A stretch of DNA of 64,000 nucleotides from Myxococcota bacterium (GTDB lineage Bacteria > Myxococcota_A > UBA796 > GCA-2862545), in contig JBCCQY010000008.1 in NCBI GenBank assembly GCA_039208735.1, positions 1 through 64,000 on the forward strand. Reading direction: 5' to 3'. Below are positions 1 to 64,000 of the stretch, one piece after another. Both the position numbers and the translations under genes were made by a program. The notes under the pieces were generated by a model, which was not told the origin of the DNA, did no database searches, and saw nothing but the letters and a program-made list of their open reading frames with translations. How positions within the stretch are numbered: the stretch's first letter is position 1; each line of letters begins with the position of its first letter.

Positions 1-15
1 ATGAAATTCATTATC
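1..15. promoter_or_regulatory. Partial Fur-box-like site cut by the window edge
   Basis: ATGAAATTCATTATC matches 13/15 of the 3' part of the Fur consensus GATAATGATAATCATTATC and is nearly identical to the site at 1546-1564; AT-rich patch in GC-rich DNA. Confidence 0.45.
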
Positions 16-56
16 AATAGATCGGCACGCACACCGATTGGAGATCGAGAGCCGAG

Positions 57-1295
57 TTGGCCCATCGAGGAGGAGTCTTGGTTGAACGTGCCACGCTCGA
101 CGCAAGCAAGTCGACGCTCTTCGTTCGAAGGTCTATGGAGCCGTGTACGGTGGCGCGTTTCACGGCGGCGGCTGTCCGCTACGGCTCGCCCAGCCTTCGT
201 CGCTGGGCTCTTTTTGATGGCGCGGCCTGTGCCTCCACGCGGCGCATCAACGGTCTTCCATTTGGCCTGGCGTGTTTCGTGGAGACTTCGGATACCGATG
301 GTATCGAGCTTTCGTGGGCAGGGTCAGTGGCTCCCGTAAGGCGTGGTGCGAACCTTCAGACCGTCGCCGTGGGTCGGCTTTGCTGGTCCCACGGACGCCT
401 CTTCGATCCAAGAGACTTGGATGCGCCGTTTGACCTAGACACTTGGCTCGATGTCGAGACGTTGCTGCTGGAATGCCGGGGAATCTCAAAGATGATGGGC
501 CGGTCCTCGATCCTTGAACTCGAGGAACTGCTTCGAACCAGCTTGTGGACGGACTTCCCGGATGTGGCCAAGCGTATTGGTCCTCCGGACCTCGAGGGAC
601 TCCGGAGGTGGCCCGCCGCGGGATTGCCTGCAGCGCTCCGGGACTTGTGGACCCGATGGGGTTCATCGACGGGACCTCTGCACGGCGATTGGTCGTTTCT
701 CGGGCCCCGTGAGAGTGCAGCACGCATGGTGGTTCCAGAAATGGTACCGGTCTGGTCGCTCGAGGGCCTTCTTGCCTACATCGACGTCGCCGGTGACCTC
801 GGGCCACCAGGATGCATCGTCATCAGCGGACAGAGCGTGCTCTACCCCTCGCTCGAGGACCTCTTCGAAGAGTTTAACCAAGAGCTCGACTCCGGGTATT
901 GGTTGTTCGATGACGATCGGTTGACTCCCAATCTGTTTTTTTCAGAGGATGCGACGCCAGCCTTCGAAGTGTACGTGCCCGCTGGACAAACCCCATTTGG
1001 CCACCCGATTCGGGAGGCCCTGCGGAATTGGCCAGCCAACTCCTTGGCCGAAGGAAATTCGCAGGTACGCCGAATCGTCCGGCGACTCTTGGCTCCTTGC
1101 TACCAGCCGTTGATGGTCGCGACGCAGCGCTCCACGGGGATTCGGGAAGACGAGCTGTCGGTGCTTTCCGACCGCCTTCAAGACGACGGATTGGTCATGG
1201 CAAGGCCACTTCTGCGTCAAATTGTACGGGCCGTCGGCGCGATCATGAACACCCGAGGAACGGCGCCTGGGTCGCAGTTCATCGTTCACGGCTAA
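57..1295 (+). CDS. Hypothetical protein with a central SMI1/KNR4 (SUKH)-like domain
   Basis: 412-aa ORF; LPAALRDLW...YIDVAGDLGPPGCIV...YPSLEDLFEEF resembles SUKH immunity domains; start uncertain. Confidence 0.45.
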   Translation: MAHRGGVLVERATLDASKSTLFVRRSMEPCTVARFTAAAVRYGSPSLRRWALFDGAACASTRRINGLPFGLACFVETSDTDGIELSWAGSVAPVRRGANLQTVAVGRLCWSHGRLFDPRDLDAPFDLDTWLDVETLLLECRGISKMMGRSSILELEELLRTSLWTDFPDVAKRIGPPDLEGLRRWPAAGLPAALRDLWTRWGSSTGPLHGDWSFLGPRESAARMVVPEMVPVWSLEGLLAYIDVAGDLGPPGCIVISGQSVLYPSLEDLFEEFNQELDSGYWLFDDDRLTPNLFFSEDATPAFEVYVPAGQTPFGHPIREALRNWPANSLAEGNSQVRRIVRRLLAPCYQPLMVATQRSTGIREDELSVLSDRLQDDGLVMARPLLRQIVRAVGAIMNTRGTAPGSQFIVHG

Positions 1296-1545
1296 ACGGA
1301 GCAGGCCCCCACGACGTTCGCATCGGCTTTCACGATCGCTGCAACAGCCATTAGGGACAGGGTCGAGGTGGATGCCGCGGCCGTCGTGGCGTCCTCACTC
1401 GTAGAGGTTCACCTAGGGATTGGTGTCGCAGCCGTCAACGCCCCTTGGTGACCCGCGGAGACTTCCTGCAACCCAAGGCTGCACACAGGTCATCGAGACT
1501 TCTGACCTCCACGATGGAAAGATCTCCGTGGGTCAAGACGATATT

Positions 1546-1564
1546 GAAAATGAAATTCGTTATC
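1546..1564. promoter_or_regulatory. Fur box upstream of TonB-dependent receptor
   Basis: GAAAATGAAATTCGTTATC, 15/19 match to GATAATGATAATCATTATC, about 60 bp before the receptor start. Confidence 0.75.
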
Positions 1565-1623
1565 ATTAAGCGGTCTCGCGCCTCGCGCCTCGATGCCACC
1601 TAGTCTCGGGATTGGCTGCGTTC

Positions 1624-3789
1624 ATGAATGGATTTCTCCAACCGATCTGGATTGCCAGCCTCACCCCTGGCCGAGCCCTCGCACAACAAGTTCCCTCCGA
1701 ACCGCCAGCGACGATGGAGGTGGTGGTCACGGCGGAGTCCGCTGCTGAGGCGGTGGAGTCTGGGGGCTACGCGGTCGAGTCTGTTGAGACGAAGGCGTTC
1801 CAATCCCAAACGGCAACCCTCAACGATCTCGTCGAGACGCTGCCCGGCATCCGGATTCGACGCAGCGGCGGCATCGGGTCGAGCTTCCAGTACTCAATCC
1901 AGGGTCTCAGCGGCCGGTCCGTCCGCTTCTTCGTCGATGGCATCCCGATGGACTTCTTCGGCCGTGCGTACTCGGTCAACACGCTGCCGGCGTCGTTCGT
2001 GGATCGCATCGATGTCTACAAGGGCGTCGCGCCAGTCGAACTCGGCGCCGATGCGCTCGGAGGCGCTGTCAACCTCGTCACGCGAACCGTCGACGGGCCG
2101 GCGGGTGAAGCCTCGTTGTCGTATGGCTCGTTCGACTCCTACGAGCTGACTGGCCATGTGCAGCATCGGGGACGGCGGGGGCTCACCCTTCGGGCGAGCG
2201 CACTCGGCATGACCACAAACAACGACTACGAAGTGCAAGGCCCAGACGTCGTAGTGGCCGACGACGCAGGCAGACCCGTCGAGATCCGCGCCCGCCGCTT
2301 TAACGACCAGTTCCGCTCGCTCGTGCTCAAGGCAGAGGTCGGGGCAACAGGCGTTCCATGGGCGGACCGCTTCATGGTCGGAATGCTCTTTACCGACCTC
2401 GAGCAAGGGATTCAGACCGGCCAGACCATGCGGCAGGTCTACGGCGAAGCCACCTATGCCGAGCGGGTCTTCGTCCCGTCGGTGATGTATCGCCACGATC
2501 TCGGGGTGCCCGGGCTCTTGGTGCAGGCCACAGTCGTGACCCCGTTCAAACGAGGAACCACCAATGATACCTCGCGCAACCTCTACGACTGGAGCGGGGA
2601 GGTCATCAACACCTCCGAACTCGGCGGCGAGCTCAACGGCGGACGCGGGGCGTCGCGGTTCACGCTGACCGAGAACGCTACGCTCGGTCGCCTCAATCTG
2701 AGCTATCGACCCGGCCGACATCATGCGGTCGGGCTCAACGTGCTCGCGACGGACGTCACCCGAACTGGTGATGACCCCTTCCTCTCGGAGTTCACGACGC
2801 CACTCGTCGACCCGCAGGGCCTCACCAAGGTGGTGAGCGGCGCGAGCTACCAGCTCACTGCTGCCGATGACCGCCTCGTCGCCTCTGCCTTCGCGAAGGG
2901 CTTCGTGTACCGGGCAACGGTAAACGACAGCGCCCTAACGACGACCGAGGACGGCACACAGGTCACGGTCTCTCGGCCCATCGACAGTCGGCTGGCGGAG
3001 CCTGGCGGCGGGGTGGCGGTTCGCATGCGGCTAAGCGAGCGTGTCCTCGTCAAGGCCTCGGCGGAGCAGACCTACCGGCTGCCCGACAGCGACGAGGCGC
3101 TCGGGAACGGCTTCGTCATCCTCAACTCACCGGGACTGCTCCCTGAAGATAGTCAGAACGTCAACACGGGTGTACGACTCGGTCGCTTCGGGGGCTCTGC
3201 AGGACTTCGCGCGAACGTCTCGGGCTTCGTTCGTTGGACCGACAACCTCATCTTGCTCACCGTCGTGGATGGCCAGGGACGGGGGCAGTTCCAGAACGTG
3301 GCAAGCACGCGCGGGTTGGGAGTTGAGGCGGAGCTGTTGTTCGACGTCGACCGGTCGTTCGAGCTGTCGGTCAACGGGACCTACCTGGACGTCCGCAACA
3401 GCCAACGGTTCGTGTCGGAGGGCGTTGAGAACGTCGTGTTCGGCGACCGCCTGCGCAACACACCCTATCTGATGGGCAATGCAACGGTCCGATGGGGTAC
3501 CGACGCGCTGTTTCGTTCGAAGACGGGCTTCTTTGTCTACTGGAACACCCTGTACGTCCACCCGTTCTTCCTGAACTGGCCCAGCCTGGGGGCATCGGAC
3601 ACCAAGGACGTCGTGCCTGCGCAGTTCGTCAGCGACCTGGGAGCCAGTGTCGCTTGGCCAACGTCGGCTCGCGGCAGTGTCTCGCTCGGACTCGACCTAT
3701 CCAACGTGTTCGATGCTCAGGCCTTCGACAACTTCGCCCTCCAGAAGCCAGGCCGGGCCGTGTTCGGCAAGCTCCGCTGGCAGAACTGA
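1624..3789 (+). CDS. TonB-dependent receptor (plug and barrel), probably for an iron complex
   Basis: TonB-box-like EVVVTA; plug motifs PGIRIRRSGG, FFVDGIP, RIDVYKG, DALGGAVN; C-terminal NFALQKPGRAVFGKL. Confidence 0.93.
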   Translation: MNGFLQPIWIASLTPGRALAQQVPSEPPATMEVVVTAESAAEAVESGGYAVESVETKAFQSQTATLNDLVETLPGIRIRRSGGIGSSFQYSIQGLSGRSVRFFVDGIPMDFFGRAYSVNTLPASFVDRIDVYKGVAPVELGADALGGAVNLVTRTVDGPAGEASLSYGSFDSYELTGHVQHRGRRGLTLRASALGMTTNNDYEVQGPDVVVADDAGRPVEIRARRFNDQFRSLVLKAEVGATGVPWADRFMVGMLFTDLEQGIQTGQTMRQVYGEATYAERVFVPSVMYRHDLGVPGLLVQATVVTPFKRGTTNDTSRNLYDWSGEVINTSELGGELNGGRGASRFTLTENATLGRLNLSYRPGRHHAVGLNVLATDVTRTGDDPFLSEFTTPLVDPQGLTKVVSGASYQLTAADDRLVASAFAKGFVYRATVNDSALTTTEDGTQVTVSRPIDSRLAEPGGGVAVRMRLSERVLVKASAEQTYRLPDSDEALGNGFVILNSPGLLPEDSQNVNTGVRLGRFGGSAGLRANVSGFVRWTDNLILLTVVDGQGRGQFQNVASTRGLGVEAELLFDVDRSFELSVNGTYLDVRNSQRFVSEGVENVVFGDRLRNTPYLMGNATVRWGTDALFRSKTGFFVYWNTLYVHPFFLNWPSLGASDTKDVVPAQFVSDLGASVAWPTSARGSVSLGLDLSNVFDAQAFDNFALQKPGRAVFGKLRWQN

Positions 3790-3813
3790 ACCGATTCCAA
3801 CCCGAGGTGAACC

Positions 3814-5046
3814 GTGAAGAGTCTGATTTCCATAGTGTTCCTGAGCCTGGGGCCCGCCGCCCTTCTGGCCTGCACCGAAGAACCCAACTCGACGACGTCG
3901 AGCGGGGACCTGCACGTCTTGGCCCAGGTCGGCGAAGGAGACGCGACTGCGACATATCTGGCGCCGACGGGCGACTTCGCATCCGGCTCATTGACGTTCC
4001 TCGGCAACGGCACCGAACTCGGCGACGTATACGAGGCGGTCGCGGTGGGAGGCCACATCTATGCCCAGGATTTCTCATCGACGGAGTTGGTGAAGCTCAC
4101 GCCGAACGGCTCAGGGGGCTACACGCGCGACAGCGCCTTGCTCATCACGAGTGTGACGGCGGGGGGCTACTTCCGCACGCTCAAGGTCATCGACGACGCG
4201 ACGGTGTTGTGCATGACCTGGCCTGACCCGGCAGGCAACGTCGACTATGCCTTTGTTGATCTGACAGACTTCTCGTTTGCCGACTCGGGCTCCTTCGTCA
4301 TGCAGCCGCTCGAAGACGAAGACTACGTTCCCACCGAACTCGGGTCCCCGGTTGTCGTCGGTGACAAGGTCTACGTGGGCACGATGTACACGTACCTCGA
4401 CACCTACGACTTCAGCCCAGATCTCCACACGCTGGTCCTGGACTACCCCTCATTCGCGAATCCGGTCCGCTTCAGCTCGGACCTATCGGTCGGAACCACC
4501 GGTGGGTTCGTCACGCAGTCGATGTTCGAGGACGAGAGCGGCTACGTCTACCAGCACAATATCCGTAGCAAGTTCTGGTACAACATGGGCACCGCCGAGG
4601 ACCAGGACACCTACGTGCTCCGCATCGCACCGGGAGAGCGTGCATATGACGAAAGCTACGCCTTCAACATCTCGGAGCAGTTCGACGAGGAGGTGAGCCT
4701 CATCCAGCTCACCTACGTAGGGGACGGCATCGCGTTCGGAGCCATGCTGTGGGAGGATCGGGCGACCGACTGGGAAGAGGCCTACGCACAGAACCGTGGC
4801 TTCATCGCCAAGTTCGACCTCGAGGCGCAGACCGTCACGGCGATGGACCTGCCCGACAGCCCTGTGCTGACGACGTCGGGTCCGCTGGTCGAGAACGGCA
4901 CATTCTACATGCCACTCGCACCGCGTGGTGAGCAGGCACGTATCTACGCGCTCGACCCTACTGGGGGCAGTGATGCTTTCACCGAGGGGCTCGAGCTTGA
5001 CGGAAACAACATCGAGATCCGCGGCTTGTACCGCACGACGCCGTAG
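3814..5046 (+). CDS. DUF4374-like beta-propeller lipoprotein (XusB-like surface partner of the receptor)
   Basis: Lipobox LLAC; acidic beta-rich sequence with DESGYVY and VLRIAPGERAYDESYAFNI; sits between TBDT and PepSY as in Bacteroidota loci. Confidence 0.65.
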   Translation: MKSLISIVFLSLGPAALLACTEEPNSTTSSGDLHVLAQVGEGDATATYLAPTGDFASGSLTFLGNGTELGDVYEAVAVGGHIYAQDFSSTELVKLTPNGSGGYTRDSALLITSVTAGGYFRTLKVIDDATVLCMTWPDPAGNVDYAFVDLTDFSFADSGSFVMQPLEDEDYVPTELGSPVVVGDKVYVGTMYTYLDTYDFSPDLHTLVLDYPSFANPVRFSSDLSVGTTGGFVTQSMFEDESGYVYQHNIRSKFWYNMGTAEDQDTYVLRIAPGERAYDESYAFNISEQFDEEVSLIQLTYVGDGIAFGAMLWEDRATDWEEAYAQNRGFIAKFDLEAQTVTAMDLPDSPVLTTSGPLVENGTFYMPLAPRGEQARIYALDPTGGSDAFTEGLELDGNNIEIRGLYRTTP

Positions 5047-5055
5047 GTCCATCGC

Positions 5056-5414
5056 GTGACGCTACGCCGCCTGGCGGGACGCCTCCACCTGTGGTTGGGG
5101 TCCTCCTGCCTCTCGAGCGGGGCTAAGCGAGCCACCTACGACCTGCACAACGTGCTTGGCTTCTACGCGAGCGGAGTGCTGCGGCTGATCGCGATGACGG
5201 GATTGGTATGGTCCTTCCAATGGTTCGGCGAGGGCGTGTACTGGATCACCTCGGCGGGCGCGCCCAAGACCGAGCTGCCGAATTGGAAGGAGCGGCTGAC
5301 GCATTCGGGGCCGCTCATGTGGGAGCCTAGCTCGGGTTCCCAACGAAGATCCTCACTTTTCTGACGATCCTAATCTCGGCGCGCCTTCCCGTGACGGGCG
5401 TGTCGATCTGTTTT
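5056..5414 (+). pseudogene. PepSY-associated TM helix protein remnant
   Basis: N-terminal RLHLWLG is joined almost directly to YDLHNVLGFY...TGLVWSFQWF (large internal deletion); the C-terminal motif HVGA*LGFPTKIL...LPVTG lies in another frame with TAG at 5328-5330. Confidence 0.8.
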
Positions 5415-5477
5415 CCCACGCGGGGGTTCTTTGGCACGCTGAGACCCATGTCTAGCCAACCCACCGGAGAAGAGCCC

Positions 5478-6479
5478 TCAGCCGAACCCGTTGACCTGTA
5501 GGGCCGTAGCGAGCCCCGCGACGTTCGCTTTTTCGGCTCGGATGCGGGCCGTCGCTGCCACAGCCTGGGGGTGTCGCATCGCATCGACCGCCGTAGCAAA
5601 GCTCGGCCTCGACTGGACCGCATTCCAATACGCCCCTATGGCAGGCCGCCCGTCCAAGAACGCATCGAGGGTGTCGGCTTCATCCAATCGATTGAGGAGC
5701 ACGGCCCAGCTCACATCGGCGAGCGTAAAGTCAGCGCCCAACATCCAAGGTCCCTCACTCCGGGTCAGCCGAATCTCGAGTTCGTCGAGAGCGGTGTGCA
5801 TGCCGTTGACTGCTTCGCGGTACCGCGCGATGGCTGGTGCGAGCCAGTGAAGGCGGCGCAGACCTACCCCCTTCAACAGCAGGAAGAACATCGGACGGAT
5901 ACGCATCGGGTGGAACAACAGCCCCTCGATGAGTTGATGAATCGGAATGCCTTCGGCCATCGCTGCGAACATGGGAATCGTCAGCGCGGGAACCAAGTTT
6001 CCAGGTCGCGATCGATCCCGCAGCGGATCGCCCTTCAGCGATGCTCGATCCACCCATATGTCCATCTCGGCCCTCGCGGTCGACTCGGTGGGAACCAGGG
6101 ACCGATCTGGCGCGTGGGCCGCGACGTAGGCGAGGATGTCATGGGACTCATAGACCGGGCGGCCCTCGTGCACCAGAACCGGCACGAGACCGGCTGGATT
6201 CACGGCGAGAAAGCGTCGGCCAATGTTCTCGTAGGCTCCCGTCTCAACGAGGTTGATGGGATGGCTGCGGTAGGCGACCTGCAGCTCCTCGAGACAGAGC
6301 CGGACCTTGTTGGAGCATAGCGAAAACGCATTGTGGTACAGCTCAAAAGCTTCGGTATGGGGAAGCATGATGTCGTCATGACGCCCCCCGGCCATGGGGC
6401 GGGTGCGACGATAGCGCGATTCGGTCCACCACGAGACCAATGCCAGCCCAAGCCCGAACCAAACGACAAGCCAGATCAT
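5478..6479 (-). CDS. Glutathione S-transferase family protein with N-terminal hydrophobic helix
   Basis: SLCSNKVRLCLEE, NPAGLVPVL, YESHDI, GADFTLADV; AGGAGG RBS before ATG at 6479. Confidence 0.88.
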   Translation of the reverse strand: MIWLVVWFGLGLALVSWWTESRYRRTRPMAGGRHDDIMLPHTEAFELYHNAFSLCSNKVRLCLEELQVAYRSHPINLVETGAYENIGRRFLAVNPAGLVPVLVHEGRPVYESHDILAYVAAHAPDRSLVPTESTARAEMDIWVDRASLKGDPLRDRSRPGNLVPALTIPMFAAMAEGIPIHQLIEGLLFHPMRIRPMFFLLLKGVGLRRLHWLAPAIARYREAVNGMHTALDELEIRLTRSEGPWMLGADFTLADVSWAVLLNRLDEADTLDAFLDGRPAIGAYWNAVQSRPSFATAVDAMRHPQAVAATARIRAEKANVAGLATALQVNGFG

Positions 6480-6567
6480 CGCGACCTCCTGATGGGGATC
6501 CGAATACGGATGCCGTCCCCTGGTAGACTGGTGAGATCTATATTCGATCTTAGATGAAAAATCTATT

Positions 6568-6585
6568 AATGATGATTTCATCATT
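6568..6585. promoter_or_regulatory. Palindromic operator between divergent GST and VOC genes (probable TetR site)
   Basis: AATGATGA-TT-TCATCATT, perfect 8-bp inverted repeat in an AT-rich intergenic region. Confidence 0.6.
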
Positions 6586-6597
6586 TATGAGGTCGAC

Positions 6598-7671
6598 ATG
6601 CCCCAGCTCACCACTTTGCAGCCCATGCGCCCAACGAATCCTACGGTTCGGGTTAATGAACTCTTGCATCTGGTGGTCGAACGACCCGACCCGAACGCGG
6701 CCAAACCGTTCCTCATGGACTTTGGGCTCCGGATTGCTCGAGAGGAGCACCACGTGCTCTACCTACGGGCGACAGGTCCCAGTGCGTACTGCTACCGCGT
6801 GCAGCGTGGCCCCCGACCCCGCTTCCTTGGTCTTGGGCTTGCCGTCGCCTCCCGCCAGGACCTCGAGTCGCTCGCGAACCTCCCGGGTGCAAGCCCGATC
6901 CAAACAAGCCCTCACCCGGGAGGTGGCGAGGTCGTGGTCCTGACCGATCCTTCTGGGTTTCTCGTGGAGGCGGTGTTCGGTCATGAACGTGTCCCCTCAC
7001 TCCCCAGCCGGCCACCGCTGCCGGCCAACCTTGGGGGTCACCCCACGCGCATCAACGTGACCCAGCGCTCACCACGCTCACCGCCGGAAGTGCTCCGGCT
7101 TGGCCACCTCGTCCTCGAAGTCGCAAACTTTCAGGCCACCTGCCGCTGGTACACCGAGCACTTTGGCCTTCTGCCGAGCGATGTGCAGGTGCTGCCCGAC
7201 GGATCGCCGGCCGTGGTGTTCTTAAGGCTGGACCTTGGTGACGTCCCCGCCGATCACCACACCATCGCCATTGCACAGGGATTCGCGCCAGCCTTTGGCC
7301 ATAGTGCCTTCGAGGTCGTCGACGCCGATGCGGTCGGCATGGGGCAACGAATGTTGCAGCAGCGAGGCTTTCGGCATGCCTGGGGCATTGGTCGACATGT
7401 CTTAGGCAGTCAGATCTTCGACTACTGGGCCGATCCCTGGGGTGCCAAGCACGAGCACTACTGCGATGGCGACGTGTTCACCGCGGACGTGCCCATGGGC
7501 GTTCACGCTGTGAGCCGCGAGGCCATGGCCCAGTGGGGGCCTCCCATGCCCGCTTCCTTCACCCGTCCGCGCATCACGCTGTCCAACCTCATCGCGATGG
7601 TGCACCACCTACGAACAAGCCCCGACCTGACGTTGTCCAAGCTCATAACCCTCGCTCGAATCTTTGCCTGA
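6598..7671 (+). CDS. VOC family extradiol-type ring-cleavage dioxygenase
   Basis: RLGHLVL, DHHTIA, GHSAFEV, WGIGRHVLGSQIFDYWADPWG..HEHYCDGD. Confidence 0.88.
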   Translation: MPQLTTLQPMRPTNPTVRVNELLHLVVERPDPNAAKPFLMDFGLRIAREEHHVLYLRATGPSAYCYRVQRGPRPRFLGLGLAVASRQDLESLANLPGASPIQTSPHPGGGEVVVLTDPSGFLVEAVFGHERVPSLPSRPPLPANLGGHPTRINVTQRSPRSPPEVLRLGHLVLEVANFQATCRWYTEHFGLLPSDVQVLPDGSPAVVFLRLDLGDVPADHHTIAIAQGFAPAFGHSAFEVVDADAVGMGQRMLQQRGFRHAWGIGRHVLGSQIFDYWADPWGAKHEHYCDGDVFTADVPMGVHAVSREAMAQWGPPMPASFTRPRITLSNLIAMVHHLRTSPDLTLSKLITLARIFA

Positions 7672-7679
7672 GGCCCACC

Positions 7680-8633
7680 ATGCCTACCTACGTCATTCGC
7701 TATGAGCACCAGGGCGCGCGACGGTGGGGGGTCGTCCGCGATGACCACATCCTCCCGATTCCCGGAACGTTTGAATCCACGGGAGGGTTTCTTCGGGCCG
7801 TTGACCCTCGTGACCTCGCAAACCTGGATGGAGACCCGATTGCCAAAGTCGACGTGAACGTGCGGTCTCCCGTGACACGAAACCAACAGTTCGTTTGTCA
7901 GGGAGCGAATTATCGCCAGCACATGATCGAATCGGGGGTCGACCCCAATTCCAAGACCTTCAACATGATTTTCACCAAGGCCTCGAGTTGCATTGTCGCA
8001 GCGGATTCCCCGGTCGTTCGCCCCAAGCAAGTCGCCTATCTGGACTATGAACTCGAACTCGGCCTGATCATCGGGCGCCCAATCACGGGGCCTCTCGAGA
8101 TTACCCGGGCGACCTTGCATGAATTCGTGGCCGGAATTGTGATCGTCAACGACTACTCTGCCCGCGACATCCAGATTCCCCAGATGCAGTTCTACAAGGG
8201 CAAAAGCTTCCGCACGTTTGGTCCCGTGGGGCCCTATCTTTGCTTGCTCGAAGCGGACGAAGTCGATGCCTTGCACGAACTCGACCTGACCCTCACGGTC
8301 AACGGTGAGGTTCGCCAGCACGACAACACGCGCAACCTTGTGTACGCGCCGGCAGAGACCCTCACTGAACTCTCTGGACTGCAGGATTTCGCGGTGGGCG
8401 ACCTTCTCGCTACGGGAACACCGGCTGGCTGCGCCCTATCGATCCCCTCGCCGTTCATCCAACGGCTGGCGGGGTTGCTCCCCGAAGCCCTGAAGTGGAG
8501 GCTGTTTCTAAACGCACAGGCCAGGCGCAGCCAATACTTAAAACCAGGCGACGTGGTCGAGGCGAGCATTCGGAGTCCGGATGGTCGAATCGATCTTGGC
8601 ACCCAGCGCAACGTCATCGAAGCTGCCCCATGA
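7680..8633 (+). CDS. Fumarylacetoacetate hydrolase family protein
   Basis: GANYRQH, FTK, LDYELELG, NDYSARDIQ, KGKSFRTFGPVGP, GDLLATGTPAG. Confidence 0.92.
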   Translation: MPTYVIRYEHQGARRWGVVRDDHILPIPGTFESTGGFLRAVDPRDLANLDGDPIAKVDVNVRSPVTRNQQFVCQGANYRQHMIESGVDPNSKTFNMIFTKASSCIVAADSPVVRPKQVAYLDYELELGLIIGRPITGPLEITRATLHEFVAGIVIVNDYSARDIQIPQMQFYKGKSFRTFGPVGPYLCLLEADEVDALHELDLTLTVNGEVRQHDNTRNLVYAPAETLTELSGLQDFAVGDLLATGTPAGCALSIPSPFIQRLAGLLPEALKWRLFLNAQARRSQYLKPGDVVEASIRSPDGRIDLGTQRNVIEAAP

Positions 8634-10153
8634 GCAGGGACGACGACGCGTTTGACGTCCTCGTGGTGGGGTTCGGACCCGTGGGCGCGACCGTTTGCTG
8701 CCTCCTCGGCCAATATGGGGTGCGGGTGCTCGTGATCGACAAGGCAGACGGCATCTACCTCCACCCCCGAGCCATTGCACTGGACAATGAAGCACTGCGC
8801 ATCCTTCAGCTCGCAGGTCTCCCCACGGGGGCCTTCGAGACGCTGCCTATCCCCACGGTCCGGTTGCACTGCCCCTACGTCGGCCAGTTCGCAGAAATCG
8901 ACACGAGCGGAACGATCGACGGTCATCCCAAGCTTGTGACGTTCCATCAACCGAGCCTCGAAGCCGCGCTTCGAGCGACCGTGGCCACCCATCCCACGGT
9001 GACGGTCGCCACCGGTGTTGAGTTGGTCCACTTTGACGACATGGGGGATTCCGTTCGGGCAACTTTGCGCACCATCGACGGCGAACGAAGGGTGCAGGCA
9101 CGGTTTTTGGTCGGGGCAGACGGAGCACGGTCTACCGTTCGCAGGGCGACGGGCCAACGCTTCGAGGGCCAGACCCACGCCGAGGAATGGCTCGTCGTCG
9201 ACGCTCGCAACGTGCCTGGCACGTTCGATCACGTGGAGTTCCTCTGTGATCCCAACCGCCCCACCCCTCACATGGTCGCCCCCGACGGACGCATCCGCTG
9301 GGAGTTCATGCTGAGACCTGGCGAAACGAAGGACCACATGGAACGTGAAGACACGATCCGTCAGCTCCTCGCTCCGTGGGACCCCACAGGGAGAGCCGAG
9401 CTGGAGCGCGTCGCGGTGTATCGTTTCCATGCGCGGTCGTGCGATGCCTACCGGGTGGGAAGCGTGTTCCTCGCTGGTGATGCGGCGCACCTGACCCCTC
9501 CATTCGCCGGCCAAGGCTTGGTGTCGGGGCTGCGCGACGCCATCAACCTCGCTTGGAAGCTCTCCTGGGTCCTTTGCAATCGCGTATCTGAACGTATCCT
9601 CGATAGCTACGATGAGGAACGACGACCCCATGCATTGAAGATGATCGGGCTCGCGCGTTTCATGGGGGCGTTGATCATGCCGCGCAGCCACGCGATAGCC
9701 GCTCTGGTTCACGGTGCTCTGCGCTTGGGGCAGTGGGTCCCCGGCATACGGCGGCAACTCACCGAGATGCGAATCAAGCCTCCCCACGCGTTCGACAAAG
9801 GCTTGTTCGTCTCGGGTCGAGGGCGCTATCGTCGCGGGGGATGGTTTCCTCAGGTCCGACTCGGGGTCTCGGGGAGGGACAACATCTGGAGTGACGACGT
9901 GCTGGGGCCAGGCTTTGCATTGGTTGGATTAGGCGGTGACATTCGGCTTTCATCCGCAACCCAGCGAACGTGGGAAACGCTCGGGGGTCGAATCGTGACC
10001 CTCGACATGGCGGCCCCTCCTCCGGCTTGGTGTGCCGTCGTCCGGCCCGATCGCACCATCGTCAACGATGGTCCTGCATGCGACGCTGAACGGGTCACCC
10101 GACAAGCCCTTGCCTGCCTGGCGTCCTCCGGGAGCCCAGCGCATGGCGGATAG
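8630..10153 (+). CDS. FAD-dependent aromatic monooxygenase (MhpA-like)
   Basis: GFGPVG, GADGARSTVR, LAGDAAHLTPPFAGQGLVSGLRDAINLAWKL, VVRPDR; ATGA overlap with the FAH gene. Confidence 0.92.
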   Translation: MSRDDDAFDVLVVGFGPVGATVCCLLGQYGVRVLVIDKADGIYLHPRAIALDNEALRILQLAGLPTGAFETLPIPTVRLHCPYVGQFAEIDTSGTIDGHPKLVTFHQPSLEAALRATVATHPTVTVATGVELVHFDDMGDSVRATLRTIDGERRVQARFLVGADGARSTVRRATGQRFEGQTHAEEWLVVDARNVPGTFDHVEFLCDPNRPTPHMVAPDGRIRWEFMLRPGETKDHMEREDTIRQLLAPWDPTGRAELERVAVYRFHARSCDAYRVGSVFLAGDAAHLTPPFAGQGLVSGLRDAINLAWKLSWVLCNRVSERILDSYDEERRPHALKMIGLARFMGALIMPRSHAIAALVHGALRLGQWVPGIRRQLTEMRIKPPHAFDKGLFVSGRGRYRRGGWFPQVRLGVSGRDNIWSDDVLGPGFALVGLGGDIRLSSATQRTWETLGGRIVTLDMAAPPPAWCAVVRPDRTIVNDGPACDAERVTRQALACLASSGSPAHGG

Positions 10154-10787
10154 TGAAGGAGAGACCCGACACGATCGCCGCAAACGACGGACTCGGGGAC
10201 GGCTGCTGCAAGCCGGGTTCATCTTGGTCGCGAACCGAGGGATCGATGCCGTGTCGATCCAGGAAATCACCGACGCGGCCGATGTAGCGTTCGGCACCTT
10301 CTACAACCACTTCCCCTCAAAGGAGGCGATCTATGACGCCATCGTCGACGAGTTTCTCGAGGACTTCGGCAACGCGCTCGATGAGATCGGCGCAGACATC
10401 TCGGATCCGCCCGAAGTGGTTGCGCTGAGCATTCGCCACACCCTGCGCAGAAGCGAACAAGATCCAGATTGGGGGCGGCTGCTCCTCCGAGAGGGATTCT
10501 CACTCGCGTCGATGGCGCGGGGCCTGGGTCCGCGCTTGAAACGCGACATCGAACAGGGGCTTGCGGCCGGTCGATTCGCAACCGCCGACCCCAGCCTCGC
10601 GGTTTTGTCCGCTGGGGGCACCGTGTTGGCGGCCATTGCAGCCCAGCTTCACGCCCCTCGGCTCGCGAAACTGGACATGGAGACCGACCACCTGCCTGAA
10701 CGCACCGCTTCCGCGGTGCTTCGAGCCCTTGGCGTTCCAAAAGCCGAAGCGGACAATCTCGCTCAGCTGCCGCTCCCAAACATGTAG
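10143..10787 (+). CDS. TetR/AcrR family regulator
   Basis: SIQEITDAADVAFGTFYNHFPSKE helix-turn-helix. Confidence 0.92.
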   Translation: MADSEGETRHDRRKRRTRGRLLQAGFILVANRGIDAVSIQEITDAADVAFGTFYNHFPSKEAIYDAIVDEFLEDFGNALDEIGADISDPPEVVALSIRHTLRRSEQDPDWGRLLLREGFSLASMARGLGPRLKRDIEQGLAAGRFATADPSLAVLSAGGTVLAAIAAQLHAPRLAKLDMETDHLPERTASAVLRALGVPKAEADNLAQLPLPNM

Positions 10788-10805
10788 GGGGGTGAAGCGG
10801 CCTCC

Positions 10806-11090
10806 TTAGCGGATGATGAAGTCGTCGACGCTCAAGTCGGCGGGCAGCGGCGCCTTGTGTCGCCGGTTGTCCGTCCCATCCACCGCGCTGCTGTAGAGTT
10901 CAAACACGTCGTTGGCATTCTGATTGGCTCGGTACACCATCCGGCTCCCGTCCGACGTCAGGTCGAAGCTTACGATCTGGCCGTCGCCAACCACCAATAG
11001 TGGGGGTCAACGAAGTCGCCTCTTCCGTCGTGTCGAGGGGGGCCGCATAGAAGCCTCGCGATGCCACTCGAGAGTAAGCCACCGGAACGA
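10806..11090 (-). pseudogene. C-terminal remnant of a TolB/PD40-like beta-propeller protein
   Basis: FDLTSDGSRMVYRANQ...FELYSSAVDG blade motif; a preceding blade (VAYS...FYAAPLD) is in another frame; no plausible start. Confidence 0.5.
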
Positions 11091-11270
11091 TCTTGCCGCC
11101 ATGGCCCCTCGGGGTCCGCTCCTGTTTCAAGATCCGCTCTCCCCCGTTCCCGAAGGAATCTCCGGGTCGACCATCACATCGTCTCCACAACCCACAACCA
11201 ATCCGGCAAGCGCCCGGCCCCGCCCCCTGCCCAAGCTTGAGGCGGAACCCGAATCGGTGGAGCAAACGCC

Positions 11271-12128
11271 ATGACAGGCCTTCGTGACGTCCGTGTGAAC
11301 CGTGCAGTGGACCACGTTCGGAACCATCTTCGGTCCGCACTGACCATCGCGTCATTGGCCCGCGTGGCCCACGTGTCTCCGTTTCACTTTGCGCGGCTGT
11401 TCAAAGCGTCAACGGGCGAGACCGTCACGCGGTTCGTCCAACGCGCAAGGCTCGAGCGAGCCGCCGCGCTCATGCAGCGGTCTCCCAGACGCGAGCTCGG
11501 AGATATCGCCCTCGACGCCGGATTTCGTTCCGCCTCCAACTTCGCCCGAGTGTTTCGCACGCATTACGGCCAGGCTCCTCGGGAGTGGGACCGCGTCTCC
11601 CCGTTGGCGGACCGCTTTCCCGGATTTGAGGACGCGCTGGCACCGTTTCGTGCCAATCCCCCTCCTTTGCATCCTCGTCGGATCGCGATTCCAGAACAAA
11701 CTGTCGCCTACGTCCGTGTTCCTACACCGTTTGTCGATGATGCGAAGCTCGATTCAGGCATGAACACCTTGCGCGCCGCGCTCGCCCGGTCAGGGATGCA
11801 GGTTGGCGCATTTGTCGGTGCATCGTGGGACCATCCCGATGCGACGTCACTCGATCGCGTGTGCTTTGATCTCGGCGTGGTCGTCCCTGATGACGTGCGA
11901 ATCGAAGACCTTTCGGTGCACCGTTGGCCAGCCCATGAAGCGGTGGCGGTTCACGTAAATGGGCCCCGACCGCACCTCGCACTGGCTTGGGAGGCACTGT
12001 ACGAATGGATCGTTCGCACCCAAGCAACGCCGCTCGATCTGCCCAGCGTCAAGTGGTTTCGTCGGCCGCCGGATGCGGCTCGGTGGTCCCACTTCGACGT
12101 GGATTGCGCGATTCCGCTTCGCACCTAA
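11271..12128 (+). CDS. AraC family regulator with GyrI-like effector domain
   Basis: LARVAHVSPFHFARLFK, IALDAGFRSASNFARVF; C-terminal WEALYEW...DCAIPL. Confidence 0.9.
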   Translation: MTGLRDVRVNRAVDHVRNHLRSALTIASLARVAHVSPFHFARLFKASTGETVTRFVQRARLERAAALMQRSPRRELGDIALDAGFRSASNFARVFRTHYGQAPREWDRVSPLADRFPGFEDALAPFRANPPPLHPRRIAIPEQTVAYVRVPTPFVDDAKLDSGMNTLRAALARSGMQVGAFVGASWDHPDATSLDRVCFDLGVVVPDDVRIEDLSVHRWPAHEAVAVHVNGPRPHLALAWEALYEWIVRTQATPLDLPSVKWFRRPPDAARWSHFDVDCAIPLRT

Positions 12129-12549
12129 TCGCCAAGGCCTCGAGCTGGCGGGACATCCCGCGACGATAAACGCCTTGCATCAGCCAGTTAACGGCGCGGT
12201 TGAACCACGCATGCCCAGTGGCTACCATGATAAACTCAAGACCGGCCCCCTCCGGAATCGCATCGACCCGCATGGTGGTATCCCACAGCGTTCCCCCTGC
12301 GTCAGTGACGAATCGCGCCCGGCGTGCAGGAGCGTCGTACTCCGCAACCTCCAATTCGAACGCCATCGGCCGCCCGTTGACCAACCGATGCTCCCGAAAT
12401 CGCGTTCCAGGTCCCTGTCGCAACTCTCCCAAGAACTCGATGGACATGACCTCAGGGACGGTCTTGGGAAACCGTTCGATATCCGTCACCTCGCGAAAGA
12501 CGAGGTCCGGATCCGCGGCGATGATGCGCCGCACTGCAATCGTCGTCAT
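12049..12549 (-). CDS. SRPBCC/polyketide cyclase family protein
   Basis: RRIIAADPDLVF...DIERFP...GPGTRFRE...LEVAEYD. Confidence 0.8.
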   Translation of the reverse strand: MTTIAVRRIIAADPDLVFREVTDIERFPKTVPEVMSIEFLGELRQGPGTRFREHRLVNGRPMAFELEVAEYDAPARRARFVTDAGGTLWDTTMRVDAIPEGAGLEFIMVATGHAWFNRAVNWLMQGVYRRGMSRQLEALAIRCEAESRNPRRSGTTEPHPAADETT

Positions 12550-12824
12550 GGGTGTTCTCCGTTTCGATCACCTACGGAGTTCGGCGCGGCGGCGATCGAC
12601 AGATCGTGCGGAATTGCCAGCACCGCTTCGGAAATCGCGTAGTCGTGACGCGAGCTCTTACGCAGCTTCGGGTATGCCCCTTTACCACCTGGGCTACGGA
12701 CACGTCCCCGCGGACACACACCACCGCGGGAGACCTACCGGGTGGAACGCGACTCACCTGTACCGATTCGGCAAGTCCTAGGGGGAAAGGTCCACGCGCC
12801 TTAGCTCGCCGGTGGTCGTCGCCG

Positions 12825-15800
12825 TCATTCCGGTGGGCTGAACGAAACTCGACTAAAGCCGTCGGTCCCTGGATTTCGGTTCCGAAGCCCTCGATATTCG
12901 TGAGTCAAGCGCCGCCATGCTCTCAAGGCTTCGGCGAATGCATCGTGGCTGCGCCATGCGAGCTGGCGAGCCCGCGTAACTTGCTCGGCCGATGACGCGG
13001 TATTCGCGGCAGAGGTGCTTGCCGATGCCGCCGCCTGGGCCTGCACAAGCAGCCGCTCCCCACGTCGTCGGTGACGTTCCCCTTCGCGCCACACCCCATC
13101 GATCCGGTCATAGGTCGACGATTCACCGTTGAAAAAGGTGGACAACCAGTCCCGAGGTGCCGAATGGCCCATTCCTGTCAGACCCTGCTGGTGAAATCTT
13201 CGCTCCGCGAAAATGATGTCTCGCAACCGTCGTTGGTTGGTGTTCTTCGCCGTAGCCCGTTCAAGGTCCCCTTCCATCGCCATCCGTTCGGATCGGCGTC
13301 TTCGTCGATCCGCTTCCACTTCAGCCATTTGCTGGTCGTAGCGTGCAATGGAGGATTCTCTTGGGACATCCTCTCCCGATCGCATAGACCGGTTGGCCAC
13401 ATCCGCTTCTCTGGTCAACAGCTCATCGTAGGCATTGTGGTCTTGGTTTGCGTCAACATGAAGTCGTCGCGCCTGATGGAGGGCCTCCTCGATGTCGAGA
13501 ACCAAGGATTGCTGTAGTTCGAACTCGGCCTGCCGAAGCATGATGGGCAATTCGGAAGCTTCGGTGTGGATGCGCTGAAGCTTGTCCGCCTCTTGTGAGT
13601 GGAGAGCCTCCAGACCACGAGCGGCGGTAGATGGCGTTTGAGCAGCCTCACGGACGAGCCGCTGTAGCCTCTGCCGAGCCGCGGCGCGTCCCTCTTCGCC
13701 TGTGTAGACCTCCGAGTTGACGAGCCGAATCGACCACTGGAGATCCCCCGCAATCTCACGAAGGTACGCTGCGCCCCTCACGCCAAGGGCGGACACGAAC
13801 TCCGCGAGCAGGACGCGAGCTTCGTCTGCCGTGGTCGACGTCGCGATTTGACGCTGAAGTTCAGCTCCGCGAGGGTGCCGTAGCGACGAATACGCGCGTT
13901 GGACCCGGCGACTGTTGGTGGAAATCTCCTCAACCAGTCGCAGAAAGGACGCTTCGCTCATTTGGGCGGCCAAGCGCCACTCCCCGGCGTCCATCCCTTG
14001 GGCATCGCGCGATGTCTGTCCTCCGATGGCTCGCGCTAAGGACAGACTTGCCGCCTCAGCGTCCGTTGCGTCTACCGTGAACGAAAGCGAGAGCCCCCGC
14101 CCGCTTTGACTCTGCAATCGAACCGTTTCCGTGCCGGAGAGTCCTAACCGCTGGTCCAGCCAGTCCGGAAGTACCGTGCCCACTGTGCTTGTGTGTTGAC
14201 CCGATGCTCGCGTGGTGGTCTCGCCTTCGGCGTCCTCGATGGTTTCGACGGTGGTTGTACCTACGGATGCGCCGGTCATCCCTGCCGTCGCCGACATCGT
14301 GGCACGTGTTTCATGGCCCTCAACGATGCGCTCCTTCACCTCCCACCCTGGCCCCCGCGTTCCACGAGGAATGTCGTAGTGGTCGAGCAGACTGCGCAGG
14401 GCCGCACGACCCGCCTCCGTGTCGGTGTGGTAGACGAGGACTGCCCCCGTAATGTCCGAATCCCCGCCTCCAAGACCAATCCCCACGCCGAGGCTTGAGA
14501 ATGTGCCGCTGGCATCATGACCCGCGAGCCTGCGAATCGTGACCTCAGTGGTCGATGAAGAAATGCGCTGGACATCGACTTGCGTGGACCCTGATAGGAC
14601 AAACGACACCGAACCGCGCAGGTAGAACGACGATGCCGTACCCGACAGTCCCACCTGTCCACCCGTGGTCTCGCCGACAGATTCGCCCACGCCAAGTTCC
14701 TCGACGGCATCCTCCGTGACTCCGGTGAACGAGCCGAGTTGGGCGAGCCCCAGTAGCGCCGTATTGTCGTCATAGAACGCGCGCGCCTCCGACTCGGTGG
14801 CGAATCTCCGCGCAAAGCGTTGCTGGTGCGAAGCCCCCAATTCGCCGCTGGCCCCGAAGCGCCTTGTTGCACCTTGGCTTTCGGCGCCACCCCCAAGACT
14901 GCCTCGAAAGTCGATGACCCCGGAAACGGTCCAGCGCCCGTCGGGCTCGCGAATCGGCTGTTTAACGTCGACGGTGTAGCCTGTTTGTGATGTGACGAAC
15001 CGTCCGTCCTGGGTTTCGCGGCGACCTCGCAAGGCGGCACCTTCGACGATTGTGTCACCGAATTGTACCGTACTTGCCACCGTATTCGTTCGGTGACTTC
15101 CTTCTCCACCCGTTCGTCGGTTGTATGAAATCTGGGCCTCCCCTTGCGCATTGAGGGACCCACTGTGGCTTTCCTGACGGCTCTGCTCCTCATCGAGGAC
15201 TGTGGTTTGCGTCGTGCTTAGGGACAGTTGAGCCCCGTCGCGGCCGATTTGCGCCCCCGCGTTTCGCTCACGTGTGATCTCGTTCCCAAGGTCGTCGGTG
15301 CGGGTACGAGATTGGTCGATTTGAGTTCTTAGGTGTTCCGATCCCGGCGTCGTGTTGATGATCGTGGAGGTTTGGCCTCGAGCAGCGGCCCGCTCTGCCG
15401 GTGTTGGGGTCCCCTCATTCATCGCGATGTGGTCACCCGGGCTGGAATACGCGCCCAGTCGGTGAGATGTCGTGGGTGGAACCGGCGGAGTTTCCTCTTC
15501 GGAGGGGGCCGTGCGAGCCTCACGTTCCTCGGTTTCATCGGTCAGGACGATGGGAGGTCTCTGTATGACCACGTCAGGCGGTCGAGTGCGCTGGGGCGGA
15601 TCTGAGGTCAGATCGTCCACACGGGTCTCTGGAATGGCAACTCGGTACAGTGCTTCTGGATCGAGCCCCATGGCTTCCGTAAATTGCACCTGAGTTCCGC
15701 CGCCTCGGTACGTTCGCGGCGGTTCGCCTGCTGCCAGGTCTGCGCCTTCTGGCTGGGGAGCGACTTCGGAAGTAATGAACGGCGATCCTTGCGGGAGTCG

Positions 15801-16379
15801 GAATACCGAGACGTAGGTTCGCGTGCCCCTGGTGTCCCATGTGCTGCCACGCGGGCCTGCCCATACATCGGGCAAGGATAGTTCTTGGCGAACCGAGGCA
15901 GGGTCCTGGGCGTAGCGCTCTCCAAGCTCTCGTGCATGCTGGCTTGCCTCATCCAAGCTTCGGAATGGGTAGAGCCCCCACTGGCCAGGGCCTTCGCCTC
16001 CAATCCGGACGACGTACATGTCCTGCGGGGCGACTTCGGCCCGTCCGTCCACTTCGAACCGTGGCGGTTCACCAGGACGTCGTGTCACCTGACCGAGTTC
16101 GCCTCGGTAGGGACCGGACCCAGCAAGCGGATCTCGACGAGGAAAACCCTCAGCTCCAGGATCCGACGAACCCCAGTTGCGTAAATCCGTAGGGTCGTCG
16201 AACGAACTCATCACGTCATGTGGGACCTCGTGAAGCGACGCATGCGACGCAGACGATCGTGACAGTCCAGCCTGCTCTACGAGAAAACTATTATCTGCAA
16301 TTGAGGGCCCTCCGGCCTCCCTGTCGGCTGAAGGCACGCCATCGGCGGAGGTTGGAGTTCGTCGAAGTCGCTTGCTCAT
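12825..16379 (-). CDS. Large hypothetical protein, possibly polymorphic-toxin-like
   Basis: 1184-aa ORF: disordered N-terminus, toxin-like motif block, G/S/T-rich beta region, helical or coiled-coil C-terminus. Confidence 0.7.
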   Translation of the reverse strand: MSKRLRRTPTSADGVPSADREAGGPSIADNSFLVEQAGLSRSSASHASLHEVPHDVMSSFDDPTDLRNWGSSDPGAEGFPRRDPLAGSGPYRGELGQVTRRPGEPPRFEVDGRAEVAPQDMYVVRIGGEGPGQWGLYPFRSLDEASQHARELGERYAQDPASVRQELSLPDVWAGPRGSTWDTRGTRTYVSVFRLPQGSPFITSEVAPQPEGADLAAGEPPRTYRGGGTQVQFTEAMGLDPEALYRVAIPETRVDDLTSDPPQRTRPPDVVIQRPPIVLTDETEEREARTAPSEEETPPVPPTTSHRLGAYSSPGDHIAMNEGTPTPAERAAARGQTSTIINTTPGSEHLRTQIDQSRTRTDDLGNEITRERNAGAQIGRDGAQLSLSTTQTTVLDEEQSRQESHSGSLNAQGEAQISYNRRTGGEGSHRTNTVASTVQFGDTIVEGAALRGRRETQDGRFVTSQTGYTVDVKQPIREPDGRWTVSGVIDFRGSLGGGAESQGATRRFGASGELGASHQQRFARRFATESEARAFYDDNTALLGLAQLGSFTGVTEDAVEELGVGESVGETTGGQVGLSGTASSFYLRGSVSFVLSGSTQVDVQRISSSTTEVTIRRLAGHDASGTFSSLGVGIGLGGGDSDITGAVLVYHTDTEAGRAALRSLLDHYDIPRGTRGPGWEVKERIVEGHETRATMSATAGMTGASVGTTTVETIEDAEGETTTRASGQHTSTVGTVLPDWLDQRLGLSGTETVRLQSQSGRGLSLSFTVDATDAEAASLSLARAIGGQTSRDAQGMDAGEWRLAAQMSEASFLRLVEEISTNSRRVQRAYSSLRHPRGAELQRQIATSTTADEARVLLAEFVSALGVRGAAYLREIAGDLQWSIRLVNSEVYTGEEGRAAARQRLQRLVREAAQTPSTAARGLEALHSQEADKLQRIHTEASELPIMLRQAEFELQQSLVLDIEEALHQARRLHVDANQDHNAYDELLTREADVANRSMRSGEDVPRESSIARYDQQMAEVEADRRRRRSERMAMEGDLERATAKNTNQRRLRDIIFAERRFHQQGLTGMGHSAPRDWLSTFFNGESSTYDRIDGVWREGERHRRRGERLLVQAQAAASASTSAANTASSAEQVTRARQLAWRSHDAFAEALRAWRRLTHEYRGLRNRNPGTDGFSRVSFSPPE

Positions 16380-16908
16380 CGGTCTTCAGATGCCTCCTGC
16401 CCCGAGCACCAAGGGCATCACCAGGAAGGAGGCCCGGGACCATCGCATGATTGTGCGATACGCACTCTCTGCTCGTCGAGCCACCATTCACCACGCCCGG
16501 TCCGGAGGGCCCGAGGCGAACAGTCGGATTGGGACCTCGATGCCAATGGCAACTGCGACATCGGCTCGGAGGATGCCAATGGTGACGGAACCTGTGATGT
16601 CCTCGACTGCCGCGGGGCTCCAGACCCCGTTGGTGCAGCGGGGCCGGCAACGGACGCACAAACTGATTCCGAAATTGCGTCCTGGATGACACAACTCGCT
16701 GTTGGTTGAGCAGAGCCTACGACCCGCGGACCCTATGATAGAACAATCAAGTCTGGAGCCACCCTTTCCGAACTACAAACAATCGATTGTCTCCGATCGT
16801 CTTCCGATCGTTTTCCGATCTCGTTGACCCCTATCGAAGGCACCTCGATGCTGGATGGGTCCCGCAGGTTCGGGATGTCCACACCATTTCACCGTTGGGG
16901 ATGCCTCC

Positions 16909-18930
16909 ATGGGTGCCTTTACTCTTCCCATTCATCAGTCCATTGTCGCGACCACGGCACTGCTCAGCCTCGCAGTCGCCCCTCATGCTCAAGCCGGTAA
17001 CGGGCGATTCAATGCGGGCGTTCACGACTTCTGCGTTTCGGTACGATTCAATGCTGGCTCCGCCCAACTGACGAACATCAAAAACAACTTCGAAGCTGGC
17101 AGTCAAATCGTTGCGGATGCAACCGATGACCAGCACCGCTTTGGGACGATTACCGTCGTGAACAACAGCGGGGCGACCCGATCCGCGGATTGGTGGATTC
17201 GCAACGACAGAAGGGGAGCTCGAGCCCAACTAGATGGGTATGGTATCCGGGGAGCCCGTGCCGAGATTCATTCCGAGTTCTTCCTCGGAACAAATGACCT
17301 TACAGCGTACACCATCACCCATGAGCACATGCACTTGAGCTACAATCTGGAAGACGAATATCTGCCCGGCGGCCTTCCAGGATGTGCCGAAGTCTCCGAT
17401 GAAACAACGCTTGACTACTCCATCATGGATACCTACCATTCCCGAGGTACCGCCACTCTTCCTGGCGGCATGTTGTCGCTCAATGAACTATGTGTGGCCG
17501 GCAACCATGACCCCAATGGGGACACCCCCCAGCATCGGCTGCATGGGGAATCGTGCTGGGATACCCTCGCCAGCCATCCCACGCGGTCGGCAACTGCGCC
17601 CGCACCCATGACCCTTCCTGTGGCTGCTCCTCCGCCCCCTCACACCGTGACCTTTGTGGATGGCATTGGCGGCATCCAAGTCATGCTCGTAGTGGACCGC
17701 TCGGGCAGCATGGCGTCCAACAATCGTATGTATTACGCCAAGGAAAGTTCACAGGAGTTCACAGCCGCACTCGAACCCGGAGATTGGGTTGGTGTAGCCT
17801 CGTTTTCACACACGATCAGTGACGACATGGACCTGACCGTGGTGTCCGCCTCGGGAACCGAAATCGCAAGTGCAGATGCAGCGGTCAGAGGCCTTATGAC
17901 GGGAGGCAATACCAACATCGGCGATGCTCTGGTTCAAGGTCTCACCGAGTTGGGAACCGCCTCCGCACCGTCATGCGACCGACTCATCGTGTTGCTAAGT
18001 GATGGTGACCACAACTGGGGTACGCCACCGCTGTCGGTGATTCCAACGCTCCAGGCGGCTGGGGCAACGGTCCTCGCCGTCGGAGTTGGGGACTCGCTGT
18101 CGACGACCGGACACCGGACCCTTCGACAACTCGCCGATGACACCGGCGGTCGCTACTGGCGCGCAGGAAACTCCGATGATTTGATGCGCATTATGCGGGA
18201 AGTGGCCATGGAGTCCATCGCCGCTGGAGTTTTCGCCAGTGCTCCCGTCACAATGACGCCCTTCAGCCTTCATAGTGAAACCGCATTCGTCGAGGCCGAT
18301 GCCGCTCAGGCTGAATTCTTCCTCGCGATTTCCAGCGCAAACGATCAAGCGACCCTTGAACTCGTGGCTCCCGATGGAACTGTCGTCACAGCAGCCAATG
18401 TCCATCACATGGGGGGCACCTTCGTCGGACGTCTCCACAGCCAGCGGTTTGTGATTCCCCAGCCCATGCCTGGCACCTGGACGATGTCGATCCAGACTGG
18501 GGCGATTTCGAATGGAAAAGCCAGCGTGATGGCTACCGCCGAAAGTCCAGGCACCAACCTCGAGCTTCGACTCGAGAAAGGCAGCGCCACTCCCACGGAA
18601 TCGATCCTCGTCGAAGCCACGCCAACGCACGCGGGCACCCCGATCGTCGGGGCCGTCATCCATGGCGCGGTGGAACGCCCGGACGGCAGCCAGGTCCTCA
18701 TTCAGTTCTACGATGATGGCTTTGGCCACGACGTGTTCGCGTCCGACGGCGTCTACACCGCCCAGTGGTCGGGGTCGACCGAAGAAGGCATTTACAAATT
18801 CGACGTATCGGCGTCGGTGGCGAACGGAGTCACCGTCGCAGCCGAGCACTTCATGGGCCCGCCGATTCCCGCGGCGGCCGTTCCCGACTTCGACCGGTAC
18901 AAGACCACTTATCTTGTCGTGAAGAATTAG
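16909..18930 (+). CDS. Secreted CLCA-like protein: HEXXH metalloprotease, VWA, beta-sandwich and choice-of-anchor-X-like tail
   Basis: Signal peptide ending AQA; THEHMHLSYNLEDEY (cf. CLCA HEWAH..WG..DEY); MIDAS DRSGSM, TNIG, LLSDG; YDDGFGHDVFASDGVYT. Confidence 0.8.
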   Translation: MGAFTLPIHQSIVATTALLSLAVAPHAQAGNGRFNAGVHDFCVSVRFNAGSAQLTNIKNNFEAGSQIVADATDDQHRFGTITVVNNSGATRSADWWIRNDRRGARAQLDGYGIRGARAEIHSEFFLGTNDLTAYTITHEHMHLSYNLEDEYLPGGLPGCAEVSDETTLDYSIMDTYHSRGTATLPGGMLSLNELCVAGNHDPNGDTPQHRLHGESCWDTLASHPTRSATAPAPMTLPVAAPPPPHTVTFVDGIGGIQVMLVVDRSGSMASNNRMYYAKESSQEFTAALEPGDWVGVASFSHTISDDMDLTVVSASGTEIASADAAVRGLMTGGNTNIGDALVQGLTELGTASAPSCDRLIVLLSDGDHNWGTPPLSVIPTLQAAGATVLAVGVGDSLSTTGHRTLRQLADDTGGRYWRAGNSDDLMRIMREVAMESIAAGVFASAPVTMTPFSLHSETAFVEADAAQAEFFLAISSANDQATLELVAPDGTVVTAANVHHMGGTFVGRLHSQRFVIPQPMPGTWTMSIQTGAISNGKASVMATAESPGTNLELRLEKGSATPTESILVEATPTHAGTPIVGAVIHGAVERPDGSQVLIQFYDDGFGHDVFASDGVYTAQWSGSTEEGIYKFDVSASVANGVTVAAEHFMGPPIPAAAVPDFDRYKTTYLVVKN

Positions 18931-18973
18931 ATTAAACCTGGAGATGGGAGTGGCTAGCTCTGGCGGACGGGTT

Positions 18974-20239
18974 TCAGTATCGGAATGCAAGCTGCACGAT
19001 ACCCTCGTTCGCACGCGCCAACACATCCTGTCCGTCAGGTGAGAACACAGGTCGATTGCGCCAATGCGCGGTGACCTTCGCATGTTGTCCAGCCAGGTAC
19101 CAGTTGACCCCAGCCTCGGCAAGGACCATGGGCGCCCCAAGGGCCTCGAAGAAGCTCGACTGGGACGCTGCGTACGGCTGCAAGCGCGTCTCCCCAAACG
19201 TCGTCGGCAGAAGGTACCCTGCCTCCAGATACCCGGTGTGTCCCGTTCCCTGAAGCGGATAGGCGTTGCCTCCCCCCGCCAACGACGTCCCGCCACTCCC
19301 AACGTTCATGATGCCGACATTCCGCACGAAGTCTGGGCCGTAGTTGTTGTACTGATAAAGTGCATAGGTCGTGAATGCGCCTCGTCCTACCGGTGTATCG
19401 ATGAAGAGATCGACCCCGACCGCGGTTTGGTCGAACACCTCTTCGACCCCGTCCACGAAGCGCCCCATGGCTTCGGGGTTCCACTGAGCGCCCGCGCCAA
19501 TGTTCACCACCTGCTTCTTGCCAAGGTAGGTTCCGTTCAAGAACGGCAGTGTATTTCCCTCGGGTTCAGCAAGTTCGAGCTTGACATAGCCTTGCACGGC
19601 CCAATGGTTGTTGGTGTTGCGGAATTGCGTGGCCCCGGTTTTCGGGTCGGGACTGACGCTCGGCACAAAGGGTTGATTCACGGCTACCCGATAGTCCAAC
19701 CTTGAGATCTTTCCCTTGGCATAAATCCCCATCTGCCTCGCAAACTGGTCGGTACGCTCGATGACCGTCCAAGGGAAAATCGGTCCATCGATGGCCAGAA
19801 ACCCCATTGTCGACTGGCTCGCCGCGCGACTGACTCCATTCCAATAGTGAAGCCCTACACCGATGTCGAGATGCTTCTCGATGATCGTTCCTTCGACCCA
19901 AGCATCATGAATGAAGGCCTGTGGCTTGCGTGCGTTATTGAAGGTCTGGTTGTTGATCCCTAAATGCGTCATGATCAACATTCGTTTGTTGGGACGCCCC
20001 CAAAGCAAGACCCGAGCCCGCCGAATCCCAAGGTTTGCCGATAGGTTTGTCGGTTCACCGTTGATGGTCGTTCCGGGATTCTGCTCTTGCAGCCTGGCCC
20101 AGAACTGACTCCACAAGATCATACTGATGAATTGGTTCTCGCCAAACTTGACCTTGAGTGGCTTGATTTCGGAGTCCCCCGCCAGCGCAACCGGCGAGAG
20201 GAAACTCGAAAGTGTGAACAACATGGAAATCGTCAACAT
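18974..20239 (-). CDS. Outer-membrane beta-barrel/porin in the acetate operon
   Basis: Signal peptide, IRRARV and HDAWVE porin-like motifs, C-terminal aromatic residue; directly downstream of actP. Confidence 0.7.
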   Translation of the reverse strand: MLTISMLFTLSSFLSPVALAGDSEIKPLKVKFGENQFISMILWSQFWARLQEQNPGTTINGEPTNLSANLGIRRARVLLWGRPNKRMLIMTHLGINNQTFNNARKPQAFIHDAWVEGTIIEKHLDIGVGLHYWNGVSRAASQSTMGFLAIDGPIFPWTVIERTDQFARQMGIYAKGKISRLDYRVAVNQPFVPSVSPDPKTGATQFRNTNNHWAVQGYVKLELAEPEGNTLPFLNGTYLGKKQVVNIGAGAQWNPEAMGRFVDGVEEVFDQTAVGVDLFIDTPVGRGAFTTYALYQYNNYGPDFVRNVGIMNVGSGGTSLAGGGNAYPLQGTGHTGYLEAGYLLPTTFGETRLQPYAASQSSFFEALGAPMVLAEAGVNWYLAGQHAKVTAHWRNRPVFSPDGQDVLARANEGIVQLAFRY

Positions 20240-20251
20240 TCCCCTCTCCTC

Positions 20252-22066
20252 TCAGTGTGCGTTACTCGGGCCAGTTGCGCCCGTGGGTAGCCGGATATCG
20301 TCGACCATGGATTGAACATGGGGCGGCGGAGGTGCGGTGAGAAGCGAAACGCCGATCGAGACCGCAAGGTTGATAAGCATGCCGACCGTACCGATGCCTT
20401 CGGGAGAAATCCCAAGCCAATAGTCGTCGGGGCTGCCGCCGAGGAACTTGAAGTAGACGATGTAGGCAATGGTGAACAGCAGACCGACCACCATCCCGGA
20501 AACCGCACCCTCACGATTGGCGCGTTTCCAGAAAATGCCAAGCAGAATGGCAGGGAAGAAGCTCGATGCCGCAAGCCCAAACGCGAATGCGACCACCTGG
20601 GCCACGAAGCCTGGAGGGTTGATGCCGAAGTAGCCCGCCACGCAAACCGCCGCGGCAGCCGCGATACGCGCCGCCAGCAGCTCCTGACGCTCCGAAATGT
20701 CCTTCCACAACGTTCGCTTCAGCAGATCATGACTGATTGACGTCGACACCACGAGCAGCAGTCCCGCAGCGGTCGACAGGGCCGCCGCGAGCCCTCCTGC
20801 CGCGACCAATGCGATGATCCAATTGGGAAGTTGGGCGACTTCGGGATTGGCCAGCACCATGATGTCGCGGTCGATGTACAGTTCGTTACCGTTCTTCGTG
20901 AGCGCGTTGTTGACGAGCCGCTCCCCAGACGCACCGCGGTCTTCGGCAAAGTCTGGCTTGCCCACAAACGCATTGCCAGACCGATACTGGATCCGACCAT
21001 CTGCATTCTTGTCGACCCAGGCCAATAGTCCGGTATTCTCCCAATTTCGAAACCAGTCAGGAACCACCGCCTCTGCATCGTCGACCTGTTCGCTATAGCG
21101 GGCCTCGCTTACCGTATGGATCAGGTTGGTCCTTGCAAACGCACCCACAGCCGGCGCGGTCGTGTAGAGGATGGCGATGAAGAACAACGCCCAGGCCGCT
21201 GAGGTCCGCGCATCCTTGACTTTGGGCACTGTGTAAAATCGCACGATGACGTGTGGCAACCCTGCGGTCCCCAACATCAAAGCCGCCGTGATCATGAAGA
21301 CATCGATCATCGGTTTTTGCCCTTCGGTATATGGGGCAAACCCAAGCTCGGCATGAAGCTGATTCAATTTATCGAGAAGGGAGATGGTCTCGTTGCCTGC
21401 GATCTCGTGGCCGATGCTGCCCGATAGCGCACCTCCTAGACCGATCTGTGGGATGACGTTGCCCGTCAGCAACAGACTGATCGCAATCGCGGGAACGAGG
21501 TAGGCGAAGATCAGAATCACATACTGAGCAACCTGCGTGTAGGTAATTCCACGCATTCCACCGAGAACCGCGTAGCTGAAGACAATGGCCATGCCAATGA
21601 GCACGCCGGTATTGACGTCGACTTCAAGGAATCGAGAGAAGACGACGCCGACGCCCCTCATTTGGCCAGCTACATAGGTGAATGAGACGAAAATGGCACA
21701 GATGACGGCGACGATGCGGGCCGTGTCGCTGTAGAATCGGTCGCCCACGAAGTCAGGAACGGTGAATTGTCCAAACTTTCGAAGGTAGGGCGCGATGAGC
21801 AATGCAAGAAGCACATACCCTCCCGTCCAACCCATCAGGTAGATGCCACCATCCATTCCTACGAAACTGATGATGCCGGCCATCGAGATGAATGAGGCGG
21901 CGCTCATCCAGTCCGCCGCCGTCGCCATACCGTTCGCGACCGGAGGCACGCCCCCACCCGCGACGTAGAACTCAGTGGTGTTGGCGGCTCGTGACCACAG
22001 GGCAATCCCCAGGTAAAGGGCAAACGTTACCCCAACGATAATAAACGTCAGTGTCTGTAGATCCAT
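20252..22066 (-). CDS. actP: Cation/acetate symporter, sodium:solute symporter family
   Basis: ATAADWMSAASFISMAG, APYLRKFGQFTVPDF, GTAGLPHVIVRFYTVP, AGGLAAALSTAAGLLL; GGAG RBS. Confidence 0.9.
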   Translation of the reverse strand: MDLQTLTFIIVGVTFALYLGIALWSRAANTTEFYVAGGGVPPVANGMATAADWMSAASFISMAGIISFVGMDGGIYLMGWTGGYVLLALLIAPYLRKFGQFTVPDFVGDRFYSDTARIVAVICAIFVSFTYVAGQMRGVGVVFSRFLEVDVNTGVLIGMAIVFSYAVLGGMRGITYTQVAQYVILIFAYLVPAIAISLLLTGNVIPQIGLGGALSGSIGHEIAGNETISLLDKLNQLHAELGFAPYTEGQKPMIDVFMITAALMLGTAGLPHVIVRFYTVPKVKDARTSAAWALFFIAILYTTAPAVGAFARTNLIHTVSEARYSEQVDDAEAVVPDWFRNWENTGLLAWVDKNADGRIQYRSGNAFVGKPDFAEDRGASGERLVNNALTKNGNELYIDRDIMVLANPEVAQLPNWIIALVAAGGLAAALSTAAGLLLVVSTSISHDLLKRTLWKDISERQELLAARIAAAAAVCVAGYFGINPPGFVAQVVAFAFGLAASSFFPAILLGIFWKRANREGAVSGMVVGLLFTIAYIVYFKFLGGSPDDYWLGISPEGIGTVGMLINLAVSIGVSLLTAPPPPHVQSMVDDIRLPTGATGPSNAH

Positions 22067-22143
22067 GGATGCACTCCAAGCGGACACCGCGACAGAGCAT
22101 CGCGGGCCGCGCGCCGGTTGGCGCGAGGGTCAGGGTGTCAGAG

Positions 22144-22290
22144 GCTGATCAGCTTTCGTCGCTTCGCTCCTGCAAGCTGATCAGCAGCAAGCAAAGCTTG
22201 CGCGAGTCTGATTACCGCTGGCCTTCGGCGCTACGCGCCTGCAGGCTCACGCGGTCAGCTTTCGTCGCTTCGCTCCTGCAAGCTGATCAG
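22144..22290. repeat. Three tandem REP-like hairpin repeats
   Basis: TCAGCTTTCGTCGCTTCGCTCCTGCAAGCTGATCAG identical at 22149-22184 and 22255-22290, with a degenerate copy between (GCCTTCGGCGCTACGCGCCTGCAGGC); each forms a stem-loop. Confidence 0.8.
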
Positions 22291-22556
22291 TCTAGGTGAG
22301 CATCGTGTTCAATGCGGTCCATCAACACGACATAGACCACCACCAGAATCACGAACACAAGAATGGCACCCTGCTGGGCAAACCAAAACCCGAGCGGATA
22401 GCTGGTCAGGGGAAGTCGAAATTGATTCAGCCAAGGTGCAAACAGGATTCCGCAGCCGAATCCAACCAGGGCCCAGATCGAAAGTAGAATACCGACCAGG
22501 CGAACATTTGCTGCCCAGTAGCGTTTTGCGACGTCAGCGGACGGTTTCATTGACAT
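22287..22556 (-). CDS. DUF4212 small membrane subunit of solute:sodium symporter
   Basis: YWAANVRL, PLGFWFAQQGAILVFV; standard position before actP. Confidence 0.9.
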   Translation of the reverse strand: MSMKPSADVAKRYWAANVRLVGILLSIWALVGFGCGILFAPWLNQFRLPLTSYPLGFWFAQQGAILVFVILVVVYVVLMDRIEHDAHLD

Positions 22557-22574
22557 GACGAAATCCCTATCGGT

Positions 22575-24512
22575 TCAGTTGGAAAGGCGGCTCGCGATGG
22601 CATCGACGACGTTCGGATCCGAGAGCGTGGACAAGTCACCGAGCTGGTCACGCTCGCCGGCGACGAGCTTGCGCAGGACGCGTCGCATCAGCTTGCCCGA
22701 ACGCGTCTTTGGCAGCCCTGGCACGACAATGATCCGATCGGGTGTGGCAATCGGCCCGATGACGTGGCGGACTTGCTCCTTGAGCCCCCCGATGAGTTCA
22801 GCCTCGCTTGCCGCCTCATCCCCCGTGACGAGACAGACGTAGGCCGCGATCCCTTGGCCTTTGATCTCGTGCGGCATGGGGACTACGGCGGCTTCCGCCA
22901 CCCGCTCATGCGCCACAAGCGCGCTCTCGATTTCTGCCGTGCCTAGTCGGTGGCCACTGACGTTAATCACATCGTCGACCCGCCCGGTGATCCAATAGTA
23001 CCCTTCCTCATCACGCCGACATCCATCGCCCGTGAAGTAGAACCCGGGAAAGGGGCGAAAGTACGTGTTGAGAAACCGTTGATGATCGCCGAAAATCGTA
23101 CGTGCCTGGCCTGGCCACGTCCCCTGAAGGGCGAGCAAGCCTTCGGCGGCACGCGCCTCGATGACTTGACCCTCGGCGTTCAACAATACGGGCGAAACCC
23201 CGAACATGGGGAGCGTAGCACTGCCTGGCTTAAGCGGCGTAGCGCCCGGAAGCGGCGTGATCATGGTGCCTCCGGTCTCGGTCTGCCACCAGGTGTCCAC
23301 AATCGGGCATCGCGACTCTCCCACCACCGTGTGGTACCAGCGCCAGACCTCGGGATTGATGGGCTCACCTACCGACCCCAGAATCCGAAGGCTCTGGCGC
23401 GACGTGGCTTTGACGGGCGCGTCCCCTTCGCGCATGAGCGCCCGCAGCGCGGTGGGTGAGGTGTACAGAATCGTGGCCTGAAGGTCGTCGACCACGCGCC
23501 AGTAGCGAGACGCATCGGGCCACGTCGGAATACTCTCAAAGAGGACCGAGGTGATGCCGTTACATAGGGGGCCGTACACGATGTAGCTATGGCCGGTGAT
23601 CCACCCGATGTCGGCCGCACAAAAGTGCACGTCTTGATCCCGAATATCGAACACGTAGCGGTGCGTGAACGCCGCCCACAACAGATACCCGGCCGTCGTA
23701 TGCACCAGACCTTTGGGCTTGCCGGTGCTCCCAGACGTATAGAGCAGGAAAAGCGGGTCTTCCGAGCCCATCCATTCGATGGGGCACGCCGTTCGGTGCC
23801 GCGCCATGCCCTCGTGAAGCCATTGGTCGCGACCCGGCATCATCGGCACCGAAGCTCCGGTGCGCTGCGCGACAAGTACATGTTGGACGATGCTCAGTCC
23901 GTTCACCGCATCGTCCGCGATGGATTTGAGGGGAATTCGCTTGGCTCCCCGAAGGCCCTCGTCCGCGGTAATGAGGACCTTCGCTCCCGCATCGACGATT
24001 CGATCGCGGAGCGCTTCAGCAGAGAATCCGGCAAAAACTACGGAATGAATAGCCCCTATCCGGGCACACGCCAACATGGCCACCGGCAGCTCGGGCGTCA
24101 TCGGCAAATACAGGCAGACGCGGTCGCCTTTCTTGACTCCCAGCTCACGGAGCAAATTCGCACACCGACCGACCCGTTGCTTGAGGTCGGCGAAGGTGAT
24201 GGTTTCGTACTCCCCCGGCGCATTCTTGGCCCAGATGAAGGCTGCATGGTCGGGTTTCGTCGCGGCATGCCGGTCCACACAGTTCATGGAAACATTAAGT
24301 CGACCGCCCGAGAACCATGCCACCTCACCCTCGTGGTTGGTCTCCATGATGCGATGCGGTTCGTGCAGCCACTCCAGAAGGTTCTTCTGGTTGTCCCAGA
24401 ACGCAACCGGATCTTCGATCGAACGGTCGTGGAGCAGCCGATACTCATCGAGTCCTCGAACCCGGGCCCTCGCCGCGATGGCTTCCGTTGGATGGACGAC
24501 TGAGTCGGACAT
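22575..24512 (-). CDS. acs: Acetate--CoA ligase (acetyl-CoA synthetase)
   Basis: YTSGSTGKPKG, DTWWQTETG, GRVDDVINVSGHRLGTAEIE, LPKTRSGKLMRR; GGAGG RBS. Confidence 0.97.
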   Translation of the reverse strand: MSDSVVHPTEAIAARARVRGLDEYRLLHDRSIEDPVAFWDNQKNLLEWLHEPHRIMETNHEGEVAWFSGGRLNVSMNCVDRHAATKPDHAAFIWAKNAPGEYETITFADLKQRVGRCANLLRELGVKKGDRVCLYLPMTPELPVAMLACARIGAIHSVVFAGFSAEALRDRIVDAGAKVLITADEGLRGAKRIPLKSIADDAVNGLSIVQHVLVAQRTGASVPMMPGRDQWLHEGMARHRTACPIEWMGSEDPLFLLYTSGSTGKPKGLVHTTAGYLLWAAFTHRYVFDIRDQDVHFCAADIGWITGHSYIVYGPLCNGITSVLFESIPTWPDASRYWRVVDDLQATILYTSPTALRALMREGDAPVKATSRQSLRILGSVGEPINPEVWRWYHTVVGESRCPIVDTWWQTETGGTMITPLPGATPLKPGSATLPMFGVSPVLLNAEGQVIEARAAEGLLALQGTWPGQARTIFGDHQRFLNTYFRPFPGFYFTGDGCRRDEEGYYWITGRVDDVINVSGHRLGTAEIESALVAHERVAEAAVVPMPHEIKGQGIAAYVCLVTGDEAASEAELIGGLKEQVRHVIGPIATPDRIIVVPGLPKTRSGKLMRRVLRKLVAGERDQLGDLSTLSDPNVVDAIASRLSN

Positions 24513-24558
24513 CGGACCTCCTTCCTTCGTGGATGCGTCGAAGGTGGAAGGCCCTTTC

Positions 24559-24573
24559 GCAACGACCGTGCCA
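24559..24573 (-). promoter_or_regulatory. Sigma-54 (-24/-12) promoter of the acs operon
   Basis: Minus strand reads TGGCAC-GGTCG-TTGC, an exact TGGCAC-N5-TTGC consensus, 46 bp upstream of the acs ATG. Confidence 0.85.
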
Positions 24574-24663
24574 AGTCCTGTTGGTTTGTTGAAAGGCTTG
24601 GTTGGTTTACGGACTATCGCTACAAAGGGGTTCGGAAGCCGTGCCCCGGAAGCGAGGCCTCGT

Positions 24664-24706
24664 GTTCCGAAACGAAACGCATCGCGTTACGAAACGACCC
24701 GTCACA
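24664..24706. promoter_or_regulatory. Candidate enhancer (UAS) for the CbrB-like activator
   Basis: Direct repeats GTTCCGAAACGA and GTTACGAAACGA 22 bp apart, plus GTTAC-N10-GTCAC, 90-130 bp upstream of the -24 element. Confidence 0.45.
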
Positions 24707-24716
24707 TCGAGCATCC

Positions 24717-26030
24717 TTAGCCACGAGGAATGCCGTACTTCTTTCTTCGTTCCCATAGCGTCTTCCGGCTGATTCCCAACTTCCGGGCGATTTCAGTTTC
24801 GGAAAGCCGGTGTTGATGCTCCCTCACGAAGCGGCGAAAGTAGCCGACGAGCGAGGTATCCTCGGGCGCGGTGAGATCGACGGCCTCAGGAAGGCCCAGA
24901 TGCTCCACATCGATAGGCCCCCCTTCGTGCAAGATCAGCGCCCGTTCAAGGGCGTTTTCCAGCTCTCGCACATTGCCAGGCCACGCGTAGGTCTCGATGG
25001 CCTCGATCGCTTCATTCGACAGCTCGACGAGAGGCTTTCCCATTCGCTTGCAAGCATTGGCGAGCAACGTAAGGGTGAGATTCGCGCGGTCCTCCCCACG
25101 ATCACGTAAGGGGGGCAACGAAAGCTCCATGACCGACAATCGGTGGTACAGGTCGCGCCGAAAACTGCCTTCCTCCACCATCTCGAGCAAGTCTCGATTC
25201 GTGGCTCCGACGATTCTTACGTCCACCGGAACCGGTCGACTGGCACCCACCGGACGAACCGCGCGGTCTTGCAAGGCTCGGAGGAGCCGCGCTTGCGACG
25301 AGGGAGACGTCTCTCCAATTTCATCGAGGAAGATCGTGCCGTTCTGCGCCGCTCGGAACAGTCCTTTCTTCGACTGATTCGCCCCCGTAAAGGCTCCTCG
25401 CTCGTGACCAAACAGCTCCGACTCGAACAACGACTCGGGAATCGCCGCACAATTCACAGGCACGAAGGGCCCATTCTGGCGTGCACTTCCATCGTGGATG
25501 GCCCGCGCCACCAGTTCTTTGCCGGTACCGCTTTCACCCAACACAAGGACCGTGGCATCGGTGGGCGCCACCTTGGTCAGCCGCCGCAGGACCTTTTGCA
25601 TGGCATCGCACTGGCCAACGATGCCCTGCGTGTTCCAATGCCGCGACACCTCACGACGTAGCGCCTCGGCGCTCCGTTTCTCCTGCTCACTGGACAACGC
25701 TCGGTGCAGGACCAAGAGGAGTTCATCGGGATCAAATGGCTTGGTCAGGTAGTCCACCGCACCTCGCTTGATGGCCTGAACCGCGGATCGGATGGAGCCG
25801 AAGGCGGTAATCACGATGATGGGCACGCCCTCCACTTCATCGAGCAGGGCGTCTCCGCTTGGCCCAGGCAGTCGAAGGTCGGTGACAATCACATCAAACG
25901 TCTCGGGACCTGCCTCCCTCGCCGAAGGGACGTCGCCAACGAGCGAGACATCGTGTCCTTCGTGCGTGAGGACCCGTCCGATTTCTTGCCGGATGATCGG
26001 CTCATCTTCCACCACGAGGACGCGGCTCAC
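24717..26030 (-). CDS. cbrB: Sigma54-dependent response regulator, CbrB-like
   Basis: Receiver LVVEDE/DLRLPG/KPF; GESGTGKE, GAFTGA, WPGNVRELEN; CbrB-like tail SL..YF.RFV.EHQ..SETE.A.KLGISRK.LWERR; GTGA overlap with the kinase. Confidence 0.8.
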   Translation of the reverse strand: MSRVLVVEDEPIIRQEIGRVLTHEGHDVSLVGDVPSAREAGPETFDVIVTDLRLPGPSGDALLDEVEGVPIIVITAFGSIRSAVQAIKRGAVDYLTKPFDPDELLLVLHRALSSEQEKRSAEALRREVSRHWNTQGIVGQCDAMQKVLRRLTKVAPTDATVLVLGESGTGKELVARAIHDGSARQNGPFVPVNCAAIPESLFESELFGHERGAFTGANQSKKGLFRAAQNGTIFLDEIGETSPSSQARLLRALQDRAVRPVGASRPVPVDVRIVGATNRDLLEMVEEGSFRRDLYHRLSVMELSLPPLRDRGEDRANLTLTLLANACKRMGKPLVELSNEAIEAIETYAWPGNVRELENALERALILHEGGPIDVEHLGLPEAVDLTAPEDTSLVGYFRRFVREHQHRLSETEIARKLGISRKTLWERRKKYGIPRG

Positions 26031-28774
26031 CCCTCGCTCCCAACTTCGACCTGGGGCAGCGTGAGCGCAAAGCAAGTCCGACCGGCCACGCGTTTCGTCG
26101 TGAGGGTGCCGTCGTGAGACAGCACGATGCGCCAACACACGGCCAATCCAAGCCCCGTTCCTTCGCTGACCGGTTTCGTCGTCACGAAAGGTTCGAACAG
26201 CGTTTCGGCGACCGACTCGTCGATTCCTGAGCCCTCATCGAGGACCTCAATCACAACGTCATCCACCTGGGTGCGCGCTCGAATCTCAATGGGGCGGCCT
26301 TTCGGCGAGGCTTGGGCAGCATTCGTCAAGAGGTTGACCAGGACCTGGGTAAGCGAGCCTAACGTCCCCCACACCGTAGCGTCGTGGATGTCGACTTCGA
26401 CCGCGTGCTCGCGCAACTGGGGAACGAACTTTGCTAGCAGCAGTGCCTCGTCGACGATCGAGCGGACTGTGACGGGACCCCGAGGGCGCTGGGACGAACG
26501 ACTGTGCTCCAGCAGCGTACGAACGATCGCCTCGATGCGATGCCCTTCATGGATCAGGGCGTTGAGCCGTTCTGCATGGTCGTCCTCCGCCACCTCGCGA
26601 CGCAAGTTGCCGGCCAGCATGAGGATGCCCATGAGAGGGTTTCGAATCTCGTGGGCGACGCCAGCCGCCATTCGTCCCACACTTGCGAGCCGAACCCGGT
26701 GGTCCACTTCCACTTGGAGCGCCCGCTGCTCCGTGATGTCCGTCAAGAGCACGATGCGCGTGCCGTGTGACAATGTTCGCGTACGAACGACGAGCGTGCG
26801 CTGGCCGACCGGAAGCCGGACCACATGCTCCCCCGCATCGGTCAACAGGGCCGGCAACGGATGGGGAAGCTGATCGAGCCGGGCGCCCACGACCTCTTCA
26901 GGCCCAAACCCCGTGATCGCTTGCGCGGTGGGATTCCAAAGCCGCACCTCGCCACCGCGACTGGTGACCACCACACCATCAGGGAGGTCCCGAAGAAGCC
27001 CCCGAAGCCAGTCCCGAACTTGGTCCTGCTCCTCTCCATACTCTTCGATCACGCGAAGTTGAAGATCGATCAGGACGTCGTCACCGTCATTGGGCGCCTG
27101 AGTGGCCGCGCGGGCGAGCAAGGGCCCCACAAGACCCGAAAGCTGTCGCTCCACGACTTGTACGACGCTCCGAAGCCGGTCGGGTCGGGTTTCCATGGGG
27201 GCGACACCCGCGGTACGTCGCGCCCGATCGACCTCGGACTTCGCCAACTCGGGCCCGAGTTGACGGGCCACGCGTTCTTCGAGGGCCCTTAGGCTCACCG
27301 GAGGTGGACCAAGCCCCCATCGACGCCGGGCAGTGACGAACGCTCGCTGTTCATCAGGCCTCGGCGTAGTGATCAGCGAAACCCCCATCAAGACAAGCAC
27401 GTTGACGAGGAGACACTCAATGAGGCCGTCAGTGGCCTGACCGGGCGGCAGCCCATTGAGGAGGGGCCATCCCATTAGTGCGGCCACCCCGGCAAGACCG
27501 ACGGCGAGCCCCGCGAGGAATCCTGCCGATGTCGCTCGCCGCCAGAACAACGTGCACAATACGCCTGGAGCAAACTGTGCCACCACCGCAAACGAGACCA
27601 ACCCGAGGTCAACAAGTCGCACCACCTGGGACAAGAAGGCGTCCGCCACGAGCCCGAGCACCACCAAGGTCACCATGACCACCTGCCGGGTTCGTCGCAC
27701 CGAGGTGCGCGACACCGCACCGGGCACCCGGAGGGGCAAGGCCAGGTGCGTGACGACCATGCCCGACAAGGCCAAGGTCGTGACGAGCACCATGGCCGAG
27801 GATCCTGATACGCCGCCCAAAAAGCCAACCATTCGCAGTGCTGGGTCCTCGGTCCAGGTCAGGACAAACAGATCGGGGGTTCCCCCTACATTCGCGGCAC
27901 GACCCGCCTCGAGGAGCACCGGAACGGGAAGCAAGAACCCGAGGAGAAGAACGGGCAGCAACCAGATGACGTGCCGCCAAGCCGCCCGGGGCGCTTGGGT
28001 CGCAAAGGCGACGTGGAACTGCCGCGGAAGGAGAAACGCGCCGAAGAAGGAGAGCACGACCAAATTGGCAAACAGAGGCTCCTCGATCGGATCCAGGAGC
28101 GCTCGGGCCGCCTCAGGATGCGCTTCGAAGTGGGCACCAAATCCACTGAATCCCCCGAATGCTCCATATAGGGCGGCCAACCCAACGACCCCTGTCGTCA
28201 CGACCTTCACACCGCTCTCGACCACCAGCGTGGTGAGCAGTCCTGGACGACGCGCCCAAGGTTCGGCGTAGCGCACCCCAAGCAGGGCGGCGAACAGCCC
28301 AAGCACTGCTGCGTAGAGGGGTCCGGCCGAGGTGTCTTTGCCATGCAGCACGACTGCCGCCGCTTCGAGCGCCCGCATTTGAAGGGAAAGGTAGGGCAAC
28401 AAGCCTGTGAGCAAGACGAGCGTCACCACAGGACCGATCCACGGCGACGTAAACCGAAAGGCCAACAGGTCAGCAAGGGACGTGAGCCGTTGGGTGCGCA
28501 CGACCTCAGCAAGCGGCCACCACAGGAGGGGCACCGCGATGCACGACAGCACAACGCCAAGGTAGAACCCCAAAATGGCGTAGCCGTGCTCATCGGCGTA
28601 GCCAACTCCACCGAACAGCGTAAAGGACGTGGCGTAGACCCCCAGCGCAAGCCCCAACGACAGCGGATGCTCCCCCAGACGGGCGACCACACCACCCCGA
28701 TCGGCCCACGCCGAGATTCCGATCAGCGCCACCAGGTAGAGCACAACGAGAGTGATGCCCGACAGCACGCTCAC
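26027..28774 (-). CDS. cbrA: SLC5 transporter-fused sensor histidine kinase, CbrA-like (SLC5-STAC-PAS-HisKA-HATPase)
   Basis: About 13 TM helices with LALGVYAT, SLADLLAFRF, LPYLSLQ, LLPRQFH; LSGLVGP (STAC-like); AGVAHEIRNP, QVLVNLLTNA, DEGSG, FEPFVTTK, GTGLGL. Confidence 0.82.
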   Translation of the reverse strand: MSVLSGITLVVLYLVALIGISAWADRGGVVARLGEHPLSLGLALGVYATSFTLFGGVGYADEHGYAILGFYLGVVLSCIAVPLLWWPLAEVVRTQRLTSLADLLAFRFTSPWIGPVVTLVLLTGLLPYLSLQMRALEAAAVVLHGKDTSAGPLYAAVLGLFAALLGVRYAEPWARRPGLLTTLVVESGVKVVTTGVVGLAALYGAFGGFSGFGAHFEAHPEAARALLDPIEEPLFANLVVLSFFGAFLLPRQFHVAFATQAPRAAWRHVIWLLPVLLLGFLLPVPVLLEAGRAANVGGTPDLFVLTWTEDPALRMVGFLGGVSGSSAMVLVTTLALSGMVVTHLALPLRVPGAVSRTSVRRTRQVVMVTLVVLGLVADAFLSQVVRLVDLGLVSFAVVAQFAPGVLCTLFWRRATSAGFLAGLAVGLAGVAALMGWPLLNGLPPGQATDGLIECLLVNVLVLMGVSLITTPRPDEQRAFVTARRRWGLGPPPVSLRALEERVARQLGPELAKSEVDRARRTAGVAPMETRPDRLRSVVQVVERQLSGLVGPLLARAATQAPNDGDDVLIDLQLRVIEEYGEEQDQVRDWLRGLLRDLPDGVVVTSRGGEVRLWNPTAQAITGFGPEEVVGARLDQLPHPLPALLTDAGEHVVRLPVGQRTLVVRTRTLSHGTRIVLLTDITEQRALQVEVDHRVRLASVGRMAAGVAHEIRNPLMGILMLAGNLRREVAEDDHAERLNALIHEGHRIEAIVRTLLEHSRSSQRPRGPVTVRSIVDEALLLAKFVPQLREHAVEVDIHDATVWGTLGSLTQVLVNLLTNAAQASPKGRPIEIRARTQVDDVVIEVLDEGSGIDESVAETLFEPFVTTKPVSEGTGLGLAVCWRIVLSHDGTLTTKRVAGRTCFALTLPQVEVGSEG

Positions 28775-28968
28775 TTGGCCTCCTCCTCGGCAGACCACAA
28801 CCACGCCACGGCCACGGCGAAGAAGATCAGCCCGATCCATAGCCAATAGGGCCCCAGCACCCCCAAAGCGTCTGAAGCCCAAAGCACCCGCGCTCGGCCG
28901 AGAACCAGGAACCCGGCCACCGTGCTCAGGACAACGATCAGCCAACGTTTATCGTTGTTCGCCACCAT
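28771..28968 (-). CDS. CbrX-like small membrane peptide coupled to cbrA
   Basis: 65-aa two-TM peptide with PYWLWIGLI (cf. Pseudomonas CbrX PYLLWLILI, recalled from memory); its TGA overlaps the cbrA GTG. Confidence 0.65.
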   Translation of the reverse strand: MVANNDKRWLIVVLSTVAGFLVLGRARVLWASDALGVLGPYWLWIGLIFFAVAVAWLWSAEEEAK

Positions 28969-29162
28969 AACGGCGAGTCTACCAGCGACCTGAAGAACCT
29001 CCGAACGTCGTGACAAGACACCTGCGGCATCCCACGAATGACCATGCACTCCACGGCTGTACTACCGAACACCGATATCTGTATGTGTTGGATCGGGCCG
29101 TTCCATTCGACGTAGTAGAGTCCTTCCGCAACCTGTGCGCGTCGATCACTGCGCTTAAGGGT

Positions 29163-30806
29163 CTAGCGTTCGTGAGCGGTGTGGATCGGTAGAAGCACCT
29201 GCGAGGGGTACGCCGAGGAGTGATGGAGAACGTGCTCGGACGGCCGTAGCTCCGTACTCGTGGGCCACGGCGTGGCGGTACCCGGGTTGCGGACCCAACG
29301 GGGAAACGCGCCGCCCGAGACCTGGATGCGGAGCCGATCTCCGCGTCGGAAGCGCTGGGCCGTCGGCCAGAGGACCACGCGAACCGCCTGAGGCTCGCCC
29401 AACGCATCGACTGGAACCCGCTCCAAGTGGTCGCAGATGTTGCGCGAGACCCCGGACTCGTCCACACGGCAGAGGCGGACGAAGACATCGGCGATGGGAG
29501 AATTCGACGTGACCCATAGCTCCGCAATCGGGGTACCGATCACGTCGAGGTCCGCCTCAAGCGGGGCGCTCGTGAAGCAGAGCACGTCGTCGCGCGACTC
29601 CAGTGCCCGGTTGTCCACGGACGCCGGCCGGGCCCGCACTTCGAGCTTCGGCCCCCCGACGGACGGCGTGGGGTTGGCGGGGTCGTAGATCCACGCCGTG
29701 GGGGGCACGTCGTGTTCCGGGGCGGTGTCCACGAGCGCCCCGTCGTGGGTCAGGTACCAGGGCCGTTCGACCGTGTCGGGGGGCGGCCATTTGCGGAAGC
29801 GGCGCCATCCATCCCCCATCACGAATAGCTTCACCGGCGCCTCGTCGTGCTCGGCCGCTCCATGAGACCACCGTGCAAACCCGTCGAGCGCGTCCTCAAG
29901 GGCGTGGCGTTTGACCTCGGCATCCGTATGGGTCCACGGTCCCACCGTGATGCGCACGGGCCTGCCGGCCGCGTGCAGCGCCGCAAAGTCCTGGAGCGTC
30001 AAGGGAATGAAGATGTCGAACCAGCCGCCCACCAACGTGATTGGTCGGGTGATGTCCTCGAGCGTCTGCGTCATGTTGGTCGCCCGCCACGGCTCGGCCT
30101 CAGCACTCGGGTGCGCCAGCCACTCTCGCCACCACGCAACGGGCCGCCGGAGCACCGCTTCGTCGATCGTGGCCACCGGGAGCGCACGCCACTGGGCGGC
30201 TGAAATCGACGGGCGACCTGCGTACTCACCGACCGTGAAACGCAGTAATCCCCAGAAGGTACGTATGCGCTGCATGAGCAGCGTCCAATACAGACTCAAC
30301 TCAAGGAGGAACGATCTCCCGGCGTACCGCATCGTTGCGAAGTGCGAGGCTGAGATCTGAATGGCCATGCCCTTGACATCCGGCCCCGCATCTCGCGCGA
30401 TCGCCCACTGGGCGTAGCCGAGATAGCTCGCCCCGTAGGTGAAGATGACTCCGTCGTACCAGGACTGAGCGCGGATCCACTCCAGCGTGGCGAGGCCGTC
30501 GCCCTGCTCGTTCACCTGGGGCACGAACGTGCCCTCGGAGCCGCCGGTGCCACGGCATGCCTGCAGGACCACATGGTAGCCCTGTGTCGCGATGGGCACG
30601 GCCATCTCGAGCCCTATGGCCACGCGTCCGTACGGCGACCGAATCAACACCACCGGCCCCGTGGAGATGCCACGGGGCCGGTACACGTCGGTGAGCAGGT
30701 GAACGCCGTCACCCATGGCAACCCGCATCCCTCGGGTGACGTCCAGGTCATGGCGTGCGGTCAGGCCCGCGTTGCGAGTGAGCCAGCGCGAAACGAGCCG
30801 AATCAT
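29163..30806 (-). CDS. CocE/NonD family hydrolase
   Basis: LIRSPYG, RGTGGSEG, GASYLG, GGWFDIF, GPWTH, YDPANPTPSVGG; GGAGG RBS. Confidence 0.92.
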   Translation of the reverse strand: MIRLVSRWLTRNAGLTARHDLDVTRGMRVAMGDGVHLLTDVYRPRGISTGPVVLIRSPYGRVAIGLEMAVPIATQGYHVVLQACRGTGGSEGTFVPQVNEQGDGLATLEWIRAQSWYDGVIFTYGASYLGYAQWAIARDAGPDVKGMAIQISASHFATMRYAGRSFLLELSLYWTLLMQRIRTFWGLLRFTVGEYAGRPSISAAQWRALPVATIDEAVLRRPVAWWREWLAHPSAEAEPWRATNMTQTLEDITRPITLVGGWFDIFIPLTLQDFAALHAAGRPVRITVGPWTHTDAEVKRHALEDALDGFARWSHGAAEHDEAPVKLFVMGDGWRRFRKWPPPDTVERPWYLTHDGALVDTAPEHDVPPTAWIYDPANPTPSVGGPKLEVRARPASVDNRALESRDDVLCFTSAPLEADLDVIGTPIAELWVTSNSPIADVFVRLCRVDESGVSRNICDHLERVPVDALGEPQAVRVVLWPTAQRFRRGDRLRIQVSGGAFPRWVRNPGTATPWPTSTELRPSEHVLHHSSAYPSQVLLPIHTAHER

Positions 30807-30898
30807 GGCGGGACCTCCGGGAGCGCCTCGCGAAGTATATGGGCTCTCGGGCAAGACGCGGCTGCACGTCCGCCCCCGCTCCCTCCGCGGCATGAAGC

Positions 30899-31600
30899 TC
30901 AGTTCGACCCTTCGCCGCCGGCCTCGGCCGCCGCCATCCGCTCGACCAGATAGGCCCCCATCGTCGCGGCGCCCGCGAGCGAGGGATGCACGTGATCGTC
31001 GACGTACATGTCGAGGTCCGTACTCGAGATGACGTCGCGCATGTCGATGAAGTCGATGCGCGCGTCGAACGTCGCGAGCGTCGTGAGTCGCTGGGCTAGC
31101 ACCTCGAACTCGTCGTCGCAGGCGTCGAAGCCGAACGCGGCATCGTCAGGGAGATCGGGGTAGCCCATCAGGGCGACCCGCACGCCGGACTGCGCGATGG
31201 GCCCCACGAAGCGGGGAAACACTCCGCCTCGCCCGTCGGAGGTCACGAGGCTGTCGAGAACGTCGTCACAGCCGTCACACCCGCAGAGCTCGCCGAGGTC
31301 GTTTCCTCCCCCATCGACGATGAGCCAGCTCCAGTCACCCTCCCGATACTGATCGGGGATAGCGGGGCGCTCGGGGTCACCGAGGGTCATCAAGGCTCCT
31401 CCAACCGACACATTGGCGACGCTCTCACCCCGAGCCTCGCTGACCACATCGGCGATCGAGGCTCCCTCCTCGGCAAAGGAGGCCATGATGGAATCCCCCA
31501 CCGCGTGAATCCCCGCCCGCGGTGTCGGGGGGCTCGAATCAAGGGTTGCCTCCTGGCAAGCGGCCAGTGCGATCAGAGGCAGGACGGTTCGCGCAAACAT
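30899..31600 (-). CDS. SGNH/GDSL hydrolase lipoprotein
   Basis: Lipobox LAAC; GDS, GGGND, DHVHPS. Confidence 0.88.
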   Translation of the reverse strand: MFARTVLPLIALAACQEATLDSSPPTPRAGIHAVGDSIMASFAEEGASIADVVSEARGESVANVSVGGALMTLGDPERPAIPDQYREGDWSWLIVDGGGNDLGELCGCDGCDDVLDSLVTSDGRGGVFPRFVGPIAQSGVRVALMGYPDLPDDAAFGFDACDDEFEVLAQRLTTLATFDARIDFIDMRDVISSTDLDMYVDDHVHPSLAGAATMGAYLVERMAAAEAGGEGSN

Positions 31601-31683
31601 CTCGTCTCCAGGGTGGGCATCGGATCAACGGTAGACGTGCCCCTTTCAGGGCAGAATTCGGGCGCCTTGCGTGCACGTGACGC

Positions 31684-32712
31684 ATGCATGCCACGCACCT
31701 TCCGGCATCACCCACCCCCGCCTACGTTCGACTCGTGCAGACCCCACGTCCCATTGCAATGGCCGGCCTTGGCCTTTCGATGGCTCTCACATCAGCCGCA
31801 AGCAGCACCGCCAATGTGACACTGCCCACCTTGGCCGAGTCGTTCGATGCCCACTTTGGCGAGCTGCAATGGGTGGTGACGGCCTATCTGATCGCCATCA
31901 CAGGCACGCTTTTGGGCATTGGAATTCTCATCCACCGGCTGGGCCAGCGACGGCTCTTCTTCCTGGGCGTTGTGGTTTTCGCAGGCGGCTCGCTCGCCAT
32001 TGCAGTCTCCCCAAGCTTGCCGAGCGTGGCACTGCCGTTGGCCCCCTTGCGGCAGGGGCGCTCCTCACATCCTGCGGATGGCGGCCGGTCTTTGTCATCA
32101 ACGTCCCGCTTGCGCTGATGCTCTTGCTCTTGCTTGGCTGGGGACTCCCACCCCGCCGCATCGATCGACACCGTTCACCGCCTATAGCGAGCCTTTCCGG
32201 GCAGGGGCGTCGCTTGCTCGGACGACTCGTGGCGCATGGGTGCGTGGCGGCCGTCATGATGGCTACGCTCGTGGTCGGGCCGTTCTACCTCGAGCATCAG
32301 GGCCTCGAGCCCGCTCGTGTGGGCGTCATCGTCGCCGTGGGGCCCTTCGTATCCATGTTGTCGGGCCCGCCCGCCGGACGGCTCGTCGACCGGTTCGGTG
32401 CCGCGTCCATGACCCTGTGGTCACTCGGGGGCCTCCTGGTGGGCTGCGTGGCCCGCCAACAGCGTGCACATCCTCCTTGCGGTGCCCTACGAACGTGCGG
32501 TGTGGTCGGGCCGACTAACGCTGTCGCGCAACCTGGGCCTCATGGCAGGAGCCTCACTGATGGGCGGCATCTTCGCACGTGTATCGGGGCTGACCCAGGC
32601 CGCCGGTCCTGCGCTTGCCGTCAGCGAAGGACTACGCGTCATCTTCGGACTTGGTGCCATCTTACTTCTCTTTGGAGGAATCCTCGTCCGGTGGATGGAG
32701 GCCCGGCGGTGA
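31684..32712 (+). pseudogene. DHA2-type MFS efflux transporter, frameshifted and internally deleted
   Basis: ANVTLPTLA..QWVVTAYL, WRPVFVINVPL..AGRLVDRFG and SGRLTLSRNLG are split over different frames, with TM segments missing. Confidence 0.8.
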
Positions 32713-33615
32713 CCGTTGCGCGCAAGCGTCGACAACCAACGTCCGCAACCAACGATGGGCCAGATCGACCTCGAACCGAGGATGCCAGAGCATGCTCACC
32801 GTCACCACGGGCGTAGACATCGGAAGCGGAAAGACGACGAGCCCGTGGCACAAACCCGCCGTATGCCGCTCGGGCACGGTCGCCACGAGGCCTTGCGCCC
32901 GCGTGAACGCCAGCGCGGCCGCGAACCCGTCCACCAAGACCGCGATCGTACGCTTCAGCCCATATTCGGCGAGCGCTGGATCGATCGGTCCACCATGCGG
33001 CTGTGCGTCGGCCACGTGGCGCAAGACGCCGACGTGGGGACCAGCGGCATATCGCTCTACGGTCAGTGGGCCGGTGACGAGCGGGTGGTCCGCGTTGACG
33101 ACCCCGACGAATCGGTCGCGAAAGAGCGCCCGCGAACGCACCTCCGGTCGCGTCATTCGGCCCACCACCCCCACTTCGAGGTCCGCCGTGCCGTCCCGAA
33201 GCGATTGACCGGTTCGGTCTTCCCGTTTCTCGAAGGACAGTCGAACGCCAGGTGCCTCTCGCTGCGCACGCTGAAACAAGCGCGGGCCGAACGTCTCCAC
33301 AAAGCCATCGGCCACGCCGACCGTGAACGTCCGCAAAAGGGCGGACGGATCGATGCCATGGGATGGGCGCAGGGCGGCCTCGACTTCCTGAACGAGCCGC
33401 CCCACCGTCTCCCCGAGCTGTCGGGCCCGGGGCGTGGGCACCATGCGTCGTCCTGCCCGGACCAGCAACGGATCTCCGGTCGCCCGTCGCAACCGTGCAA
33501 GCGTGCGGCTCATCGCCGAGGGACTCAACTTCAAACGCCGTGCCGCAGCTGCGACACTCTGCTCTTGGAGCAGCACGTCTAGGGCCACAAGGAGGTTGAA
33601 GTCAGCGTCGGGCAT
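32662..33615 (-). CDS. LysR family regulator
   Basis: DFNLLVALDVLLQEQSVAAAARRLKLSPSAMSRTLARLR..GDPLLVRAGR. Confidence 0.93.
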   Translation of the reverse strand: MPDADFNLLVALDVLLQEQSVAAAARRLKLSPSAMSRTLARLRRATGDPLLVRAGRRMVPTPRARQLGETVGRLVQEVEAALRPSHGIDPSALLRTFTVGVADGFVETFGPRLFQRAQREAPGVRLSFEKREDRTGQSLRDGTADLEVGVVGRMTRPEVRSRALFRDRFVGVVNADHPLVTGPLTVERYAAGPHVGVLRHVADAQPHGGPIDPALAEYGLKRTIAVLVDGFAAALAFTRAQGLVATVPERHTAGLCHGLVVFPLPMSTPVVTVSMLWHPRFEVDLAHRWLRTLVVDACAQRSPPGLHPPDEDSSKEK

Positions 33616-33745
33616 CACGTGGCGCTGTAGCGTGAACCAGCGCGGGTGCCGAGGGCTCGGCCATGCACGCATGACATGCGTCCGACGCTCCTTCTGATTC
33701 CCCGGAGGCCGGCATAGCCATCGATGCACCCAACGCGGAGACCTC

Positions 33746-34276
33746 ATGACGCCTCTCTCGAACCTCATCGACGGCATTGGAACGTCCTTTGGGCCATTGT
33801 GTACAAAAACCATCGAAGACTGCCAGCGTTGGATTCAGCGACTGGCCTGCACACTCGACACAGAGCACTGGCTCAAGGGGCTCGAACCAAATCCGACCAC
33901 CGTGCTGCATCAAGACCCCGTGCAGGGCTTCGTTCTCAAGACCCACCACGTCCTCGAAGGGCAGTACTTTGCGCCTCACGACCATGGGCAGGGTTGGGTC
34001 ATCTATGCCGTGCAGTCCGGCGAGATGGAGTTGAGTACCTACGTCGAGCCCGGTGGAAAGGGCACGGCTCCACTCGTCCGCCGAGAACGCTACCGCATGG
34101 GACCGGGCGACTGCCGGGTCTTCTTACCAGGCGACATTCACGACACCCGGTGCGTGTCGAAGTCGGTTCGATTGTTTCGCTTCACGAGTTGTGACCTCGA
34201 TATTGAAGCGGAGGAGGGACGGATGACGAAATTTGTTGCGCGGGATGGGGACTGGGTCCGACCCTCATCGGTCTAG
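33746..34276 (+). CDS. Cysteine dioxygenase-like cupin
   Basis: PHDHGQGWVIYAV and GDIHDT metal-binding motifs; divergent from LysR. Confidence 0.75.
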   Translation: MTPLSNLIDGIGTSFGPLCTKTIEDCQRWIQRLACTLDTEHWLKGLEPNPTTVLHQDPVQGFVLKTHHVLEGQYFAPHDHGQGWVIYAVQSGEMELSTYVEPGGKGTAPLVRRERYRMGPGDCRVFLPGDIHDTRCVSKSVRLFRFTSCDLDIEAEEGRMTKFVARDGDWVRPSSV

Positions 34277-34361
34277 CCATGAATGTGGAGTGGCTGCTTC
34301 GCCTAAGCCCGCGTGGTGAGTCCGGGTTCACGCGCATCGTAGTGAGTGGTAGACCCCCAGG

Positions 34362-35750
34362 ATGCCGAGCCTCTCAGAATCCCGCCGCCTGCGCCTGCTC
34401 ACGTTCACCGCGCTCTACTTCGCTCAAGGCGTGCCCTGGGGGTTCATCTCCGTCGGCTACGTCGTGCTCCTCGCGGATCTAGGGCTCGACAACACCGCCG
34501 TAGGCGCCGCGATCGGGCTTGCGTACCTCCCGTGGTCGTTCAAGATCCTGTGGGGACCGCTGCTCGATGCCGTGCCCCCCCTACGCGTCGGCCGGCGGCG
34601 GCCCTTCATCGTGTTCGCCGAGCTGATGATGGGCCTCACGCTCGTCGCGATGATGCCCCTCGACCCCCTCACCCAGCTGCCTTGGATCTCGCTGCTCCTC
34701 TTCCTACACAACACCTTCGCCTCACTCCAGGACGTCGCCGTCGACGCACTCGCGGTCGAACTGCTCGAGGAGGCCGAGCGGGGACGAGCCAACGCACTGA
34801 TGTGGGCCAGCAAGTCGCTCGGCGTGGCACTCGGGGGTGGCGGAGGCACGGTGCTGGCCAAGTCGCTAGGCTGGTCGAACCTCTTCATCGTGATGGCCCT
34901 GTGCATCTGGGCCATCGTGCTGTTGCCCTTGTTGCTACGGGAGCGCCCGCCGTCCGCGGACGACACGCCCGTCGATGCACGACTCCTCCGACTCGGTTGG
35001 TTCCTCGTCCCCTTCGCAGCCGTGGGGGCGGTCATGTGGGGCCTCTCCACGCTCGACAGACCGTGGGTGCCCATCGTCCAGCCCTTCGCGGCGCTGGCGG
35101 GAGCACTCGCGGCATGGCCGCTGGTGGACCGGACCGGATTCGGTCAGCTGCAGCGGTCGTTTTCGTTTGCGACCCCGTGGTGGGGAATCGCCGCCGCAGT
35201 CTTCACGCCTGCGGGCTATGCGCTGGTATCGATCCCCATGACCCGGATGATCCGCGCCGATCTGCAGCTGTCGGAAGAACGCATCGCGTTCCTCACCGGA
35301 GTCGTCGATCCCGCCGCGGGGGTGGTCGGCGCGCTCGTCGGCGGTCTGCTCGCTGACCGCCTGGGGGCGAGACCCACGGTGGGAGCCCTGATGGGCGGCA
35401 TCGCCGCGTGCCTCGCCGTGTTCGGACTGACCGAGGCATGGTGGCCTTCGTACGGGTTCCTCATCGGCTGGACGATCGCCCAGATGATGCTCGTCAACGG
35501 CTACAACGCAGGGATGCTTTCGCTGTACCAAGGACTTTCGAACCCGCGCATCGGCGCCACACACTTCGCCGTGTACATGGCAGCCACCAACCTGACCTAC
35601 GCCTGGGCGTCCCCGCTGGGAGGTTTGCTGGCCGACACGTGGGGGTTCCCGGTACTCTTCGGGATTGCCGCCACTGTGCAGCTGGCCACCATCGCGCTTG
35701 TGTCGCGACTGGATGTCGTGAATGCTCGCACCACCTACTCGGTGACGTGA
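34362..35750 (+). CDS. AmpG-like MFS transporter
   Basis: LYFAQGVPWGF, PWSFKILWGPLLD, QDVAVDAL, ATHFAVYMA. Confidence 0.85.
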   Translation: MPSLSESRRLRLLTFTALYFAQGVPWGFISVGYVVLLADLGLDNTAVGAAIGLAYLPWSFKILWGPLLDAVPPLRVGRRRPFIVFAELMMGLTLVAMMPLDPLTQLPWISLLLFLHNTFASLQDVAVDALAVELLEEAERGRANALMWASKSLGVALGGGGGTVLAKSLGWSNLFIVMALCIWAIVLLPLLLRERPPSADDTPVDARLLRLGWFLVPFAAVGAVMWGLSTLDRPWVPIVQPFAALAGALAAWPLVDRTGFGQLQRSFSFATPWWGIAAAVFTPAGYALVSIPMTRMIRADLQLSEERIAFLTGVVDPAAGVVGALVGGLLADRLGARPTVGALMGGIAACLAVFGLTEAWWPSYGFLIGWTIAQMMLVNGYNAGMLSLYQGLSNPRIGATHFAVYMAATNLTYAWASPLGGLLADTWGFPVLFGIAATVQLATIALVSRLDVVNARTTYSVT

Positions 35751-35800
35751 CATGGAACGAGCGTCTGGAAGACGAACACTTGTCGCTGAACGGTGAGGCG

Positions 35801-36793
35801 TCACCGTTGCGAATGGACCTGGATCCCTAGTTTCGACGCGCCCTCCACGAGGCTTGAAACATCGAGATGGGGGTGGGGCACACCGAGCTTCAACACCTCC
35901 AAATTCTCGAACGCAGCAAGGTGCCCAAGCAGGACATCGACATCGGCCAAATCACTCTGCGGCAATACGAGCTTTCGCAAGGACTGGACATTGGCCGTCA
36001 TGGACAGCGCTCCAACCAGCCCATGGGCCCCATAAGCGTTTTCAAGCGTCAGCGAGGTGAGCGTGACCCGTTCGAACGGCAACCATGCATCGGACCAGGA
36101 ATGCATCGCCTCCGAGGCCACCCCGAGGTCCACGACGAGTTCCCGAAGCCGCGGACACCCCTCCTCTGGAAAGTAGGGCCACCCCTCGAACGGCCCCTGC
36201 AGCACGAGGCGCTCCAGATACGGCGCACGGACCTCGCCAAGGCGCATGCGATGACCCCGCACGGTCAGCACAACGAGGCGCGACACATGGTCCCAAAGGG
36301 GTTCGAGATCCACGGATGTCGAAGTCACAGCTCGCTCGTTGTAAGGACCGACAAACAGTTCTCGGAGCCCCGCCATCGGCACCTCAGTCAACGCTTCGAG
36401 ACCGGCGGACATTTCGGGAGCGGGGCGAAGCGACAGGCGCTCCAGCAACGAGCCAGAAGGGTGGGCGAGGAGCTTGCGAAGGCTCGTTTCGATGACCCCG
36501 GCATGCATTGCATCGAGCTGCACAGTGTGGAGGTAGCCAAGTCGCCACAACGCCAACGTGTGATGGGCGTCGCTCATGATCGGCCCCAAGACCCTTGGGC
36601 CGGGTAGCGACAGACCGCGCAGCTGGAGCGCAGCCAGGGAGTGTGGCACCAGCGGGGCCAGCGCGGCATTCATCATGTCCCGAGCGAAGTGCACCCTCGG
36701 GTCATCATGCTCGGCCAACCAATCGAACAAGACCGCCCAACGATCGAGGTCCGCGGGTTGTTCTGTAATTCGCGTATAGAGTTTTACATCCAT
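35801..36793 (-). CDS. TIGR02996-like N-terminus plus leucine-rich-repeat protein
   Basis: PADLDRWAVLFDWLAEHDDPR, WRLGYL, repeated LxxLxL. Confidence 0.7.
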   Translation of the reverse strand: MDVKLYTRITEQPADLDRWAVLFDWLAEHDDPRVHFARDMMNAALAPLVPHSLAALQLRGLSLPGPRVLGPIMSDAHHTLALWRLGYLHTVQLDAMHAGVIETSLRKLLAHPSGSLLERLSLRPAPEMSAGLEALTEVPMAGLRELFVGPYNERAVTSTSVDLEPLWDHVSRLVVLTVRGHRMRLGEVRAPYLERLVLQGPFEGWPYFPEEGCPRLRELVVDLGVASEAMHSWSDAWLPFERVTLTSLTLENAYGAHGLVGALSMTANVQSLRKLVLPQSDLADVDVLLGHLAAFENLEVLKLGVPHPHLDVSSLVEGASKLGIQVHSQR

Positions 36794-37070
36794 GAAGGGT
36801 CTCGGCTGTCCATGCGAGCGCCCAGACGATGGGGGTCACGGGGTAGCGCGCCAACTCGCCCTTCCATATCTCCCAACCCTGTTTGAAGATAATTCGAAGC
36901 CCGACGAACGGAGTGGTCCATCGCTGACGGAGAAAGTCAACGCCGGTTGGATGCCACCCTGTAGAAGAACCCAGGTCCTCTTCCCATCGAGCACAGTATC
37001 CCGTTCACAGCGCGTGATTGCAGAAGACCCGCCGTCGTGTTCCCTGCTATTCACACTTTGCGGATGTGAC

Positions 37071-39197
37071 ATGGCGCTCGTTCCATCGGACAAAGCTGGA
37101 CATTGGCACGATCCAGTTGTCGACCTAAACGGCCCTATCACCGTGGCGTTGGTGGTGGGGGTGAGCCACTATCCTCACCTCGGAGGCGGTAACGACCCGG
37201 TGAACGAGACGTTCGGGTTCCAACAACTCAACGTCTCGGCGCTCACGGCGTGGCAGATCTTCAACTGGCTGCGCCACGAGTTCCGAAGCTCCGCCCCCCT
37301 CGCCGAGGTGTGGCTTCTGCTGGCGCCCAGCGACAAAGAGCGTTCGCTGCACCCTGAGATGATGCAACACGCACAGGAACCTGACTTCCTCAACCTTCAG
37401 ACCGCGACCCGCAATTGGGCCCTGCGGGTGCGTTCCATTCCGGAAACGCAACGCGCATCCAGCCGAACGGTCTTCTTCTGGTCGGGGCACGGCGTCGAGG
37501 TGCACACCCGGCGCCAATTGCTGCTCCCGACGGACTGGCCCAAGCTCGACCACCACCTTTGCTTATCGGTCGACAACTTGCGTCGCGGGCTCGATGACAT
37601 CGAAGCCCAACAGATCCTTGTCATCGACGCCTGTCGCACGGGTTCGGCCGAACTCAAAGAACAGGTCGAAGACGGCTCGAGCATCCTCGACGTGGTTCGT
37701 CCCGAAGACACGGTGGATGAGCTGCAGCGAGTCGTGCTGCACAGCACCAAGCCAGGCGCCGAGGCGATGGCTCCACTCGATCCAGCGGCCGGTCCGACCC
37801 TGTTTGGCCGTGCCCTTCTCGATGGCCTCCGCGGCTTTCACGACATCTCCCTTACGCCGAACGGAGGAGGTTCGACCGTACATGTCGACCAGCTCATCGG
37901 CTATCTGAAGCGTCGGGTCAAGGAACTCCTAAAGAAGACCAAGGCACCAACGGGACAACTCGTTCGGCCCCTTCGTGAGAGCAGCAACAACCTGGAGTTA
38001 ACGTTGGTCTTGGCGCCACCAGACCAGCTGCCTCCGGATCCTCCGGAGAGTGTGGCGGTCCAACCCATCGGACTCTCGACGAGGGTCGAGGGCAATCAGA
38101 TCGTGGTCGTAGCGGAAAGCCGCCCCGAGGCCGGTGGATTCCGGGGCGGTGCCATCGAGACCAAGACCTCCATCCCACTCGAAGCCTTAGCCAACGGGGC
38201 TCCCATTTGGGTCACAGAGCGAAATGGTTCGGTCGACCAGGTGTTCGCACGACCTCCCACGCCGGAGGAGGCGCCCGTGGCCTACCGGGTGGGGGACGTA
38301 CGCCGGAATGGAAACTCCGCGACATTCCGCCCCGCGGTGCCCGACCCGCGATTGTGGCGCACCATCGATGATCCGCTCGATCCGGAAACCACCTTGCAGA
38401 CCTCGGTCTGGTCGGCAGCCCGGCTAAGTCCGCTGGAGCAGCCCGAAGAGGACGTGGCCTTCGAACTGGAAGAGCCTCGTTCCAGTCGCGAGGGGCAAAT
38501 GCTTCACGGACGGCTCTCCGCAAACGGACAGGGCGGCCCCTTTTTGCTTCAGCTGCCCGGAATGTCGGTCGTGCTCGCCGGCGATGAAGGTGCCGAGTGG
38601 CGCGTTGAAGCCGGATGGACCCCCAACGCAGAACCGCGTGTCGTGAGCGACCTCCGTGCCGCGCTTCGGTCCGATCGGGATGACCCGCAAGGCCGTTCCG
38701 CTCGGCTGTGGGATCTCTACATGGCGGCAAGCGCAGGAGAAGCGGCGGAACTCGTAGAAAGCTCTTGGATTACGCTCGAGTCACTGCTTGCGGGCAAGCG
38801 CCGAGCCCCGTTTGCTGCCGTGGTCGCCGGTCTCGTGTTGGTGCAAGGCCGCCGTTTTGATCTCACCCACGATTGGCTCGGCAACCTAGCGCGGTGGTTT
38901 CCAACCATTCCAGATACGCACGTGCTCCACGCATACGAGCGCATGGCCTATGGTGCGAGGCGAGATCAAGCCGCCATCGTGGAGGCACTGGCTCCTCTCG
39001 TAGACCACGGACTGCCCTGGACCAGCGATGGATACGCACTCGCCACAGACGTCGTGGAGCGTATCGGCATCGACGATCCTCGGATCGCGAGAATCAGCCA
39101 CGCCCTGAAACGCATGGCCCCTTTCCTCGGTGCCGGCACCCTCTTCGCCACCTTCGTCGACCACCCCCGACGCCCATCCCTGACGGAGATTCTATGA
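37071..39197 (+). CDS. Caspase-like (C14, orthocaspase-type) protease with long uncharacterised C-terminus
   Basis: ALVVGVSHY, FFWSGHG (His), VIDACR (Cys), TLFGRALLDGL; no signal peptide. Confidence 0.88.
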   Translation: MALVPSDKAGHWHDPVVDLNGPITVALVVGVSHYPHLGGGNDPVNETFGFQQLNVSALTAWQIFNWLRHEFRSSAPLAEVWLLLAPSDKERSLHPEMMQHAQEPDFLNLQTATRNWALRVRSIPETQRASSRTVFFWSGHGVEVHTRRQLLLPTDWPKLDHHLCLSVDNLRRGLDDIEAQQILVIDACRTGSAELKEQVEDGSSILDVVRPEDTVDELQRVVLHSTKPGAEAMAPLDPAAGPTLFGRALLDGLRGFHDISLTPNGGGSTVHVDQLIGYLKRRVKELLKKTKAPTGQLVRPLRESSNNLELTLVLAPPDQLPPDPPESVAVQPIGLSTRVEGNQIVVVAESRPEAGGFRGGAIETKTSIPLEALANGAPIWVTERNGSVDQVFARPPTPEEAPVAYRVGDVRRNGNSATFRPAVPDPRLWRTIDDPLDPETTLQTSVWSAARLSPLEQPEEDVAFELEEPRSSREGQMLHGRLSANGQGGPFLLQLPGMSVVLAGDEGAEWRVEAGWTPNAEPRVVSDLRAALRSDRDDPQGRSARLWDLYMAASAGEAAELVESSWITLESLLAGKRRAPFAAVVAGLVLVQGRRFDLTHDWLGNLARWFPTIPDTHVLHAYERMAYGARRDQAAIVEALAPLVDHGLPWTSDGYALATDVVERIGIDDPRIARISHALKRMAPFLGAGTLFATFVDHPRRPSLTEIL

Positions 39198-42100
39198 GTG
39201 TTATCGACCCGCGATTTGTGATCGACCTGGTCGAAGGTCGTTTTGGCCGAACTTCTCGTACGGAACTCGATGCATTGTTCGCGGAGGCGGCGGACCACGA
39301 TCACATTTGTCTGCACGTGCACGGGGGCTTGGTCAAGCACCATGAGGCGCTGAACTCGATCCCCATCCTTCAACAAACCATCGAACCCCATGCTCGCCCC
39401 ATCTTTGTGACATGGAATAGCGGTGCGGTCGAAACGCTGGTCCGCAACCTCGATGAAATTGCCAAAGACGCGCTGGCCCAACGCTTGTTCGCCTGGGCCC
39501 AAGACGAGGCAGAGCGCACCGAAGACCATCCATCGGGCTTCACCAGCGAAGAAGCCCAGGCAAAAGCACTCGCCGCCGCGCTCGCGCGCGACGAGGATCT
39601 GGAACGAGGACTGCGGGCCGCACGCGACCGCGAGGCGGCGGGGTTCTCCCTCATTCCCCAGGTCGTCTCAAGTTCGGTCCTCAAGGAGCTGTTCGAAACC
39701 GCAGCGGGCATCAACTGGATGTCGCTCGCCCTCCGGCTGGTACGCATCGTCGCCGCCGCCGCCAAGCGACAAATGACCGAGCCCGGAAGGCCCTTCCTCG
39801 CAACGTTATTCGAGGAGACGATTCGTTCGCTGTTTGGTGACGTCCTTGGGGAAGCGTACTGGACGGCGATGAAGGGCGATACACGCGAAGCCTTCGCCAA
39901 CCACGACGATCGCGGTGGCCGGCACCTTCTGCAACGACTCGCCTAGTGGTGGCAGCCGGGGCGACGTATCAGCTTTATCGGTCACTCCGCAGGCGGCGTC
40001 TTTTTCTGCCATCTGCTGCAGCATGCCAACCTTCTGCCCGAGGACTGCCGCCTCGACGCCATTCTCATCGCCCCCGCGTGCTCGTTTGAACTCCTCCACG
40101 CTTCGCTGCAGTCAGCAGGAGGCTCTCGCTTGGGCCGGATGCGGGTCTTCGGACTCTCCGACGTGCGCGAACGCGGATACTGGGAGTGGTTTTACCCTGC
40201 GTCACTGTTGTACCTGGTCTCGGGACTGCTCGAAGACAAAAGCGACAAGCCGCTTCTGGGGATGGAACGGTACTGGGACGAAACGCGCTACCCTTCAGCC
40301 GGCGATGAAGCGCTGAACGGGGTGCGCACCTGGTTCACGACCCACGAATCCGCGGCATTTTGGTCTCCTCATGACGGCGAGCCCGGTACCGAAACGCAGG
40401 GCGATACTCACGGCTCGATCAGCGAAGAGTTGGTGACCCTCGAGAGCGTCGGGTGGCTCCTCGAAAACAAGTCTTGGGATGCGTCGGGTAGTTTTTCTCG
40501 CCCGAAGGCGTGCCGAGTGGTGGAACGATGGCAGCGAGCGGCTCGCTCCTTTCCGATCCATCGACGTCAGCCGGCCCCCACCACCGGCGGTCAAGGCTTT
40601 CGAGCCGCGGTTGGCCAGGTCGACCTGACCCGAGAATTGTACCAGTCCACCTTTGGCTATGGTCCGGGGAAGGCCAAGGGCGGTGAGGGGTGGTTCGGGC
40701 GCCTCCGAGCCGTCATGATGCTGTTCGAAGACGATCGAGGCGAACGCGCACTCGTGCTGGGCGCGGATTTGCACTCAGGGGCCCGGTACCTCACCGAAGC
40801 ATTGGCTTGGCACCTCGCGGACATCGGCCTGTCGGTCGATCGAATTGTCTTCACCTCGTCTCACACCCATTCAGGCCACGGACGGTTCTACGGCGTGCCC
40901 ACCTACGATCGACTGGCGGGACGGATCCGTTCACTGTTCGATGGGTTCGACGTACGCGGAACCGCGCGAATGGTGGAGCGCATGGTACGGGAAGCCCGCC
41001 GATTGGAGGGGCAACTGCGACCCGCTCGCATCGGCACGGGACACTCGGATGCGTGGGGAACCCTTTGGAACCGGAGTCTCCCGCCATACCTCGGCAATTT
41101 CTTTGAGCCCACCACCACGTCCGAGGACACCCAGCGCAACACTGTGTTGAATGAGGCCCGACGCTGGCATCCCGGCGGAGAGGTTCCGACCGACCTTTCG
41201 CTTGACCACCTCGCCGTAGACGCACGGATTCGCGTGCTTGTCGTGGGGCCCGATGAAGACGGAGCTCCACCGTGGGGGGCCCTGGCCTTCATGGGAGCCA
41301 GCCCGACGCTGTCAGCGAGCCACCTGCGGTGGTACTCCTCGGACGCGTTTGGAAGTGCGGCGAAGGCGGTCGAACGGACCCTTCAGAAAACCATGGGGCG
41401 CCATGTGCCGATCGGGGTCGTCGGCTCGGCCAATGGGGATGTGAATGTCGTGGTGCGGGGCATGCCCTTCGATACGCTTCAGCGGGCGCGAAACCGGGAC
41501 ATCATCGAGGGCGCCAATGCAGGGGAGCCCAGGCACGTGCTAGATCGGCGAGCCGCGGGAGTCCACGTCGTACGCCGTGCGGCCGAGGCCATCGCCTCCC
41601 ATGTCGTGGATGCCATCTCAACCGGATGGGCGGCGGCGAAGGCACCGTCACAGATCAACATTCGGTTCGAGGAATCTGTGATTCCAGAGGCCACGGGTCC
41701 GATCGAAGCACCGGATGCCCCTCCCCACCTCGGGGCGCCTTCGATCCACCAGTACAAATTGCCCTGCACCTGGATGATTGGAGAATCGACGTTTGCGACG
41801 AGCGAACTCAACCGAGCCTGGGAGCCCGTGCCTCCCGAGCAGGGTGTCGAGCGGTCCAAGAGATTGAAGCCGGACGAACGTGCGCTCCAGATCATCGAAT
41901 GGCGTGACCCCCACAGCCCCAAGAAGCCCCCCGTCAACATTGCGGGGTCACCCCTCCAAGAGTGGCTGTCCTTCATTGGGCCGGTGGGTTCCCTCGGACT
42001 CGATCCCTACTTGCCCCTTCACCTGTTGTCGTTCGACGATGACGTGCACATCGCAGGATTGCCCGCCGAGCTTTCGGTTCACTTCAGCCGGGAATTGCGC

Positions 42101-42802
42101 CAGGCGCTGGATGGCACCCTTGGCGGAGAGGTCCTGCTGGGAGCGCTCGCGGGCGGCTACACGGGATACGCTTCCACGATTGGCGAATATGCCGTCCAGG
42201 ACTACGAGGGTTCCTCCGTCTATTGGGGACGCCACTTCGGGTCGTTGATCCGTCAGCGACTGGCGACGCTGGCCGCGGCATCACCGCAACCGGTCGGTGA
42301 AGGAACGCCAGGGACCGCCTATTTTGTTCGCAACCAGGCGCCCCTCGAAGAGATTGCGATTACGCGCGAGGACGAAGACGACGCAGGGTTTCGGCCCGGA
42401 CCCGATCTTGGCGTGCTCCGACGCAAACTCGAAGGCATCGACAATGATCCGAGCCTCGTGCGGCTCGTGGGGTCCTGGTCACCGCGAAAGAAGCCCCAAC
42501 GTCAAGGCCGATCGCGCATCGGCTCTCCGCAGCCCGCCGGAACGTGGTTTGTACGGTTGATGGAGGGTGACACGCCGTTGATGGTAAATGGAAGCCAGGT
42601 CGATGATCTCACGCACGACATGGGCGTGTGGTTCGATCGCAAGGAACGCCGGTGGGTCTTCGTGTTGGAGATGCCAAAGGCGGTGCTCGCGGGGCGGAAG
42701 ATCACCTACGATCTGCTCGATGACGATCGGGTTCGTCCAGCCGGTGCGTTTCACCCTCCCGAACCCAAGTCCGTCGATGAGATGCCGGATGTAAACCGGT
42801 GA
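39194..42802 (+). CDS. Alpha/beta-hydrolase plus neutral/alkaline ceramidase fusion, interrupted by one in-frame TAG (39944-39946)
   Basis: ORFs ending 39946 and starting 40130 share a frame with no other stop; HVHGGLV, GHSAG, APAC, SLLYLVSG; ceramidase motifs HTHSG, NRS, PAE, YTGY..EY..QDYEG. Confidence 0.78.
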
Positions 42803-44040
42803 TCGAAACACTCAACCATGCGGCCGATCGAGCCTTGGCATCCCTTGCATTTGAGTTCGATGAACTCGAGCGTCAGGCTGCGGCCAACATCGACAACCGC
42901 TTCGTGGCGAACCGTCGCCACATTCACCGATTGCTCTCGATGCTGCGGGCAATGCTGGCCGATCTCAAAGGCGCAGGCCGTAGCACTGTGCAGGATGCGC
43001 TGAAGGTCCTGGATGCCGTTCAGGGCGCCCATGTGGTCTGGGGAGCCTACCGCGACCGGTTCGAGCAACGCGAGCGCGAGGAATGGCGATTCATCCTTCT
43101 TTTAGCTGACGATTTGGCCCGGGAGTGCACCCCTGCCGTCGTGCAACGCGAGCCTCCGTTGGTGATGTTCTCGGCCGAGGGCTCACCAGCCGTCCAGCCT
43201 CGAGGCAGCCCAGAGATCCCCCCGCAGCTGGACACGCCAGAACTCCAGCAACGCTTCCAAGACCTCGTCTTTCGCATTCCTGTGCCCATCCTTCATCTGC
43301 CGTGGCGTTCTTGGACCGATCTCCCTTCATTGGCGGTAGTCGCCCATGAGGTCGGCCACATGGTGGAGCGAGACCTGGGCTTGCCTGTAGCGGACGTCGC
43401 CGCAGATGCCGTGGAACCAGAAGACAGAGACCGAGCTCGTCAGTGGGCCCGCGAACTGTTCGCGGACGCGTGGGGGGTAGCGTGCTGTGGTGATGCGTTT
43501 TTGGAGGCGTTGGCCCTTGCTGAAGCGGCGTCGCCGCAAGCCCTCGCCGACCAGGCACCGCGTGACAAATATCCCCGGGCCCTCTCTCGCCTAAGGGCCG
43601 CTTTTGCCGCCTTTCAGGCACTGGGACTGCCCGACGCTCTTGCCATCGAGAGCCGATGGACGTCGACGTTCGAAATGGCGGGAGCCCCTGCGCTGGCCGA
43701 TCAGCGCGTTGCAATCCAGGTCATGCAGGCGTTCGTGGAACGAACGTGGACGGACGACGTGCGGCTTGACCGTCAGATCCCTGAAGGCAACGTCCAGGAT
43801 GTGGTGACCCGCCTCAACGACCCCACGAGTGGGCTCGTCGGAGGCACAGACGCACGCGTCGTCGTACGGGCCTTGGCGCAGCTGGACCGTGCCCGCTTCA
43901 CCCCGGATGGCGCATCGGCGCTGGCCAAGCAGTGGCGTTCAGCGAGGCACTTCGAAGATGGATTGCTGGTTCCATCCGTCGATGATGAACAACTCGGAAA
44001 GACCTTTGCCCGTCGACTCTTGAGTTCGGAGACCCCATGA
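42799..44040 (+). CDS. Uncharacterised HEXXH (zincin-like) protein with helical N-terminus
   Basis: VVAHEVGH followed by WARELFADAWG; GTGA overlap with the upstream gene. Confidence 0.7.
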   Translation: MIETLNHAADRALASLAFEFDELERQAAANIDNRFVANRRHIHRLLSMLRAMLADLKGAGRSTVQDALKVLDAVQGAHVVWGAYRDRFEQREREEWRFILLLADDLARECTPAVVQREPPLVMFSAEGSPAVQPRGSPEIPPQLDTPELQQRFQDLVFRIPVPILHLPWRSWTDLPSLAVVAHEVGHMVERDLGLPVADVAADAVEPEDRDRARQWARELFADAWGVACCGDAFLEALALAEAASPQALADQAPRDKYPRALSRLRAAFAAFQALGLPDALAIESRWTSTFEMAGAPALADQRVAIQVMQAFVERTWTDDVRLDRQIPEGNVQDVVTRLNDPTSGLVGGTDARVVVRALAQLDRARFTPDGASALAKQWRSARHFEDGLLVPSVDDEQLGKTFARRLLSSETP

Positions 44041-44786
44041 CGTTCGAGGAGTTTCGTGCTGCCCAACCCACGGTGACCGTGGGTGGGAAAACCTGGTTCG
44101 TCGTCGAGGACGACATGCGAATGAACGAGGTGCGACTGCTTCAGTATTGGCAGTCTCGAGTGAGCCAAGCCACGCCCGGGCGCCTGCTCGAAAAGCTGGT
44201 CGGTGGCATGGGTCCCGAGGGACGATTGGTTCGGTGGTCACCCGGGAGCGTCCTGACCTACGCGGTGCTTGACGAGCATTTTCCGTCCCCAGAACGCGCC
44301 GCCACGATCCGCCAGGCCATGCTGGAAGCCGCGAGCGATTGGCAGAGTGTGTGCGGGGTGCGTTTTCAGCGTTTGGACGTTCCCGAACACGAAGCAACGG
44401 ACCGAGAGCGTTGCCTGTTTACCGTCAGGCAACACGACCTGAGTGGTGGGCTCATCGCATTGGCCTTCTTCCCTGACGACCCCGCGGACGAACGCGACAT
44501 CTTTGTCGACCCGACCTTCCCCGCAACGTTCTCCGCGCGGGGCATTCTTCGCCATGAACTTGGGCACATCCTTGGGTTCTACCACGAGTTCACGAGGCAT
44601 GAACTCGACAACATCGACATTGGCGAGGCCGATCTCCGCTCCGTGATGAACTACCCCCAACACGGTGGAGACCCGAGTTTAATGATCACCGACGAAGATG
44701 CTCGCGCAGCTCGCGAGGTCTATGGTTGGCCCGTTGGGGATTCGAAGATGGTCGAGCCACCACCGCCCGATTCCTCCACAGTTTAG
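44037..44786 (+). CDS. Metzincin metalloprotease (matrixin/M57-like) without signal peptide
   Basis: IALAFFP, HELGHILGFYHE, Met-turn SVMNYP; ATGA overlap. Confidence 0.85.
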   Translation: MTFEEFRAAQPTVTVGGKTWFVVEDDMRMNEVRLLQYWQSRVSQATPGRLLEKLVGGMGPEGRLVRWSPGSVLTYAVLDEHFPSPERAATIRQAMLEAASDWQSVCGVRFQRLDVPEHEATDRERCLFTVRQHDLSGGLIALAFFPDDPADERDIFVDPTFPATFSARGILRHELGHILGFYHEFTRHELDNIDIGEADLRSVMNYPQHGGDPSLMITDEDARAAREVYGWPVGDSKMVEPPPPDSSTV

Positions 44787-44848
44787 GCGACGCACGAATC
44801 GCATGGTCCCACCTCGAACGCACTCTTTCGCTGAAGCCGTCGAACGGC

Positions 44849-44900
44849 TTGACAGCTCAAACTAAGATCATTAGTTTTCAATCTAATGCTCTTAGTTTGA
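44849..44900 (+). promoter_or_regulatory. Sigma70 promoter overlapped by a double TetR operator
   Basis: TTGACA (44849)-N17-TAGTTT; two CTAA-N5-TTAG palindromes forming an 18-bp inverted repeat (17/18) at 44857-44900. Confidence 0.75.
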
Positions 44901-44927
44901 TAGTGCATACGACACGAGGGAACGGAC

Positions 44928-45725
44928 ATGCCCATGCTGGAGACGACCGGTGGACAGGTTGCATACGAGACAATCGGCTCCGGAAGTACCCCGATTGTGG
45001 CCGTGCCGGGAATCGGAGACACGCGAGCGAGCTACCGTGCCCTGGCTCCAATTCTCGCCGACCAAGACTGCACGGTTCACCTGATGGACCTTCGGGGACA
45101 CGGGGACTCGGATGTGGGCTTCGGCTCGTACACCTCAGAGGACATTGGAGATGACGTGCACGAGCTGATGGAGTCCTTCGACCTTCGAGGGGCGCTCCTG
45201 CTCGGCAACTCCATCGGTGCGGCCGCCGTTGTTCACGCGTCGCTTCGGTCAGACCGCGTAAACGGGCTGGTTCTGCTGAGCGGCTTTGTCAGCGACCCGC
45301 CGAACTTCGGTGCAATCCGGTTGTTGCTCGGCATGATGTTCGCTTGGCCATGGGGCGTCTCGGTCTGGGGAATGTACCGCAAGACCCTGTTCGCATCTCC
45401 ACCTTCCGACTTTGCCGACAACCATGATGCAGTGTTGTCGAACCTACGTGAGGGGGGCCGATTGCAAGCTGTACGCACCATGATGTGCGCATCAAAGGCC
45501 GCCATCAGCGACCGCTTGTCGAACGTGACCGTTCCCGCGCTGATCGCGATGGGTGCGCAAGATCCCGACTTTTCGAGCCCGGAAGAGGAAGCGCACCGGC
45601 AAGCTCGCGAACTCGGTGGTGACAACCAGGTGGTGATGATCGATCAAGCGGGCCATTATCCTCAAGTTGAACGGCCAGAACAGACCGCACAGGCGATCCT
45701 CCGCTTCAGGGAGAACCACGTATAG
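44928..45725 (+). CDS. Alpha/beta fold hydrolase
   Basis: DLRGHGDS, GNSIG, AGHYPQVE. Confidence 0.9.
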   Translation: MPMLETTGGQVAYETIGSGSTPIVAVPGIGDTRASYRALAPILADQDCTVHLMDLRGHGDSDVGFGSYTSEDIGDDVHELMESFDLRGALLLGNSIGAAAVVHASLRSDRVNGLVLLSGFVSDPPNFGAIRLLLGMMFAWPWGVSVWGMYRKTLFASPPSDFADNHDAVLSNLREGGRLQAVRTMMCASKAAISDRLSNVTVPALIAMGAQDPDFSSPEEEAHRQARELGGDNQVVMIDQAGHYPQVERPEQTAQAILRFRENHV

Positions 45726-46298
45726 ATGGGCAGAAAGCGCGGACCCTCATTGACGCGAGAACAGGTCGTTCAAGCCGCGGTGGAGCTGGTGCGTGCCGAA
45801 GGGGCAGAGGCGCTTGGCGTGTCCCGGGTCGCGAGCGCGCTCAACATCAAGCCTCCGTCGATCTACAATCATGTAGGAACGGGCGATGCGCTTGCTCGAG
45901 CCGTTGTGCTCCAAGCCAATCGGGAGCTGGTGGACGTCCTGAAGAATACGGTGCGCGGCGTGCATGAACCCAGCGGCCAGTTGAGAGGCTTGGCCGACGC
46001 GACCCGTAGCTGGGCGCTTGATAACCGAGGCCTGTACGCGCTGATGGCCAGGGTTAAGCCTGATAATGACGACCCAGCATTCATTCCGGTCTATCGCGAC
46101 CTGTTGGACCTCTTTGGACGCCCCTTGGGGCAGCTCGGCGTACCCGATGACGAAATCATTCATGCCATCCGTGGTGTGAGAGCTGGTATCCACGGGTTCG
46201 TGCTGCTCGACTCAAGCGGGCAGTTTCAGTTCGAGGTCTCCACGGAGGAGAGCTATCACTGGCTCGTCGACACCTTGATCGCCGGGGTCTTGCGTTAG
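45726..46298 (+). CDS. TetR family regulator (WHG-type C-terminus)
   Basis: VASALNIKPPSIYNH; IHGFVLL. Confidence 0.9.
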   Translation: MGRKRGPSLTREQVVQAAVELVRAEGAEALGVSRVASALNIKPPSIYNHVGTGDALARAVVLQANRELVDVLKNTVRGVHEPSGQLRGLADATRSWALDNRGLYALMARVKPDNDDPAFIPVYRDLLDLFGRPLGQLGVPDDEIIHAIRGVRAGIHGFVLLDSSGQFQFEVSTEESYHWLVDTLIAGVLR

Positions 46299-46430
46299 CG
46301 AGGACCACGAACCACACTCCGTCACGACCGCGGAATTTATAGGCCAAACTAACCAAACCACATCATTACAGTGATCACTGCAACAGTTTTTGATGGACCA
46401 GTTATGGGTGGATCATTCACCCGAGGTACC

Positions 46431-47576
46431 ATGACCACTCGCCCCACGTCCGCGCGTCCCCCGTCCCATGCCGAGTCCCCGACGCAGTCCGAGGCAGCAC
46501 GGCTCCAGAGCTTCGGTCGAGCCCTCAGAGCCCTCCACGACCGTGAGATGGCCGATATGGGCGAGGCCGACGTGCGCTACATCGTGCAGCTCGATCGGTT
46601 CTCGCACGCCATGGAGGTCGTTGGCCGCACCCTGCTGCACACCAGCCTCGAGCCGGTGGGCTTTCTCACTGGCGTCACCTGTTTGTGGGTTCACAAACAG
46701 CTCCAGGCCACAGAGATCGGGCACACCGTGCTGCACGGGGTCTACGATCGTCTCGACGACCGCTATCGTTCGGACACCTTCGTCTGGCAGGCTCCCATCG
46801 ACGAGGACTCATGGCGCAACGGGCATAATCTGCGGCACCATCAGTTCACGAACGTCGCGCACCGAGATCCGGACATCAACTTCGGCGGCATTCGCCTAAC
46901 CGAGGAAACCCCGCATCGAGCCGAACACTACCACCAGCTGGGGTCCGTATTCTTCGTCAGTGCTCCATTCTTCACCTCGGCGATGAACGCCCACTTCACC
47001 GGGTTGATGGACGTGTACGGGCTCGGTGGATGGGAAGACGAGGTTGACGTCATCGACCCGAGCGACCCCGAGGCAGTCCGCGAAGCCCATCGCCGGGCGT
47101 TTGGCAAGCTGCTCCCCCACCTCGCCAAGGAGTACCTGCTCTTCCCGGCCCTCGCCGGTCCGATGTTCTGGAAGGTTGCGCTCGGCAACTGGCTCAGCGA
47201 GCGCGCCCGGGACCTGTACACGGCGGCAACGATCTACTGCGGGCACGTCGGAGAGGATGTCGCGTCCTACCCGCCAGGCACCCGAGCGGGCTCGCGAGGC
47301 CGCTGGTACGAGATGCAAGTCGAGTCGAGCAACAACTTCACGGTTGCCTGGCCGTTCAACGTCCTGTGCGGGGGCCTCGAACACCAGATCGAGCACCACC
47401 TGTTTCCGAAGCTGCCGCCGCAGCGCCTGCGCGCCATCGCACCGGAGGTGGAGGCGATCTGTCAGGACCATGGGGTAGCCTACCGCTCGGAGCCTTGGGG
47501 GCGTACACTGCTCACCTCTCTCCGTCGCATCGCAGAGCTGAGCTTCCCCAAGCGAGCGGTGCCCTCCACAGGCTGA
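46431..47576 (+). CDS. Membrane fatty acyl-CoA desaturase (DesA3/DesB-like)
   Basis: His boxes EIGHTVLHG, HNLRHH, QIEHHLFP. Confidence 0.9.
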   Translation: MTTRPTSARPPSHAESPTQSEAARLQSFGRALRALHDREMADMGEADVRYIVQLDRFSHAMEVVGRTLLHTSLEPVGFLTGVTCLWVHKQLQATEIGHTVLHGVYDRLDDRYRSDTFVWQAPIDEDSWRNGHNLRHHQFTNVAHRDPDINFGGIRLTEETPHRAEHYHQLGSVFFVSAPFFTSAMNAHFTGLMDVYGLGGWEDEVDVIDPSDPEAVREAHRRAFGKLLPHLAKEYLLFPALAGPMFWKVALGNWLSERARDLYTAATIYCGHVGEDVASYPPGTRAGSRGRWYEMQVESSNNFTVAWPFNVLCGGLEHQIEHHLFPKLPPQRLRAIAPEVEAICQDHGVAYRSEPWGRTLLTSLRRIAELSFPKRAVPSTG

Positions 47577-47579
47577 ATT

Positions 47580-48284
47580 ATGGGCCGCGAATTCACGATC
47601 GACGAACTCGCCGCCGAGACGGGTGTCTCGAGCCGGACGATCCGCTTTTATCAGTCGAAGAAGGCACTTCCTGCGCCGGCGAGGCGTGGTCGGCTAGCGA
47701 TCTACGATGACCGCCACGTCGAGCGCCTCCGCCTCATTGGCAGGCTGCAAGACCAGGGGCTCACCATCAAGGCCATCCGTTCGCTGCTGTCGCGAGCCGA
47801 CCGGGGCGAGATGGAGCTGTCCACCTGGCTCGGACTGAACTCCAAGCTTCAGGTGCCGTGGACCGACGACCCATCCGTCTCGGTGTCGATGGACGAGCTG
47901 GTGGAGAAGATGGGCTCCGATCGCGAGGGTATGGTCGCCGAGCTGGTGCGAGCCGGCGTGGTGAAGCGAACGGGCAAGACCTTCTCGGTGCCGAGCCCTG
48001 CGCTGCTCACCATCACGCTCGAGCTGTCTCAAGCCGGCGTACCCCCCAGCATCAGCGCGGAGGCCGCCGAAATGTTGCGGCGACACCTTTCCCGTGCCGC
48101 CGAGGAGGTTTCCGAACTCTTCCTGGGCCGCTTCGGGGAGAGTGAAGCGCACGCCGAGAAGCTTACCGAGATCCTGGACACCCTCCGGCCGGCGACCCTG
48201 GAGGCCGTCCGGCTGATCTTCGCGCAGGAAATGGACGCAGCACTGCAAAAGGCAGTCGCATCGGGCTCGGTGCGTCTGCGCTAG
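47580..48284 (+). CDS. MerR family regulator
   Basis: FTIDELAAETGVSSRTIRFYQ...HVERLRLI..LQDQGLTIKAI. Confidence 0.9.
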   Translation: MGREFTIDELAAETGVSSRTIRFYQSKKALPAPARRGRLAIYDDRHVERLRLIGRLQDQGLTIKAIRSLLSRADRGEMELSTWLGLNSKLQVPWTDDPSVSVSMDELVEKMGSDREGMVAELVRAGVVKRTGKTFSVPSPALLTITLELSQAGVPPSISAEAAEMLRRHLSRAAEEVSELFLGRFGESEAHAEKLTEILDTLRPATLEAVRLIFAQEMDAALQKAVASGSVRLR

Positions 48285-51265
48285 CGAGCGGGGACCAGGG
48301 GCTGTGGAGCGATTTCGTAGAGCCGCAATGCTTCGGCGAGGCTCGGTGACGTCGCGGACGCCTCCCGGATCTCCTCGAGGACCGATGCCGTGAGCGGAGG
48401 CTGAGCAAGTCGGGTCAAGGCGCGCACCGCGATCGCCGCGTGGGGTGCCAGCGCCCAGCCCCGTTGTTGCAGATCATCCAACATGGAGAGGGCTTCTTGG
48501 TGCTCGTGTCGACGTAGGGCATCGCACGCGAGGTGGAGGCGTGGAGCCCAGCTACCGGGTTGTTCGCTGCATAAAGCTCGATGAGCGGAGGCCGCTTCGT
48601 CGAAGCGTCCCTGCTGGAGCGCGATTTGGCCTTGCAGCGCAAGCACGTTCTGGCGCTCGATCGCGGGGAGCTGGCCACGAAGCAAGAGGATGGCTTGCTC
48701 CTCGGCCTCGTCAGAATTGCCCATGTCGAGCTGCGAGTAGGCGTAGCGAAGGGACGCGCGCACCCATCGACTCCAGTGCCCATTGCTCGCGGCCAGCTCG
48801 ATGACCCGCTGGATGCACCGCAAGGATTCCTCGTGGCGACCCAAGGCGGTGAGCGCCTCCGCCCGGTCGATCTCGATGTCGTAGTCGAGATGACCGTCGG
48901 GCTCGGCAACGCGCCGCGCTCGGTCGGCCACGGCAATCACCTGTCGTGGATCCTCAAGCTCGTTGAGGAGCCGTCCCATCCAGAACAGCACACGGAGGTG
49001 AATGCTTGGGTGGCGCGGCACCTCGCGTTCGAGCTGGCGGAGTTCCTCGAGCAGCACCGGTCCGGGTTGGGTGTGACAACGGATACGTCCCATCAGCTCC
49101 ATGAGCCGAAATCGAGGCTCGAGGCCTTCGAGTCCTACACGCTTCGCCTCCTCCAACGCCTCCGCAGACGCGTCCATGGCCCCCACGAAGTCGCCCTGGC
49201 GCTCGCGAAGCCAGCCCCGCGCGCTCAAAATCCACGCCCGCTGTCCGGAGTCACGGCACTGGCGCAGAGTGGCCTCGATTCGCGCAGCATGCTCGTCGGG
49301 ACTCGCCTTCACCCACCGCGAAGCAAGCACGGCGTAGCCTAGACGTGCCCAATGCTCATGGGTCGGCCGGGTAAGGGGCCAGGTAGCCTTGCACTCGCGG
49401 TAGAGACGCCCCGACTCGCCACGTCCCGTTCGCTCGGCCGCCCGACGCAAGGCGACGGCAAGGGTGCTGGCCTCGTGAGGCCGATCCGTTTGTCGCGCCC
49501 ACTGCAGCGCCTGGCAGACGTCGGGTTCGAGCGCGGAGAACTTGGCGATATCGGCGGACGGGGCGTCCGCACCGATGACGGGCTCGGCGAAGGCCAGAAC
49601 CCAGGCCAGGTGTCGATCGTGGGTCGCACGCAGTTGAGCCGGGTCGGACTCGAGCAGCTCACGGGCCAGCTCGCGCACGCTGTCGAGAAGTCCGAACCGG
49701 GGCGCGTGAGAGGTCTCGCGGGTCACATCGACAAGCGAACACTCCACCAGCTCCCGAAGGCGTTCCAACCACCCGCTCCCGAGAGCACGCGGGATGACGG
49801 CTTGTGCGGATGCCAAGGTGAAGGGAGTACGAAACACTCCGAGCTGCGCGAGCAAAGAGCGTTCCCGTTCGTCGAGTTGTTCGACCGACCACATCAGCGC
49901 GGATCGAAGACTGCTCCACGGGCTGGCCGTCGACTCGCCCTGCAGCAGCGAGAACCGATCGCCGATGCGCCTGGACAGCTCATGTACGCTCATCAAAGCG
50001 AGGTGACGACCTGCGAGTTCAAGCGCCAGGGGCAGGCCGTCGAGCCTGTCGACGGCCAATCGTTCGGCGTCGCGGCGCTCGGCTTCATTGGGCCGCCAGT
50101 GAACGCCCGGTCGCTTCGCGGCATACAGCATCAACTTCACCGCCTCAGGCCCTCCGAGGCCCTCGAGGACGAGCACCTGCTCGTGAGGCACGTTCAGCCT
50201 TCGCCGAGACGTCACGACGATGTGCGTGTTCGGCCGGTTCAGGAACGCGCGCTCGAGAAGGGTCCGAAGTCCGTCGGTGACGAGATCGGCTGCATCGAAG
50301 ACCACAATGTGCTCACCTCGATGCTGAAGGGCCAGCGCAATCGACGCGTCTTGGGAACGCGAGGCATCGTCGACGAGTCCGTAGCTTCCCAGCGTTGCCG
50401 CGAGCAGTCCGTCCTCAGTCCGCACCCGACCGAGTTCAACCCAGACCTGCAGGGTGCCGGAGCGTGCGATCTGCAGCGCCTCGCGCACGAGTCGCGTCTT
50501 CCCCATCCCGCCAGGTCCAACCACGGTGAGCAACCCCGGTGGACCGTCGAGGAACCGTCGCAAGGTCGCCATTTCATTGGCACGCCCTACAAAGTCTCCC
50601 TGCACGGGTTGCGTCACCTGCGGGGTCGCCACCGTCGCGGGGACCAACTCGTAGCCTTGCCCCGATCGATTCACGAGATGTTGCGGTGCCGTAGGATCGA
50701 CCTCAATCTTCTCCCGCAGGCGCTGAATTGAAACGTAGGGTGCGCGGGACCGCGAGCGGGGGTGGTACCCCCAAACGTCCGACAACAGCACACCAAGCGG
50801 TGCGGGCCGATCTCGCAGAGCCAAAAACGACAGCAATCGATGCTCGAGTGCGGTCAGGGAGGTCGCGGGTCGGTCGAGGCGAACCACACGGTGGTGGGTC
50901 AAGTCGATGGTGCCGTCGTGCAGGGGTATCGACGTCGCCGCCGCGCCCTCGTCTGTCGATGCGAAGATGTAGCCTTGATTCTTAATGAACCGCAGGTGGA
51001 TCGCCTCGCGGGGGTCGGGCTAGATCTTGCGCCGGAGTCGCCAGACAGCCTGGTGCACCACCCGAGAGGTCTTGCCCCGACGTGCCTTCCAGACGGTTTG
51101 CCACAGCTCGGACACGGCTACGGGACCTGTGGCCTTCCACAAAACCGCCAGGAGCTGGCACTCGAGGTCACTTAAGCGCACCGGCAAGCCGTGACGGCGC
51201 ATCACCCATTGCTTCTCGAGATCGATCTTTCCATCGGTCAGCAGAATGACTCTGGGCCACGACAT
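48281..51265 (-). CDS. Tandem winged-helix / STAND NTPase / TPR regulator with one in-frame TAG (51020-51022)
   Basis: Two OmpR-type wHTH domains in one frame (RLRRKI*PDP and RLREKIEVDP); GPGGMGKT, DGLPLALELA; TPR-like C-terminus. Confidence 0.8.
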
Positions 51266-51591
51266 GGCGGAAGGTAGCACCGCATGGGGTGGTTGGGAAG
51301 TGACACCTCACGAGCGTGGGAGAGATACAGTCACTTGCTGACTAAATTCTTCAAACCTGCATCCTGGCCGCTGTCCTTTCGGTTGTCGTGCAGAGAATCG
51401 TGCACCGATGTGATGGCGTGCCGCGAAGAGCCGTCGCCCGAGGCAGCCGCCGAGTTTCGAAGTCTAAAACCATTAAAATTCCAGACGAGCCGATTGGCTC
51501 AGTCTGCGCGGAACGATGGCCCCCGCATTGACATGATGGCCAAGAACGCCAAAGCTCTGCAGCGGCTCGCATCGGGGCCGAGGAGGGTGCA

Positions 51592-53757
51592 ATGGTTCGA
51601 AGGATGGCGAGCATCGCCTTGTTGAGCGTTCTTGTGGCGAGCTCGGTCGCGGATGCGCAGGTCGTCGACATCGGGATCTCGACCGGGGATTGGGTTGGCA
51701 ATCCAACCACGCTGACCGGTGGGTTTTCGGAGGTGACCAACGCTGCGAATGTCTCCATCGAGGTCAACGGAGTTTTGGCGAGCGTCGTGCCCGATCCCTT
51801 CGACAATACGCGGGGCACGTGGAGCTTGGCGTTCTCCAACCTAAGCTTCTCGTCGCAAACGCCGCAGCACAAGCTCAAGGCCTTCCTTTACGAAGGGCTG
51901 GACCCCGACCCGCATGCCATTGATCGCGTCACCTACTACGACACTGCGGACAGCTACTCGTTCACGCGTACGCCGGGCACCCTCCTGCACACGAACGGTG
52001 TGCACGTGCGACTCAATGAAATGGGCACGTTCGATGTCTTCGAGGCCCTAGTGGCAGCAGGGGCCAAGTCCTGGGGCGATGACCTCGAAGAGCATCTCGA
52101 TCCCGACAATCCCGTCGATTTCGACCCTCCGGTGTCCCCCTGCGCTACATTGGCAGCATTAGGACTTAGTTTCAACGATCTGGGGCTGGATTCGACCAGC
52201 TTCGGAATCTCGACGTGGCCTGCGAATGCCCCCAGTCCTGTCGGGGTCAGCGTATGTGTCGATCGATTCCGCTTCGACCCGACCGCAATCGACACCGAGA
52301 GCATTGCGGACCCGCCGGACTTGGACGGGGATGGGGCAGCGGATGCCTTCCTCGAACTCGACAGCCGGGTGGGGGCGCTCCATGTCGACACGACGGCCGG
52401 CCCCGTGTCGATGAGTGGCGACCTCACGTTCTGGCTCGACGTCAACATCGACGTGTCGCTGGCCTTTGTCGTTCCACTTCCCGTCGGCGTCAGCCTGACG
52501 GCGGTCGACAACGTCAAAACCAGCTGTTCGGCGACGGCGACAATGGATCACTTTAAAGCCGTTGCCGACCTCAATCTCGAGCCGGACCCGGCCGAGCCAG
52601 GGCGAATCAAGGCCGAGCCCATCCCAGGAACCACGAACATCATCATGGGGCCGGTCGGTGTCACGGCCACGGGCCTGTGTGGTGCCTTGGCATCCTTTGC
52701 GAACGTCCCGGAGCCGACCGCACAAGCGTTGTCACCCGTGATCACCATGGCGGCGGATGGCGATCCGTCTGACCCCGATGACAACGGCTTCGTAGCGAAC
52801 CAGTTCGCGCAGTTCATCGACGATTGGGAGCCGGTAGAACCCATCGAACTCGAGTTTCTCGAGAACTCTGCGACAATCAATCCTCAGGGGGCCTTCTCCT
52901 TCATTGATGAGGATGCCGATGGCATCACCACCACCATCAAGACGAAGTTCGCCGTCGACACATATTCGGGTACCCGGGACGCGGTGCGGCAAGAGCCCGA
53001 TGTCTACCTGCAGGACAACCACGCCGAGAACTTCGATCCCGTCTCGCCACAGGGCCATCCCTACATGTTCGCACCTGCCATTTCCGCAGGTACGATGACG
53101 CAATTCCTGCATGCGGCATACCACTCCGGTCTGCTCCACACGTCGCTGACGGAACTCGATTTCGAGAGCTTGGGGATTTGTCTGGATGATGGTGCGGGCG
53201 GCTGCTTGACCGGCCCCCAGTCCATCACGGCCGGCACCCTCACCGAGGTATTCCCGGGCCTGGATAGCGTCTTGAGCTTTTCCAGTCTCAAGTTGGAGAT
53301 TCGTTCGGGATTCGGGCTTCCGCCGGTCGTCGTCGTGGACGACGTCCCGGGCACGGCCCGACTCAAAATCTCGGCGATGCACTACACCGTTGCCATCTAC
53401 TTCCGAGACTCCGCGCCAGGAGCCGAACCCCTCCTCTCGTATGTCGGTGACCTCTTTGGGTACATCGACCTCTCCACGGACTCACAAGGCGAGTTGGTCG
53501 TGCGGCCGAACGTGGCGGTCACGCTGGGGGCGGGGCGAAGCATCGGGACTGTGCTGAGCGTCCAGCCGCCGATTGCGGCTTACCAAGACGAGGTCAACGA
53601 GGCGCTCGAGTCACTGATACCCGATGTCGTCGCGCTGTCGCCGCTTCCGAGCCTCAGCGTCGATGACGGCACAACGACGGCGAACTTCTTGCCGCTCGAT
53701 GTCGAGACCCAGACCAACGACGAAACGCTCTACCTCGATCTCATGCTCGCACCGTAG
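51592..53757 (+). CDS. Secreted acidic hypothetical protein (possible LBP/BPI-like C-terminal fold)
   Basis: Signal peptide ending ADA; 721 aa, Asp-rich, beta-rich, paired Cys. Confidence 0.7.
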   Translation: MVRRMASIALLSVLVASSVADAQVVDIGISTGDWVGNPTTLTGGFSEVTNAANVSIEVNGVLASVVPDPFDNTRGTWSLAFSNLSFSSQTPQHKLKAFLYEGLDPDPHAIDRVTYYDTADSYSFTRTPGTLLHTNGVHVRLNEMGTFDVFEALVAAGAKSWGDDLEEHLDPDNPVDFDPPVSPCATLAALGLSFNDLGLDSTSFGISTWPANAPSPVGVSVCVDRFRFDPTAIDTESIADPPDLDGDGAADAFLELDSRVGALHVDTTAGPVSMSGDLTFWLDVNIDVSLAFVVPLPVGVSLTAVDNVKTSCSATATMDHFKAVADLNLEPDPAEPGRIKAEPIPGTTNIIMGPVGVTATGLCGALASFANVPEPTAQALSPVITMAADGDPSDPDDNGFVANQFAQFIDDWEPVEPIELEFLENSATINPQGAFSFIDEDADGITTTIKTKFAVDTYSGTRDAVRQEPDVYLQDNHAENFDPVSPQGHPYMFAPAISAGTMTQFLHAAYHSGLLHTSLTELDFESLGICLDDGAGGCLTGPQSITAGTLTEVFPGLDSVLSFSSLKLEIRSGFGLPPVVVVDDVPGTARLKISAMHYTVAIYFRDSAPGAEPLLSYVGDLFGYIDLSTDSQGELVVRPNVAVTLGAGRSIGTVLSVQPPIAAYQDEVNEALESLIPDVVALSPLPSLSVDDGTTTANFLPLDVETQTNDETLYLDLMLAP

Positions 53758-53837
53758 TTCGATGGCCGACCCAACCCGCGCAGTGTGGGGAGCCCTCCGG
53801 CGGGGCTCAAGACGACGGATCGCCAAAGGGGGGCAGG

Positions 53838-55181
53838 TTGACCCAGCTCTTTACACTCGTGGATGGCAGTATCGACTTGCACGGTGGACGAATTCGAAGG
53901 GAGGGATCAAACGAGACCCGGATGACGGAAATGGAACACCGTCTGGTGTCCTACCTCGCCCAGCGTGCTTCGCCGGCTCCTGTCGACGAGCTGCTTCGTG
54001 AGGTCTGGGGCTACCACGAGCGCGTCCGTAGCCGCTCCCCCTACGTGATCATCCAACGCCTCCGGAAGAAGATCGAGCTCGAGCCGTCATCTCCTCGCCA
54101 TCTGTTGTGCATTCAGGGACAGGGCTATGTGCTGAGACCGAAGGGCGGTCCGACGGTCGAGCTTCCGCCCCCCTCGCCACTGGCTGAGGACCTGGTCGGG
54201 CGTGCCGAATCGCTGCGTTCGCTCCACCAAGCGGTCGAAGCGGGATGCCGCTGGCTGACCATCCATGCTGGCGCAGGCGTGGGCAAGACGCGGCTCGCGT
54301 TGGAGTTCCTGGCCACCCGACCCTCGATGTCGGTAGACCGCGACGTTCTGCTTCGCCTCGGCCCACACGACAGTCACGCGACGACCCTGGCCTCCCTTCA
54401 CGCGGTCTACGCCGCAACAGGTTCGGATGCGTCGGGGGCGAATGTTCTGCTAAAGACGATCGCCGAACGAGGCCGTCACGTGCTCGTCATCGATGGGGCG
54501 GAGGGCCTTCACGCGACGCTCGCTCCGCGGCTCGATCGCATTGTGGAGTCTACCCGCGACGTCACGCTGCTCGTCACGTCGCGCGTGGTCCTCCGCGGCA
54601 TCCACGAGACGCGATTCACGCTCCCACCACTCGATCGTGCCTCTGCGGGACGCCTGCTCCGCAGCCGAGGACGTCGGTGCGGCTGGGAAACCCGCGACGA
54701 ACCCGCAACCACCGCGCGGCTGGAACGTCTTGCCCACGGCAATCTCGAGGGCAATCCCTTGGCCATCGAACTCGCCGCGTCGAGGCTACCCGTTTTGGGG
54801 CTCTCGGGTCTGGCCGAGGCGCTGAAGGACCGGTTTCGAGTCCTTCGGACGCAGGCACCGAGCTACCGGTTCAACAGTCTCCAGGCCTCGCTCGAGTGGT
54901 CCTGGAAGCTCCTGGACGAAGGCGAGCGGACCTTTCTGAAACAGATCGCCTTGCTCAACAGCCCCTTCACGGTCGCCGAAGTCGAGGCGCTCCCCTTCGA
55001 CCACGAAACGTGGACCATCGACATGCTCCAGGCAATGGTGAACCACAGCTTCGTGCAGCCCGACCAAAGTGCCGACCCGCCTAAGTTCCGGATGCTGGAT
55101 TCCGCCCGTGAGTTCGTTTCGCAGCGCGAGGAGGCTGCTGCACGCCGCGGTCTCGACCCTGAACCATCAGGGAACGATTAG
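53838..55181 (+). CDS. Winged-helix plus STAND-type NTPase regulator lacking the TPR region
   Basis: ELLREVWGY..RSPYVIIQRLRKKIE, GAGVGKTRLA, GNPLAIELAA, ends soon after FRMLDSAREF. Confidence 0.82.
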   Translation: MTQLFTLVDGSIDLHGGRIRREGSNETRMTEMEHRLVSYLAQRASPAPVDELLREVWGYHERVRSRSPYVIIQRLRKKIELEPSSPRHLLCIQGQGYVLRPKGGPTVELPPPSPLAEDLVGRAESLRSLHQAVEAGCRWLTIHAGAGVGKTRLALEFLATRPSMSVDRDVLLRLGPHDSHATTLASLHAVYAATGSDASGANVLLKTIAERGRHVLVIDGAEGLHATLAPRLDRIVESTRDVTLLVTSRVVLRGIHETRFTLPPLDRASAGRLLRSRGRRCGWETRDEPATTARLERLAHGNLEGNPLAIELAASRLPVLGLSGLAEALKDRFRVLRTQAPSYRFNSLQASLEWSWKLLDEGERTFLKQIALLNSPFTVAEVEALPFDHETWTIDMLQAMVNHSFVQPDQSADPPKFRMLDSAREFVSQREEAAARRGLDPEPSGND

Positions 55182-55955
55182 CCCGCCACCCTCGCCGTCA
55201 CCGTTGCCGTCCCGATCCTCAGTACAGATCGGGTCATCGGGCAGATTAACGGTGATGCGGCAGGTTCCTTCACATTCGATTCGACACTTGTCCAAGGCCG
55301 CAATGTAGTCTCCAACGCAACTCCCAAACCAGGTACCCTGCAGGAAGAAGCAATCGGCATTGGCCTGCCTTGCGGCATCGGCAGCCTGGATCGGACAGTT
55401 CACACTCGGATCCCCCTCGGGCGACGACAGCGTCTCGGAGGTGGCCTCGACACCGGTAATCCAGACCTGTTCATTGTTTCCATCGAGCTCCACCGATGCA
55501 TCCATGGAGACCGCGGCAGCCGGGGCGACCGCCCGGACGGTGAGAACCGCGTAGTCCCCGTCGGTCATCGGCTCGGTCTCGTTGGCGGTGGCAAGGACGC
55601 TGCCGGACGCATCGAGGAACCTGACCGTCGCGGACACATCAGGGGTGCCCGTCATGGCGAGCGCAGTCACCGCTAGCGTGACATCCCGTTCCCCGAACGG
55701 AAGGGAGACCTGCCGGAACAGTCGCTGCGTCGTCGAGTCACCGGTGACCAGAACCCCGTCGTCGGTAGCATTGCCGCAGCTCTCAAACGACAAGGGAGTC
55801 GCCGCATCGCTCCATCCGAATTCACAGTCTCCCACCCAGGCACTGCTGCACGTCGCAGTCAGGTCGTCTCCAAAGTCTTCGTCGATCAGCGTGGTCGCCG
55901 AAGCGGTGACCGGCAACAGCAGCCCCAGCACAATCGAACACATGCGAACGGACAT
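55167..55955 (-). CDS. Secreted protein with beta-sandwich (CBM-like) and Cys-rich domains
   Basis: Signal peptide ending ASA; VRFLDASG, APAAAVS; six Cys in the tail; GGAGG RBS. Confidence 0.65.
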   Translation of the reverse strand: MSVRMCSIVLGLLLPVTASATTLIDEDFGDDLTATCSSAWVGDCEFGWSDAATPLSFESCGNATDDGVLVTGDSTTQRLFRQVSLPFGERDVTLAVTALAMTGTPDVSATVRFLDASGSVLATANETEPMTDGDYAVLTVRAVAPAAAVSMDASVELDGNNEQVWITGVEATSETLSSPEGDPSVNCPIQAADAARQANADCFFLQGTWFGSCVGDYIAALDKCRIECEGTCRITVNLPDDPICTEDRDGNGDGEGGGLIVP

Positions 55956-56482
55956 CGATCCTCCAAGGTTTGGTGCAGCAGACGGACGACGTTCGCCCCG
56001 CGGCCGCAGACGGAGAAGACCAAATCCTGTGTGAAACACGAAGTTTCACGCATTCAATCTGCGCGCCCGACCGCGTATGGCGCGCACCTCGGAGCGGTCG
56101 GGTCGGCGTCGTTGAACGGATGCAACAGAGGTTCGAATGCAACGATCGGGGCGAGCCTCTCGGCTACCATGATGGAACGTCTGTCGCAGGGATGATGCGG
56201 ACCCGCCCACCGTAGGAATGGCCTGCACCGTCCACGTTGCCCGTGGTGAGTTGCGTTCTCGAGGTCCCGATCCGCGGTGAAGGGTCCATGAGACCGTACA
56301 GCGAGGAGGGGTCGTTGCTCCGAATGATACCATGCGGCAAATGTTCGCCTATCCTCGCCGTAGCGACGTTCGGGGATCGGGCGTCGGCACTACACGCACA
56401 AGTCGATGGTGATAACCAGCGAACTCTACACTGCACCACCAACATTGAAGGGATGATTCAAGCGGGACCGTCAAGCATGGAC

Positions 56483-56938
56483 TTAGTTGAACAAACAGTT
56501 TGGCAACGTCAACCACTGCCAGTCCGTGTTGTTGGATTCGTTCGACTCCGACACCTCGTCTTCGGTATCCACAATGGCATCGGCATACGCCGATTGGCCA
56601 TCCAAACCGGGCAAGAAGAACCGCGCAGTCGCCGTTCCTCCGGCCGGCACGCGAACGAGTCGGTACTGTTCACCAATGTCACCAAGGGATGGAATGGTGG
56701 GCGAACCCCACCAGAAATCGACGTAGGTTTCCGCATCAATGATGCCGTCATTGGCGACGGTCACGTATACGATTGGGTCACCCCCCAGCCCCGTGCAGCC
56801 AACGGAGAAGGACTGAATCGTGAAGTCGGCCTGCACGTTGAAGTTGCAGAGGGCTGGATTCAGCAGGCAGGGTGAAGGCGTAGGAAACGACTGCGCGGCG
56901 GCTCCGCCAGTCCCAAAGAGAATCGAGAGGGTCAGCAT
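56483..56938 (-). CDS. Secreted CARDB (Ig-like) domain protein
   Basis: VTVANDG...AIVDTEDEVSESNESNN; AAGGAG RBS. Confidence 0.8.
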   Translation of the reverse strand: MLTLSILFGTGGAAAQSFPTPSPCLLNPALCNFNVQADFTIQSFSVGCTGLGGDPIVYVTVANDGIIDAETYVDFWWGSPTIPSLGDIGEQYRLVRVPAGGTATARFFLPGLDGQSAYADAIVDTEDEVSESNESNNTDWQWLTLPNCLFN

Positions 56939-57202
56939 GGGTACTCCTTCCTTAAGCGGGCTCAATCCCGAGAAAGAAGTACCGAGTGAACCGAGTCAGC
57001 GTTGTGATCCTCTTGTGATCGAAGTGTGATGGACCTTAAACGCTAGCTCGGTGGTTTGCAGGACTGAGACGCACCCGTTCGCGGTTGCGATCGAAGCACC
57101 GCATCCCGTCCGCCGGTGGGGAACGACTGCAGTTTCTGCACAACTTTGGTTTCCAGTGCGCTGCATAGGCCAGAGCGCGAATGCTCGAAATCGGGAGTGT
57201 GC

Positions 57203-58222
57203 ATGACACGGGTTTTCAACTTGGGCATGGGTTCCGCCATCTTCTTGGCGGCACTGGGGTGCATTGGTGCGCCCGCCGAGCGTGGGCCGGAGGTGTGCAA
57301 CGGGCTCGACGATGACGGTGACGACGTGGTCGACAACGACCCTATCGACGGGGACATGTGGTTCGAAGACGCAGATGGCGATGGGTTTGGTGATCCGGAG
57401 ACGGAACGCCGCTTCTGCGGGGAGCCAGACGACGACGCCAATCGCGTGCAGAATGGACGCGACTGTGATGACATCCGTGTCGACATCTTTCCAGGGGCAC
57501 CAGAGCGCTGCAACGATGTAGACGAGGCCTGTGACGGGGTAGGGGCCGATGCCGATGCCGACGGCGACATGTGGCGCATCTGCGAGGGAGACTGCAACGA
57601 CGACGATCCCAATGTCTTTCCGGGCGCCCTTGAACGATGCAACAACCTAGACGACGACTGTGATGGGGTAGCCGAAACCCCCGAGGCGTATCTCGATGAC
57701 GACAATGACGGGTTCCGCATCTGCGACAACGACTGCGACGATGAGGACCCTACCGTTCGACCCTCCATTGCGGTCGACGTCTGTGACGGTCGCGATGAAG
57801 ACTGCGACGGAATTGCCGACCCCGACCAAGACGAATGGGAGCCCAACAACGACCTTCGGGAGGCTCCTCGAATCTCGGGCGACAATGAGCGTGTGACCAT
57901 CACAGCAGCGTTCTCGAGTCCCCTCGATGAAGCGGATGTGTTTTTCGTAGAAACGGTGAATGATACCGAATTCCTAACGAATTCGTTCTACATGTACGCG
58001 TTCATCGAAGACCTCCCCGAGGGTCTGGAAGTCGAGCTGGCACTCTGGCACAACGACGAACTGTGGGCGGTCGACAGCGATGACAGCAACGGCATTGGGC
58101 TCTACTACGAGGCGTTCCCCATCGGGTCCGGCGGTGGCGGAAACTTCCACGTCGAAGTTCGTCTGTTAGGCGGGGAACGGTGTAATGCTCCCTATCGGCT
58201 CGTAGTCGACAACGGGGGTTGA
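57203..58222 (+). CDS. Lipoprotein with Cys/Asp-rich putative metal-binding (MopE-like) repeats
   Basis: Lipobox ALGC; repeated DCxDxD...PGA.ERCN..D.DCDG; C-terminal EPNND PPC-like domain. Confidence 0.85.
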   Translation: MTRVFNLGMGSAIFLAALGCIGAPAERGPEVCNGLDDDGDDVVDNDPIDGDMWFEDADGDGFGDPETERRFCGEPDDDANRVQNGRDCDDIRVDIFPGAPERCNDVDEACDGVGADADADGDMWRICEGDCNDDDPNVFPGALERCNNLDDDCDGVAETPEAYLDDDNDGFRICDNDCDDEDPTVRPSIAVDVCDGRDEDCDGIADPDQDEWEPNNDLREAPRISGDNERVTITAAFSSPLDEADVFFVETVNDTEFLTNSFYMYAFIEDLPEGLEVELALWHNDELWAVDSDDSNGIGLYYEAFPIGSGGGGNFHVEVRLLGGERCNAPYRLVVDNGG

Positions 58223-58284
58223 CCCTCATTGGTCATCCGGACCTTCCCTACTTGTGTGCCAATGTCACAGGTCGATGCACATCC

Positions 58285-58992
58285 CTACTTGATCACGTAG
58301 TCATTGCGATGAATTGCGACAGGGCGTCCAGCGGACGCGAAGTGCACGATTTCGGTGCAGAATTCGCCTACGGAATCCGAGCCAAACTCGGGGCGAGGCC
58401 CGGTCACCCGAAACCGCCGTGCGGTGCGTTCGCCATTGAGCCACATGTACGGCGGGCCGGGATAGGTGATTTCACCAAGGTCTTCGAGATCTGCGACCAC
58501 TTCGGCGTGCGAACCCACGTCGTCTGCGTACCCGACGATGGGAAACGGCTCGTCAAACGCCGCCGTCCGAAGCTGGTACTGAAGCGCATAGTCTTGGCCG
58601 TAGCGCATACCTAGCGGCCACGACGCATCGAATCGACTGCGGGCAGCTCGTTGAAAGACGTCGAAGGCGTGCGCGTAGTGGTTCATCAGCGCGCACAGGA
58701 CGTAGCCCAAGCGCGGCTTAGGCGACGAGCGCTCGAGGAGGACCACCAAAACGGACGTGGCTCGCTCATTCCATCTCGGGCCCTGCCCCAAGAATGCATC
58801 GCCCAGGGCTGAGCCGTCCTCGGGCCGATCGAGGGCCGCGGCCAGGGCTTGGGCGTGCTCGCGAACCAGGGCCACGTGGCCCTCGAGCTGAGCATCACGA
58901 ATCACGGCGAGCCGGTCAAAGGGGTCGAGTTTGGGCATCAGGTCACCAGACGCCTCTTCCACGACCTGCTCCAGGCCGTCAAGCACCGCCAA
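58285..58992 (-). CDS. Hypothetical protein
   Basis: 235-aa ORF with GGAGG RBS and protein-like composition. Confidence 0.55.
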   Translation of the reverse strand: MAVLDGLEQVVEEASGDLMPKLDPFDRLAVIRDAQLEGHVALVREHAQALAAALDRPEDGSALGDAFLGQGPRWNERATSVLVVLLERSSPKPRLGYVLCALMNHYAHAFDVFQRAARSRFDASWPLGMRYGQDYALQYQLRTAAFDEPFPIVGYADDVGSHAEVVADLEDLGEITYPGPPYMWLNGERTARRFRVTGPRPEFGSDSVGEFCTEIVHFASAGRPVAIHRNDYVIK

Positions 58993-59040
58993 CGACCCTC
59001 CGATGGCCGGAAGGACGTCATGGATGTCACCAGGTGGTTG

Positions 59041-59448
59041 TCAGAAGATCCACTCGTCAAGGTAGCAAGCTACCTTAAAGCGGTCGCAGAGGACACAGAT
59101 AGCGCACAACTGCTCTTCGATTGGCGCCATGGGATCTTCACGATTGTCATTGATCTGCCATGCTTGCCAATTGCCTGACGGCCAGACTACGACTTCGCCT
59201 CGGTAGAGCATCTCTCCGTTCGACGTCTGGAGTGGCGTGGTCCAAGCGATGTAGGGTTGCTGTCTCTGATGGTTCGTGTCTGAGCACTCAGCGTCAATGA
59301 TGCCATCGGGGTCGGACATGGAGGGGCCCCCGCAGTCGACGATGGTCTCCCCGTCACGAGTTTCAAATACCTCTTTGAGTTCCTCGATGGGGTCGAGTGT
59401 CTCGACTTCCGTACACGCAAAGGTGGTAAGGGCCACAACAAGCGACAT
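59041..59448 (-). CDS. Small hypothetical lipoprotein
   Basis: GGAGG RBS; ALTTFAC lipobox-like; Cys-containing. Confidence 0.6.
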   Translation of the reverse strand: MSLVVALTTFACTEVETLDPIEELKEVFETRDGETIVDCGGPSMSDPDGIIDAECSDTNHQRQQPYIAWTTPLQTSNGEMLYRGEVVVWPSGNWQAWQINDNREDPMAPIEEQLCAICVLCDRFKVACYLDEWIF

Positions 59449-59577
59449 TCTTCCTCCAAACCTTGCCAAGCAGCGGTGGGTGCAGTCCTATGGGGCTTCG
59501 CTGGGGCTCGGTGCAAACCTGCTGCGGCGTTCTTGACAGAAATGGCATCCGTTCCATCGACCCGAAAGCGCGGGCCG

Positions 59578-59988
59578 TCAGAAGAGGGTCTCGCCAAGCT
59601 CCAACAATTCGCGAATCCGAGGCAGCAGCATGTCGCGCACATCTGTGAGATACCCAATGATATCCTCTTCCGACGGTTGCCTTGACCCCCAATCAACCAT
59701 GGCCCAAGCCCGCTTCCTGAACACCTCTTTCAGGTGCTTTCGGACGGTTCTGCCATTGGCCACATAATAACCGTCGGGTAGCTCGCCGCCCTCGAGCCGC
59801 ACCAGCAACACGAAGGCCTGGAACTCACGCCAGTCGAACTCAATCTCGACCCCCAGTTCGGTGGAGAGGTAGTCGAGGTGTGTCGACCTTCCCACGGTCG
59901 CGACAGTAGGCGGCCGAAATCCGTGCCGCTCAACGAGAGGCTCGAAGAGTCGAATCGTTTGCTCGAGGAGTTCTTCTCGTTGCCCCAT
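59578..59988 (-). CDS. Hypothetical protein, possibly orphan immunity-type
   Basis: 136 aa, FEPLVERHGF...VEIEFDWRE..FVLLVRL. Confidence 0.6.
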   Translation of the reverse strand: MGQREELLEQTIRLFEPLVERHGFRPPTVATVGRSTHLDYLSTELGVEIEFDWREFQAFVLLVRLEGGELPDGYYVANGRTVRKHLKEVFRKRAWAMVDWGSRQPSEEDIIGYLTDVRDMLLPRIRELLELGETLF

Positions 59989-60702
59989 GACGGCCCTCAA
60001 CGTCGCATGTTCATTAACTCTAACTCTCGTCCGGTGACGCCCCAAGAGCACCGAGGGTCGCCTTCGCAGCGGCCTGGGGCCTCTTGCCTCCATGGAACTC
60101 GTGAAAGTCCGTCACTGTCGTCCGTTCGGGCGTCTGCCATGCGACGACATCGCATTGGCCTCTGCCTTCGAGTCGGGCAAGCGTGGCGCGTTCGACTGTG
60201 AAATGATCGACACTTTGCATTTGGCCGCCGGGTTGGTCAATGGCGAGGACCTCATTGAATGCGCGCAATCTCCCAGCAGTGTGACCGATTTCGCCGATGA
60301 TCTAAGTGAACCAAGCGGGACGTTGCCAAGCTTCGATCCACGGGACTGCCCTGACCTTGGATGACCGTGGCGTTCTTTTGGTCTACCGGACCTCGCGGTT
60401 TTGGCAATCGGAGTGCCAAGGCGGCAGCAACCTGTCGGTGCAGAAGTGGCTCGATTCCTTGCATCGAGCGTAAGATACATGTTCAGTGAACGCATGTCCA
60501 ATCCGATCGCGGAAATCTGGACCAGGAAGTGTCCACACACCCCAGGGTTTCGTCTCGGACCTACTGCCGTTCGTGGTCGCGACGCGGGACTCGCCCCGTT
60601 GGTAGGGGAGTCGTAAGGGATGGGGTTTGGAATGTCGTCGCATCACCTTCGTCGCAGTTTCGCGTCCTACGTCCGACAGGGTCACGTGGAACGAGGAGGA
60701 CG

Positions 60703-62394
60703 TTGGCGTTGCTGGACGAAGTGGCGGCACGGATCGCGAGTGACCTCGACGATCACGAAGCCTGGATGGTGTTGGCAGACGGCCTACTCGACCGTAGCGA
60801 CGAACGGGGGCGCTGGATCCGCCTTCACTACGACCAAGACAGACAGCGCATAGATGAACGGCTCATTCTCGAAGCCCGATGGCACCGTGGTGGACCGAAG
60901 GGCTTTGAGTGGCCCGGGGCCCGGTTGTCGTGGCGGTTTGGATTTGTGGTGCGGGTCGACGTCCATTGGGACGATCGAACGCTCGCCCAGCTCCAGGCGC
61001 TCGATGCGCACCCCGATGGGCTGGTGTGGCGCAGTCTGGCGCTGTCTGAGATGCCTGCCAAAGCCGTCGCAGATTTGCGGTCGGCTGCGTTTGCGAATCG
61101 GCTTCGCACACTCACCCTCGCATCGACCCACTTGGGCGACAATGGACTGTTGAGCTTGGCAAGGGGAAAGTTTCCCTCGTTGACGAAGTTGGACGTCCAG
61201 AACAACGAATGCACAGCGACGGGGCTCGCCGCCCTCGTCGAGGCCCCGTTCATCGGGCAGCTCCGTACCCTGCGCCTTCGCAACAATCCCTTGGGACCTG
61301 CAGGGGGGATGGTGCTCGGCACATTGAAATCGCCGGCTCTCCAAGTGCTCGACCTCACCCGTACCGAACTCACGGATGCAGGGCTCGAGGCATTGGGTCG
61401 GGGGCCTCTCGGTGCGTCGGTCTCAAACCTAGCCCTAGCGGCAAACCAGCTCACAGGCGCGCATCTGACGAAGCTCACGGCGGCAAGAACCGTGGATTTG
61501 TCCCATAACGAGGCGCTATCCGTCGATGCCGTCGCTGCTGCGGCGTGCGGCTGGACGTCACTCGTCCTCGATGGGTGCGCCCTCGTGGACTCCGACGTTC
61601 CTGCACTCCGCGCCGCCTCCGCCCTGAAGGCCCTCTCGCTTTCACGGAACCCGGAATTGTCACTCGCCCGGATGGGGGAGGCGGATCTCCCGAATTCTCT
61701 GCAGTCACTCGTCCTTTCCGGTTGTGCAGTCGCAACCCGAGGATGGCTTGCCCTTGCGGCAGCCTCATTGCCCCACCTCCAGCAGCTTCGGCTCAACGGA
61801 TGCCAGCTGACAGGACTCGGTGACGTGCCTCCCCAAGCGTTTCCTTCCCTTGAGGCGCTCGACATCGGGGCAAATCGGTTGCAGGACGGCGGCTCGGCAC
61901 TCGCCCACGCCTTGCCAGCCTTGCGGACGCTGAAGGCACGGCGCTGTGGCATCGGTGAAGGGCTCGAGGATTGGCGTCATGCGCCCTGGTTCGAGAAGCT
62001 CGAAGAACTGGACCTCAGTGGCCAAACCCTGCCATGGTCCAAACTTCTTGCCGCACGCCGACTGGTGCGACTCAGCCTTGGCCGCTGCAGACTCTCAGGG
62101 ACCCTGCGAGGACTCCACGACTTACCCCAACTCGAGAGCCTGAATCTTTGTCACAATCACCTGTCGAACGCAGCGCCGATCGTTGAAGCCGGACATCCCA
62201 ACCTTCGTCAGTTGAACCTTTCGAGCAACGGCATCGACGACGCCGGTGCCGCACGCCTTACCAACCAGCTCGAATACTTCCCTCGACTCCAGCGTCTAAA
62301 CCTGCGATCGAATCCGCTTTCGTCCTCGATGCAAGCGGCGTTCGAGCAGGCCTCAACTCCCACGATGTTGGAGGTCACCGGCGCTGGCGGTTGA
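60703..62394 (+). CDS. TIGR02996-like N-terminus plus leucine-rich-repeat protein
   Basis: DDHEAWMVLADGLLDRSDERGRWIRL, WRFGFV, many LxxLxLxxN repeats; GAGGAGG RBS. Confidence 0.85.
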   Translation: MALLDEVAARIASDLDDHEAWMVLADGLLDRSDERGRWIRLHYDQDRQRIDERLILEARWHRGGPKGFEWPGARLSWRFGFVVRVDVHWDDRTLAQLQALDAHPDGLVWRSLALSEMPAKAVADLRSAAFANRLRTLTLASTHLGDNGLLSLARGKFPSLTKLDVQNNECTATGLAALVEAPFIGQLRTLRLRNNPLGPAGGMVLGTLKSPALQVLDLTRTELTDAGLEALGRGPLGASVSNLALAANQLTGAHLTKLTAARTVDLSHNEALSVDAVAAAACGWTSLVLDGCALVDSDVPALRAASALKALSLSRNPELSLARMGEADLPNSLQSLVLSGCAVATRGWLALAAASLPHLQQLRLNGCQLTGLGDVPPQAFPSLEALDIGANRLQDGGSALAHALPALRTLKARRCGIGEGLEDWRHAPWFEKLEELDLSGQTLPWSKLLAARRLVRLSLGRCRLSGTLRGLHDLPQLESLNLCHNHLSNAAPIVEAGHPNLRQLNLSSNGIDDAGAARLTNQLEYFPRLQRLNLRSNPLSSSMQAAFEQASTPTMLEVTGAGG

Positions 62395-62396
62395 CC

Positions 62397-63059
62397 TCAA
62401 TCACACTCGTCGTTCGCCTTCGCTCCGTCGCCCTCGCGAAACCCGACCACTTCGCAGGGGGTGTTGTAGGTCACGTCATCGAAGGCGACGTAGGCAAAGT
62501 CTACGCCTTTAGGTCCGACGGAAACAAAGGAGGTGAGTTCCGTCGGCTCTCCGCGGTCATCTTCGTCTGCCAATCCGAGTTCGGTTCGCAGAATCGCCCC
62601 TTCGTCCGCACCAAGCCGGTGCCCTCCCCCCACGGAATCGTCGCCTGCAAACCGGTTGATGGTAAGGGTCGATTGCCAAGTCTGGAAGGCAAGATCGATG
62701 CGTTCCGTGTCGCGCGTGACCACCGACCAGAACAGCTCCACGTCCAGCCCTTCGTACGTGCAGGCATCCTTGACTGCATCAGACTTAGGCTTGCCTTCAA
62801 CCCTCCGAAGTCGGTTGCGTTTCAAGTCCACATCGACGGGCTCGGTCCGACCATCTCGCCACACCATCGAGAACGCGTGGGATCCCAAGAGCGCCTGAAG
62901 GTTGTCGAGCGACGCCAGTTCGTTGTTCGACAGCTCCTCGACTCCCACCTCCGTCACGGTTTCAATGCAAGGATTGACAGGTTCACCCGTGAACGAGCGG
63001 ATGGGACTACACGCAACAACGCACATCATCACAACGAGGTTTGCGAGCTTAGTATTCAA
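62397..63059 (-). CDS. Hypothetical lipoprotein
   Basis: Lipobox VVAC; GGAGG upstream of TTG start. Confidence 0.6.
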   Translation of the reverse strand: MNTKLANLVVMMCVVACSPIRSFTGEPVNPCIETVTEVGVEELSNNELASLDNLQALLGSHAFSMVWRDGRTEPVDVDLKRNRLRRVEGKPKSDAVKDACTYEGLDVELFWSVVTRDTERIDLAFQTWQSTLTINRFAGDDSVGGGHRLGADEGAILRTELGLADEDDRGEPTELTSFVSVGPKGVDFAYVAFDDVTYNTPCEVVGFREGDGAKANDECD

Positions 63060-63363
63060 GGCTGCCCTCCGGGTGCGAACCTATCGTGGCGATGGAATGA
63101 CGAAGCGAATTGTGCACATCACGTTGAACCAGGCGCAAGGAGCCCCTGAAGCAGCGACGCCTCGAAACGGGCGCCCGTTTCCGAAGGAAGAACATGCCGA
63201 TGACAGAGTCCCTGACGTGTGTTCGCGCCGATGCGCACGTCGTGTCGCGCTCAAAATACCAATCAGCCAGGTCGATAATGTGCCCACATGCAACACGGAG
63301 GCCTTCGCGATGGCATCCACCGGCAAGAGGTGAACCTCCGGCTGGCTCAGCGATTGCGCAGCA

Positions 63364-63591
63364 TCACCGCGGCGGGTCGTCCGGGAACTGAAAGACGGCT
63401 TCCAGCGGCAGACCGAACGTTCGTGCGATGCGAAAGGCAACCTCGAGCGATGGAGAGTACTTCCCCTGTTCAATGGCATTGACCGTCTGTCGCGTCACCC
63501 CGATCGCTTCGGCGAGCTGGCCCTGAGTCATCTGGTCTGCCTCGGCCCGCAAGGCACGGATTCGATTGGTGACTTGTGTAGGTTTCGGCAC
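63364..63591 (-). CDS. XRE family HTH regulator
   Basis: [36 protein letters not shown]. Confidence 0.93.
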
Positions 63592-64000
63592 CTACACCCC
63601 GTATCGATACGACACGATCTGGCTCGTGCGAGACACCACCTCTGCGAGCACGAGGCCAGCCAGCAGGCCATTCGCAATCCAGAAGTGGTCGACCTCCAAG
63701 CACGCAAGCCCGATGGCGAAAAGGGTGGCCACCCCAAGCACCGCACCTCCGATGCTCTCGCCCTTTCGCTCCACCAATCGGTCGCGTTCATCCCCCCCGT
63801 GCTCGGCCGTTGGCGTCGTCAAGGCCACCACGATGTGCATCACCACGCTCGCCGCGACGAGCACCACCACCGTGAGGACCATGAGGGGTCGGTACGCGAC
63901 AGTGGCAAGGATCGGTGCATCGCCAAAGAGGCCGAGGATCGATGCGAAGTAAGCGCCGTAGACACCAACGATCAGCACGAGCATGACCCAGGTGCTCTTT
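63592..64000 (-). CDS. Membrane protein (DUF2178-like) paired with XRE regulator, 5' end outside window
   Basis: Four hydrophobic segments with DERD motif, ends YRYGV; frame open to the window edge. Confidence 0.75.
   Translation of the reverse strand, partial: KSTWVMLVLIVGVYGAYFASILGLFGDAPILATVAYRPLMVLTVVVLVAASVVMHIVVALTTPTAEHGGDERDRLVERKGESIGGAVLGVATLFAIGLACLEVDHFWIANGLLAGLVLAEVVSRTSQIVSYRYGV

Follow-up and report, generated by a model that had tools for sequence, protein, structure and literature searches.

The pairing of a C14 caspase with an alpha/beta-hydrolase has already been noted (PMC7159879), and in the LcCaspase/LcHydrolase system the caspase cleaves the hydrolase zymogen into its lethal form (bioRxiv 10.1101/2025.11.14.688446). 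Bacterial gasdermins are encoded in operons with C14 or CHAT proteases and NLR-like ATPases (bioRxiv 10.1101/2021.06.07.447441; PMC9612521). One published drawing of a gasdermin operon includes a 'Peptidase U49' gene, which is a candidate member of the zinc-protease family named G3 below; no role for such a peptidase was found in the accessible parts of the literature on gasdermin operons. Protease-gated death effectors are actively studied, and in the surveyed literature their characterised activators are cysteine and serine proteases.

The window, which is the whole stretch of 64,000 nt that was analysed, contains an operon of four genes with the following features:

37071..39197, + strand: gene 1, 708 aa, C14 caspase-like protease ending in a Y4kD_C domain (Pfam PF00656, PF27295)
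39194..39197, + strand: ATGA shared by the gene 1 stop and the gene 2 start
39194..42802, + strand: gene 2, 1202 codons, fusion of an alpha/beta-hydrolase, a neutral-ceramidase-fold domain and a C-terminal domain (Pfam, full-length homologues)
39944..39946, + strand: in-frame TAG in gene 2 (codon 251), ahead of the hydrolase nucleophile
42799..42802, + strand: GTGA shared by the gene 2 stop and the gene 3 start, junction of halves A and B
42799..44040, + strand: gene 3, member of G3, a large gluzincin-type family without Pfam or NCBIfam name, 413 aa (family profile)
44037..44040, + strand: ATGA shared by the gene 3 stop and the gene 4 start
44037..44786, + strand: gene 4, metzincin without signal peptide, 249 aa, final stop ending at 44786 (Pfam, motifs)

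The coordinates and the three 4-bp overlaps agree with the initial annotation, and the catalytic motifs that it listed are all present and intact. Its statement that signal peptides are absent also holds by a simple hydropathy test (not SignalP), which shows no hydrophobic signal stretch in any of the four products; the best N-terminal 12-mer values are 1.92, 1.19, 0.92 and 0.99 for genes 1–4, the first of these being the first caspase strand, and the best 19-mer is at most 1.43. Full-length homologues exist for each of the four frames, and synonymous changes exceed non-synonymous ones by 19:10 in gene 2 and 8:1 in gene 3 (40 listed of 169 variants, every site scored alone), so the reading frames are not due to chance. 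A scan for promoters and terminators gave no signal above chance.

On balance we lean towards reading the operon as a sensor-less mosaic of two recurring gene pairs, genes 1 and 2 (half A) and genes 3 and 4 (half B), each of which is likely to be a protease-gated self-destruct switch. The gene 1 caspase would cut and thereby activate the hydrolase-ceramidase fusion of gene 2, and gene 3 would remove the inhibitory prodomain of the cytoplasmic metzincin of gene 4, which once freed would degrade the host cell's own proteins. The usual STAND sensor is missing, and the trigger might be read by the Y4kD_C domain of gene 1 or by the helical bundle of gene 3; gene 1 may also replace the CHAT protease as activator of gene 3. 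We infer every cleavage, the direction from gene 3 to gene 4, the toxicity, and that phage or other invaders are what the operon counters.

Gene 1 matches Peptidase_C14 at 28 bits (Pfam cut-off 21.4) and its start at 37071 lines up with the starts of five homologues. The dyad of His140 (37488–37490) and Cys188 (37632–37634) is invariant in 6/6 aligned sequences, and the C-terminal part is assigned to Y4kD_C (PF27295), a domain of unknown function, in precomputed annotation and in Atlas clusters. An orthologue of gene 1 was found neither in four genomes of the same genus nor in genome G429. Among nine plasmid matches to a gene 1 homologue two cover at least 80%, and both are preceded by a gene with the hydrolase-type motifs HGV...THSMG, which were read by eye in products without a Pfam or NCBIfam match. 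A hydrolase domain of the gene 2 type is located directly before a C14 caspase in locus L081 and in L122 of the same genus (Pfam E 5e-11 and 6e-5), and in L123 it precedes a caspase-like gene (profile E 1e-6). Of the other hydrolase-ceramidase fusions only P0005 has visible neighbours, and genes for a TPR-CHAT protein (E 2e-56) and a clostripain (E 3e-42) follow it. Metagenome loci of the hydrolase domain have a caspase neighbour in only 1/25; for 19 of the remaining 24, which supplied 31 neighbours, none was detected at E<=1e-5, many of these contigs being short. The link to caspase-type conflict systems, proposed in the initial annotation, is supported by the hydrolase-like genes adjoining gene 1-type caspases, by the surroundings of P0005, and by the CHAT-STAND operons in which G3 is found. 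The terms 'ceramidase', 'metalloprotease' and 'zincin' are absent from the searched text on the caspase/hydrolase module. The new part of half A is the ceramidase-fold fusion, with three known copies, the caspase/hydrolase pairing being already published.

The hydrolase of gene 2 occupies approximately residues 1–425, with a GHSAG elbow located after the TAG (Ser265) and His406, and has a weak DUF900 match below cut-off (17.9 vs 20.5 bits). It is followed by the ceramidase-fold domain, approximately residues 455–1040, and then by a C-terminal domain. Ceramidase_alk (PF04734) is matched at 60.6 bits over a cut-off of 32.1, and the likeness to neutral ceramidase (Pseudomonas 2zws, human 4wgk) is a fold-level sequence match with a profile E of 3.5e-15, the HTHSG, NRS, Glu and YxxY/YEG motifs being retained. 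His97, His99, Arg160, His204, Glu411 and Tyr448 of 2zws are the residues that we take to be the zinc ligands and catalytic residues of neutral ceramidase, and five of the six are kept in gene 2, as H557, H559, R627, E959 and Y992. The His204 position is replaced, being Ser or Thr in 7/7 subfamily members, at a place where the alignment scores weakly; gene 2 further differs from neutral ceramidase by the fused N-terminal hydrolase and the missing signal peptide, and it falls far under the equivalog cut-off of the NCBIfam neutral-ceramidase model NF041649 (38.7 and 37.4 vs 1200 bits). The substrate of the ceramidase-fold domain would be some amide, and lipid amides are just one of the possibilities. 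Unfused ceramidase-like relatives lie in ordinary neighbourhoods (L124–L127), and stand-alone hydrolase relatives are also found in ordinary contexts.

The initial annotation had suggested a cytoplasmic protease cascade that releases a lipid-degrading effector. The cytoplasmic, protease-rich character of the operon stands, but the lipid-attack step is weak, with a presumed zinc ligand replaced throughout the subfamily and the unfused relatives among ordinary genes. In its strict form, a single four-step cascade in which proteases acting in series free the ceramidase domain and membrane sphingolipids or similar amide lipids are destroyed, the proposal is in our judgement improbable. Translational coupling at all three junctions and the five retained residues agree with it, as do the phospholipase D and patatin genes that adjoin a plasmid G3 with CHAT genes (L162) and show that lipid-attacking genes do accompany the family; against this are the Ser/Thr at the His204 position, the score far below the neutral-ceramidase cut-off, and the distribution of the genes, since all four, or both halves, were not found together at any other locus examined. 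The conserved four-gene neighbourhood expected from the initial annotation is therefore not seen as a whole, and co-location holds for half A and half B separately. Where the initial annotation knew no named system of this composition, the caspase/hydrolase pair turns out to be described, and the complete set was found at no other locus examined.

In the present assembly the nonsense codon turns gene 2 off. Intact full-length homologues are P0004 (43%), P0005 (40%) and P0156, the last being a product of 1202 aa in the same 90% cluster with Glu at position 251. A near-identical contig of run X1 has G at 39944, giving a Glu codon, but a contig of run X2 (depth 4.6) spans 39944 without the G, and an assembly error is therefore no more likely than a real nonsense allele at the strain level. 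Recoding of TAG was ruled out, TAG ending 696 long frames in the host genome and the homologues having Glu or Ala at the position.

Gene 3 contains HEVGH at residues 183–187 (43345–43359), Glu219 and the ELFAD motif, and has no Pfam family (best E 0.067). A word-based homologue search with gene 3 gave only itself, whereas a profile search uncovered the G3 family, whose profile it matches at E 1e-70 and which has 1,086 representatives at E<=1e-10 and 2,177 at E<=1e-3. H183, E184, H187, E219 and D223 are conserved in 148–150 of 150 G3 sequences, and the first four, the gluzincin HExxH with its downstream Glu, are invariant in 86/86. Gene 3 itself deviates at 9/40 near-invariant columns (family median 1/40) and lies on a long branch in a quick tree, so its placement is unsure. 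Fold comparisons were made with a model of the family member P0063, not of gene 3; it has an N-terminal three-helix bundle and no PDB match by Foldseek at E<=0.001, and its best VIA Z of 7.5 is within the common range, with a weak fold match to neprilysin/Zmp1 (Z ~7). PADLOC has no match to gene 3 at E 0.1; its peptidase_U41 model (PDLC03011) is matched by P0063, P0028, the G3 of L076 and P0013 (2e-28 to 6e-7), and not at 1e-5 by four other G3s.

The genomic context of G3 was surveyed at 37 true loci out of 38 returned, L080 being a YpfJ-like false match without any match to the census profiles. A large STAND gene is directly upstream of or fused to G3 in 30/37 and a CHAT gene is present at 27/37, counts made with profiles derived from the same loci, many of which are kin. 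Complete CHAT-STAND-G3 operons are present in cultured Saccharothrix, Streptomyces, Ideonella and Sinorhizobium. A PADLOC gasdermin is encoded at a single locus (L066, E 7e-37), and at 11/37 the gasdermin slot is occupied by an unnamed gene of 275 aa. Its product could not be linked to the gasdermins, showing no PADLOC, Pfam, NCBIfam or PDB match and an hhalign probability of 2.4% to the gasdermin of L066. In 30/37 loci no downstream protease was detected by the profiles, indicating that gene 4 is an optional cargo. Where proteases do follow, G3 precedes in five places (four of them close kin) a trypsin that lacks a signal and has an I[IV]GG activation site, and in L064 and L076 a protein of the gene 4 type. 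A second G3/gene 4 pair in the host genome, intact and sensor-less, has a signal-less subtilase behind it. In total a G3 adjoins a gene 4 type in four cases and is naturally fused to one in P0013, and the quick tree places all five G3s so paired in a single clade of 14 rows (SH-aLRT 89).

Gene 4 exceeds the Pfam cut-offs for both M10 and astacin, with HELGHILGFYH at residues 173–183 (44553–44585) and a Met-turn at Met204. The prodomain carries a V-E-D-D-M motif whose Asp26 is invariant in 26/26 family members. In sequence the motif resembles the aspartate switch of astacins, where the propeptide motif F-E/Q-G-D-I places an Asp on the zinc (PMC9629494), and gene 4 is likely a dormant zinc protease. 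A signal stretch is found in 0/4 of the gene 4 types beside G3 vs 20/23 of the homologues without G3 within 1.5 kb. No relatives of gene 4 were found in viral contigs in one scan with a single query.

The state of genes 2, 3 and 4 could also mean that the operon is a decaying remnant, cargo genes that have lost their STAND sensor and are drifting to pseudogenes, which we regard as unlikely. Besides the nonsense codon, possibly shared by a second sample, and the conserved residues lost from gene 3, the family's conserved cysteines and about 14 residues past the zinc motif are missing from gene 4, and in the host genome, which is 92.7% complete, custom profiles found none of the companions typical of G3 operons, be it the STAND gene, the gasdermin or the 275-aa gene. 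Decay is however at odds with the intact catalytic motifs and overlaps, with the existence of an intact gene 2 allele, with 27 synonymous vs 11 non-synonymous changes in genes 2 and 3 (40 listed of 169 variants), and with the second pair in the same genome, which is intact and likewise without sensor.

The initial annotation had suggested looking for enrichment near defence islands. The 25 flanking genes in the window include no defence gene and give generic ATPase and HTH matches only; nor does the window contain CHAT-ATPase and large STAND-TPR genes upstream of gene 3, and such genes were not found in the host genome at 92.7% completeness either. The lack of an island would suit a role outside defence, in which regulated intracellular proteolysis and turnover of amide lipids or small molecules serve development, stress or prey digestion and G3 is a general maturase. 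Also in its favour are the ordinary neighbourhoods of the stand-alone hydrolase and ceramidase relatives, and distant G3 relatives that lie beside flotillin-like and helicase genes or acidic-leader proteins, neighbours that were named by eye. We nevertheless assign it a low probability, as CHAT-STAND operons are by far the commonest setting of close G3 relatives, Qat, DUF262, WYL and integrase genes occur near the plasmid copies, and the occurrence is patchy. Full-length G3 at E<=1e-70 is present in 2/301 genomes of the phylum, the host genome included, and the full hydrolase-ceramidase fusion in 2/154 genomes of the order; the phylum of L064 has two G3 matches in 251 genomes searched. The mosaic of two protease-gated switches remains our preferred reading, with the missing sensor and defence island, the drift of gene 3 and the ordinary contexts of stand-alone relatives among the points against it.

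A wider interpretation, possible but doubtful at present, is that bacterial NLR immunity has an executioner tier not described so far, formed by G3, in which a STAND sensor would act on a CHAT or C14 caspase, the caspase on G3, and G3 on an interchangeable death cargo. The cargo would be the gasdermin-slot proteins, or digestive trypsins, subtilases and metzincins stripped of their export signals and turned on their own cell, and the operon in the window would be a sensor-less, caspase-driven version with an added ceramidase-fold effector attacking lipid amides. If true, this family of more than 1,000 diverged zinc proteases, which stands at the end of CHAT-STAND operons from at least eight phyla and is followed by swappable cytoplasmic zymogens, would add a metalloprotease tier and a three-step cascade comparable to those of animal innate immunity. 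The complete operons in cultured strains make G3 directly testable, and the hydrolase-ceramidase fusion offers a handle on the substrate of caspase-activated hydrolases. In the freely readable main texts neither a pairing of caspase and ceramidase, nor Y4kD with a caspase, nor a CHAT-STAND-metalloprotease operon was found described; supplements and source data (PMC7159879, PMC8195603, two preprints) could list such neighbourhoods.

Compared with LcCaspase/LcHydrolase, half A is alike in that a C14 caspase adjoins an alpha/beta-hydrolase, both are cytoplasmic and the catalytic residues are intact. It differs in the size of the hydrolase domain (~425 aa here, ~33 kDa there), in its fusion to a ceramidase-fold domain, in the two zinc proteases that follow, and in gene 1 carrying Y4kD_C instead of a STAND or beta-propeller domain; the published zymogen has two conserved Arg-Gly cleavage sites, whereas no Arg-Gly dipeptide is invariant in three aligned gene 2 fusions. 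None of the hydrolases of L056, L159 and L160 matches gene 2 significantly. The bacterial gasdermin operons share the G3 family in one case (L066), but the present operon has neither gasdermin nor STAND. Gene 4 resembles the zymogens of myroilysin (5gwd) and karilysin (2xs3) in HExxHxxGxxH, the Met-turn and an N-terminal prodomain with an invariant Asp (Foldseek E ~1e-7), and differs from these astacin/M10-type zymogens (PMC9629494), which are exported, in lacking a signal, a C-terminal domain and the family cysteines. The nearest named Atlas clusters to gene 3 are U49 and M48, with scores of 0.77–0.78 that serve as a lead only. Lit, a U49 peptidase, cleaves EF-Tu upon phage T4 infection. G3 is like Lit and the M48/M13 gluzincins in having HExxH and a downstream Glu, and is set apart from them as a separate family with an N-terminal helical bundle.

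The four same-strand genes of the initial annotation are borne out with their ATGA, GTGA and ATGA overlaps, and a hydropathy test agrees that all four products are without a signal stretch.

37071..39197 (+), gene 1, C14 caspase with both dyad residues (His140, Cys188) and a Y4kD_C domain at its C-terminus
39194..42802 (+), gene 2, alpha/beta-hydrolase and ceramidase-fold domain in one frame, interrupted by a TAG at codon 251
42799..44040 (+), gene 3, HEVGH and ELFAD present, no named family found among Pfam, PADLOC and NCBIfam profiles
44037..44786 (+), gene 4, metzincin by profile and Foldseek comparison

The genome is 9.4 Mb with 64% G+C, and its host is probably a myxobacterium, since NCBI assigns a protein of G429, a member of the same family, to Myxococcota. 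GC3 is 0.68-0.72 in the operon against 0.70-0.84 in seven neighbours. A leucine-rich-repeat-like gene divergent from gene 1 (35801-36793, minus strand) has weak STM4015 and TIGR02996 matches, and by eye its product is similar to the leucine-rich-repeat-like proteins at 60703-62391 (+) and at L011:4299-5200, elsewhere in the genome.

The TAG precedes Ser265, the hydrolase nucleophile. Codon 251 is Glu in P0156, otherwise the same protein, a contig of run X1, possibly the source of the window, has G at 39944, and the two homologous fusions P0004 and P0005 (40-43%) show no break at the site. A contig of depth 4.6 from run X2, of another study, spans the site without G at 39944. Gene 2 is thus intact in the population, and the TAG would represent an allele of the strain or else an error. 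Decay of the operon into a remnant, which a stop in gene 2 would fit and an intact population frame would not, seems improbable. Another X2 contig, of 333 bases, matches the window exactly, and at two more non-synonymous sites, 37091 and 37117 in gene 1, the two runs share a reading that differs from the window's.

We lean towards an operon built of two stacked switches, each gated by a protease, where the caspase would cleave and act on the hydrolase-amidase, gene 3 would do so on the metzincin zymogen, and the caspase might also unlock gene 3 by cleavage, replacing CHAT; the operon may be toxic and serve in defence. Of six reference residues in the Pseudomonas structure 2zws, zinc ligands or catalytic, the ceramidase-fold domain retains five. 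In place of the sixth, His204, all seven subfamily members, fused or unfused, have Ser or Thr, and the unfused relatives lie among ordinary genes; lipid is therefore a candidate target only, and one continuous cascade with lipid attack as its last step, as first proposed, is unlikely.

A conserved four-gene neighbourhood was not recovered, none of the genome, metagenome and plasmid loci examined having both halves (genes 1 and 2; genes 3 and 4). The full hydrolase-ceramidase fusion is present in 2/154 genomes of the order, and gene 3 as single query has matches in 4/401 genomes of the phylum. Nor is the window a defence island, and a profile search of the genome found no STAND or gasdermin of the type accompanying the gene 3 family; we still regard a non-defence role as doubtful. 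Winged-helix ATPase-TPR regulators at 48281-50902 (-) and 53922-55178 (+), the second named by eye, flank exported-looking proteins and are unrelated to that STAND type.

The family of gene 3, here G3, was searched with a profile from six sequences, giving 2,177 representatives at E<=1e-3 and 1,086 at 1e-10, and the Atlas lists 30 clusters with no Pfam family in common. The gluzincin residues are near-invariant across the alignment, a signal stretch is found in none of 150 members, and in the model of another member (P0063, pLDDT 94) three N-terminal helices form a bundle on the helical core of a zincin. Gene 3, which has drifted, departs at nine of 40 conserved columns, mostly in the bundle, against a family median of one. 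Genome contigs were scanned with 20 central members, gene 3 excluded, which favours the central clade; among the matches listed at least 38 loci were confirmed, one of them false, leaving 37, many of them kin, with upstream sequence absent in one and incomplete in four more. Among these listed matches a STAND gene is directly upstream of or fused to G3 in 30/37 and a CHAT gene is present in 27 (25 of the calls Pfam-checked), while one has a gasdermin and 11 an unnamed gene at the same slot.

The CHAT-ATPase/STAND-TPR-peptidoglycan-binding/G3 operon is conserved across many phyla (L043-L079), with the best examples at L047:2872-12266, L064:2684-12111 and L066:1577-11422, and L068 and L071 have G3 fused to STAND, L061 to CHAT. 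Four Streptomyces loci (L073:6048-8185, L074, L075, L077) contain the slot gene (275 aa) and G3 without CHAT or STAND, which suggests that G3 is able to act directly on the slot gene; a radical SAM gene is next downstream in at least three. Clustered G3-like proteins with an unnamed C-terminal domain, HExxH being broken in some, are surrounded by TIR/SLOG-like genes (named by eye) in L009 and L010 (G262:C75). A distant subfamily of about 550 aa (L131-L158), with an N-terminal membrane helix and often no HExxH, is flanked by a flotillin-like gene on one side and an Lhr-like helicase on the other, both named by eye. Members of another distant subfamily directly follow proteins with Glu-rich N-terminal leaders in L147:1450-3606, L156 and L165:7736-11155, a position that might by analogy be leader peptidase-like. 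The plasmid locus L162:6304-14376 (NZ_CP088023.1) reads patatin, DUF2252, phospholipase D, G3, CHAT, CHAT, with a dCTP deaminase, an S8 peptidase and a second weak G3 match on the opposite strand.

Protease cargo downstream of G3 is optional. In four related actinomycetes G3 is followed by a trypsin that lacks a signal and carries an I[IV]GG activation site, and so is a second G3 copy in L056; the gene 4 type is downstream in L064 and L076 and naturally fused to G3 in P0013. In a quick 55-row tree, which carries a long-branch warning for gene 3, the five gene 4-linked G3s fall within one 14-row clade (support 89). A signal-like hydrophobic stretch occurs in 20/23 gene 4 relatives away from G3, which are predicted to be exported, against 0/4 beside it. 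Downstream of a second G3/signal-less metzincin pair in the same genome (G000:C2:170844-174052, equal to L011:10845-14053, minus strand) come a subtilase of family S8, likewise signal-less, and then genes for a DUF4423 HTH protein, a sigma-54 activator and a kinase. Prodomain Asp26 of gene 4 is invariant in 26/26, a motif resembling the astacin aspartate switch as outlined in PMC9629494, and gene 4 has lost the cysteines conserved in its family.

For the other half, nine plasmid records match a gene 1 homologue, two near full length, and each of these two comes after a gene in which hydrolase-type motifs were recognised by eye. A caspase is downstream of the gene 2-type hydrolase domain in L081, L122 and L123, and TPR-CHAT and clostripain genes are downstream of the fusion P0005. 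Weighing against the pairing, only the best-scoring of 25 metagenome loci with the hydrolase domain has a caspase neighbour; of the other 24, 19 supplied 31 neighbours, none of them a caspase match at E<=1e-5. In the same-genus genome G418 (L122:11566-17369) hydrolase, C14 caspase, a 471-aa gene and an FAD lactone oxidase are all coupled; the 471-aa gene, of unknown type, is Y4kD_C-like by eye, yet does not match that profile.

The G3 family has already been glimpsed, since some members match the PADLOC profile 'peptidase_U41' and a figure legend of PMC9612521 names a 'Peptidase U49', a candidate member, in a gasdermin operon; the portions available of bioRxiv 10.1101/2021.06.07.447441 and PMC8195603 do not describe it. 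A search of the literature, covering main texts of open papers, gave no account of the CHAT-STAND-G3 operon, its signal-less zymogen cargo or the ceramidase fusion. Co-occurrence of caspase and alpha/beta-hydrolase genes is noted in PMC7159879, and bioRxiv 10.1101/2025.11.14.688446 describes a hydrolase, its substrate unknown, that becomes lethal when cut twice at Arg-Gly sites, whereas gene 2, at most a candidate member of that clade, has no invariant Arg-Gly. Because this caspase/hydrolase logic is known, the operon is not a new kind but a variation on a described pairing, and the wider CHAT-STAND-G3 operon, above the window's own mosaic, is the main result to follow.
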